NCBI GenBank assembly: GCA_038870455.1
Contig: JAWCPB010000005.1
Span: 1-40,471, forward strand
From: Candidatus Micrarchaeia archaeon
GTDB taxonomy: Archaea > Micrarchaeota > Micrarchaeia > Burarchaeales > JACRGF01
Length of the DNA: 40,471 nucleotides
Reading direction: 5' to 3'
The stretch's first letter is position 1, and the number at the start of each line of letters is the position of its first letter. Positions 1-40,471 of this stretch are shown piece by piece. The notes under the pieces were generated by a model. That model saw nothing but the letters and a program-made list of their open reading frames with translations, did not search any database and was not told where the DNA came from. The position numbers were made by a program, and so were the translations under genes.

Positions 1-10
1 TTTTTCCGTC

Positions 11-40
11 AACGCTTTTTCGGTTCGCCGAAAAAGGGTT
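11..40. repeat. Hairpin AACGCTTTTTCGG-TTCG-CCGAAAAAGGGTT (possible terminator or part of a structured element)
   Basis: 13-bp stem with one mismatch and a TTCG loop, read directly; lies downstream of the minus-strand transglutaminase gene. Confidence 0.7.
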
Positions 41-62
41 GGGGCCCGAAGGTCTAGGACGA

Positions 63-120
63 CACAAGAGGTGACTCGACTGAAATACTCCCTTTTATTC
101 TACTCGAGTCACCTCTTGTG
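63..120. repeat. Perfect 17-bp inverted repeat with 24-nt spacer
   Basis: 63-79 CACAAGAGGTGACTCGA is the exact reverse complement of 104-120 TCGAGTCACCTCTTGTG. Confidence 0.95.
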
Positions 121-1471
121 AATGGGGGGAACTTCCCCCCTCTGTCTTTTGCTGCCACAGCGCGAGGACTACGGCAGCAACCGTCACCGCGAGTATTATC
201 GCCAGGAAGAGTTTGAATGTTGTCGGAATGTTTTCGCCGACTCCGAGGCCGTAGGCTTCGGGTTGGGGCGGTGGCGCCCTCTGCGCGTATATTATCCGCT
301 GGAAGGAGGCGCTCGCGCTCGTTCCCTGTGTCTTCACTGTGATGGGGAAAGTGTATAAGTTGTTGGGCTCGAGCTCGGGAAGCGACAGGTTCCAGGTCAG
401 TTCCTTGCTTTCGAGCGGCTTGAGATAGACCAGCCTGCTGGTTTCGGTTGCGGCCACTCCGCGCGGCGGGATGAGCAGAAGCGGTGCGAACACGAAGCTG
501 TCCTCGGAGTTGGTTATCTTTACTCTCACGGTTTGGCTGTGCATGTCGCTGTCTGGCAGGGTGAGCTCGAGTGAAACCCTCGGCTGGAACGGCTGCGCTT
601 CCTTTACTGTGATGGAATAGTTTTTGGCGAGCCCGAGCTGCACGCCGATTTCCCCCCTCGCGTGCAGCACGTCCTTTACATAGCTCTGGTCGAGCGCTTC
701 GGCGAGCTTGACGTGCGCGGCGTCGAGCACGAGCAGCTCGTTGAAAGTAGGGTCCGCCGGCACCCAGCCATAGCCCGGCACCCACACTTCGGCCCATCCG
801 TGAAGCCCCCATTCCTGTCCGGTGTTGATGTAGCCCGAGGCGAACCTCGCGGGAAGGCCGAGCGAGCGCGCGAGCGCGAGGAAGAGGTGCGCGTACTCGT
901 CGCACGTTCCCCGCCTGTTGGCGAAGACCCATTCGGACGAGTAATTGACTTCTCCGAGTTGCCTGTCGTACTGCACGTTGTTGTAAGTCCATTCCACGAG
1001 GCCCGCGAGGACCTCTAACGCGTCATTGCTTCCGTTTGCAATTCCCAACGCGGTCTCCCGAATTTCCAGCGTCACGACCACGAGCGGCGAGGCGCGCGTG
1101 TAGTCGGCGAGCTCCGGGGGCACCGGGTAGGGGTAGGGAACCGGCCGGGTTATGTTGTTGCTCCTGTAATCCACGCTCACCGAAGAAGAGACGGCGATTG
1201 TAGTCTGGTTCGGCACGTCGGCGTCGAAAAGCATTCTCGCTCCGTCGCCGGTCCCCCAGGAGAACGCGTGCGTCGTGGCATAAACCCCAACGCGCTGGTT
1301 GGTGTCATTGACCGGCGCGAGCCCGTAGAGGGTCACGGGGTACGGGAACGGCTGGCCCCTCGCCTCGATGAACCACTCGGTGCTCGCGTCCGCCCGCATC
1401 GCCCCCATTTCCCTTACATTCAGCGCGGCGGAGCAAGCGAGCATGAGGAGGAGAAGGAAAATGCGTTTCAT
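95..1471 (-). CDS. Secreted, membrane-anchored transglutaminase-like (TGase/cysteine protease fold) protein
   Basis: N-terminal signal peptide; triad motifs GTCDEYAHLF, HGWAEVW, DPT; C-terminal TM helix; several N-X-S/T sequons. Confidence 0.88.
   Translation of the reverse strand: MKRIFLLLLMLACSAALNVREMGAMRADASTEWFIEARGQPFPYPVTLYGLAPVNDTNQRVGVYATTHAFSWGTGDGARMLFDADVPNQTTIAVSSSVSVDYRSNNITRPVPYPYPVPPELADYTRASPLVVVTLEIRETALGIANGSNDALEVLAGLVEWTYNNVQYDRQLGEVNYSSEWVFANRRGTCDEYAHLFLALARSLGLPARFASGYINTGQEWGLHGWAEVWVPGYGWVPADPTFNELLVLDAAHVKLAEALDQSYVKDVLHARGEIGVQLGLAKNYSITVKEAQPFQPRVSLELTLPDSDMHSQTVRVKITNSEDSFVFAPLLLIPPRGVAATETSRLVYLKPLESKELTWNLSLPELEPNNLYTFPITVKTQGTSASASFQRIIYAQRAPPPQPEAYGLGVGENIPTTFKLFLAIILAVTVAAVVLALWQQKTEGGSSPHSQEVTRVE
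124..140. repeat. Palindrome GGGGGGAA-C-TTCCCCCC
   Basis: 8-bp perfect arms read directly. Confidence 0.85.
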
Positions 1472-1815
1472 TCTCTTCCCTTTAAGCGGTTTTTCTCATC
1501 TACGAAAACGATTTTTGGCTTCAGCCTCCACGCCTCGTTTTCCGCCAGGACCTCCTCCGCAGCTATTATTATTTCGTCCCCACGCCTGCAAAGCCGTGCG
1601 GCCGCGCCCATCACAGTAACCTCCCCTCTTTTTCCCGGCACAACGTAAGTCCGGAACCTCTTTCCGTTCGAAACGTTCCAGACATGGACCATCTCGTGCG
1701 GCAGCATGCCCGCTGCTTTGAGCAGCCCGCTATCGACAGCCAGGCTTCCAGAGTAATGCAGCTTCGTTCCCGTCACTCTCGCGCCGTGGATTTTTCCCCT
1801 CATCATAACGCGCAT
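1468..1815 (-). CDS. panD: Pyruvoyl-dependent aspartate 1-decarboxylase
   Basis: Start reassigned to ATG at 1815 (MRVMMRGKIH); KIH, HYSG/SL self-cleavage site, NGKRFRTY, GAAAR; ATGA overlap with next gene. Confidence 0.9.
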   Translation of the reverse strand: MRVMMRGKIHGARVTGTKLHYSGSLAVDSGLLKAAGMLPHEMVHVWNVSNGKRFRTYVVPGKRGEVTVMGAAARLCRRGDEIIIAAEEVLAENEAWRLKPKIVFVDEKNRLKGRE

Positions 1816-1835
1816 GCTGATACCAGAGACGCTCC

Positions 1836-1849
1836 AAATATAAATATAT
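1836..1849. promoter_or_regulatory. Shared TATA-box region of divergent promoters
   Basis: AAATATAAATATAT in the 49-nt gap between divergent starts at 1815 and 1865. Confidence 0.65.
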
Positions 1850-1864
1850 GCGGCAAATAGCTTC

Positions 1865-3958
1865 ATGCGCCGGCTGTTCCTGGCGTTTCTGCTCGCCTCC
1901 GCTTGTTTTGCCGAGAAGATCGACAACCCCCAGCTCGTGACTCTCATCGAGGGCGTTGTCGTTGAGGAAGGGGTTGTGCGCGCCCTCTCAGGCGAGATCA
2001 CCGAGCTGCGCCTCAACCTTTCCGTGCCGCAGCAGAGCGCCAGGCAGGACGCGTTTTACTCCGGCGCGACGCAACGCGATGACGAGGGGAATTCGGTTGC
2101 AACGATTTTCGTTCCGAACCCGCCGAATCCCTTCCCCTACAGCATTCAGACTCGCATCACGGCCCGCTCTCACCAGACCACATTTCTTCCCCTGAACTAC
2201 TCGGTTCCATCCGAGCTCCTGGCCTACGCGCGCCCGACGCCCCGCATCCAGAGCGATGACCCACGCATTCAGAGGCTGGCCCGCGAGATAACCGCAGGCT
2301 CCCGCGACGACTTCGAGAGGGTTGCCAGGCTCGCCGTATTCACCCACGACTATCTGAAGTATGACGCTTCGCTGGCGGGCGAGGTGAAGGACGCCCTGTG
2401 GGCCCTCGACAACAAGCGCGGCGTGTGCGTCGAGTACAGCGCGCTGTTCGCCGCGCTCGCCCGCTCGCTGGGCTTTCCCACGCGCTCCGTGGCCGGCTAT
2501 GCGGTGAGCGAGGACGGCGAGTGGCTGGGGCACGCTTGGAACGAGGTTTTTCTCGGCGAATGGGTTCCCGTGGACGCCACTTGGCTGGAGGTGGGCTCGC
2601 TTGACGCCACGCACATTGAGATGCTGCGGGCGAACGACAAGACTTTCGGCAACAACCTCAGCGTGCTCATGCGGCCGGGCACTCGGATAGACTGGAGCAA
2701 CCGGAACATGCTGGGAAGCGAGGTTCAGGCTGTGCGGCCCACGCGCGTCGAGCTCGCGCAGCCTGAAAGCAGCTTCGACCTCGAGCTCGCCTCCCCGGTT
2801 CTACAGCCCGGGGGGGAAACAATTGCTTGGCTCGAGTTTCCAGCAAGCGATTACCGCGTTGTCGAGGCGTCCCTCGAGCCGTGCAAGGGTCCTTCCGTCA
2901 TTGCCTCGGTTGAGGACAGGGAGCGCGCGCTTATCACAAGGCCGGGTGAGAAGGTCGCCGTGGCTTGGCGCGTCCGCGCCTCTCCCTCGCTTTCTTCTTC
3001 GTTCATCTACACCTGCCCACTTTTACTGAACTCTCCCTTTCTCGAGGAGAGGCCTGTCGAGCTCAGGATAGAGCCCGGCGCACCCAGCGCTTCCCTCGAG
3101 GCCTGGCTTTCCTCCAACCAGCTTCTGCCCGGCGGAGAGCAAACCGTTTTCTTCAAGGTGAAGGGCGGCTCGCCCTCGAAAATAGGGGTTGCGGCGGGCG
3201 AAGGCGTTTTCTTCTCCCAGGCCCCCTCGCCCGGCCTGACCGGCTCGCTCTCTTATTCCCCGCGCGGCCTCGGCTTCCAGAAAATATTCGTTTTCACCGA
3301 CCAGGGTGGCGTGGTCGAACTGAACTTCAACATCACCCACTCGCTCGCTCTCTTTCTCCAGAATGCCTCCTTCCCCACCAGCCTGCTCGAGGGAAGCCTC
3401 GCGAGCGTGAACGTCTCGCTTTTCCTCAACCGCTCGGTTCCCGGAAGCGTCCGGCTCTCGCTTTCCCTAGACAATGAGTCTGATTTTGAGACAGCTGTTT
3501 TCAACGGCTCGGCCAACCTATCTCTTTCTGCTCCCGCCACCGTGCCCGGCGCGCGCGAGCTCATTCTCGTGATAGAGGGAGACGGCACACGCATTGAGCA
3601 GAGGCAGGCGGTTCGCGTTGTGGCAAAGCCGGCGGTCGGCGTTCGCGGAGTTTCCCCGCCTTCCGGAAACTCGACAGTCTTCATCACGCTCTCATTCGTG
3701 GGCGAGCCCACCAATGTCACAATTTCTTCCGATGGACAGGCGGTTCGGCTGCGTCAGGGCGAGTGGGCCGCGCCCCTTCGCATGTTTCCAGGCATGCGCA
3801 ACATAACGATAACTTGGCGCGACGAGTTCGGAAACTTCTATCAGAAGACTGAAGAAGTGTGGGTCCCCAGCACGCCGCTTCCCTGCCTGCCCGCGCTCAT
3901 CGCCGGCTTTGCCTCAGCCCTGCTTTGCCTTCACGGCTTTTTCAAACGCGCGCATTAA
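1865..3958 (+). CDS. Secreted transglutaminase-like protein with C-terminal beta-rich (Ig-like?) region and membrane anchor
   Basis: Signal peptide; GVCVEYSALF, HAWNEV, VDATW triad motifs; many sequons; C-terminal Cys-containing hydrophobic tail followed by basic residues. Confidence 0.88.
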   Translation: MRRLFLAFLLASACFAEKIDNPQLVTLIEGVVVEEGVVRALSGEITELRLNLSVPQQSARQDAFYSGATQRDDEGNSVATIFVPNPPNPFPYSIQTRITARSHQTTFLPLNYSVPSELLAYARPTPRIQSDDPRIQRLAREITAGSRDDFERVARLAVFTHDYLKYDASLAGEVKDALWALDNKRGVCVEYSALFAALARSLGFPTRSVAGYAVSEDGEWLGHAWNEVFLGEWVPVDATWLEVGSLDATHIEMLRANDKTFGNNLSVLMRPGTRIDWSNRNMLGSEVQAVRPTRVELAQPESSFDLELASPVLQPGGETIAWLEFPASDYRVVEASLEPCKGPSVIASVEDRERALITRPGEKVAVAWRVRASPSLSSSFIYTCPLLLNSPFLEERPVELRIEPGAPSASLEAWLSSNQLLPGGEQTVFFKVKGGSPSKIGVAAGEGVFFSQAPSPGLTGSLSYSPRGLGFQKIFVFTDQGGVVELNFNITHSLALFLQNASFPTSLLEGSLASVNVSLFLNRSVPGSVRLSLSLDNESDFETAVFNGSANLSLSAPATVPGARELILVIEGDGTRIEQRQAVRVVAKPAVGVRGVSPPSGNSTVFITLSFVGEPTNVTISSDGQAVRLRQGEWAAPLRMFPGMRNITITWRDEFGNFYQKTEEVWVPSTPLPCLPALIAGFASALLCLHGFFKRAH

Positions 3959-4414
3959 CTCCTCGTCCCTGGCCACCAGCAGCACTTTTTTCGGAAAATC
4001 CTTTCTCCACACCATAAGCTCTCCCGCCATGGCGGCAGCCGCCTTCTCGGCAGGCACGCCCCCCACGCCCGTACCCATTCCAGGAAAAGCGATCGACTCG
4101 AGCTGCAGCTCGTTCGCCGACTCCAACGCCGCCTTCACCGCCTTCCTCACGGCGGCAACGTCCGTTTTCCCGGGCGTGCGCATGGTGGGCGCATGCAAAA
4201 CAAATTTCGCGGGCAGTTTCCCCGCAGTGGTCGCGGCCGCCTTTCCGACGGGAATGGGCGCTCTGGCCACCGCCTCGCGCTCAATCTCTTCCCCGCCCGC
4301 CTGCCTTATGGCCAGCGCCACCCCCCCACCCATCCACCCGAATGAATTCGCCGGATTGACAATGGCGTCGCACGCCACGCGCGTGATGTCGCCTTGGAGG
4401 ACCTCGATTTTCAT
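3914..4414 (-). CDS. Macro domain protein (ADP-ribose binding/hydrolase, YmdB/MacroD-like)
   Basis: Start at 4414 with GGTGA RBS; GDIT, IVNPANS..GGGVA, FPGMGTGVGG. Confidence 0.92.
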   Translation of the reverse strand: MKIEVLQGDITRVACDAIVNPANSFGWMGGGVALAIRQAGGEEIEREAVARAPIPVGKAAATTAGKLPAKFVLHAPTMRTPGKTDVAAVRKAVKAALESANELQLESIAFPGMGTGVGGVPAEKAAAAMAGELMVWRKDFPKKVLLVARDEELMRAFEKAVKAKQG

Positions 4415-4460
4415 CCGCTCACCACAACTTATTTTAATTCCCCAGCCAATTCTTTTCGAT

Positions 4461-5942
4461 ATGCGCGTTTGGGTAAAAAAACTTGGGGTCGAGCAGGTTG
4501 CCGATGCCGCCCTTGTCCTCACGTGTTTCCAGGGAACGACCTCGCAGGAAATGAGGTGCAAGCCCATCATCCCCCTCGTTTCCCCCTTAATAGAGAGCGG
4601 CGAGTTCAACGGAAAGCTTCTCCAGACCGCGCTCATCCACGCGGAGGGCAAGCACCCGAGCGAACGCATTCTGCTCATCGGGCTGGGAAAGAAAGAGGAG
4701 TTTTACAAGGACATCATCAGGCAGGCGGCCGCCAAAGCAGTCCTCTTCCTTTCCGACCTCGGCATAAAGACCTTCTCCATCACCCTGCCGCCCGCGGACA
4801 TTCCCCCCGAAGAGTCTGCGGCGTGCATTGCCGAAGGCGCCCTTCTGGCGAACTATTCCTTCACGAAATTCAAGAGCCCCGAGGAGGAAGAGCCGAAGAA
4901 AGAGATTGATGAGGTGACCATTGTTGTCGGAGAACAGGAGCGCGCAGTCTCTGCTGCCGCAGAGCGCGCTGTCATTGTCGCCGAATCGGCGAACTACGCG
5001 CGCGAGCTGGCGAATACTCCGGCGAACACCGCAACCCCGGCATACATGGCCGGCGAGGCGAAGCGGCTCGCGAGGGAATGCGGGCTGAGGGTTTCGGTTT
5101 ATGGAAGAGAGCAGCTTAAGAAAATGGGCTTCAACGCTCTCCTGAGCGTGGCGAGCGGAAGCGCCCAGCCTCCCAACCTCGTCGTGCTGGAGTACAACGC
5201 GGGCAAGAATCCGACGCTCTGCCTCGTTGGGAAAGGCATCACCTTTGACGCTGGAGGCATTTCCATCAAGCCCAGCGAGGGCATGGACAAGATGAAGTGG
5301 GACAAGAGCGGCGCCTGCGCGGTTCTCGGGGCAATGCGCGCGGTCAGCAGGCTCAAGCTCCCCCTACACGTTGTTGCGCTACTTCCCTTCACCGAAAACC
5401 TTCCGAGCGGAACCGCAGGCAAGCCAGGCGACATCGTGAAGGCCGTTGATGGAAAAACAATCGAGGTGCTCAACACGGACGCGGAGGGCCGCCTGGTTCT
5501 TGCGGATGCGCTGGCTTTCGCGTGCCGGAAGTTCAAGCCCCGAGCGGTTATCGACATCGCCACGCTGACGGGCGCCGTTCTCGTCGCGCTGGGAAGCCAG
5601 TGCGCGGCCGTGCTCGGCGACAGGGAGCTCGTCGAGCCGCTGAAGGCTGCGGGCGAGGCCGCGCACGAGCGCCTGTGGGAGCTTCCCCTGTGGAAGGATT
5701 ATTTCGAGTACATGAAAAGCGCGAACGCGGACATAGCGAACATCAGCCAATACAAGGAGGCGGGAACCATCACGGGCGCTGTTTTCCTCAAGAAATTCGT
5801 CGGAGAGGGAGTGAAGTGGGCGCACATTGACATCGCGGGCGTGGCTTGGATGGAAAGGGACAGGCACTACTGGAGGAAGGCGAGCGCCACTGGCTTCGGC
5901 GTCAGACTGCTGACAAGATTTCTCGAAGCGTGGAAGGGCTAG
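4461..5942 (+). CDS. pepA: Leucyl aminopeptidase (M17)
   Basis: GKGITFDAGG, MKWDKSG, NTDAEGRL, DIATLTGA; start reassigned to ATG 4461. Confidence 0.95.
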   Translation: MRVWVKKLGVEQVADAALVLTCFQGTTSQEMRCKPIIPLVSPLIESGEFNGKLLQTALIHAEGKHPSERILLIGLGKKEEFYKDIIRQAAAKAVLFLSDLGIKTFSITLPPADIPPEESAACIAEGALLANYSFTKFKSPEEEEPKKEIDEVTIVVGEQERAVSAAAERAVIVAESANYARELANTPANTATPAYMAGEAKRLARECGLRVSVYGREQLKKMGFNALLSVASGSAQPPNLVVLEYNAGKNPTLCLVGKGITFDAGGISIKPSEGMDKMKWDKSGACAVLGAMRAVSRLKLPLHVVALLPFTENLPSGTAGKPGDIVKAVDGKTIEVLNTDAEGRLVLADALAFACRKFKPRAVIDIATLTGAVLVALGSQCAAVLGDRELVEPLKAAGEAAHERLWELPLWKDYFEYMKSANADIANISQYKEAGTITGAVFLKKFVGEGVKWAHIDIAGVAWMERDRHYWRKASATGFGVRLLTRFLEAWKG

Positions 5943-6405
5943 CCTCCCCCCGCTTGACCTCAACAACTTTTCCCTTTCCTTTAAACGCTCCCACCAGCTT
6001 TTCACCAACTACCGCAAGCACGGGCTTTCCGCTCTCCAGCGCCCTCGCCACGGCCTCGCGGAACTTTTCGCTAAACCATTCCATCCTTCCAATTTCGTCT
6101 ATGGTGATAACGTCTTTTTCCCGGATAGCTTCTTCGATTGCAGGGATGGCCACCCCCTCGAACTCCTCCACCATCACCCTGTATTTTCCCACGCGGGGCT
6201 CGCCGGGCTCGGCTTTTGCAAGCCAGCCGCTTCGCCCGCTCGCGGCATCGACAACGAGGAAGCCCGTGCGCTCGCCCCTCTCGTCTCTCACCTCGGGCGT
6301 GAGTATGCCGCCAATCTTTTTTCTTTCAGCCTTCAGCGCGTCGGTCGCCTGCTTGAGCAACGTGCTTTTTCCGCTGCCGGGCTTTCCTGTTATGAAGACG
6401 TTCAT
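5902..6405 (-). CDS. Nucleoside-triphosphatase (THEP1/NTPase_1 family)
   Basis: FITGKPGSGKST, GGILTPEVR..R.GF, VGKY, IDEIGRME. Confidence 0.92.
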   Translation of the reverse strand: MNVFITGKPGSGKSTLLKQATDALKAERKKIGGILTPEVRDERGERTGFLVVDAASGRSGWLAKAEPGEPRVGKYRVMVEEFEGVAIPAIEEAIREKDVITIDEIGRMEWFSEKFREAVARALESGKPVLAVVGEKLVGAFKGKGKVVEVKRGEASPSTLREILSAV

Positions 6406-6464
6406 GTTCCCGCATCAGGTTGTGGGGAGGAAACCAATTAAAGCTGCATTGAGAGTTCTCATTC

Positions 6465-7406
6465 GTGGTAGAGGCGCTGGAACTTAAAGGGGTTTCGGTC
6501 CGCTACGGCAGCGTCCAGGCCCTCATCGACTGCGACTTGGAGGTTCACGCCGGCGAGGCCTTCGGCCTGCTGGGCCCGAACGGCGCGGGCAAGTCCAGCC
6601 TGTTCAAAGCCGTTGCAGGCCAGGTTTACTGCTCTGGTTCGGTTCGCCTGTTCGGCCGCGCTGTCAAGGAAAAGAGCGCGCGGAAGGAGCTCGGAATCGT
6701 TCCGCAGGAGTACGCCTTCTTCCACGATTTTACCGTGGAGGAGAACTTGTGGCTGCTGGGCAGGCTGCACGGGCTGCGCGGGAAAATCCTGGACGAGCGC
6801 GTTCAGGAGCTCCTGGATGCGTACAATCTGCGCAGGTTCCGCAGGCGCAGGGCCGCCGAGCTCTCCGGCGGGTTCAAGCGGCTGATGAACATCGCCGCTT
6901 CCGTCGTCCACTCCCCGCGCCTGCTCTTGCTTGACGAGCCCACCGTGGGCCTGGACCTGGACATGCGCCGCAGGGTGTGGGGGGTGATAAGGAAGCTAAG
7001 GGAACAGGGGGTCACCCTCGTCCTCAGCACGCATTACCTGGAGGAGGCGCAGGCGCTGTGCGACCGCATTGCCATAATCTTCCAGGGAAAAATTTTCGCG
7101 CTCGGCTCGCCAGCCGAGCTGGTGAAAAAGCACGGGGGCGACGCGCTCGTGTCCGCACTCGTGTCCGCGCCGGTGGACGCGCTGCTTCCGAGCGTGAGGG
7201 ACATCAGCGGGGTGACGTCCGTGAAGGTGGAGGAGACCCAGCTCTTGGTCAGGTGCAAGCCCGAGGCTTCTTCCGACGTGGCCCTGGAGGTCATGCGGCT
7301 GCTCGACAAGCACGGCGTCGTCTTCCAGAAGTTTTCGACGAGGCTTCCGTCCCTTGACGATGTGTTCCTCAATGTTGTCGGCGCGGAGTTGGGTGCGGTT
7401 GCATGA
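6465..7406 (+). CDS. ABC-2 exporter ATP-binding subunit
   Basis: GPNGAGKS, LSGG, LLLDEP, STH; GTG start. Confidence 0.93.
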   Translation: MVEALELKGVSVRYGSVQALIDCDLEVHAGEAFGLLGPNGAGKSSLFKAVAGQVYCSGSVRLFGRAVKEKSARKELGIVPQEYAFFHDFTVEENLWLLGRLHGLRGKILDERVQELLDAYNLRRFRRRRAAELSGGFKRLMNIAASVVHSPRLLLLDEPTVGLDLDMRRRVWGVIRKLREQGVTLVLSTHYLEEAQALCDRIAIIFQGKIFALGSPAELVKKHGGDALVSALVSAPVDALLPSVRDISGVTSVKVEETQLLVRCKPEASSDVALEVMRLLDKHGVVFQKFSTRLPSLDDVFLNVVGAELGAVA

Positions 7407-9565
7407 AATGGAGCGAGTTTTTCGCAAAGCTTCTTGCGGCGTTTTTTTACCTGCTCGGCTCCATGCCGCACGTCGTCACCCGCCTTCCCACGGTTCCCGT
7501 CGTTTTTATCCGCATCTTGGCCACTCTGGCGCAGGACGCCGTGAGCGCGCTTTTGCGGATGGAGGAGCTCTTGCGCTACCTGCTCCACAACATGCAGGCC
7601 ATCGTGCTGCTCACGCTGACCGAAGTGCGCTTCATCGCCCGCCAGGGAGTCACCTCCTACCTCATACTGGCCTACCCGGTGGTCGTCATGCTGATACTCG
7701 GCCCCTCGCTTTCCCTCCTCGAGTTCGACAAGGTCAATCTGGCAGTGCTGGAGAACGACACGCGGCTCGCCCGGCTCATCAACGAGAGCGACAGGGCCAT
7801 TCCCCTTATCGCGCCGGACAACGAGTCTCTTGCCAGCGCGGTGCTGAAGGGCAGGGCGCCGGCCGGCGTGCTGACCTCGGTCTCTGGCTACAGGCGCTAT
7901 GTGGAAATAATAGGGGACCCGCTGCAGTTCCGCATCGCCAGTGAGCTCACAACGATAATGGAAAACCAGCTGAGCAACGAGCTGGCGCGCACGGTGGGCC
8001 TGCGCGTCCTAGACATCTACAACAGGACGAACGCCTCCTTCACAGACGTGGAGGAGCGCAGGCAGAAGCTCAAGGAGGCCAGGCAAAGCATCAGACAGTA
8101 TCACGCGCGCCTCGATGACGTGGCTGCCAAGAGGGCGGGGTTCAACGAGTCGGCCCTGCAAGGCGTGCTGGACGGCCTGCGCGCGCAGGGCAGCGCCTCG
8201 CTTGCCAACATCACCGCGCTCGAGCCGCGCATCAGCGCCATGAACTCCACGCTGAAGCTGTTCGACGAGATGATGGGCGAGGTCGATCTCGGCGTGGCCC
8301 GCCTGAAAGACCTCGCGGTGCGCATGGCGGCCCTCAAAGAGCGGGGAGAGCGCACCAACGAGCAGATAAGCATCACGCTCGAAAGGCTCGAACGCATTGA
8401 CCAAAGCCTGCAGGTTTCCATACTGCTCATAGACGCCTACATCGCCCAGAACCCAAACGACCCGAACGCCAGCCAGCTGCTCGAGACACGCGCCCAGCTC
8501 GTCGCCATGCGCGCGGAGATAGCCGCGCTGCGCTCCGAACTCCTCGCCGTGCAGAACGCCATCGAAATTCTCTCGGCAGAGCCTCCGGTGGAGGACCAGC
8601 TTTACGAGGCCGCGGACGTTCTGGAGAGCTTCAGGAGCAAAGGCGGGGTCATCGAGCGGGAGACGAACGCCACGCTCGGCGAATTCTCGGCAGCCTCCTC
8701 GGCCTTGAAGGGCGGGCTGGCCTCCTCCGGGAAGGCGCTCGATGACGCCGGGGCGTACCTTGACAACGCCACGCGCCTGCTGAACTCTACCGACGCGCTG
8801 GTGGCAGGCTTCGCCTCCGACCTTGCGGCGCTCGAGGGCGAGCTCGACAGGAGCGACGCGGTGCTGAACGCGACCACCTCCACCATGCGCGACTTTCTCT
8901 CCGAGAATCCCATTGACCTGATTCCGCCCGTGGTCACCACGCGCTATATCCTTGACCTGCGGCAGATTGACATACTGTTCCCAATAATCGTTGTTCTCGA
9001 CGCGCTTCTGTCGTGCCTGCTGCTGCCGCTCATGATGGGCGTGCGCCTGCGCGCGCAGGGTGCCGAGATGAGGCTGCGCCTGACGGGAACGAGCCAGTTC
9101 GTGCTCGTGCTGGGGCGTTTCTTCGGCGACCTCGCGGTCGGCTCGGTCGTGGTGCTGTTTTTCCTGGTGCTGGGCGTGGCGTTCATAGACATCAAGCTGC
9201 CGCCCGACCCTGTGCCGCTGCTCTACGCGCTTTTCCTCGCTCCGGCCGTATTCACCTCGATGGGCATCCTGCTCTCCGCCTTCATCAGGCGCGAGAGCAC
9301 GGCCATACTCGCGATGCTGCTCGTCACCATCCCGATGCTTTTCCTGAGCGGCGTCATCCTCCCGCTCGAGTTCGTGAGGCAGCCCATGAAAACGCTGGGG
9401 GCGTACTCGCCGCTTTACTTCGCTCACCAGGCGCTCTCTTCGTCGTTGGTGAGGGGGCTTTCGCTGGCCGAGCTGCGGCCCTTCACCGACCCCATCCTGG
9501 CGTACATCAGCCTGTTCCTGGTGGCGGCTTACATCATACAGCGGCATGAGGGAAGCCGCATTTGA
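7403..9565 (+). CDS. ABC-2 permease with long extracellular helical/coiled-coil insert (YhgE/Pip-like architecture)
   Basis: N-terminal TM, ~300-aa heptad-like helical segment, C-terminal multi-TM ABC2 domain (PMLFLSGVILPLE); ATGA coupling to the ATPase. Confidence 0.8.
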   Translation: MKWSEFFAKLLAAFFYLLGSMPHVVTRLPTVPVVFIRILATLAQDAVSALLRMEELLRYLLHNMQAIVLLTLTEVRFIARQGVTSYLILAYPVVVMLILGPSLSLLEFDKVNLAVLENDTRLARLINESDRAIPLIAPDNESLASAVLKGRAPAGVLTSVSGYRRYVEIIGDPLQFRIASELTTIMENQLSNELARTVGLRVLDIYNRTNASFTDVEERRQKLKEARQSIRQYHARLDDVAAKRAGFNESALQGVLDGLRAQGSASLANITALEPRISAMNSTLKLFDEMMGEVDLGVARLKDLAVRMAALKERGERTNEQISITLERLERIDQSLQVSILLIDAYIAQNPNDPNASQLLETRAQLVAMRAEIAALRSELLAVQNAIEILSAEPPVEDQLYEAADVLESFRSKGGVIERETNATLGEFSAASSALKGGLASSGKALDDAGAYLDNATRLLNSTDALVAGFASDLAALEGELDRSDAVLNATTSTMRDFLSENPIDLIPPVVTTRYILDLRQIDILFPIIVVLDALLSCLLLPLMMGVRLRAQGAEMRLRLTGTSQFVLVLGRFFGDLAVGSVVVLFFLVLGVAFIDIKLPPDPVPLLYALFLAPAVFTSMGILLSAFIRRESTAILAMLLVTIPMLFLSGVILPLEFVRQPMKTLGAYSPLYFAHQALSSSLVRGLSLAELRPFTDPILAYISLFLVAAYIIQRHEGSRI

Positions 9566-9569
9566 AGAT

Positions 9570-12500
9570 TCAGGCTTTTGCGACGACTATGGTCGCCGTC
9601 TCTTCCTCTATCTCCCATTCTTTCCTGAGCGCGCCCTCTGCCTTAAGCTCCGGCTTTTCCGACAAAACCAGCGTCTTTGCCTTCACTTCTCTCGCTAGCG
9701 CGCCCCTGTGCTTTTCCAGTATCCCAAGCAGCTCTTTGCCGGCAACGACGTTCGCGGCAATCTCGTCTTTCTCAACTAGCTCCAGTTCTTTCCTCATGAG
9801 CTGTATCCTTCGGGCGACTTCCCTGACCATCGCCTCCTCGAACAGCGCCCGCGACATTTTCGTGTTCAAATACACTTCTCCTCCTTCGAACTCCGCTCTC
9901 GCATAGCCCTCGGGCGGCGTTTCTTCGAAAATTATCATGTCGCGCGTGACGGCCCATTCTTTTCCTACGGCCTTGACGGTGATTGTCTCGCCCGCCTCCA
10001 GCCTTTTCATCGCCTCGCCCGCCTCCAGTTTTTCGATGGCCTCGGCCACGGTTTTCGCGTCTTTCTTGAACACCGGCCTGATAGCAGCCTGCACGGGCTT
10101 CGCGGCGATTTTTTTCGGCACGGCCTCCTCCAGCCTTGTTCTCTTGACGTTCGCGATTTCCTCTATGAGATAAGCGAGCCTCTCGACCGCCCCCCTGACT
10201 TCCGTCGAACCGCTCACGACAATAATCTCCTCGAGCGGCCACCTGAGCTTCACGTCCGCCGCGTTCCTCGCGTTCGCCGCGGCCGCAATGATGCTCCTCG
10301 CAACCTGCATGTGTTTTTCGAGCATGAGGTCCGCCCCGGGCTCTTCCGGAGCCGGCCACGGCTGGAGCGAAACGCTTTCAGCCTTCTCTTTTTCCGCGAA
10401 AACTTCTCTGTAAATCGCTTCGCTTGTGAACGGGATGATGGGTGTTGTGAGCTTGGTCAGGGCGAGCATGCTCTTATAGAGCGCGTCGAGCGCGCCCTCA
10501 GGGTTTCTTCCGCTGGCGATTCTTTTCTTGACTATCTTGAGGTAAAACCTGGAAAGGTCTTCGACGATGAACTCCCTGCATGCCCTCGTCGCCTCGTGGA
10601 TGGCGTAGCTCTCGAAAGCCGCGGTGCATTTCTTGACAAGCGCGCTCAGGCGCGCCAGTAGCCACTGGTCCTCGAGCTCGTACCCCGCGGGCTTCCTCCT
10701 GCCCTCATAAAACCTTTTGAGAAAGACCGAGAGATTCCAGTAGATGGCCAGCGCCCTGTGCGCCTCGGCGAGCTCCTCCCACTTGAACTTGAGGTCCTCC
10801 CACACCACGCTGCCGAGGCTCCACAGGCGGAAGGCGTCCGCGCCGTGCTTGGCCAGCATTTCCTCGAGGGGCACGAAGTTTCCGAGGCTCTTGCTCATCT
10901 TCTCCCCCTTCTCGTCTACGAAAAACCCGTGCATGAGAAGCGACTTGTACGGGATCTCGTTCCCGTAGACTATCCCGGAGCCGAGCAGCGAGTAAAACCA
11001 TCCCCTTATCTGGTCCTTTCCTTCCACGATGAAGTCCGCCGGGTACCATTTCTTTTCTTCTTCCTTGCTGAGCTGCGCCCACACCGCGTTTCCGGAGTCG
11101 AACCACACGTCCAGCACATCAGGCACGCGCGCCATTTCCCCGCCGCACTTTCCGCACTCGAATTTTACCTCATCGACAAACGGCTTGTGCAGCTCCTTCA
11201 CTTCTTTCCCGAGCTCGCTCTTGCTTCCCACCACCTTGACTTCCCCGCATTTTCTGCACACCCAGATAGGCAGGGGTATTCCCCAGTACCTCTGCCTGGA
11301 GATGCACCAGTCCGGCGCGCTCTGCACAAAGTCCTTGAACCATGTCCTCGCGAACTCGGGCTGCCACGCGCACGCGTCGATTTCCTCCATCATCCTGTCC
11401 TTGACTTTGGTTATCGTGATGAACCACTGCTCGGTGGTTATGTAGATGAGCGGGGTCTTGCACCTCCAGCAGTGCGGGTACCTGTGGCGCACCACTCCGG
11501 CATGCACGAGCAGCCCCTTTTCCTCAAGTAGCCTGATGATTTCCTTGTTCGCCTTCCTGACGTTCATCCCGGCGAACTTCCCCGCCTCGCTCGTGTAGTC
11601 CCCGTTCGTTCCCACCGGACAGAACGCCTCTATCCCGTACTGTTTTCCCACGATGAAGTCCTGCGGGCCGTGGCCCGGCGCGGTGTGCACCAGGCCGGTG
11701 CCCTCTGCGAGCGTGACGAATTGGTCGCTCACCACTACGGAATGTTCCCTGCCCTGGTGATATGGCACTTCTTCCGCCAGGGGGTGCTCGTACTTGAGGC
11801 CTTTTATCGCCATTCCGGAGAATTCGTCAAGCACTATCGCGCTCTTCCCGAGCTCGCCCGTCACCGCGAGCACGGCACCGAGCCTCTCCTTCGCCACAAT
11901 CCAGTTCTCCCCGTCGACCTTGGCCCTCACGTACTGGAACGTGGGGTGCGCCATGACCGCCATGTTTCCCACGAGCGTCCAAGGCGTCGTGGTCCATATT
12001 ATGAGGAACTCGTTCTCTCGCCCCTTCACCCTGAACTTGGCATAAACACTGGGGTCGTCCTGCTCGTCGTACTCTAGCTCGTAGTTGGCTATGGTGGTCT
12101 CGCACCTGGGGCAGTACGGCAGGACATACACGCCCTTGTCCAGCAGGTCTTTCTCGTGCGCGGCCTTGAACGTCGCCCACGCGCGTTCTATGTACTCGTC
12201 CCTGTATGTCACGTACGGGTTGTCGAAGTCCATCCACACTCCGAGGGACTTGAACTGCCTGCCCATCACGTCGATGTACTGCGTGGCGAATTTCCTGCAT
12301 TCCTGTACGAAGCGCGCCACCCCGACTTCTTTCTCTATGTCCTTCTTGCTCTTGAGCCTCAGCTCCTGCTCCACCTTCACCTCGATGGGCAGGCCGTGCG
12401 TGTCGTAGCCCGCCTGGTCCCTGACATCAAAGCCGCGCGCCCGCTTGTACCTGCAGGCCGCGTCCTTGATGCACTTGTTCCACGCCGTTCCCGGGTGTAT

Positions 12501-12647
12501 CGTCCCTGTTGCGAACGGCGGCCCGTCGCAGAAGTAGAACTTGGGCCCGCCCGCGTTCTTCTTTTTCACGCTCTCGTAGATTTTTTTCCTCCTCCAGAAC
12601 TCCGCAACCTCTTTTTCCACCTCGCGCGCGTTGTAGCTCATGTTCAT
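9570..12647 (-). CDS. ileS: Isoleucine--tRNA ligase (archaeal type)
   Basis: DGPPFATG-IHPGT, GYDTHGLPIE, WTTTPWT, GTGLVHTAPGHG, DWCISRQRYWGIP, KMSKS; start at 12647 (ATGA overlap) or 12641. Confidence 0.96.
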   Translation of the reverse strand: MNMSYNAREVEKEVAEFWRRKKIYESVKKKNAGGPKFYFCDGPPFATGTIHPGTAWNKCIKDAACRYKRARGFDVRDQAGYDTHGLPIEVKVEQELRLKSKKDIEKEVGVARFVQECRKFATQYIDVMGRQFKSLGVWMDFDNPYVTYRDEYIERAWATFKAAHEKDLLDKGVYVLPYCPRCETTIANYELEYDEQDDPSVYAKFRVKGRENEFLIIWTTTPWTLVGNMAVMAHPTFQYVRAKVDGENWIVAKERLGAVLAVTGELGKSAIVLDEFSGMAIKGLKYEHPLAEEVPYHQGREHSVVVSDQFVTLAEGTGLVHTAPGHGPQDFIVGKQYGIEAFCPVGTNGDYTSEAGKFAGMNVRKANKEIIRLLEEKGLLVHAGVVRHRYPHCWRCKTPLIYITTEQWFITITKVKDRMMEEIDACAWQPEFARTWFKDFVQSAPDWCISRQRYWGIPLPIWVCRKCGEVKVVGSKSELGKEVKELHKPFVDEVKFECGKCGGEMARVPDVLDVWFDSGNAVWAQLSKEEEKKWYPADFIVEGKDQIRGWFYSLLGSGIVYGNEIPYKSLLMHGFFVDEKGEKMSKSLGNFVPLEEMLAKHGADAFRLWSLGSVVWEDLKFKWEELAEAHRALAIYWNLSVFLKRFYEGRRKPAGYELEDQWLLARLSALVKKCTAAFESYAIHEATRACREFIVEDLSRFYLKIVKKRIASGRNPEGALDALYKSMLALTKLTTPIIPFTSEAIYREVFAEKEKAESVSLQPWPAPEEPGADLMLEKHMQVARSIIAAAANARNAADVKLRWPLEEIIVVSGSTEVRGAVERLAYLIEEIANVKRTRLEEAVPKKIAAKPVQAAIRPVFKKDAKTVAEAIEKLEAGEAMKRLEAGETITVKAVGKEWAVTRDMIIFEETPPEGYARAEFEGGEVYLNTKMSRALFEEAMVREVARRIQLMRKELELVEKDEIAANVVAGKELLGILEKHRGALAREVKAKTLVLSEKPELKAEGALRKEWEIEEETATIVVAKA

Positions 12648-13015
12648 CCTTTTTGCTTCAGGAACTCTTCCCTGAACACGAACGCGAGCGGCGGCAGCAC
12701 TGCAAACGCGGCGCCCAGGAAGGCGAGCGTCCTGTTCAGCGCCCCCAGTTTTCCCCACACCGCCGCCGCTGCCAGCAGCGCCGCGACCGCCATGCCGCAG
12801 TACGCGAGCGCAGCGTACGCGCTCTTCAAATGAAACTTTTCCCTGCCGTAATGAACGAGCGCCGCCGAGGCGACCGCAACGCCCGCAAGCGCGAGCGCCC
12901 CCTGCGGCCCGTAGCTTCTCGCGCCCGCGACGTCCAGCACCCACACTCCCGCGAGGAAAAGCGCGCCCACATTGAACACGAAGAGCAGCGATTTCCTCTC
13001 CGCAGCGTCGAACAT
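12644..13015 (-). CDS. Small 4-TM membrane protein of unknown function
   Basis: 123 aa from ATG 13015 with four hydrophobic segments; coupled to ileS. Confidence 0.7.
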   Translation of the reverse strand: MFDAAERKSLLFVFNVGALFLAGVWVLDVAGARSYGPQGALALAGVAVASAALVHYGREKFHLKSAYAALAYCGMAVAALLAAAAVWGKLGALNRTLAFLGAAFAVLPPLAFVFREEFLKQKG

Positions 13016-13027
13016 GCCTATCGGCAG

Positions 13028-13035
13028 TTTTTTAA
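13028..13035. promoter_or_regulatory. TATA-like element between divergent genes
   Basis: TTTTTTAA in the 34-nt gap between starts at 13015 and 13050. Confidence 0.5.
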
Positions 13036-13049
13036 CCAACAAGGAATAT

Positions 13050-13628
13050 ATGGTTTCTGTGAGCTTGCTTTCGGCAGACTTGATTTCTCCTAGTGTGGTC
13101 GTGCGCTTCCAGCCTTTCGGCAACTTCACTTTCGACCTTTTTTTCTTTCTCGTCGCCTCCGTGTTCATCTGGTTCATCGACTTTGTGATAGACTTGGCTC
13201 TTTCCTACGCTCTCCTGCGTTTTCTCTTTAACTACCGGAACATCAACCGCGTTCTCTTTGCGGCTTTCCTGGGCTCGATAGCCGGCTTTGCCATCGACTG
13301 GATTTCCTTCATCAGCTCCATCCTCTTGTCCCCAGAGCCCAGATTCGGCGCGGTCAGCGGCTGGGCTTACATGCTCGTGGCCTTCGGCCTCCTCTTCCTG
13401 GCCTGGTTCGCCCTCGCGAAGTTCCTCCTGCGCCTTGATGCAAAGGCCGACGAAATCGCCTCCTACTACGTCGCTCTCGAGCGCGCGGGCAGGAAGCCTC
13501 CTAAAACAAAGCCTTTAAGCATTAGGGGCTATAGCCTTGTTTGGGAGAGCGCAAGGCCCGCCGTGTTCGGGCTTCTGATGGTTTTTTTCACAAACCCGTT
13601 CTGGCTGCACCTGTTGTTTGGGATTTGA
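13050..13628 (+). CDS. Multi-pass membrane protein of unknown function
   Basis: ATG 13050, 192 aa, 4-5 hydrophobic helices; directly upstream of RFC. Confidence 0.7.
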
Positions 13629-13638
13629 GTTGGCTCGC

Positions 13639-14604
13639 ATGACGGCATTCGACCTTCCCTGGACCGAGAAATACCGCCCCAAAACCCTCAGCGAGGTCAT
13701 CGGCCAGAAGGAGGTGGTCGAGCGCCTGCAGGCCTATGCAAAGGCAAGGAGCATGCCCAACCTGCTTCTCGCAGGCCCCGCGGGCGTGGGAAAGACCACC
13801 GCCACGCTCGCGCTCGCGCACGACCTGTTCGGCGACGCCTACCGCGACTCCATTTTGGAACTCAATGCGAGCGACGAGAGGGGGATAGACGTGGTCCGCG
13901 GCAAAATCAAGGACTTTGCCCGAACCCTCCCGCTCGCCACCGTCCCCTTCAAGCTCATCTTCCTCGACGAGGCGGATGCGCTCACCCCGGATGCCCAGCA
14001 CGCCCTGCGCAGGACCATGGAGCTCTACTCGCAGGCCACGCGCTTCATTCTCTCCTGCAACTACAGCAGCAAAATCATCGAGCCCATCCAGTCGCGTTGC
14101 GCGCTCTTCCGCCTCAGGCCCCTTTCCGAAGAGGAGATTCGCCAGATGCTGGCGCGCATCGCCAAGGCAGAGAGCCTTCAACTGGCGGACAGCGCGGTCA
14201 AGGCGCTCATCTACGTTTCAGAAGGAGACTTGCGCAAGGCCATCAACGCGCTGCAGGGAGCGGCCATGCTGGCCAAGAAGCTTGATGATGAAGCCATCTT
14301 CAAGATCGCCTCGCGCGCCCGCCCCGCCGAGGTTTCCCAGATGCTTGAGCTCGCGCTCAAGGGGAGTTTCCTGGAAGCGCGCGACCGCCTCGACCATCTC
14401 CTGCTCAAGTATGGCATGAGCGGCGAGGACATCCTCCTCCAGATTTACCGCGAGGTCGTCGCCCTCGGCATTCCCGACAGGATGAAAGTCGCCCTCGTAG
14501 ATAAGATTGGCGAGTACAACTTCCGCATAGTCGAGGGAGCCAACGAGCGCATTCAGCTCGAGGCGCTGCTCGCGCAGATAATGCTCGTCGGACAGGAGAA
14601 GTAG
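13639..14604 (+). CDS. rfcS: Replication factor C small subunit (no intein)
   Basis: [35 protein letters not shown]. Confidence 0.97.
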
Positions 14605-14606
14605 GC

Positions 14607-15473
14607 ATGCCGGAAAAAGTCTATCTCATCCGCTCCGGAGACGCCTATGAGGGCGCCCGCTCGCTCTTGGCCAAACTCCGTTTTTCCCTCAGGAAAAAGC
14701 GCGTGCTCATCAAGCCAAACCTAACCGTAAAAGCATCTCCTCAAAGCGGCATAACACCCGATGTCGGCCTCGGCCGCGCGGTGCTCGAGCGCCTCGAAGA
14801 CTGTGATGTGGTCATAGGCGACGCCGGCACAGAGGACACCGAGGGCGCGCTCGAGGAATTCGGCTGGAACGCGCTCGCGCGCGAGTTCGGCGCGTGCACC
14901 ATGGACCTCAACAAGGATGAGGTCGTGTGGCTTGACATTCCGCATCCCTTTCATGCACGGCGCATTCCATTCGCCAAGACGGCAGTGAGTTGCGATTACC
15001 TCATCAACATCGCCAAACTAAAAATTCATTCGCTGGCAACCGCCACCCTGTGTTTGAAAAACCTCTTCGGCTGCGTTCCCACGCGCAGGCATCGCCTCGT
15101 CCTGCACCCATTTATCGGCAAAGTCACCGCAGACATAGCGCAGGTGATCCGCAGCGACCTCAACCTTGTCGACGGCATCGTGGGCAACGAGCTCGATGAA
15201 GTCGCCCCCCACCCCGTCCGCTCGGGCATCCTGCTGGCTGGCCGCGATGCTCTGGCGGTTGATGTCGTCGGCGCGCGCTGCATGGGCGTGGAGCCCAATG
15301 AAGTTGAATACCTGCGCCTGCTGACAGAACTCCGTGGCCTCAAGCAAATCGAGGTTATCGGCGAGCGCATTGAAGACGTCGCGCAGGCCTACCGCCACAC
15401 CCGCCCGCTCTCCACCTCCCTCCGGTACGCCTACGAACGCGCGTTGAGCTTCCTCTACAGAAAGCTCGGCTGA
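14607..15473 (+). CDS. DUF362 family protein (putative Fe-S binding)
   Basis: VLIKPN, INIAKLKIH, TLCLKNLFG, DG, D.LAVD motifs. Confidence 0.85.
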   Translation: MPEKVYLIRSGDAYEGARSLLAKLRFSLRKKRVLIKPNLTVKASPQSGITPDVGLGRAVLERLEDCDVVIGDAGTEDTEGALEEFGWNALAREFGACTMDLNKDEVVWLDIPHPFHARRIPFAKTAVSCDYLINIAKLKIHSLATATLCLKNLFGCVPTRRHRLVLHPFIGKVTADIAQVIRSDLNLVDGIVGNELDEVAPHPVRSGILLAGRDALAVDVVGARCMGVEPNEVEYLRLLTELRGLKQIEVIGERIEDVAQAYRHTRPLSTSLRYAYERALSFLYRKLG

Positions 15474-15481
15474 GGATTTTC

Positions 15482-16525
15482 CTACGAAATCCTGAACCTC
15501 AGCAGGCCGGCTAGGCCTCCGAGGCTCGCCAGCTGCCTTCCCGCGTCGTTCTCGGAAGAAAAAATCGTCGTCTTTACGCCCTTCCGCTCGCCCTCCTCAA
15601 TTATTTTTTCAACTTCCTTGTCCTTTCGCAACAACTCGTCGAGAACAAACAACTCTGCAATCGCTCCGTACTCGCTCGCTTTTCTCACCTCCTCTTTTCC
15701 ATACGCCGCCAGCCCGCTTTCCCTCCTCAGCTCGGCCAGCAGCTTTTCAATCAGCTCGAACTCTTTTGCAACCCTCTCTTCTTTTACAATCTCCGCGAGC
15801 ACGCCTGACTTGAGCAGCTCGACCACGCCGCTCCTCTCCGCCGTGGAGCACGAGGCGAACCGGATGTGCTTCACAAGGTCGGGGTATCTCTCCGCGATGA
15901 ACTGCTTCAGGTTCTCTTTCGCGAAACCCGGCCCGGCAACAACAAGCGTGTGCTTGCTCCCGGAAAGTTTTTTCGCAACCTCCCCGTAATACGCCCTCGT
16001 CTTCTCCTCTCTCTTCTCATCCCTCTTCCCGCCCGCAGTATTCTCAATCTCGAACTCGTACTCTATCCCATACCCGCGCAGTTTTGCGAAAGTCGCTTTC
16101 TCCTCATCCAGCACAACGATTTGCAGCAAAGGCCTTTTAGTCTCGGCCTGCGCCTCCCTCAGCCTTTTTACTTGGTAGTCCCTCCAACCCTGCAGTTTCC
16201 TTATCTTCACCGGCCTGCCAAGCTCCAAGTCCAGCGTGTGGTAAGAACCAATCTGCACGAATTCCTCTGGATAACCCGCTTTTATTTTGCCTGTCACCCT
16301 CAGCCTGTTCGCGTGCCTGGCAAACTCAACCTTCTCTGCAGCCAGCTGTATGGTCACGGCCTCCTTTTCTCCGCTCTCGCCCTCCTCGAGCTTGTACCTC
16401 CGCAGGCTCTTTCCCTCGACGACATCCCCAGGCTCGAGCACCCTCTCAAGATGCCACAGGTCCTCGAGGTTCTCTGGCACTGCCTTGAGCTCGCCCTCCT
16501 TCTTGTCGAAGTGGATTATCCTCAT
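15482..16525 (-). CDS. pelA: Pelota/Dom34 ribosome rescue factor
   Basis: ENLEDLWHL, RLRVTG, GSYHTL, AGPGFAK, LGGLAGLLRF; start ATG 16525. Confidence 0.96.
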   Translation of the reverse strand: MRIIHFDKKEGELKAVPENLEDLWHLERVLEPGDVVEGKSLRRYKLEEGESGEKEAVTIQLAAEKVEFARHANRLRVTGKIKAGYPEEFVQIGSYHTLDLELGRPVKIRKLQGWRDYQVKRLREAQAETKRPLLQIVVLDEEKATFAKLRGYGIEYEFEIENTAGGKRDEKREEKTRAYYGEVAKKLSGSKHTLVVAGPGFAKENLKQFIAERYPDLVKHIRFASCSTAERSGVVELLKSGVLAEIVKEERVAKEFELIEKLLAELRRESGLAAYGKEEVRKASEYGAIAELFVLDELLRKDKEVEKIIEEGERKGVKTTIFSSENDAGRQLASLGGLAGLLRFRIS

Positions 16526-16542
16526 GGTTAAATAGGAAGTTG

Positions 16543-16558
16543 TTTTAATAAATAAAAA
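16543..16558. promoter_or_regulatory. TATA-like AT-rich element between divergent pelota and archaemetzincin genes
   Basis: TTTTAATAAATAAAAA in a GC-rich background. Confidence 0.55.
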
Positions 16559-16601
16559 GGCGTGATTCCAGACCAGCTGCGGCTTCCTCCCTTGTGAGTT
16601 C

Positions 16602-17135
16602 ATGTCCCCTCGCATCGCGCTCGTGTGGATGAACAGGCCCATTCCATACTTGCATCACCTGACTCTCGCGCTCGAAAAATCCTTCCCGGGCTGCAGGCTC
16701 GAAATTCATGAGGCTGCTTTCTTCACCCAGTCATTTGACTCTTCACGCAAGCAATACAATGCCGAAATGCTCCTCGGCGAGCTCGCTGAAAAAAGGCAGC
16801 GGGCGACTTGGCAGAAGGCGGACAAGGTGCTTGCCATCGTGCGCGAGGACCTGTTCGTCCCAAACCTGAACTTCGTCTTCGGCCTCGCCGGAAACAAGTA
16901 TGCGGTCGTCTCGCTCGCGCGCCTCGACCCGCGCTTCTACGGGCGAGAAGACGGCGACATTCTCAGAGAACGCATGATTAAGGAAGCCATTCACGAGCTC
17001 GGGCACGCCTTCGGCCTGCAGCACTGCGGCGACCGGCAGTGCGTCATGTCCTTCAGCAACACCATCGGCGAAGTGGATGATAAAACAAGCGAGTTCTGCC
17101 AGAGCTGCAGGGCACGGCTGGCGCTTACCGCCTGA
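16602..17135 (+). CDS. amzA: Archaemetzincin zinc metalloprotease
   Basis: NFVFGLA, KEAIHELGHAFGLQHC, CVMSFS (Met-turn), FCQSC. Confidence 0.93.
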   Translation: MSPRIALVWMNRPIPYLHHLTLALEKSFPGCRLEIHEAAFFTQSFDSSRKQYNAEMLLGELAEKRQRATWQKADKVLAIVREDLFVPNLNFVFGLAGNKYAVVSLARLDPRFYGREDGDILRERMIKEAIHELGHAFGLQHCGDRQCVMSFSNTIGEVDDKTSEFCQSCRARLALTA

Positions 17136-18492
17136 CGGTTGAGGGACGCTGCAGCAGCAACACATTGACGCCCGCCAATTCGAGCGGTCCCCTGCGCGAG
17201 GTTAGTGCCATGAGGAATGCCTTTCCGCTCGTTGAGGTGAATATCTCGCGCGTCAGATCACCGCTCAGCTGTTGGCGGAGTGACGCCGTGGTGTCGCCCC
17301 CTCCGAACAGGGTGGTGGCTCCCTTGTACTTGGCCGCCCAGCCGGCCGCTTCGAGCACCGTGTTCTGGCCGTGCGCGAACTCGCTTTCCTTGTACACGCC
17401 CATGGTGCCATTTCCGATAATCGTCCTCGCCTCGATGATGTCCTTGGCATACATGTACGCCGTGGCTCCCCCTATGTCCTTAATCATCTTGTCAGGATGC
17501 TTCTCTATCTCGGGAACAGGAACCTCCACCCTCCTGCCTCCCACGTCGATGGCCACGTCGATGGGCATGCCCACGGCATCACGGTGCTTCTCCAGCAGCA
17601 GGCGCGCGGGCTCGATCTGCTCCAGGATTTTTTTCTGTCTCATGAATTCCCTGACCGGGTGGGGCATCTTAACTCCGGCGGCTGCGAGAAAAACTTCCCC
17701 GACCACCCCGCCCGTCAGCACTTTGAATGCCTTCCCCTGTGCTCTCTCGATAAAGTTCTGGATGCTTTTGATGGAGTCGGAAACCTTGACCCCGCCCGTG
17801 AGCATCACGACCGGCTCCTGCGGAGTCAGGAATGCCTTCGTGAGCGCCTTGAGCTCCTTCTCCATCACCCTGCCGGCCACGGTCAGCCACTGGGCAAAAC
17901 CTATGACGGAACAGTGGGGGCGGTGCGCCACCGAAAATCCGTCCAGAATGAAAACAATCTCCCCCAAGCTTGAAATCCTTGTAACCAGCTGGCTCTTGGC
18001 GTGTTCTTCGACGCTTTTTTCCTCCATCTCGTAGGGAAGCAGCCTCGTGTTTTCGAGCAGTATGGTCTGCCCGTTGTCAAGCTTTTTCAGCACAGCCATA
18101 ACGCTGTCGCTGATGACGGCCTCCTCGCCCATCGCGATGATTTCCTCATCCGGCTTGTCCTTCCATAAATAGAGTATTTCGATGTCTGCGTACTTTTCAA
18201 GCGCCCTCCAGTGCTGTTTGAGGGGAATGAAGTCCTCATCGCCGGGCCTTCCCTGGTGGCTCAGCAGGATGATCGCCTTCGGCTTTCGTTTGTGCACCTC
18301 AACAACCGTCGCCGCATGCGCCCTGATTCGCTCATCATCAATCAGCGCGCCGTCCTTCACCGGGGAATTCAGGTCGAGGCGTATGACCGCGATTTTTCCC
18401 GTCAGATCGACCTGGTCCAGAGTAAGAAACCCTTGTCCGTTCTTGAAGGGTGGTTCGATGTCGGCCATCAGACCGCCAGAAACAGCGTACAT
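17125..18492 (-). CDS. pgk: Phosphoglycerate kinase (divergent C-terminal motifs)
   Basis: RLDLNSP, SHQGRP, LLENTR, AHR, GGVK, GGGDT; start at 18492 or 18468. Confidence 0.88.
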   Translation of the reverse strand: MYAVSGGLMADIEPPFKNGQGFLTLDQVDLTGKIAVIRLDLNSPVKDGALIDDERIRAHAATVVEVHKRKPKAIILLSHQGRPGDEDFIPLKQHWRALEKYADIEILYLWKDKPDEEIIAMGEEAVISDSVMAVLKKLDNGQTILLENTRLLPYEMEEKSVEEHAKSQLVTRISSLGEIVFILDGFSVAHRPHCSVIGFAQWLTVAGRVMEKELKALTKAFLTPQEPVVMLTGGVKVSDSIKSIQNFIERAQGKAFKVLTGGVVGEVFLAAAGVKMPHPVREFMRQKKILEQIEPARLLLEKHRDAVGMPIDVAIDVGGRRVEVPVPEIEKHPDKMIKDIGGATAYMYAKDIIEARTIIGNGTMGVYKESEFAHGQNTVLEAAGWAAKYKGATTLFGGGDTTASLRQQLSGDLTREIFTSTSGKAFLMALTSRRGPLELAGVNVLLLQRPSTVRR

Positions 18493-18507
18493 CTAGGCGT
18501 TTTCGGC

Positions 18508-18554
18508 TATAAAAGCATTTCGCAAATGCGCTCGAGAGCTGGCAAGTATTTAAA
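18508..18554. promoter_or_regulatory. Divergent pgk/ABCE1 promoter with two TATA boxes and palindrome GCATTT-CGC-AAATGC
   Basis: TATAAAA 18508-18514, palindrome 18515-18529, TATTTAAA 18547-18554. Confidence 0.6.
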
Positions 18555-18576
18555 CTCCTTTTTCCATAATTCTCCC

Positions 18577-18618
18577 ATGGAAACGGCTTCAGCCCAAGCT
18601 GCTTTTGCCTTTCACTAG
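18577..18618 (+). other. Candidate 13-aa uORF (METASAQAAFAFH) in structured ABCE1 leader
   Basis: ATG ~26 nt after the TATA box; enclosed by complementary AAACGGCT (18581-18588) and AGCCGTTT (18617-18624). Confidence 0.35.
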
Positions 18619-18642
18619 CCGTTTTCCCGCGAGTGACTTCTC

Positions 18643-20412
18643 ATGCCTAGGATAGCCGTCATAGACCGCGAGCTCTGCACAAAAGAGAAATGCGGTTACC
18701 AGTGCCTCAAGATATGCCCCCCTGTGCGCATGGGCGTTGAGGCGATAGTCGTAGGAAAAGACGGGTTTCCGGTCATCAGCGAGCTTCTCTGCACGGGCTG
18801 CGGCCTGTGCCCCAAGAAATGCCCCACCCGCGCCATCAAGATAGTCAACCTGCCTGAGGAAAAGGGGCTGCTTGTCTTCCAGTACGGCGTGAATTCCTTC
18901 CGCCTTTTCAACGCCCCGCTGCCCAAGCGTGGCTTTGTCGTTGGCCTGCTGGGAAGCAACGGAATAGGAAAGAGCACAGCGATCAAGCTCCTCTGCAACG
19001 AGCTCTCGCCGAACTTCGGGGTTTATGACAGGAAGCTTTCTCCGGATGAATTTCATGCCCGCATAAGAGGCCACCCAGACCTGCAGAACTACTTTTCAAG
19101 CGTCTTCAGAGGCCTGAGGGTAAGCCACAAGCCTCAGAACGTGGACGCCATCCCGGAGTTCTTCTCCGGCAGGGTGATTGACCTCCTCAAGCGCGCGGAC
19201 GAGAGGGGCAAACTTTGGGAGGGCATGCGCCTGTTCGGGCTCGAGAAGGTCGCCGACCACGAGGTGAAGAGCCTCAGCGGGGGCGAGCTACAACACCTCG
19301 CAATCTGCGCGGCTTGGCTCAAGGATGCCGACATCTACTTTTTCGACGAGCCGTCTTCCTACCTGGACATAGAGCAGAGGCTCCGGGCGGCCCAGCACAT
19401 CAAGGCCCTCGCGCTCTCCGAAGGCAAGAGCGTGGTTGTCGTGGAGCACGACCTCGCCGTGCTGGATTACCTGAGCGACCACGTGCATGTCTTCTACGGC
19501 GAAAAGGGCGCTTTCGGAGTGGTCAGTGCCCTCAAGGGCGTGCGCAACGGCATCAACGAGTTTCTCGAAGGCTACCTGAAGGAAGAGAACGTGCGCTTCC
19601 GTCCCAGCGAAATCCGTTTCGAGGTGGCGGGCGCTGGCGAGGAGGGAAAGGCTCCCGCAGCGCGTGCCTGGAGTTCCATGCGCAAGACCTATCCCTCCTT
19701 TTCCTTCTCGTGCGAGCCCGGCGAAATCAGGAAGGGCGAGGTGGTCGGCATCATCGGCCCTAACGCCATTGGCAAAAGCACTTTCATCAGGCTCCTCGCA
19801 GGCGCGGAGAAAGCTGACGAGGGTGGGGCCAACACCCACCTCAGGATATCTTACAAGCCGCAGTACCTCAAGGCCGACTTCGTTGGAACCGTCATGGAGC
19901 TGGTGATGACCTCGCAGCTCGACCAAACCTTGTTTGAGGAGGTGAAGCGCAGGCTCGAGCTCGAGGACCTCATGCTTAAGGAAGTGCAGCACCTTTCGGG
20001 AGGCGAGCTGCAGCGCGTTGCTATCGCCATGGCAATCTGCCGGGATGCTGATGTCTATCTGTTAGACGAGCCGTCTGCCTTCCTCGATGTGGAGCAGCGG
20101 CTTCACTTCGCCTCGCTTCTCAAGCGCCTCATCGAATCCACTGAAAAGACCGCCTTCGTAGTGGACCACGACCTGCTGCTCGTCGATTCCGTCGCCTCGC
20201 GCCTCATGGTTTTCGAAGGGGTTTCGAGCGTAAGGGGTTTTGCGGCCGCGCCCGTCAGCAAGCGCGCTGGCATGAACAGGTTCCTCTCGCGCGTCGGCAT
20301 CACCCTGCGCAGGGACAAGGAGACCGGGCGCCCTCGCGTGAACAAGCCCGGCTCGCAGATGGATGCAGAGCAGAAGGCCGCCGGAGAATATTACTACTAC
20401 AGCAGGAACTGA
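18643..20412 (+). CDS. rli: Ribosome recycling ATPase ABCE1/RLI1
   Basis: N-terminal Fe-S cysteines (C..KC...C...CP, CTGCGLC...CP), two NBDs (GSNGIGKS, GPNAIGKS, LSGGELQ twice), C-terminal GRPRVNK..S..D.EQK..GEYYY. Confidence 0.97.
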   Translation: MPRIAVIDRELCTKEKCGYQCLKICPPVRMGVEAIVVGKDGFPVISELLCTGCGLCPKKCPTRAIKIVNLPEEKGLLVFQYGVNSFRLFNAPLPKRGFVVGLLGSNGIGKSTAIKLLCNELSPNFGVYDRKLSPDEFHARIRGHPDLQNYFSSVFRGLRVSHKPQNVDAIPEFFSGRVIDLLKRADERGKLWEGMRLFGLEKVADHEVKSLSGGELQHLAICAAWLKDADIYFFDEPSSYLDIEQRLRAAQHIKALALSEGKSVVVVEHDLAVLDYLSDHVHVFYGEKGAFGVVSALKGVRNGINEFLEGYLKEENVRFRPSEIRFEVAGAGEEGKAPAARAWSSMRKTYPSFSFSCEPGEIRKGEVVGIIGPNAIGKSTFIRLLAGAEKADEGGANTHLRISYKPQYLKADFVGTVMELVMTSQLDQTLFEEVKRRLELEDLMLKEVQHLSGGELQRVAIAMAICRDADVYLLDEPSAFLDVEQRLHFASLLKRLIESTEKTAFVVDHDLLLVDSVASRLMVFEGVSSVRGFAAAPVSKRAGMNRFLSRVGITLRRDKETGRPRVNKPGSQMDAEQKAAGEYYYYSRN

Positions 20413-20711
20413 AGCGTGAAATAAGCGAGTATGGACAGCAGCGAGAGCGCGGTTGCCAGCGCGACCCCCATGCTCCATTTCATCGCGCCCCACCTCCTTA
20501 TCACCGAATCGAGCGTCCGCGTGTAATACACCGCCGCGGATACAACCGCAAAAAACGCAATTGCCAGAACGCTTTTTCCAATCCAGTGGTGGCCGAAAGC
20601 CGCTTTAAGCGCTTCCTTTGCCGCAGCCGAAAGCTCGGCTACCACGGTCAACACCGCAATGAACAATATCGTCAGGATGGTAGCAAAATAAACCGCCCGC
20701 GCGTCCCTCAT
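20397..20711 (-). CDS. 3-TM membrane protein with GHHW motif
   Basis: ATG 20711 overlaps the upstream stop (ATGA); 104 aa; FGHHWIGKS between helices. Confidence 0.75.
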   Translation of the reverse strand: MRDARAVYFATILTILFIAVLTVVAELSAAAKEALKAAFGHHWIGKSVLAIAFFAVVSAAVYYTRTLDSVIRRWGAMKWSMGVALATALSLLSILAYFTLQFLL

Positions 20712-21181
20712 GCTCCCGCCTCGAGCGCGGCCCGCGCTCCCGTGCTCACCGTATAACCCATGCCGGCAATCACGAAAACGAGCAGCACGACGAGCGCGCT
20801 CAGGAGGAGAACCGAGAATCGGAGCCCCGCGTCCCACGCGAGCCTCTTCCCGCCCAACCGGATCGCCGCCGCGCCCGCGAACGCGATGAACGGAACGAAG
20901 AGAAAAGCGTGTTCCTTCGCCTCCATGACGACCTCGTGAGCCCACGGGAGGGGCCCGCCTTTTATCACCGGCTTCACCTGCTTGCCGTAAGTCGTGGTGT
21001 AAGCGTACCCGCCTGCGAGCCAGCTCAAGAGAAGAAAAAGCACGCCGGCAGCGCTTGCCAGCTTCGCCCGCTTTACCCTCGCCTCATCCGGCTTGAGCAG
21101 CTCCACGAAAACCCACAGGAAGGCGAGCGCGCCGGCTTCCCCGAGGAAGGCGTGCGCTCCGACCAGCAGCTGGTAGCTCAT
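20708..21181 (-). CDS. 4-TM membrane protein with conserved-looking His/Glu motif
   Basis: GAHAFLGE in TM1 and PWAHEVVMEAKEH before TM3; four hydrophobic helices. Confidence 0.8.
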   Translation of the reverse strand: MSYQLLVGAHAFLGEAGALAFLWVFVELLKPDEARVKRAKLASAAGVLFLLLSWLAGGYAYTTTYGKQVKPVIKGGPLPWAHEVVMEAKEHAFLFVPFIAFAGAAAIRLGGKRLAWDAGLRFSVLLLSALVVLLVFVIAGMGYTVSTGARAALEAGA

Positions 21182-21198
21182 GAAAACGATATGCCGCC

Positions 21199-22107
21199 TT
21201 ATTTTTTAATCCGTTTGCCCCGCCTTTCGAGAAACTCCCGCAGGATGAGCGCCGCGGTCGCCATAAGAACGAGCGCCCCGAGGATTTCCGCGGCCGTCGA
21301 GCCGATTATCTCGCGCTGCAGCGAGTAGAAGAGGCTTTTTGTCCCAAGCGGGTCGAGCACATTCACCTGGCTCGTTCCCTGGAACGCGATGAAAACGATT
21401 CCGAGGGCAATCAGCAGGAGCCCAGAAACAATTTCAGCATACCTGGCGTGCTTCCTCAGCGCATCCGCTATGCCGAACCTGTCCGATACGAGGGAAAGTA
21501 GGAAGAACGGGACGAATATGCCGAGCGAATACACGAACAGCATCGAGGCCGAGTAAAACACGTTGGGCAGCATGCTCGCCACGAGCAGGATGCCAGCGAG
21601 CACTGGGCCGATGCACGCGCTCCAGCCGACCGCGAGGAGCAGGCCGGAGAGGTAGATGCCTGCCACATCATGCCCGTGCCTGTTGATCTGGATGTTCACG
21701 GGCAGGCCCTTTCCCGCACTCGCCAGGAGGCCGAGCAGGATGAGGAGCGCGCCGGAAGCCTGAATGAGTAGCGGGTTTGCGCTCTGAAACTGGGCGAGCG
21801 ACTGGCCGGCCATGGAGGCGAGCACGCCGAGCAGCACGAAGGTTGTTGTGAAGCCGAGGAAGAAGACGAAAGTCATCTTCACGAGCTCCCTTCTTTCCCT
21901 GAACGTGTAGGAAAAAAAGCCCGGAAGAATTGGGAGAATGCAGGGGGAGAGGAAAGACAGCATTCCCCCCAGGAACGCCGCGACAAAGGATATCCTCTGC
22001 GCTTCCGAGAGCGTCTCTTGCGCGGCTTTCTGCAGGTTTGGCGGGAGCGCGGCCGCGAGCACTCCGGAGGCCAAGAGAAGCAGCGCCGCGGTGCGAAGCA
22101 CTTTCAT
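21199..22107 (-). CDS. ccdA: CcdA/DsbD transmembrane electron-transfer protein
   Basis: SFLSPCILPILP and GWSACIGPVL redox cysteines; N-terminal signal-like segment; GGTGA RBS at 22115-22119 favours ATG 22107. Confidence 0.9.
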   Translation of the reverse strand: MKVLRTAALLLLASGVLAAALPPNLQKAAQETLSEAQRISFVAAFLGGMLSFLSPCILPILPGFFSYTFRERRELVKMTFVFFLGFTTTFVLLGVLASMAGQSLAQFQSANPLLIQASGALLILLGLLASAGKGLPVNIQINRHGHDVAGIYLSGLLLAVGWSACIGPVLAGILLVASMLPNVFYSASMLFVYSLGIFVPFFLLSLVSDRFGIADALRKHARYAEIVSGLLLIALGIVFIAFQGTSQVNVLDPLGTKSLFYSLQREIIGSTAAEILGALVLMATAALILREFLERRGKRIKK

Positions 22108-22127
22108 GCGCACATCACCACTACACC

Positions 22128-22958
22128 CTATGCTCCGGTGCGCAGCCTCATCAGCGGGTGGAGCTTCTTGAGGTTTGCGTACAGGAGCGCGAAAACCGCA
22201 TAGTACGCCAGCCAGCCCAGCACCTGGTACGGGGTTGGTGAATCGTCATAGCCCGTGAGCGCGTGCGCCACGCCCCCCAGCACTCCATTCTCATCCAAGA
22301 CGGCCTTTGTGCTCCACAGGGGCTCCTGCTCCGGAATGGCGCCGGCCTCTTGGAACTCGTGCACAGCGTGCGCGACCAGCCCGGCGGCGAAGATTATCAG
22401 CAGCACGCTCGTTGCGTTGAAGAACAGCCTGAGGTTTATCTTCATCGCGAACTCGAAGAGAAGGAACGCGAGGACGACCGCGGCGGCTATGCCTCCCAGC
22501 GCGCCCCACGCGGAAACCCCTCCCGCGGAAAACGCGGCCGCGCCGAGGAAAATGACCGTCTCGAATCCTTCCCTGAGGACCGACAGGAAAGTGAAGAGCG
22601 CGAGCCCGAGCGCGTACCCCCTGTTTATCTGCGTGGCGATCTTCCTTTCGATTTCCCTGCGCAGGTGCCTGCCGTGCTCCAGCATCCACAGAATCATCCA
22701 CGTTATCATGAGCGCCGCGAGGGCTATCACGACGCCCTCGAACAGCTCCTTCTTTATGCCCCACGCGGCCAGGTTGGAGCTGAAGTCCTGGAAAACCAGC
22801 CCCACGAAAACGCTCGCCACGAGGCCCGCAGCCATGCCGAGATAAACGTGCCTCTCGTACCTGTGGTTTCCGCTTCTCTCGAGGTAGGCGAGTATGATGC
22901 CCACGATGAGCGATACCTCGAGCGCCTCCCTGAACGTTATGATGAACTCCGCGATCAC
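22128..22958 (-). CDS. ftr1: FTR1/EfeU family iron permease
   Basis: Two RExxE motifs (FREALE, LREGFE), ~7 TM, AAGL..HAVHEFQEAG. Confidence 0.94.
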   Translation of the reverse strand: MIAEFIITFREALEVSLIVGIILAYLERSGNHRYERHVYLGMAAGLVASVFVGLVFQDFSSNLAAWGIKKELFEGVVIALAALMITWMILWMLEHGRHLRREIERKIATQINRGYALGLALFTFLSVLREGFETVIFLGAAAFSAGGVSAWGALGGIAAAVVLAFLLFEFAMKINLRLFFNATSVLLIIFAAGLVAHAVHEFQEAGAIPEQEPLWSTKAVLDENGVLGGVAHALTGYDDSPTPYQVLGWLAYYAVFALLYANLKKLHPLMRLRTGA

Positions 22959-22959
22959 G

Positions 22960-22985
22960 AAAAATTTAGGAGCGCCTAAGTTTTT
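22960..22985. promoter_or_regulatory. DtxR/IdeR/MntR-type operator overlapping the ftr1 promoter
   Basis: AAAAA-T-TTAGG-AGCG-CCTAA-G-TTTTT: TTAGG-N4-CCTAA core between the TATA-like element (22981-22987) and the start codon. Confidence 0.75.
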
Positions 22986-23062
22986 AACCCTATCGCGGAA
23001 GCGAGCCTCACGCCACGCGGGCCAGGGCCAATCATTAAAACTTTTGGCCGCGATTACCCAGC

Positions 23063-24031
23063 GTGGCAGCCATCACCACCAGCAAGCTGACCAAGCGCTT
23101 CGGAAACATCACCGCGGTGGATAACCTGGACTTGGAGGTTGAGGAGGGCGTGGTCTTCGGCCTGCTGGGCCCGAACGGCGCGGGCAAGACAACAACCATC
23201 AGCATGCTCTGCACCATACTCAAGCCCACTTCGGGAACAGCGCGCGTGGCCGGCTTCGACATCCGCTCCCAGCCCTCAAAGGTGAGGGAGAGCATCGGCA
23301 TCGTGTTCCAGGAGCCGAGCGTCGACGACCTGCTCACCGCGAGGGAGAACCTCGAGCTTCACTGCATGCTCTACAACATTCCGCGCGCCGAACGCGAGAG
23401 GCGCGTGGCGGACATGCTCGAGCTCGTGGGGCTTACGGACAGGGCAGGCGATCAAGTGCGCACCTACTCGGGCGGAATGCGCAGGCGCCTCGAGATAGCG
23501 CGCGGCCTGCTCCACAAGCCGAAAATCCTTTTCCTGGACGAGCCGACTCTCGGGCTCGACCCGGCGAGCAGGGCGCACATCTGGGACTACATCCAGCGCC
23601 TCGCGAGGGAAGGCGGCACGACCATGGTCCTCACCACCCACTACATGGAGGAGGCCGAGCTGCTGTGCGACCGCGTAGGGATAATCGACGAGGGCAAGAT
23701 AATCGCGTTGGGAACCCCGCGCGAGCTCAAGCGCGGGTTAGGCGAGGATGTCGTCAGGATGAGGGGAAAAGTGAATCTGCAGAGGCTCGGCAGGCTTCCT
23801 TTCGTGAAAAAGATAGAGAAGAAAGGGGTTTTCACAGAGCTTGTGGTCACCAACGCGGCCAGGAACCTCCAGCCTCTGCTGCGCGCCTGCGGCAGGCTCG
23901 CCTCCGTGGAGGTGAGGTCGGTCACGCTGAATGACGTCTTCCTGCACTATACGGGGAGAGAGATTCACGGGGGCGAGGCCGAGGGCTCCTGGTTCGAGCG
24001 CGTCATGCGCGCGGGTGGCGTGCATGCTTGA
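23063..24031 (+). CDS. ABC-2 exporter ATP-binding subunit (DrrA-like)
   Basis: GPNGAGKT, YSGGMRRRLEIARGL, FLDEP, TTH, TLNDVFLHYTG. Confidence 0.95.
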   Translation: MAAITTSKLTKRFGNITAVDNLDLEVEEGVVFGLLGPNGAGKTTTISMLCTILKPTSGTARVAGFDIRSQPSKVRESIGIVFQEPSVDDLLTARENLELHCMLYNIPRAERERRVADMLELVGLTDRAGDQVRTYSGGMRRRLEIARGLLHKPKILFLDEPTLGLDPASRAHIWDYIQRLAREGGTTMVLTTHYMEEAELLCDRVGIIDEGKIIALGTPRELKRGLGEDVVRMRGKVNLQRLGRLPFVKKIEKKGVFTELVVTNAARNLQPLLRACGRLASVEVRSVTLNDVFLHYTGREIHGGEAEGSWFERVMRAGGVHA

Positions 24032-24740
24032 GCCGCACGCGATATACGCAATCTGGCTCAGGGAGTTCAAGGTGTTCCTGAGGGAAAAGGAGCGCGTCGC
24101 CTCATCCATCGTCTCCCCCATCCTCTGGCTCTTTGTTTTCGGAAGCGGCCTCGGCGAAACCGTTTCACCCGGCGGCGTGGAGTACAGGGTGTTCATATTC
24201 CCGGGCATTCTCGCCATGTCCGTCCTGTTCATCTCAGTTTTCTACGGGCTTTACATCATCTGGGACAGGCGCCTCGACTTTCTCAAGGAGGTTCTCGTCG
24301 CGCCCATCTCGAGGGGCAGCGTCTTCCTGGGGAAGGCACTCGGGGGCGTGACGGACGCGATGTTCCAGGGAATTGTCCTGCTGGTCATCGGCACCGTGTT
24401 CATAACCCCGATCGAGCCAGTGCGCCTCCTGGCGAGCCTGGGCCTTGTCATCGGCGCCAACATGAGGAGCCAGGAGGGCTTTGTGCTCATCATCAACTTC
24501 GTGATGTGGCCCATGTTCTTCTTCAGCGGCGCGCTGTTTCCAGTCTCCAACCTCCCGGCTTTCCTCCAGCCGATCAGCGAGATAAACCCGCTAACCTACG
24601 CGGTCGATGCCCTCAGGGGCATTCTCCTCGGAACTGGCGCGTTCCCGCTTTACCTGGACATCGCGGCGCTCGCTGCGTTCGCGCTCGCCATGGGCGCGGT
24701 CGGCGTGGTGAGCTTCGGAAACCTCCAGCAGGCGAAGTGA
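24024..24740 (+). CDS. ABC-2 permease (DrrB-like), possibly with short internal deletion
   Basis: FIFPGILAM, DRRLDFLKEVLVAPISR, PMFFFSGALFP, NPLTYAVDALR; start ATG 24024. Confidence 0.9.
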   Translation: MLEPHAIYAIWLREFKVFLREKERVASSIVSPILWLFVFGSGLGETVSPGGVEYRVFIFPGILAMSVLFISVFYGLYIIWDRRLDFLKEVLVAPISRGSVFLGKALGGVTDAMFQGIVLLVIGTVFITPIEPVRLLASLGLVIGANMRSQEGFVLIINFVMWPMFFFSGALFPVSNLPAFLQPISEINPLTYAVDALRGILLGTGAFPLYLDIAALAAFALAMGAVGVVSFGNLQQAK

Positions 24741-24741
24741 A

Positions 24742-25971
24742 ATGCTGAAAGTCTATAACACCCTCACGCGCAGGCTAGAGGAATTCAAGCCGCTGAGGGG
24801 AAAGGAAGTGCGCCTCTACACCTGTGGGCCGAGCGTCTATTCGCCCCCTCATCTCGGCAACTTCCGCACGTATGTTTTTGAGGACGCGCTCAAGCGCGCG
24901 CTTCTCTTCAAGGGCTACAGGGTCAGGCACGTGATGAACATCACAGACGTGGAGGACAAGGCCGTGCGCGCGGCGAGGGGCAGCATGGCGAGGATGCGCG
25001 CAATCACCCGCAGGAACACCGCCATCTTCATGAAAAACTCCCGCAGCCTGAACATGCTGCCGGCCGACCGTTACCCGCGCGCGACACAGAACATTCCCCG
25101 CATGGTGCGCCTCATAAAGAGGCTGCTGGAAAAAGGGCTGGCCTACCGCGATGAGAGCGGGAACATTTTCTTTGATGTCTCCCGTTTCCCCGGGTACGGA
25201 AGGCTCTCGCACACGCGCTTCCGGCGCTCACTGACCGGCAGGGTTTTTAAGGATGATTACTCCCAGCGCGAGGCGGGCGACTGGCTGCTGTGGAAGGCGT
25301 GGAGGCCAAGCGACGGCGACATCCACTGGCGGACGCCCTTGGGAAAGGGGCGGCCGGGCTGGCACATCGAGTGCAGCGCCATGGCCGCGCGCTTCCTTGG
25401 CCCGCGGTTCGACATTCACATGGGAGGCGTCGACAACATTTTCGCGCACCACGAGAACGAGATTGCCCAGAGCAAGGGCGCAACCGGCAGCATGCCCGCC
25501 CGCTACTGGCTTCACGTCCGCCACCTGCTCATTGAAGGGAAGAAGATGAGCAAGTCCCTCGGAAACTACTATACAGTGGATGCCGTTCACAGGATGGGCT
25601 TCGGGTTCGACGCCATCCGCATGTGCCTTCTCGCCGAGCACTACCGCAAGCGCCTGAACTTCACTTTCAGGGGCCTGCGAGGCGCCGCGCGCGAGCTCAG
25701 GAGATGCAAGAGCTGCCTCGCCGCCCTCCAGCGAAAAAGATTCTGGGAGGAGAATCCGGCTGCGGACAAGGCTGCGGAAGCAGCCCTTGCCGAATTTGCC
25801 TCTCATCTCGACAACGATCTGGACATCCCGCGCGCAATGACCACGTTCTGCCTTTTCGTGCGCAGGGTGCAGGGGCTGATAAGAAAAAGGAAGTTCGGCT
25901 GCGGGAACGCGAAGAAAGTGCTCGACGCGCTGAGGAAAATGGATTCCGTGCTGGGATTCATTTACGGGTAA
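24742..25971 (+). CDS. cysS: Cysteine--tRNA ligase-like protein lacking the C-terminal anticodon-binding region
   Basis: CGPSVY..HLGN, NITDV, GRPGWHIECSAM, HHENE, KMSKS; ends at DSVLGFIYG (409 aa). Confidence 0.85.
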   Translation: MLKVYNTLTRRLEEFKPLRGKEVRLYTCGPSVYSPPHLGNFRTYVFEDALKRALLFKGYRVRHVMNITDVEDKAVRAARGSMARMRAITRRNTAIFMKNSRSLNMLPADRYPRATQNIPRMVRLIKRLLEKGLAYRDESGNIFFDVSRFPGYGRLSHTRFRRSLTGRVFKDDYSQREAGDWLLWKAWRPSDGDIHWRTPLGKGRPGWHIECSAMAARFLGPRFDIHMGGVDNIFAHHENEIAQSKGATGSMPARYWLHVRHLLIEGKKMSKSLGNYYTVDAVHRMGFGFDAIRMCLLAEHYRKRLNFTFRGLRGAARELRRCKSCLAALQRKRFWEENPAADKAAEAALAEFASHLDNDLDIPRAMTTFCLFVRRVQGLIRKRKFGCGNAKKVLDALRKMDSVLGFIYG

Positions 25972-26002
25972 GTTTTTATTATTCTCCGCGCAAGTCCTTC
26001 CC

Positions 26003-26572
26003 ATGCCAAAGCCGTCGATTCTCCGTTCTTACGGCTCGCTCTTCAGGCTTCTCGAGAGGGAGAGCGGGGGCGAGCTTGCAGGCAAGCGCATTCTGGAAAT
26101 AGGCTGCGGCCCCAGGGCGCCGTTCGTGCAGTTCCTGAGGGGCATGGGCTTCGAGGCGTACGGCATTGACCTGGTCGTGGACGCGAGCATAAAGACGCTC
26201 AAGGACCGGGGAATTGTTTTCCAGGGAAACGCTGAGAGGCTCGGAGAAGTTTTCAAAGGCAAGTCTTTCGACTACATCACTTCGCGCGAGCTCATGCACG
26301 TGCCCGGCCGCATCGACGCGCTGCTTGAGGACCCGCAGAAGAGGGCGTGGGCCATCTACGCGCTGGAGAACAGGAAAGCGGAGTTGGAAAGAGCCGCGCG
26401 CAAGTCGCTTGAGCTCATTCACATGGCTGTTTTCAAGCAGCTGGCGAATGGAGGCAAGGCCATACACGTGGCGCAGGCCCCAAACAAACTTTTTTCGGAT
26501 ACAAAGTTTTTCCGCTCGCTGGGCTACCGCGTGCTGAAGAGCACTCCCAGGGAGCTCGTGCTGCAGAAATAA
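26003..26572 (+). CDS. Class I SAM-dependent methyltransferase-like protein
   Basis: RILEIGCG, YGID, SFDYI, L..GG motifs; own TATA-like TTTTTATTA upstream. Confidence 0.8.
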   Translation: MPKPSILRSYGSLFRLLERESGGELAGKRILEIGCGPRAPFVQFLRGMGFEAYGIDLVVDASIKTLKDRGIVFQGNAERLGEVFKGKSFDYITSRELMHVPGRIDALLEDPQKRAWAIYALENRKAELERAARKSLELIHMAVFKQLANGGKAIHVAQAPNKLFSDTKFFRSLGYRVLKSTPRELVLQK

Positions 26573-26601
26573 TCAGCCTGCAGAAATAGTCAGCAATCAG
26601 C
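26561..26601 (+). repeat. 17-bp tandem duplication
   Basis: CTGCAGAAATAATCAGC (26561-26577), CTGCAGAAATAGTCAGC (26578-26594), then partial AATCAGC. Confidence 0.85.
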
Positions 26602-27562
26602 TTTTTCTCTCGACTATCCAGTCGCAGAATGCCTCGAGCGCGTCCCTGTAGTGCGTCGAGCGCAGCACGCCAAGGCTTTTCTTCGCCGCTGTCGCGTGCG
26701 CGGCCGCGAGCTCGAGCGCTTCCGCCACCCCATTGTTTGCGACAACAAATTCGGCAATCGCCCTCGCGTTTCCGGCCGCCCATTCTCTGGCGACTTCCTT
26801 CCTTCCCCCTGCGCCCGCCTTCTGCAGCGCGAGGATGAACGGCATCGTCACCCTCCTTCCGGCGTCTTCTCCCCCCTCGCCCGCATAGTCCAGCGCGTCG
26901 TCCGAAAGCTGGAACGCGATTCCCGCGCGCACGCCGAACTCGCGCACGGCCGTCCTCTCAACCGCCCCCGCGCCGGCCGCGATTGCGCCTCCCTCGCACG
27001 CGAAAGAAAAAAACGCACCCGTCTTCTTCTCGGCAATCCTCTCGTACTCGCGCGCGCCCAGCTCCAGCTCCGCCTTTCTCTCGTTTCCCTCGAGCTCTCC
27101 GAGGCACGTGCGCTCGCCGGCCTGCACGAAAGCGGCCGCCAGCTCCTCGTTCTTCGCCCCAACGATTATCTCCATGGCTTTGGCGAGCAGGAAGTCTCCG
27201 GCCACAACGGCTTTCTTGCTTCCGAACCTAGCGTTCGCCGATTCCCTCCCCCTCCTTCTTTCGGCATCGTCAATCACGTCGTCGTGGAGCAGCGTGGCCT
27301 GGTGCGCGAGTTCCACGGCAACCGCCACATCCAGCGCGTTCGAGGCGAAGCCGCCACACGCCCCGCATGAAAGCAGGGCGAGCGCTCCCCTCGCTTGTTT
27401 TCCCCTGCTGTCGGCCAGCCAGTCGATTACGGGAATGTGCCTCACGTCCTCAAGAGCCCCGTGCAGCGCCTTCTCAACCTGCCCAAGCTCTTCCTCCACC
27501 ACGCCCGTGGCCTTTCTCCACAGGTTAAGCGCGTGTTCTCTCTTCACGATTTTTTGAGGCAA
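26597..27562 (-). CDS. trans-Polyprenyl diphosphate synthase
   Basis: ATLLHDDVIDD..RRG (FARM), KKTG, FQLSDDALD (SARM); TTG start uncertain. Confidence 0.9.
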   Translation of the reverse strand: MPQKIVKREHALNLWRKATGVVEEELGQVEKALHGALEDVRHIPVIDWLADSRGKQARGALALLSCGACGGFASNALDVAVAVELAHQATLLHDDVIDDAERRRGRESANARFGSKKAVVAGDFLLAKAMEIIVGAKNEELAAAFVQAGERTCLGELEGNERKAELELGAREYERIAEKKTGAFFSFACEGGAIAAGAGAVERTAVREFGVRAGIAFQLSDDALDYAGEGGEDAGRRVTMPFILALQKAGAGGRKEVAREWAAGNARAIAEFVVANNGVAEALELAAAHATAAKKSLGVLRSTHYRDALEAFCDWIVERKS

Positions 27563-27599
27563 GGCATATTTTAATACACTTCGCCCGAATGCGCTCTCT

Positions 27600-28010
27600 C
27601 TAGCGCCTGCGCTTTTTCTTCAGCGCCTTCGCGCGCGCTGCGGGCCCAGCCCGCTTTCCCTCAAGCCACCAGCCCACGAGCGTGGGCACGAGGATTATTT
27701 CCAGATAGCCTGCCAACAGCCCGAGGTTGTAAAAGTCCGCGGCCTTGAACACGCCCACGGTCACAATGTAATCCAGCACCGCGCTCACAACGAGCCAGAT
27801 TATTCCGAGGCAGAAGCCTATCCACGCCTGCCTTTCCCTGTATTCCTCCAAGTAGTACTTGGCTGCAATTGCTGCGAGAATTGGTGCGAGCACGAGCATG
27901 ACCGGCGTAATCCAGCCGGCGCCGAGCGGCGAGAACATCACGATGGATGCCATGGCGAACAGCACGAGCCACAGCAGCACCCCCAGCCCGACCGCCCTCA
28001 AGTGATCCAT
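27600..28010 (-). CDS. 4-TM membrane protein of unknown function
   Basis: GGAGGAG RBS at 28014-28020; four hydrophobic helices; basic tail. Confidence 0.78.
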   Translation of the reverse strand: MDHLRAVGLGVLLWLVLFAMASIVMFSPLGAGWITPVMLVLAPILAAIAAKYYLEEYRERQAWIGFCLGIIWLVVSAVLDYIVTVGVFKAADFYNLGLLAGYLEIILVPTLVGWWLEGKRAGPAARAKALKKKRRR

Positions 28011-28022
28011 CAACTCCTCCTT

Positions 28023-28661
28023 TCAGCCTGCTTTCACCTGGCTCCACTGTTCCGCGAAGCCAGTGCCGTCCTTTCGGATGAGCGCATACCTATCAACGTT
28101 CGTCTGGCCCGAACTCCATTTCACGAGCCACACATCCTCGTAAGTCTTGTTCACATAGGCATCTCTGTATTCTGCGTAGCTCTTGGCCTCGGCCTTCGCG
28201 TCGTCGAACCTGCACACGAACTCGCGTATTTCCCTTCCCTCAATCATCGCGTGCGATGCGATCACGGCCTGCTCCTCGAAAGCGAGCATGCACCGGTCCC
28301 CTCCGGGGCAGGGTATGCAGCCTATGCTGCAGTTCGTCCCTCGCGTCACGGCCCCGCCCGCGGTGATCACCTCAGGGTTGCTTATCTCAAAACCCCTCTT
28401 GGGATAGTCATAATAAACGTGAATTCTCTTGGGGCACGGCGTTTCCCTTCCCCACGTTATTCTCGCCTTGACGTTCCAGGAGCTCTCGCTGAAGTTCATG
28501 AAAAGGATTTCCCTCACATCGGCGTCAGGAAACTTCGCCTGCAGGTCCTCGAGAATGAGCTTGCGCGCGTCCGCTTCCCTGACATCGACCACTCTCCTCT
28601 CGAGGCAGCCGAGAAGAAGCAATGTAAGCAACACAGCCGCAAGCGCAATCGCTAGTCGCAT
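28023..28661 (-). CDS. Cys-rich putative lipoprotein
   Basis: Signal peptide ending LLLLGC; several further Cys; TATA-like TATATAAAT at 28682-28690. Confidence 0.75.
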   Translation of the reverse strand: MRLAIALAAVLLTLLLLGCLERRVVDVREADARKLILEDLQAKFPDADVREILFMNFSESSWNVKARITWGRETPCPKRIHVYYDYPKRGFEISNPEVITAGGAVTRGTNCSIGCIPCPGGDRCMLAFEEQAVIASHAMIEGREIREFVCRFDDAKAEAKSYAEYRDAYVNKTYEDVWLVKWSSGQTNVDRYALIRKDGTGFAEQWSQVKAG

Positions 28662-28746
28662 GCCGAGCTATCTCATTCGGGTATATAAATAATAGTGGTG
28701 TCTCAGCACGCCGTCCCGGGCGCAATCGCGTTTGCCATTTTTGAAG

Positions 28747-30405
28747 CTATCTGCTTACCGTGCGAATGAGTTCGGCAATTTTCTCGTCCGAAGCTATCGC
28801 TACGAGGATATCTTTGAAAATTTTCAGATTCTCGACTGGAGTGAACTCGTCTGTGGTATGGCTTTTGCCACCCCCGCAGCCAATCCCAAAAGCTATGCAC
28901 GAAGGCAGGCGGTCTGTGTCGAACCTGGCGAACGCCACACCACTCCCAAACTCCCTATTGCTCACCTCGGAGCATTTTCTAATCAAAAAATCATAAAGCG
29001 CGCGTGTCTCGGTAGTGAGCGGCGTGAGCTGCCCGGCGGTTGAGCGAACAATGTCCTTCTCGTCTTCTTTTCTAAAATCCTTAAAAGCGACATTCACTTT
29101 CTCGCGGATTTCCTCGGCCAGCTTATCGGGATAGTTCTTCTCATCAGGGGTGGTGCGAACGTGAAACACCAGCATCACTTCTTCAAAGTGACCTTTAGGC
29201 TCGTATCTCTCCTGAAAGGCTTCAAAAAAAGAGAGCGCTCGGTCGATGGCGTTTGTCCCCAGCCAAGGGCTTCCTAAGTGCGCGCTCTTTCCAAACACTT
29301 CGAGCTTAAAGGAATTGTTTTCAAGCTTCAGGCTATACCCCTTTTCCACTCCTTCGAGTGGGAATCTGGCATCGGCTTTCTTAAAAATTCCTTCAAGCAC
29401 CTCTTTTATCGCGTATAGCTCTTCGGCATTCTTATTGAGGAAAGCGAATTCGAATAACAGGCAAGAAGGCACGCCGCTTGGCTCCGTTGCTTCGATTTTC
29501 ATTTTCATATCTCCGAGCGTGCTCTCCTTCACTACGAGCTTACGAATCAAAGCCCTGTTGAACATTTTGACCACTCCACCTATCCTATGCTTCTCCTCAA
29601 GCGTTTTGGGAAGGGGCACCGCGCTACTCGCGGCATATTCAGAATCTCGCTCGGGACTGCTTATGTCCTCCGACAATGTGCGGGAGAAAAATTTCAGCAG
29701 CTCGATGAATTTGTTAAACGGGACGTTTTTGAATTGGAACCGCTGAGAGAGCATGCCGCTGCAGCCGTGCCAAACAGAACCGAAATTCCCATCAATATTT
29801 ATCACAACCTTTTCCATAATCTCATTTCTTCCCTCGTAGTCGTTGAAGAGATAGTACGCGCCGTAAGGGTAATCCCCCTCCTCGCAAGGGCAGAGCACAA
29901 GCCTGATGTTCACCTGCGCCTTCCCGCTTTTCTTCAGCTCATTTAGCGCGGCGAGCGCCGCGCAGATCGCGCTTTTCATGTCGGATACGCCAAGCCCTTT
30001 GAAGGCCTCGACTTCTCTGCCATCCGGTAGTCTGACCTTCTCAACTTTCAACTCCGTCGAGGCACCAGGCAACGCTACAGTATCATAATGGCCCAGAAGC
30101 ATCACGGTCGGCGCGCCAGGCTTGAAAAGGCAATCAATCACGATATTCACTATTTCTCGCTTACCGGGATACGATATCAACTTCACCTTAAACCCGCTTT
30201 TCTCCGCCTCCCGTTTCACCAGCGCAGCAAATTTCCCAAAATTTCTCATGCTGTTTTCATTGTCCGTTGGTATGCCGATCATTTCAGATAAGAGTTTGAT
30301 GTTGCATCCCGTACGCTTGCTGTAGGAGTCCCATTCCGATTCCAACAGTTTGGCCGAAAAGCGCCGTGTTCGTGGAGTTTCCTTTGTTACCTGCACGCGC
30401 TTCAT
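28747..30405 (-). CDS. M20 family metallopeptidase/deacylase (ArgE/DapE/PepV-like)
   Basis: GHYDTV, G.GVSDMKS, CEEG, GKSAH, SHTTDE; visibly AT-richer than neighbours. Confidence 0.85.
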   Translation of the reverse strand: MKRVQVTKETPRTRRFSAKLLESEWDSYSKRTGCNIKLLSEMIGIPTDNENSMRNFGKFAALVKREAEKSGFKVKLISYPGKREIVNIVIDCLFKPGAPTVMLLGHYDTVALPGASTELKVEKVRLPDGREVEAFKGLGVSDMKSAICAALAALNELKKSGKAQVNIRLVLCPCEEGDYPYGAYYLFNDYEGRNEIMEKVVINIDGNFGSVWHGCSGMLSQRFQFKNVPFNKFIELLKFFSRTLSEDISSPERDSEYAASSAVPLPKTLEEKHRIGGVVKMFNRALIRKLVVKESTLGDMKMKIEATEPSGVPSCLLFEFAFLNKNAEELYAIKEVLEGIFKKADARFPLEGVEKGYSLKLENNSFKLEVFGKSAHLGSPWLGTNAIDRALSFFEAFQERYEPKGHFEEVMLVFHVRTTPDEKNYPDKLAEEIREKVNVAFKDFRKEDEKDIVRSTAGQLTPLTTETRALYDFLIRKCSEVSNREFGSGVAFARFDTDRLPSCIAFGIGCGGGKSHTTDEFTPVENLKIFKDILVAIASDEKIAELIRTVSR

Positions 30406-30436
30406 GGTAAATCTGGATTTTTCTTAATATAAAAAC

Positions 30437-31612
30437 TTACACCCCGGCGTAATAGGACATTGTCGGCAGGATGAGAAAGCCCATGAGGTGCGTCCGCCGA
30501 ACGCCGAGCAGGGGCGCGAGCAGCCCCACGCCTGTCGCAGTCGCCATGAGCAGCAGGCCCGTGCCACCGGACACCACCCACGCCATCGCAACCAAGTACG
30601 CCATTATCGCCAGGTTCATTTTCCGCGCATCCGCCCTGCTCACCACTCCAGCAAACTCTTTTCCCAGCAACGCCATCAAACCGACAGCCACGAGCGCCGC
30701 GACCACGGCCGCGCCCGCATAAACAGGCAGCTGCGCCGTGCCGCCCCCGCCGATCAGCTCCTGAATGACCGCAATGCTCCCGATCCTCGCCTTTCCGATG
30801 CTCGCCGTGGTCGCAAAAGCAAAAACCACATGCGAGACGGCCACTGCCGATGCGGTGGCAAGAAACGCCTCTGCATTCAGGAAGAGGAACAGCGAGGCGA
30901 GCGTGGCCATCTGCGCTGCAGAGCCAATCGCGGGCAGGAGGTCGGCCAGCAGCCCGAGGAGCACGCCCAGCGCGGCAAACGGAAGGAATTCCCAGAAACC
31001 CGCTTCCCCATCCTTCTCCTGCTCCGGCATTCTCCCTCCCTGCCTCGCGCTCAACAGAAGGCTCGCGCACGCGAACATTCCCGCAAACGCGGGAAACAAC
31101 GGCTCTCTGACTATCGGCGTTTCAAGCGCGAGAACCCCAAGCAGGCCGGAGAAGAGGAAGATGAGCAGGGCGGCCGGCGTCCTCCTTCCCTCGCTCGCCA
31201 CCAGGGTGATTGAAAGAAGGGCGAGCATGGGGAAAACAAGTGGCTTTGCAAGCGCGTACGCGACCGGGTAAAAGGCGAGCGCGAGCGGAAAAGCCAGTGC
31301 AGAGAGGACGACTGCGGCGAGCGCCGAGAAGGACGCTATGTTCAGCGCGAGCCTCCCCCTCCCCTCCAGGAGAAGCCTGTGGCCCGGCAGCACCGCAACC
31401 ACGCTCGAGCTGTCCGGAATGAACAGGAAAATGGCCGGAACGAGTTCGAACACCGCGTGCGCTCCCACCATTCCAGCGAGCGCGAACGCGGCGAACTCCG
31501 CCTCGAGCGGAAGCTCCTTGAGCGCTTCGGCAATCGTGTTCGCGTGAATGCCTGGGATGAGGCCGGCGAACAGCCCCAGCAGCATTCCCAGCGCAACCGC
31601 GGCGGGCTCCAT
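30437..31612 (-). CDS. TctA/DUF112 family transporter (archaeal short form)
   Basis: GLIPGIHANT, PAIFL..PD, LPGHRLL.EG.G, GVRRTHLMGFL. Confidence 0.85.
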   Translation of the reverse strand: MEPAAVALGMLLGLFAGLIPGIHANTIAEALKELPLEAEFAAFALAGMVGAHAVFELVPAIFLFIPDSSSVVAVLPGHRLLLEGRGRLALNIASFSALAAVVLSALAFPLALAFYPVAYALAKPLVFPMLALLSITLVASEGRRTPAALLIFLFSGLLGVLALETPIVREPLFPAFAGMFACASLLLSARQGGRMPEQEKDGEAGFWEFLPFAALGVLLGLLADLLPAIGSAAQMATLASLFLFLNAEAFLATASAVAVSHVVFAFATTASIGKARIGSIAVIQELIGGGGTAQLPVYAGAAVVAALVAVGLMALLGKEFAGVVSRADARKMNLAIMAYLVAMAWVVSGGTGLLLMATATGVGLLAPLLGVRRTHLMGFLILPTMSYYAGV

Positions 31613-31680
31613 TCACTCACTTCCCCGCCCGTCGCCGCGCATCAGCCGCCCTCGCCATCCACCCCGCAGCCTCCATCGCC

Positions 31681-32058
31681 TCACCTGCCCAGCCCGTCCG
31701 AACTCGAAACAACCACTTCAATCTCCCAATTGAATTCCCTCACAACTCCTCTCGCAACCAGATAGTCGCCCGGCTGCAGCGCGTACGCATTCACCCCCCT
31801 CACTCTCTTTGCAGTTCCCTCGAAAACAACGACGTTCACGCACGCCTCTCCGCCGCACAGCTCGATGAAAACGTTTCCATCCCGCACGCTCGCCTTGCGC
31901 ACAAAGCCGCTGACCTCGACAAACCTCCCGATATCGTCGCTGCCAAGGCTTGCGATGCTCACCTTCTCAGGCTTCGCGGTCTGGGAAAGCCAGTAAAGCA
32001 GCGCCAGTCCCGCAAGCGCGAGCGCGAAAGCAGCAACCGCGATGTGGTTTTCCCTCAT
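31681..32058 (-). CDS. Membrane-anchored OB-fold protein
   Basis: N-terminal TM followed by beta-rich V.V.G.V...V.F...GD.L...G.V..F...EVVV pattern. Confidence 0.75.
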   Translation of the reverse strand: MRENHIAVAAFALALAGLALLYWLSQTAKPEKVSIASLGSDDIGRFVEVSGFVRKASVRDGNVFIELCGGEACVNVVVFEGTAKRVRGVNAYALQPGDYLVARGVVREFNWEIEVVVSSSDGLGR

Positions 32059-32114
32059 GCCCTCCCATCAGATAGAACGCAATGGGTTTTAAGCTTTGAG
32101 CGGAAATTTCCTGC

Positions 32115-33404
32115 ATGAGCCTCTTGGTGAAAAACGCTTTGGTCATCCTCACGCAAAATCGCGAGCGCGATGCCCTCCGCGATACCGATGTATTTGTTGA
32201 AGGAAACACCATCGCAGGCATCGGCAAAAACCTGCGCGAGCGCGCCGAGTTCGTGCTTGACGGGAGGGGCAAGCTCCTCCTGCCGGGCCTCATCAACACC
32301 CACACTCACCTCGCCATGACTCTCCTGAAGGGTTATGCCGACGACATGCCGCTCCAGCCATGGCTTGAGGAAAAGATCTGGCCGCTCGAGAAGAGCCTGA
32401 AGGCCCCCCATGTTTTCGCAGGCTCGCTGCTCGGCTGCGCTGAGCTCATCCGCTCCGGCACCACGGCGTTCGCGGACATGTATTTTTTCATGGACGAGAC
32501 CGCCCGGGCTGTGGAGAAGGCGGGCCTGCGCGCCAACCTTTCCTACGGAATGATTGACTTGGGAAACGCGGAGAAGCGAGAGAAAGAGCTGAAGGAAGGC
32601 GAGAGGTTCGCCAGGGCCTGGAAGGGAAAGGCGGGCGGCCGCATTCAAACCTCTCTCGGCCCCCACGCCCCTTATTCCTGTTCCAAAGAGCTTCTGGAGA
32701 AGGCGGCCGAGCTCGCCGATAAACTTGATGTCAAGCTCCAGATTCACCTCAGCGAGACGAGGAAAGAAGTTTTTGACTCAATAAAAAACACGGGCAAGCG
32801 CCCCCCCGCATACCTTGATTCGCTGGGCTTCCTCTCCCCCCGCGTCATAGCCGCGCACTGTTGCTGGCTCACAAAACAAGAGGCAAAGCTGCTCGCCCAG
32901 CGAGGTGTCTCGGTATCGCACTGCCCTGTTTCCAACATGAAGCTCGCCAGCGGAGGCGTCACGCCCGTCCCTGAGCTCGTCGCGGCAGGCGCCAACCTCT
33001 CGCTCGGCACGGACGGCGCGTGCTCCAACAACTCGCTGAGCATGCTGGAGACGATGAAGTTCGCCGCGCTTCTGCACAAGTCCGCGCGATGGGATGCGAC
33101 TGTCGCAGGCGCGCAGGAGGTTCTCGACTGGGCGACCATCAACGGCGCAAAGGCCCTCGGCATTCCCGCAGGCAGCATTGAGAAAGGCCGCCTCGCGGAC
33201 TTCATTCTCCTTGACCTGCGCGCGCCAAATCTCTCCCCCCTGCACAACCCCGTCTCGCACGTTGTGTATGCAGCCAATCCCAGCAACATCACCGATGTCG
33301 TCGTCGATGGCAGGCCGGTGCTGCTCGAGCGCGCCATACAGCTTTTCGATGAGAAAAAAGCAGTCGAAGACGCGCAGAAGGCCGCCGAAGAGCTGGTGGG
33401 CTAA
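32115..33404 (+). CDS. mtaD: Amidohydrolase, 5-methylthioadenosine/S-adenosylhomocysteine deaminase family
   Basis: PGLINTHTH, PHAPYSC, HLSET, AAHC, SNMKLASG, GTDG. Confidence 0.88.
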   Translation: MSLLVKNALVILTQNRERDALRDTDVFVEGNTIAGIGKNLRERAEFVLDGRGKLLLPGLINTHTHLAMTLLKGYADDMPLQPWLEEKIWPLEKSLKAPHVFAGSLLGCAELIRSGTTAFADMYFFMDETARAVEKAGLRANLSYGMIDLGNAEKREKELKEGERFARAWKGKAGGRIQTSLGPHAPYSCSKELLEKAAELADKLDVKLQIHLSETRKEVFDSIKNTGKRPPAYLDSLGFLSPRVIAAHCCWLTKQEAKLLAQRGVSVSHCPVSNMKLASGGVTPVPELVAAGANLSLGTDGACSNNSLSMLETMKFAALLHKSARWDATVAGAQEVLDWATINGAKALGIPAGSIEKGRLADFILLDLRAPNLSPLHNPVSHVVYAANPSNITDVVVDGRPVLLERAIQLFDEKKAVEDAQKAAEELVG

Positions 33405-34438
33405 GCCGGGCCCTCAGCGTAAGGCTCCGTGTCAAGCCAGCCCGTCTTCTGTTTTTTCTTCCCCTTTTGTTTCTTCTTTTTCACGCCGGGCTGCTTCCCC
33501 TTCTTTTGCCTCTTCTTCTCCTGTATCGACTTCTCTCCGACCGGGGTTTTTTGCTTCACCGTGGGTTTCGGGGCCGCTGTCGTCTGGGAGCGCACTGTCG
33601 GGGGCGGGGCAATCTTCTCAGTAGTGAACCGTTTTTCCGGCTCGGCTGTTGGAATTTCAATTTTGGACGGCGTCCGCCAATGCCATTTCATGAACGCAGT
33701 AACCCCGCCGGCAGCCAGCCCCGCTGCCAGCACGCCCGCCGCCATCGCCCTCGCGATCACTTTCCTGCGCACGACTCGTTTTAGCTCTGCAAGCTCTCCC
33801 TCGATTCTTTTGGCCATGCCCTCCTCCTTCTCTAGCGCTCTTTCCTCAACTGCAAGCTGTTTCTTGGCTTCTTTCAGCGGTGATTCCACCCTCAATTGCT
33901 CCGCAGCCGCTTGGTGGTCCATTCCGCTATTTCGTCGCGACTCCGCAAGCCCCTGCATCTCCATGACAACCAGGTTGCACCTTCCCTCCAGCTCTGTTTG
34001 GTCACGGCTTCTGCTCGTGAATGTTTTGAAAAAATTCCCAAACCACCCCACGACTTCCGGCAGAGGCTCTCCTATGAGCGCGAGGATGTCGGTCCTGCGC
34101 AGGAGTTCGGGGAGCTGAGACCAGTCAACCCTGCTGAGCTGTTCCTCAGTTTTTCTGACGGTTTCCTTGTCCTGTTTCGGGAAGAAGTGCTTCAGGATGC
34201 GGAGCTTCTGGGTTATTTCCTGCTCCCTGCGTTCTTTCTGCTTCTGAAGCGCCTCGACGTTTCCCTTCAGCCGCGCCACCCGCTCGCGCCTTTCACGGAT
34301 GCGGCTTGCCGAGCCCTCGAGATAGGTTTCCCTTGTGCGAATCTGCAGCCTGAGCTCACTCAGCGGAAGCCTGTGCAGCATACTTCTCGCAGACGGCTGG
34401 GGCGGCCCCTTCCTCACTGGCTTTAACACGAGGGGCAT
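33401..34438 (-). CDS. Orphan coiled-coil protein with single TM and Pro/Lys-rich tail
   Basis: 345-aa ORF, purine-rich coding strand, TATA at 34455-34462; charged helical N-part, AMAAGVLAAGLAAGGVTAF TM, K/Q-rich end. Confidence 0.7.
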   Translation of the reverse strand: MPLVLKPVRKGPPQPSARSMLHRLPLSELRLQIRTRETYLEGSASRIRERRERVARLKGNVEALQKQKERREQEITQKLRILKHFFPKQDKETVRKTEEQLSRVDWSQLPELLRRTDILALIGEPLPEVVGWFGNFFKTFTSRSRDQTELEGRCNLVVMEMQGLAESRRNSGMDHQAAAEQLRVESPLKEAKKQLAVEERALEKEEGMAKRIEGELAELKRVVRRKVIARAMAAGVLAAGLAAGGVTAFMKWHWRTPSKIEIPTAEPEKRFTTEKIAPPPTVRSQTTAAPKPTVKQKTPVGEKSIQEKKRQKKGKQPGVKKKKQKGKKKQKTGWLDTEPYAEGPA

Positions 34439-34454
34439 TATAAGGCGCTTTTGC

Positions 34455-34493
34455 TATTTAAAGGTGGGTGGCTGCATTCGACAGGTTTAAATA
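34455..34493. promoter_or_regulatory. Back-to-back TATA boxes of divergent promoters
   Basis: TATTTAAA 34455-34462 and TTTAAATA 34486-34493. Confidence 0.6.
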
Positions 34494-34526
34494 CAACTTC
34501 CGGCTAATATACTGTGCTTGTTCTAC

Positions 34527-35804
34527 ATGTTCAAGGATGCGAGCCGCAAGGCCACAAACCCGCCGATTCAGGCCCCCAGCCCGGGCAGGTTCAGAAAGAG
34601 TCTCAAGAACGCGCTCGGCTACGCCGCGGGCTTGCTGCCCGGCGCAGGCATTTTCTTTAAGCTAGCAAAGGACAGGGCAGAGAGGAGGATGGACGCGCAC
34701 GAGAGGGCCATCAGCAACATCAGCAACAGCAACCGCCTCGACGAGCTCTACGAGGTCATCTGCGCCGACATCGCGAGGGACATGGGCTTGGATGAAGTAA
34801 GGATTCTGAGAGTCGAAGCAAACGGGAGGAAAAAGCTCGTTGCGAAAAAGTGGGTCGGCCGAAACGATTTCGCGCCAGAGCAGCACGCCCACGAGCTCGA
34901 GAGGGGAAGCGGCCATGTTTCGAGCATATGCTTCCACGAGAAGAGCATCATCCACCTTTCCGTCACGGGCGGCGAGGCGGTCGTGCACAGGGTCAGGCCG
35001 AACGGCCCTTCAGGGGCGGAGTGGGAAGCCATTGATGTTTCGGGTGAAGAGGCTAAGCTGCTCGAAAACGCGCGCAGGTACGGCATCAGGGAAAAAATCG
35101 CCATCCCGCTGCTCGATGGCGACGAGGTCATTGGCGTCATCGTCGCGGACAACCGCACAACTCAGAAAAAAATCCAGAACCACACTATAAAGTCGCTGGC
35201 CCAGAGGGCCGCCATCGCCTCTCTCACCATAAAAATGATGGAGAGCGCTGTCACCGACAGGCTGACCGGGCTCTTCAACAGGCGCCACTTTGACGATGCC
35301 ATCGGGCCCCACGAGCTTTCGGTCGCGCAGCGCAACAATACGCCATGCTCGGTCATCTACTTCGACATAGACAACTTCAAGTCCATCAACGACGCGTGGG
35401 GGCACAACGTCGGCGACAAAGTGCTCAAGTCGCTCGTGGAGACTGTCAGCAACTATCTCAGGAGGGCTGATGTCTTCGTGCGGTACGGCGGTGAGGAGTT
35501 CGTCATACTACTGCCCGGCACCGACCTTGAGGGGGCTGTTTCGATAGCCAAAAGGGTTTTGAACGCGGTGGCGAGCACGCCTGCGCGCATCACGGACGAA
35601 TCTTTCCTGCCTTTCACCGCCAGCTTCGGCGTAGTGCAATACAACCCTGGCCGCGACCACAGCATCACCGACGTGGTGGAGCGCGCGGACACCGTGCAGT
35701 ACATCGCCAAGAAGTCCGGAAAGAACAGAATTGTTGTTGATCTAGGAGAGCCGGATGAGCTTAAGACCAGGACGATAAAACCCGAGCCTAAAGAAGCAAG
35801 TTAA
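34527..35804 (+). CDS. GAF-GGDEF diguanylate cyclase
   Basis: IAIPLLDGDEVIGVIVADN (GAF end), TDRLTGLFNRR, FDIDNFKSINDAWGHNVGD, RRAD-x5-GGEEF, TASFGV, AD..QY.AKKSGKNR. Confidence 0.95.
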   Translation: MFKDASRKATNPPIQAPSPGRFRKSLKNALGYAAGLLPGAGIFFKLAKDRAERRMDAHERAISNISNSNRLDELYEVICADIARDMGLDEVRILRVEANGRKKLVAKKWVGRNDFAPEQHAHELERGSGHVSSICFHEKSIIHLSVTGGEAVVHRVRPNGPSGAEWEAIDVSGEEAKLLENARRYGIREKIAIPLLDGDEVIGVIVADNRTTQKKIQNHTIKSLAQRAAIASLTIKMMESAVTDRLTGLFNRRHFDDAIGPHELSVAQRNNTPCSVIYFDIDNFKSINDAWGHNVGDKVLKSLVETVSNYLRRADVFVRYGGEEFVILLPGTDLEGAVSIAKRVLNAVASTPARITDESFLPFTASFGVVQYNPGRDHSITDVVERADTVQYIAKKSGKNRIVVDLGEPDELKTRTIKPEPKEAS

Positions 35805-37251
35805 GTCCTTTAATCAGCGCCTCAACGCTCGCCAGCACGATGTCGGTCGCTGCTGCCGAGGCCGAAACCTCCCTCTCGCCTTTCCTCAATCTGATTTTCA
35901 CATCGACGAGCGCGTCCGTTCCTCCCGTGATTGCATCCACGTGGTAAGATTCGAGCTTGACGCCCGTCCCGCCCAACGCGTTTTCGATCGCGTTGATGGC
36001 CGCATCCACCGGCCCATTCCCCGTTCCCGCCGCGCTCTTGAACTCCCCGTTGAGCCTGAGTTTGACGCTCGCGGTCGGTGTGATTTTGTTTCCTGTAGTA
36101 GCGGTGAGCTCCTCAAGCTTCACCCTCCCCTCCCTCGTCGTGCCCAGCACGTCAAAAACTATCGCTTGGAAATCGGCATCGGTCACCTCTTTTCCCTTGT
36201 CACCAAGCTCCTTGACCCGCCTGAAAATCTCTTCAAACTGCTCCCCGCCCGCCTCCACGCCGATTTCCTTCAGCTTGTGCCGCACGCTGTGCCTGCCCGA
36301 GTGCTTGCCCAGCCAGATTCTCCTCCGCTGGCCGATGAGCTCAGGCGTGATCGGCTCGTAAGTCTCGGCGCTCTTGATGACTCCATCCACGTGAATGCCC
36401 GACTCGTGCGTGAAAGCGTTTTTTCCAACAAGGGGCTTGTTGGGTGCCAGCCGCAAGCCCGTTATGCCCTCCACGAAAGCGGACACTTCGGAGAGCTTGT
36501 TGAGCTTGACCGAGTCAATCCCGTAAAAATACTTCAGCCCCACCGCCACCTCCTCGAGAGCGGCGTTTCCCGCCCTCTCGCCCAGCCCATTCACGCAGAC
36601 GTGCAGCTCGGCCGCGCCCGCGGCGACAGCCGCCAGCGAGTTGGCCACCGCAAGCCCCAAGTCATTGTGCCCATGAAAGGCAAGCGGAGCCCGCAGGTTG
36701 GCGAGCGCGCCGAACATCTCCCGCGTCTTCTCAGGGTTCAACACCCCAACGGTGTCGCACACGCACGCCCTGTCCGCGCCCCTCTCAATGCCTTCGCCGA
36801 AAACCTTTCGTAAATACTCCAGCTCCGTCCTGCTGCCGTCTTCGGCCAGAATCTCGACAGCCAGCCCGTGCCGCTTGGCATAATCCACTGCCGCGTTTGA
36901 CATCTCCAGCACCTTCTCCCTCGTGCTGCGGAGCTTCTTCTCGATGTGCAGGTCGCTCGTGGGAATGACCAGGGAAACCGCATCCACGTCGCATTCGAGC
37001 GCGGCGTCAACGTCCCCAACCACCCCCCTGCAGAAGGAGGCGATCTCGGCATCAAGCCCCTCAGTGGTGATGAGCTTTATGGCGCGCCTTTCCCCGGTGC
37101 TCGCCACAGCAGAGCCCGCCTCTATGACATCCACCCCAAGCTCATCGAGCTTCCTCGCGATGAGCAGCTTCTTCTCCGGCGTAAGCGAGAGGCCAGGCGT
37201 CTGTTCGCCATCCCTCAGCGTTGTATCGAGAATGCGCACGCGCCTGCTCAT
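35788..37251 (-). CDS. cimA: (R)-citramalate synthase (CimA/LeuA family)
   Basis: DTTLRDGEQTPG, EAGSA, HGHNDLG, NGLGERAGN, HESGIH, C-terminal GPVDA allosteric domain; N-terminus resembles methanogen CimA from memory, but LeuA is not excluded. Confidence 0.8.
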   Translation of the reverse strand: MSRRVRILDTTLRDGEQTPGLSLTPEKKLLIARKLDELGVDVIEAGSAVASTGERRAIKLITTEGLDAEIASFCRGVVGDVDAALECDVDAVSLVIPTSDLHIEKKLRSTREKVLEMSNAAVDYAKRHGLAVEILAEDGSRTELEYLRKVFGEGIERGADRACVCDTVGVLNPEKTREMFGALANLRAPLAFHGHNDLGLAVANSLAAVAAGAAELHVCVNGLGERAGNAALEEVAVGLKYFYGIDSVKLNKLSEVSAFVEGITGLRLAPNKPLVGKNAFTHESGIHVDGVIKSAETYEPITPELIGQRRRIWLGKHSGRHSVRHKLKEIGVEAGGEQFEEIFRRVKELGDKGKEVTDADFQAIVFDVLGTTREGRVKLEELTATTGNKITPTASVKLRLNGEFKSAAGTGNGPVDAAINAIENALGGTGVKLESYHVDAITGGTDALVDVKIRLRKGEREVSASAAATDIVLASVEALIKGLNLLL

Positions 37252-39074
37252 CCGCCTCTCCTGTTTTTCCAGTAGAGTGTGTTGTAGGCAGCCTCGAAAG
37301 CCTTGATGCTCGCCAGCACAATGTCCGGGCTTGCCCCGAGTCCCACAGCCTTATTCCCCTTTCTGTCCCTCAAGCTCATGGTTACCTCAACAGTCGCCTC
37401 GGTTCCTCCGGTGGAGATGGTCACGCCATAGTCGGTGAGTGAGAACTCCACGCCCCTGCCGGCCAGCGCCTTTTTTATCGCGTTTATGGTGGCATCCACC
37501 GGCCCGTCCCCCTCCCCCTCTTCCGAGTATCTTTTTCCCTCGAAGGAAAGGGTTGCCACGCACCTAGGCTTTGCCCTCGCGCTCGCAGTCACGAGGTAAT
37601 CCTCCACCACCAGCACGCGCCTCTTTGGAGTGATTTTAGTGAAAACCCCTTCCAAAATGCTTTTGAGGTCCGCTCTCGTAACCGGCTTGCCTTTGCCGAT
37701 GAACTCCTCAACAGCCTCGCGGACTTCAGGAATCCGCTCGCGTTCTATGCTGATGTTGAAATTGGCCTTTACAGCCTCCAAAACCTCTTTTTCGCTTGGC
37801 GCTTTCCTGAAAACAACTTTTGTTTTTTCCTCTCGCCTAACAGGAGCCTTTAAATTATATAAACGATTATTTATATATTTCTCTACTTCTTTTATATTTG
37901 GCTCGACGCTCGGGGGCAAAGTAAAGCCCTTGAGGGCAGTTAAAGGATCTTTCAACCCGTTTCCAGTCAGCACGCACACTCCAAGCTTGCCCGCCAGCCT
38001 ATTCTTTAATTTCAGCACCGCAGCCACGCCGGTAGCCGCAGAAGGCTCTACGAAAATGCTTTCCGTGCGCGCAAGAAGCTGTTGTGCTTCAATAATGTCA
38101 TCATCACTCACATCCACGGCTATTCCTTTGCTCTCGCGCAGCGCGGCGAGCGCTTTGGGCGCGTCGTACGGATTTCCTGCCGTAATGGCGGTTGCTATCG
38201 TATCAGGGTGTTCTTCTGACTCGATTTTTCCCTTTTTCTTGAATGCCTTGACTACTGGATTGCAGCCTCTTGCCTGCACGCCGATAAGCTGGGGAAGCTT
38301 GTCTGTGAGGCCGAATTCCTTGAATTCTTTGAACCCTTTCCAAATAGCGGTTATGTTTGTTCCCACGCCTATCGGCACCACGACATAATCCGGCGACTTC
38401 CACCCAAGCTGTTCTATGATTTCGTAAGCCTGGCTCTTCTGCCCCTCCACCCTGAAAGCATAGTCTCCAAGCAGCCAGTACCCAAATTTTTTCGCCATTC
38501 CTGCCGCCAGCTCGAACGCGTCCGCATAAGTTCCCTTTATCTGGAGGAGCCTGGCTCCGTAGCTGAGCACTTGAGCGAGTTTTCCCATGGCCGTTCCATC
38601 AGGCACGAGCACGTGGCAGGGCAGACCGACTTTTGCGGCATATGCAGCCACGCTGGCCGCCATGTTTCCCGTGCTCGCGCACGCCACTGCCTTTGCCTTA
38701 CGCTCCACGGCCTTGGTTATCTCGACGGCAGTCCCCCTGTCCTTGAAAGCCCCCGTGGGGTTCGCTCCCTCGTTTTTCACAAGGATGGGAATGCCCGTCT
38801 CCTTCGCAAAATTCCTGCACTCGTAGAGAGGCGTGCCCCCCTCATCGAGCGTGATCAGCTCGCCTTCAATAGGATAGAATGCCTTGTATTTCGCGTTTTT
38901 CAGCGGCGCGCTCTTGAGCAGCCCCCTGTCGAGCCTTCGCTCAACCAGCCTGTAGTCATATTTCACATCAAGCGGCCCGCCGCACCTGAGGCACCGCGTG
39001 TAAGTCTGTTCCTCACTAAAAGAAGAGCCGCACAGCACGCACTTAAGCTCGTACAGCGGGAATAATGAAAACAC
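37248..39074 (-). CDS. thrC: Threonine synthase fused to LeuA/CimA-type allosteric domain
   Basis: CxxC..CxxC N-terminus, EGGTPL, NPTGAFKDRG (PLP Lys), ASTGN, PIGVG, EPSAA, LTGNGLKD, then ~190 extra aa with GPVDA and DIVLAS. Confidence 0.9.
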   Translation of the reverse strand: MFSLFPLYELKCVLCGSSFSEEQTYTRCLRCGGPLDVKYDYRLVERRLDRGLLKSAPLKNAKYKAFYPIEGELITLDEGGTPLYECRNFAKETGIPILVKNEGANPTGAFKDRGTAVEITKAVERKAKAVACASTGNMAASVAAYAAKVGLPCHVLVPDGTAMGKLAQVLSYGARLLQIKGTYADAFELAAGMAKKFGYWLLGDYAFRVEGQKSQAYEIIEQLGWKSPDYVVVPIGVGTNITAIWKGFKEFKEFGLTDKLPQLIGVQARGCNPVVKAFKKKGKIESEEHPDTIATAITAGNPYDAPKALAALRESKGIAVDVSDDDIIEAQQLLARTESIFVEPSAATGVAAVLKLKNRLAGKLGVCVLTGNGLKDPLTALKGFTLPPSVEPNIKEVEKYINNRLYNLKAPVRREEKTKVVFRKAPSEKEVLEAVKANFNISIERERIPEVREAVEEFIGKGKPVTRADLKSILEGVFTKITPKRRVLVVEDYLVTASARAKPRCVATLSFEGKRYSEEGEGDGPVDATINAIKKALAGRGVEFSLTDYGVTISTGGTEATVEVTMSLRDRKGNKAVGLGASPDIVLASIKAFEAAYNTLYWKNRRGG

Positions 39075-39101
39075 CTTTCCGCAATTGTTTCGACGAAGAG
39101 G

Positions 39102-39389
39102 TTATTTAAGTCTTTCTCGCAAGGCCCTTTTCTTTCTCGAATTGAACTCGATGGGAAGCAGGTACTGGAGGAGGTTGAGCGTGGAAATGAAAACGAGGAG
39201 AACGAGCGCCAGGAGCCCGAGCTTGAACGCCCACAACAGCTCGCCAGCCAGCAGGAAGGCCGTGAAATAAATCAAGAAAAACACCCCGCCCACGATGCAG
39301 CCCGCCTCCATCCAAGCCAGCCAGTTCTTCAGCTCCTCCTCGCTCTTGGGCAGCACGAGGCGCAGCAGGAGGTTCCTCAACCACCGCAT
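39102..39389 (-). CDS. Small 2-TM membrane protein
   Basis: 95 aa from ATG 39389, two hydrophobic helices, basic tail. Confidence 0.6.
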   Translation of the reverse strand: MRWLRNLLLRLVLPKSEEELKNWLAWMEAGCIVGGVFFLIYFTAFLLAGELLWAFKLGLLALVLLVFISTLNLLQYLLPIEFNSRKKRALRERLK

Positions 39390-39425
39390 GCGGAGGCCTT
39401 GGTTTCCGGGCTTAAAAAGCCAGAT

Positions 39426-39438
39426 GTTGTATGACAAC
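39426..39438. promoter_or_regulatory. Palindrome centred on antitoxin start codon (probable TA autorepression operator)
   Basis: GTTGT-ATG-ACAAC; TATA-like TTAAAAA at 39412-39418. Confidence 0.5.
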
Positions 39439-39664
39439 GGTGAGAACGACGCTCGTGCTGGACGAGCACCTTCTGGCGAGGCTGAGGCAGCTCTCGCACG
39501 GAAACATCTCGCGGTTTGTTAATGAGCTTCTTAAAAACTGCCTTGCAGCACGCAGGGAGAGCATGGCAGGCGTGCTGAAAGGAAAGGTTTCGGTGAAAGA
39601 CCTCGAGGCGTTGAGGCGCGGGGACGAGAAGGCGGAGAGGGAGCATGAACGCTTATATCGCTGA
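39431..39664 (+). CDS. vapB: VapB-like antitoxin (ribbon-helix-helix)
   Basis: RTTLVLDE beta-strand, ISRFVNELL helix, SMAG.LK; overlaps the PIN gene. Confidence 0.8.
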   Translation: MTTVRTTLVLDEHLLARLRQLSHGNISRFVNELLKNCLAARRESMAGVLKGKVSVKDLEALRRGDEKAEREHERLYR

Positions 39665-39992
39665 CACGTACGCGTGGTTCAGGTATCTCGAAGGCGGAGA
39701 TTACAAAGAGCTGCTGGAGGACAACGAGATTGAAACGCCATCCATCGTCCTCGCAGAGCTCACGCGAGTTCTATTAAAGAAAAATGTTTCTCCGGCGCTT
39801 GTCGAGCGCATTCAACAATTCATACAAAAGAACAGCCTCGTCCTCCAGCTTGATGCCAAAGCAGCTGTGAAAGCCGGAGGAAAATCCGTCGCGGAAGGGC
39901 TTTCACTCACGGACGCCATCATCTATTCTTACGCAAGCGAGGAAAAGCCGCTTCTTACTGGTGACAAGCACTTCAGGGGCAACCGAACGTGA
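39645..39992 (+). CDS. vapC: VapC PIN-domain toxin (probable C-terminal frameshift)
   Basis: IADTYAW, IVLAEL, LSLTDAIIY, LLTGDKHF. Confidence 0.88.
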   Translation: MNAYIADTYAWFRYLEGGDYKELLEDNEIETPSIVLAELTRVLLKKNVSPALVERIQQFIQKNSLVLQLDAKAAVKAGGKSVAEGLSLTDAIIYSYASEEKPLLTGDKHFRGNRT

Positions 39993-40011
39993 AGTTTCTG
40001 AAATAGGCGAG

Positions 40012-40461
40012 TCAGACCATTTCGGGCCTGACCACCCACTTTATCCTCCACCCCTCCTCCCTTTCCAGGCACACCACGCCGGCCATGCAGAAAGCCACGA
40101 CGGGCTTTTCGGAATCTCCTGCAACCAGCAGGGAGACAAGGCGGCTGAGGTGGGGGAGGTGGCCGACGAGGAGGACCGGCTGCTGCACGGTGGCCAGGAA
40201 GTCAGCAGCGGCTCTGGGCTCGTCGTTCGGCGCCATGCCCGCCAGCCCGCCGAGGGGCGCGCCCAGCTTGGCGGCGAAAATTTCTGCGGTCTGCCTTGCG
40301 CGCAGCTTGCCCGAGTGGTGGATGGCCGCAACCCGCACGCCCTGTCTTGCCAGAAAGCCCGCCGTCTTCTCGGCATCCGCCCTTCCCTTTTGGGTGAGCG
40401 GCCGCGCCGGGTCCTGCTCCTCCCTTGCCGCTTCGCCGTGCTGAACGAGGTAAAACTCCAC
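40012..40461 (-). CDS. sixA: Phosphohistidine phosphatase SixA-like
   Basis: YLVQHGEA, RPLT..G, HSGKLRARQTA, LVGHLPHL; GTG start near the window edge. Confidence 0.88.
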   Translation of the reverse strand: MEFYLVQHGEAAREEQDPARPLTQKGRADAEKTAGFLARQGVRVAAIHHSGKLRARQTAEIFAAKLGAPLGGLAGMAPNDEPRAAADFLATVQQPVLLVGHLPHLSRLVSLLVAGDSEKPVVAFCMAGVVCLEREEGWRIKWVVRPEMV

Positions 40462-40471
40462 AAAACCCTAT

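Follow-up and report, generated by a model that had tools for sequence, protein, structure and literature searches.

In the window studied, 40,471 nucleotides of contig JAWCPB010000005.1 from a Candidatus Micrarchaeia archaeon, a threonine synthase (ThrC)-like PLP enzyme is fused to a LeuA/CimA-type regulatory module. The fused proteins form a subfamily of ThrC-fold PLP enzymes that is widespread and arose once, and in its occurrence and context across genomes the fusion gene resembles ilvA rather than thrC. On balance, we consider it moderately probable that the fusion replaces IlvA as an enzyme that senses isoleucine and forms 2-oxobutyrate, and that it does not make threonine. The reaction, substrate, effector and dimeric state given for it below are what we infer from the observed architecture, clade, residue changes, gene contexts and co-occurrence patterns. 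The "threonine synthase" label of the family is probably wrong, since residues invariant in canonical ThrCs are replaced, the gene occurs in ilv operons, IlvA is absent from many of the genomes and a separate ThrC is often present.

The fusion gene is an open reading frame at 37248..39074 on the reverse strand with a GTG start. Its coding part (37251..39074, reverse strand), defined by the ORF, Pfam and database relatives, encodes 608 aa, and the stop codon lies at 37248–37250. Pfam placed both domains on one chain, as had been read earlier from the letters of the DNA: PALP, the fold-type II PLP catalytic domain, at residues 74–371 (37962..38855, reverse strand; E 5.1e-81), with the PLP lysine K111 located by alignments, and LeuA_dimer (PF08502), the LeuA/CimA allosteric domain, at residues 465–600 (37275..37682, reverse strand; E 8.7e-26, 90.8 bits against a cutoff of 24.9), the match spanning profile positions 2–130 of 131. 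These were the only Pfam domains of the protein, with neither an ACT-like Thr_dehydrat_C domain nor an HMGL-like barrel found. Residues ca. 10–40 (38955..39047, reverse strand) form an N-terminal Cys4 zinc-ribbon-like segment, recognized by conservation (C12, C15 and C28 in 76/76 fused sequences, C31 in 75/76) and by strands at 8–12 and 34–39 in the AF2 model. The two main domains are joined by a family-specific helical linker of residues ca. 385–464 (37683..37922, reverse strand), delimited by NF002086, AF2 and the module matches. The AF2 model has low pLDDT at 372–383 and helices at 394–479, profile positions 328–505 of NF002086 align to residues 420–604, and in IPMS models the region of accessory subdomain II aligns with the C-terminal part of the linker. 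Only fused proteins matched the 229-aa C-terminal module over its full length.

The earlier note had described a C-terminal extension of about 190 aa resembling the neighbouring synthase. The extension exists but is longer, ca. 232 aa past the LTGNGLKD motif (residues 369–376), and about 155 aa of it align with the neighbour. The identification of the tail as a LeuA/CimA regulatory module was upheld by BLASTP, in which residues 446–600 matched residues 337–486 of the downstream synthase (39% identity, E 1e-20), all four string pairs originally quoted falling inside this alignment; the match to the LeuA-type paralogue of the genome was lower (28%, E 4e-14). The sole solved-structure match of the tail was the Leptospira CimA regulatory domain (3F6G; phmmer, E 1.3e-7), and the G-x-G-P-V-D loop, at residues 522–527 in this protein, is kept in the fused sequences. 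The LeuA_dimer domain binds leucine in IPMS and isoleucine in CimA (PMC9860122, PMC13381585).

The downstream gene (35791..37251, reverse strand) encodes a 487-aa LeuA/CimA-family synthase with HMGL-like, HCS_D2 and LeuA_dimer domains, identified by Pfam, profiles and BLASTP. Judged by similarity it is probably the (R)-citramalate synthase CimA, as had been proposed, being 59% identical to a methanogen 'putative (R)-citramalate synthase', while the value for the other paralogue of the genome is 47%. The two genes do share the reported ATGA stop/start overlap (37248..37251, reverse strand), and a purine-rich Shine-Dalgarno-like AGGAGAGG (37255..37262, reverse strand), read directly from the sequence, sits within the 3' end of the fusion gene, 4–11 nt upstream of the downstream ATG. 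The suggested coupling to CimA holds as translational coupling in this genome but not as a feature of the family: CimA was found beside the fusion at 4/80 loci by tblastn and 5/75 by ORF clustering, so a family-wide coupling was rejected and the arrangement is lineage-specific.

The fusion of the ThrC-like and LeuA_dimer parts was carried by all 120 best database relatives and was present at 80/80 loci kept from GTDB species-representative genomes. An assembly chimera was ruled out by the presence of the same architecture in these independent assemblies. Also the junction at 37800–37950 was spanned, as a Logan contig of run X1 is identical over 37000–38252, though X1 may be the source sample and hence not independent. 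Nothing from X3, the one metatranscriptome of the same study, matched the stretch, a result that speaks neither for nor against expression. In the tree, the 43 fused sequences formed a single clade (SH-aLRT 99) apart from the canonical ThrC, MetM-like and class-II ThrC clades, and repeated independent fusions were rejected on this basis. The tree puts the class-II ThrC rows within the canonical clade on a branch of length 3.1, a placement that is probably an artefact. The full texts searched contained no description of the architecture or function of the fusion and, as had been presumed, no characterized example of it.

The nearest sequence and fold relatives of the fusion are true threonine synthases, which counts against a reading outside ThrC. 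Its best solved-structure match was the threonine synthase 2ZSJ (E 5e-82, ca. 45% identity), and it scored above the cutoff of TIGR00260 (278.5 vs 167.1). However, it fell below the cutoffs of five stricter ThrC models, NF006050 (271.6 vs 303), NF004170, NF005035, NF004996 and NF006205. The IlvA models TIGR01127 (123.8–125 vs 378.75) and TIGR01124 (62.5 vs 411.3) were likewise below cutoff.

The catalytic domain combines retained and replaced residues. The lysine of the FKDRG motif, K111, which aligns with K61 of Thermus thermophilus (Tth) ThrC and Mtb K69, was present in 76/76 fused sequences; T135 and R208 (Tth T85 and R160) and the EGQK and TGNGLKDP motifs are conserved as well. M138, G203, D204 and Y205 were found in 76/76 fused sequences, whereas T, N and S, with an additional residue, stand there in all 14 canonical ThrCs, the fused family having a one-residue deletion in this region relative to canonical ThrC. 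Position 237, N in canonical ThrC, was C, V, F, A, M or S in 75/76 fused sequences and is V237 in this protein. The replaced positions map to Tth T88, N154, S155 and N188, which together with R160 we take to be the pocket for the phosphate of O-phosphohomoserine. Full texts searched for the residues of this pocket included no paper that gives them. Only R160 of these five positions is kept in the fusion, as R208, and this arginine could still bind an anionic group.

Three ThrC-family genes occur in the 1.04-Mb genome. Judged by its profile scores (strict model PRK08197 313.8 bits vs cutoff 303; TIGR00260 332.9; NF006050 passed), the paralogue on C26 is a canonical ThrC, and the third paralogue lies in a sulfur-carrier cluster. 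Since an alternative homoserine kinase is also present (TIGR02535, 509 bits vs cutoff 446), the fusion is not required for a complete threonine pathway. IlvC, IlvD, LeuB, LeuC and RidA are present. No IlvA was found in the genome, the best match to the ilvA models being the fusion itself (125 bits vs cutoff 379). As the genome has a probable CimA, a second source of 2-oxobutyrate is not strictly needed in this archaeon.

Gene neighbourhoods were counted at 75 of the 80 loci, leaving out L028, L034, L049, L059 and L078, where the fusion ORF was not recovered. Genes of the ilv pathway or RidA were near the fusion at 34/75 loci, with operons such as FUS-IlvE-IlvD-IlvC-IlvB and IlvD-IlvB-IlvN-FUS-RidA-IlvE-IlvC in CPR/DPANN. 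At 15/75 loci RidA was present, in every case on the strand of the fusion and in 13 within two genes of it. PLP-dependent threonine/serine dehydratases release enamine/imine products, which RidA enzymes convert to keto acids (PMC3565831). Among the recurrent neighbour clusters, none containing hom or thrB was prominent. The NC10-type loci have PanE, PutA and HhH-GPD as neighbours and no ilv operon, and in the present window the fusion lies outside an ilv operon next to the CimA-type synthase. In genome G045, a stand-alone LeuA_dimer protein adjoins a genuine class-II ThrC; the LeuA_dimer domain may thus also partner true threonine synthases.

Co-occurrence was counted in 50 fusion-bearing genomes, from 50 of the 80 loci; most of these are MAGs, and absences in them are uncertain. 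IlvC was present in 45/50, and 38/50 had no IlvA-like match at E<=1e-40. The remaining 12 had an IlvA-like match, which was full-length and above cutoff in two and of a short catalytic-domain type in ten. Another ThrC above cutoff was found in 35/50 genomes, and in G027, G044 and G049 thrB adjoins that other gene. The NC10-type genomes contain up to five further ThrC-family genes. In the other 15/50 genomes the fusion was the sole ThrC-family gene above cutoff and could equally be their threonine synthase. Five genomes in which it is the only ThrC-family gene lacked homoserine dehydrogenase in 4/5 cases, including the single-chromosome record G022, and thrB in 5/5, while IlvC was present in 4/5. 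The fusion was the only LeuA_dimer protein in 12/50 genomes; one LeuA-family synthase each was found in G003, G013 and G025 and none in G022.

Within the phylum of the archaeon itself, the full-length fusion was found in 3/151 sampled genomes and any ThrC-like gene in 21. This sample was too small for a complementarity test, and the CPR class of G025 was used instead. Among the 121 genomes sampled from that class, the fusion was present in 26/36 IlvC-positive and 0/85 IlvC-negative genomes, and a full-length IlvA-like gene in 0/26 fusion-positive and 5/10 fusion-negative IlvC-positive genomes; Fisher tests on these counts overstate significance, as the genomes are related. Complementarity with IlvA is not strict, since G235 has both the fusion and an IlvA-like gene.

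In the mechanism that we favour, the product of the fusion would be 2-oxobutyrate, the first committed intermediate on the way to isoleucine, formed probably by dehydration and deamination of L-threonine. A weak side activity of ordinary threonine synthases would have become the main activity through remodelling of the phosphate pocket for O-phosphohomoserine. Bacillus subtilis ThrC has a weak threonine-dehydratase activity, of which ilvA revertants make use (bioRxiv 10.64898/2026.09.15.751699), and Microcystis ThrC is reported to be a bifunctional synthase/deaminase (PMC12172450). Feedback would come through the C-terminal module: on binding the end product, most likely isoleucine as in CimA, it would turn the enzyme off, the LeuA_dimer module taking the part that ACT-like domains play in IlvA. 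Because translation of the fusion gene is coupled to that of a CimA-type synthase gene, the threonine and pyruvate routes to 2-oxobutyrate would be expressed together in this archaeon, each with the same type of sensor. Mixed dimers of the two regulatory domains are conceivable, because both co-translated enzymes carry homologous CimA-type sensor modules, which are normally dimeric. That one isoleucine-binding event gates both routes through such dimers, and that the ThrC-derived enzyme is the main entry to isoleucine in CPR, DPANN and NC10, is a speculative extension to which we give little credence.

The main reading of the earlier note was a threonine synthase placed under a branched-chain amino acid sensor, and a genuine threonine synthase of this kind, an isoenzyme throttled by isoleucine or leucine beside an unregulated ThrC, would agree with the top family and fold matches, the TIGR00260 score above cutoff, and the conservation of the PLP lysine, T135, R208, EGQK and TGNGLKDP. 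It would also suit the 15/50 genomes with no other ThrC-family gene above cutoff and the LeuA_dimer protein beside a true class-II ThrC in G045. We nevertheless consider it unlikely: four positions invariant in canonical ThrCs are replaced in 75–76 of the 76 fused sequences, the protein is below all five stricter ThrC equivalog cutoffs, and 35/50 genomes have another ThrC, with thrB beside that one. Sole-fusion genomes lack homoserine dehydrogenase (4/5) and thrB (5/5), and this reading leaves both the absence of IlvA from 38/50 genomes and the adjacency of RidA without an explanation. With a canonical ThrC already present in this genome, the invariant residues replaced and the gene behaving like ilvA, the evidence favours instead the alternative that the note had also raised, a PLP enzyme repurposed for 2-oxobutyrate.

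Such an enzyme need not start from threonine. The gene contexts and co-occurrence would look the same for a lyase forming 2-oxobutyrate directly by gamma-elimination from O-phosphohomoserine or homoserine, bypassing threonine and receiving isoleucine feedback through the C-terminal module. Failure of the phosphate-assisted step makes threonine synthase release 2-oxobutyrate, and one ThrC homologue, from mammals, acts as a phospho-lyase. The ThrC scaffold and R208 are retained, and this genome and those of NC10 type can supply O-phosphohomoserine. We think this route improbable, as G, D, M and C/V/F stand in place of the residues presumed to hold the phosphate, an aspartate at 204 would disfavour phosphate, and the substrate would be missing from the sole-fusion genomes, where homoserine dehydrogenase is absent in 4/5 and thrB in 5/5. 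Some other fold-type II reaction, such as a replacement at the beta or gamma carbon, or a dehydration of serine or a different hydroxy amino acid, or a mainly regulatory or scaffolding role with an indirect ilv link, would accord with the repeated diversification of ThrC-like paralogues (the sulfur-carrier-cluster paralogue here, up to five others in NC10-type genomes) and with the PanE, PutA and HhH-GPD neighbours found in NC10 instead of ilv genes. It is very doubtful, since the invariant PLP lysine and most catalytic motifs make a non-catalytic role unlikely, and the restriction to IlvC-positive genomes (26/36 vs 0/85) and the placement in ilv operons point specifically to the isoleucine/valine pathway.

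As a dedicated, isoleucine-sensing source of 2-oxobutyrate, the fusion would combine traits of several known systems. It shares the fold-type II PLP fold and ca. 45% identity with the short class I ThrCs (EC 4.2.3.1; TIGR00260; 2ZSJ, 2D1F, 6CGQ, 1UIM), and the canonical ThrC of this genome has the same type of N-terminal zinc ribbon. In contrast to ThrC, it has a further 230 aa of linker and LeuA_dimer, has Tth T88, N154, S155 and N188 replaced by M, G, D and C/V/F, and belongs to a separate clade found in ilv rather than thr operons. With IlvA (EC 4.3.1.19; TIGR01124/TIGR01127) it would have its function in common, that of a PLP enzyme with a C-terminal end-product sensor; it shares the operon slot by ilvBNCDE and RidA, and the two distributions are largely complementary, but its catalytic domain is derived from ThrC and its sensor is LeuA_dimer instead of the ACT-like Thr_dehydrat_C. 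The module of accessory subdomain II and LeuA_dimer, with its G-x-G-P-V-D loop, is common to CimA/LeuA (regulatory domain 3F6G/3F6H), which differ in having an HMGL-like TIM-barrel, whereas the fusion carries the sensor on an unrelated PLP enzyme. The promiscuous ThrCs of B. subtilis and Microcystis aeruginosa (PMC12172450) likewise form 2-oxobutyrate from threonine on a ThrC fold, but they still act as threonine synthases, and no regulatory domain has been added to them. The fused family differs from them in its dedicated sensor and in the replacement of the residues that we take to form the phosphate site.

If the proposed function is true, hundreds of "threonine synthase" genes would be mislabelled in CPR, DPANN, NC10/Methylomirabilota and other lineages, and a non-orthologous enzyme would close the apparent gap in their isoleucine pathway, which has no IlvA and often no CimA. 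For lineages known almost only from genomes, this would alter metabolic reconstructions and predictions of auxotrophy. The family would also be a natural case in which the promiscuous threonine dehydratase activity of ThrC has become a dedicated enzyme, and in which an allosteric module has moved between unrelated catalytic scaffolds, which would be relevant both to enzyme evolution and to biosensor and pathway engineering.

The fused gene at 37248-39074 on the minus strand encodes a protein of 608 aa in which Pfam identified both PALP (residues 74-371, E 5.1e-81) and LeuA_dimer (residues 465-600, E 8.7e-26), bearing out the earlier proposal that a ThrC-like enzyme and this module are carried on one chain. 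Over 156 columns the tail of the protein is 39% identical (E 1e-20) to that of the LeuA/CimA-family synthase of 487 aa encoded downstream (35791..37251, minus strand); all the string matches quoted in the earlier note lie inside this alignment. Also the ATGA overlap claimed for the two genes is present, with AGGAGAGG directly upstream. A Logan contig from run X1 covered positions 37000-38252, including the junction, with no differences, although X1 is possibly the source sample itself.

The window is archaeal, since it encodes an RFC small subunit, an eRF1/Pelota-type protein and ABCE1. It forms one entire contig, C5, of a genome of 1.04 Mb (90% complete), and the closest database protein to the fusion is labelled Candidatus Micrarchaeia. 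The transglutaminase-core proteins of two adjacent divergent genes at 95-3958 are 458 and 697 aa long. A GAF-GGDEF protein of the diguanylate-cyclase type is encoded at 34518-35804 on the plus strand (GGDEF E 2.8e-43) in this archaeal, Micrarchaeia-type genome; its gene and the convergent CimA-type gene overlap by 17 nt at their 3' ends. A GGDEF protein is unusual for an archaeon.

When the architecture was surveyed, as the earlier note had suggested, the same fusion was found throughout. PF00291 and PF08502 were both present in all 120 best matches among 5.8 billion proteins (561-625 aa), and wherever one of these 120 was named in its source the label was "threonine synthase". A scan of GTDB species genomes gave 443 relatives, and in 80 of the 80 loci kept from them the match reaches residue 563 or beyond. 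The archaeal hosts of these loci include Micrarchaeota and Woese-, Nanohalo- and Iainarchaeota, the bacterial ones NC10/Methylomirabilota, Peregrinibacteria/Peribacteria, Gracilibacteria and other Patescibacteria, and a few further groups are represented as well. In the phylum of the window the fusion was present in only three of 151 sampled genomes. The 229-aa C-terminal module alone retrieved 741 cluster representatives at E ≤ 1e-3, 14 of them at E ≤ 1e-30, and was matched end to end by 12 full-length proteins of 600-633 aa, with ordinary LeuA-type proteins first appearing at about E 1e-12. In a ThrC-family tree of 85 sequences, made by a quick search with no bootstrap, the 43 fused sequences formed one clade (SH-aLRT 99), apart from the canonical class-I ThrC, a MetM-like clade and the class-II ThrC, which indicates a single origin. 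The fusion is a real one, ancient and widespread.

The alignment of the C-terminal module to isopropylmalate synthase (IPMS) models starts in accessory subdomain II and takes in the regulatory domain. The one solved structure that the module matched was the regulatory domain of Leptospira CimA, and the G-x-G-P-V-D loop is kept in the fused sequences. In IPMS the regulatory domain is described as binding Leu, in CimA as binding Ile (PMC9860122, PMC13381585). The tail of the fusion resembles its CimA-type neighbour more closely than it does the LeuA-type paralogue, and Ile would be the effector of its module. In the AF2 model (pLDDT 83.6, pTM 0.73) the body is ThrC-like and is followed by a hinge of low confidence (residues 372-383), then by a helical linker and finally by a beta-alpha-beta domain; the best Foldseek matches of the model were solved threonine synthases.

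Among the six PALP genes of the same genome, three belong to the ThrC family. The ThrC on contig C26 passed the strict model PRK08197 (313.8 bits vs 303; TIGR00260 332.9), whereas the fused gene passed, of the threonine synthase models, only the broad TIGR00260. An alternative homoserine kinase was found in this genome and a GHMP-type thrB was not; the genome does not need the fusion as its threonine synthase. IlvC, IlvD, LeuB, LeuC and RidA were found, while IlvA was not detected in the 1.04 Mb available (90% complete). Of the two LeuA-family synthases, that of the window shares 59% identity with a Methanothermobacter "putative (R)-citramalate synthase" and that on C26 47%; as an annotation, the label CimA given to the former in the earlier note is therefore plausible. 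The genes of the canonical ThrC and of the second LeuA-type synthase lie side by side in divergent orientation (C26:12275-15106, loci L005 and L002), and the same pair is present on contig C7 of the congener G001. Together with the pair in the window, the genome therefore has a ThrC-family gene next to a LeuA-family gene at two separate places, a possible hint at the origin of the fusion. The third ThrC-family paralogue (418 aa; C2:5228-6547, L008:1279-2535 on the plus strand) adjoins a MoeB/ThiF-type E1 and two CysK/CysM-type genes and belongs to a separate clade in which also NC10 genomes are represented.

Comparison of 43 fused with 14 canonical sequences identified M138, A139, Y183, G203 and D204 in the former against T, S, F, N and S in the latter, each at about 100% or 100% within its group. 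In the same comparison the fused clade lacked one residue after D204-Y205 and had G-x-G-T-N in place of the canonical G-N-A-G-N. K111, M138, G203, D204, Y205, R208 and D304 were invariant in all 76 fused sequences checked, and residue 237 was C, V, F, A, M or S in 75 of them. In the alignment to chain 1UIM, the changed positions map to T88, N154, S155 and N188 of T. thermophilus ThrC, while K61, T85 and R160 are kept. In canonical ThrC the residues at these positions, of which identities and numbering were checked, presumably form the site for the phosphate of O-phosphohomoserine. Gly, Asp, Met and hydrophobic replacements at such a site argue against phosphate binding.

Gene neighbourhoods were counted from 75 usable loci, five of the 80 being dropped. 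The recurrent neighbours were IlvE (20), IlvB (19), IlvD (16), IlvC (15), RidA (15), PanE (11) and IlvN (8), and an ilv gene or RidA was near the fusion in 34 of the 75. RidA, described as acting after PLP-dependent threonine/serine dehydratases to complete their reaction (PMC3565831), was on the same strand in 15/15 cases and at most two genes away in 13/15. The operons of CPR/DPANN genomes include FUS-IlvE-IlvD-IlvC-IlvB, IlvD-IlvB-IlvN-FUS-RidA-IlvE-IlvC and LeuA-LeuC-LeuB-FUS-IlvD-IlvB-IlvC-RidA (FUS being the fusion), and another Micrarchaeote (L085) has FUS-IlvB-IlvN-IlvC-IlvD-IlvE; in the CPR/DPANN ilv operons the position of the fusion is the slot of ilvA. The NC10 loci (L014, L020, L021, L024, L029 and others) have the non-ilv neighbours PanE, PutA and HhH-GPD: repeatedly, a convergent PutA gene (proline dehydrogenase/aldehyde dehydrogenase) and PanE (ketopantoate reductase) come after the fused gene, or else Zincin_1 and HhH-GPD genes flank it in place of ilv.

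In 50 fusion-bearing genomes taken from the 80 loci, IlvC was present in 45, and 38 had no IlvA-like match at E ≤ 1e-40; such a match was above the cutoff in two and a short catalytic-domain match was found in ten. A second ThrC was above the cutoff in 35, the remaining 15 without one all being small genomes, and thrB in 20, adjoining the other ThrC in G027, G044 and G049. The fusion was the sole LeuA_dimer protein in 12/50; G003, G013 and G025 had one LeuA-family synthase each and G022 none. In four of the five genomes with no ThrC-family gene other than the fusion, homoserine dehydrogenase was not found. In G022, a single chromosome record of 1.37 Mb, IlvC is present while IlvA, LeuA/CimA, another ThrC, thrB and homoserine dehydrogenase were all not found; apart from the fusion no source of 2-oxobutyrate is visible there, and no substrate but threonine is plausible.

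Among 121 genomes of the CPR class of G025, the fusion was found in 26, IlvC in 36 and an IlvA-like gene in eight. The fusion was present in 26/36 IlvC-positive and 0/85 IlvC-negative genomes (Fisher p 1.3e-18, overstated because the genomes are related). Within the IlvC-positive genomes, a full-length IlvA-like gene was present in 0/26 with the fusion and 5/10 without it (Fisher p 6.7e-4, likewise overstated by relatedness); the fusion-positive G235 had a short dehydratase-like match. In the same sample, the fused gene of G242 (C22:16547-19608) contains 40 in-frame TGA codons and IlvC 12, and the IlvA-like genes of G234 and G246 contain 22 and 12, which looks like a lineage reading TGA as a sense codon.

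Against an IlvA-like function stand the true ThrCs being the closest relatives of the fusion, the IlvA-like genes alongside it in 12 of the 50 genomes, and one genome, G045, in which a stand-alone LeuA_dimer protein is paired with a true ThrC. In this single case (L130, G045:C5:31500-37500) the gene of the 137-aa LeuA_dimer protein (2686-3099, minus strand) lies 62 nt upstream, on the same strand, of a genuine class-II ThrC (1340-2623, minus strand; Thr_synth_N+PALP+THR4_C), and the same CPR genome has the fusion in a leu/ilv operon. There is precedent for dehydratase activity in ThrC: that of B. subtilis is described as having a weak threonine-dehydratase activity exploited by older ilvA revertants (bioRxiv 10.64898/2026.09.15.751699), and PMC12172450 reports the Microcystis enzyme as bifunctional and those of T. 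thermophilus and B. subtilis as deaminating threonine in vitro.

Of the two roles considered in the earlier note, threonine synthase, which is also the database name, is probably wrong, while the alternative of making 2-oxobutyrate has gained from the residues, the ilv context and the co-occurrence: the fusion most likely does the job of IlvA without belonging to the IlvA family. A LeuA/CimA gene was within 8 kb of it in only 4/80 loci (5/75 by clustering), and directly downstream, besides the window, only in a 93%-identical relative. The special feature of the window is the translational coupling of the fusion to a probable CimA.
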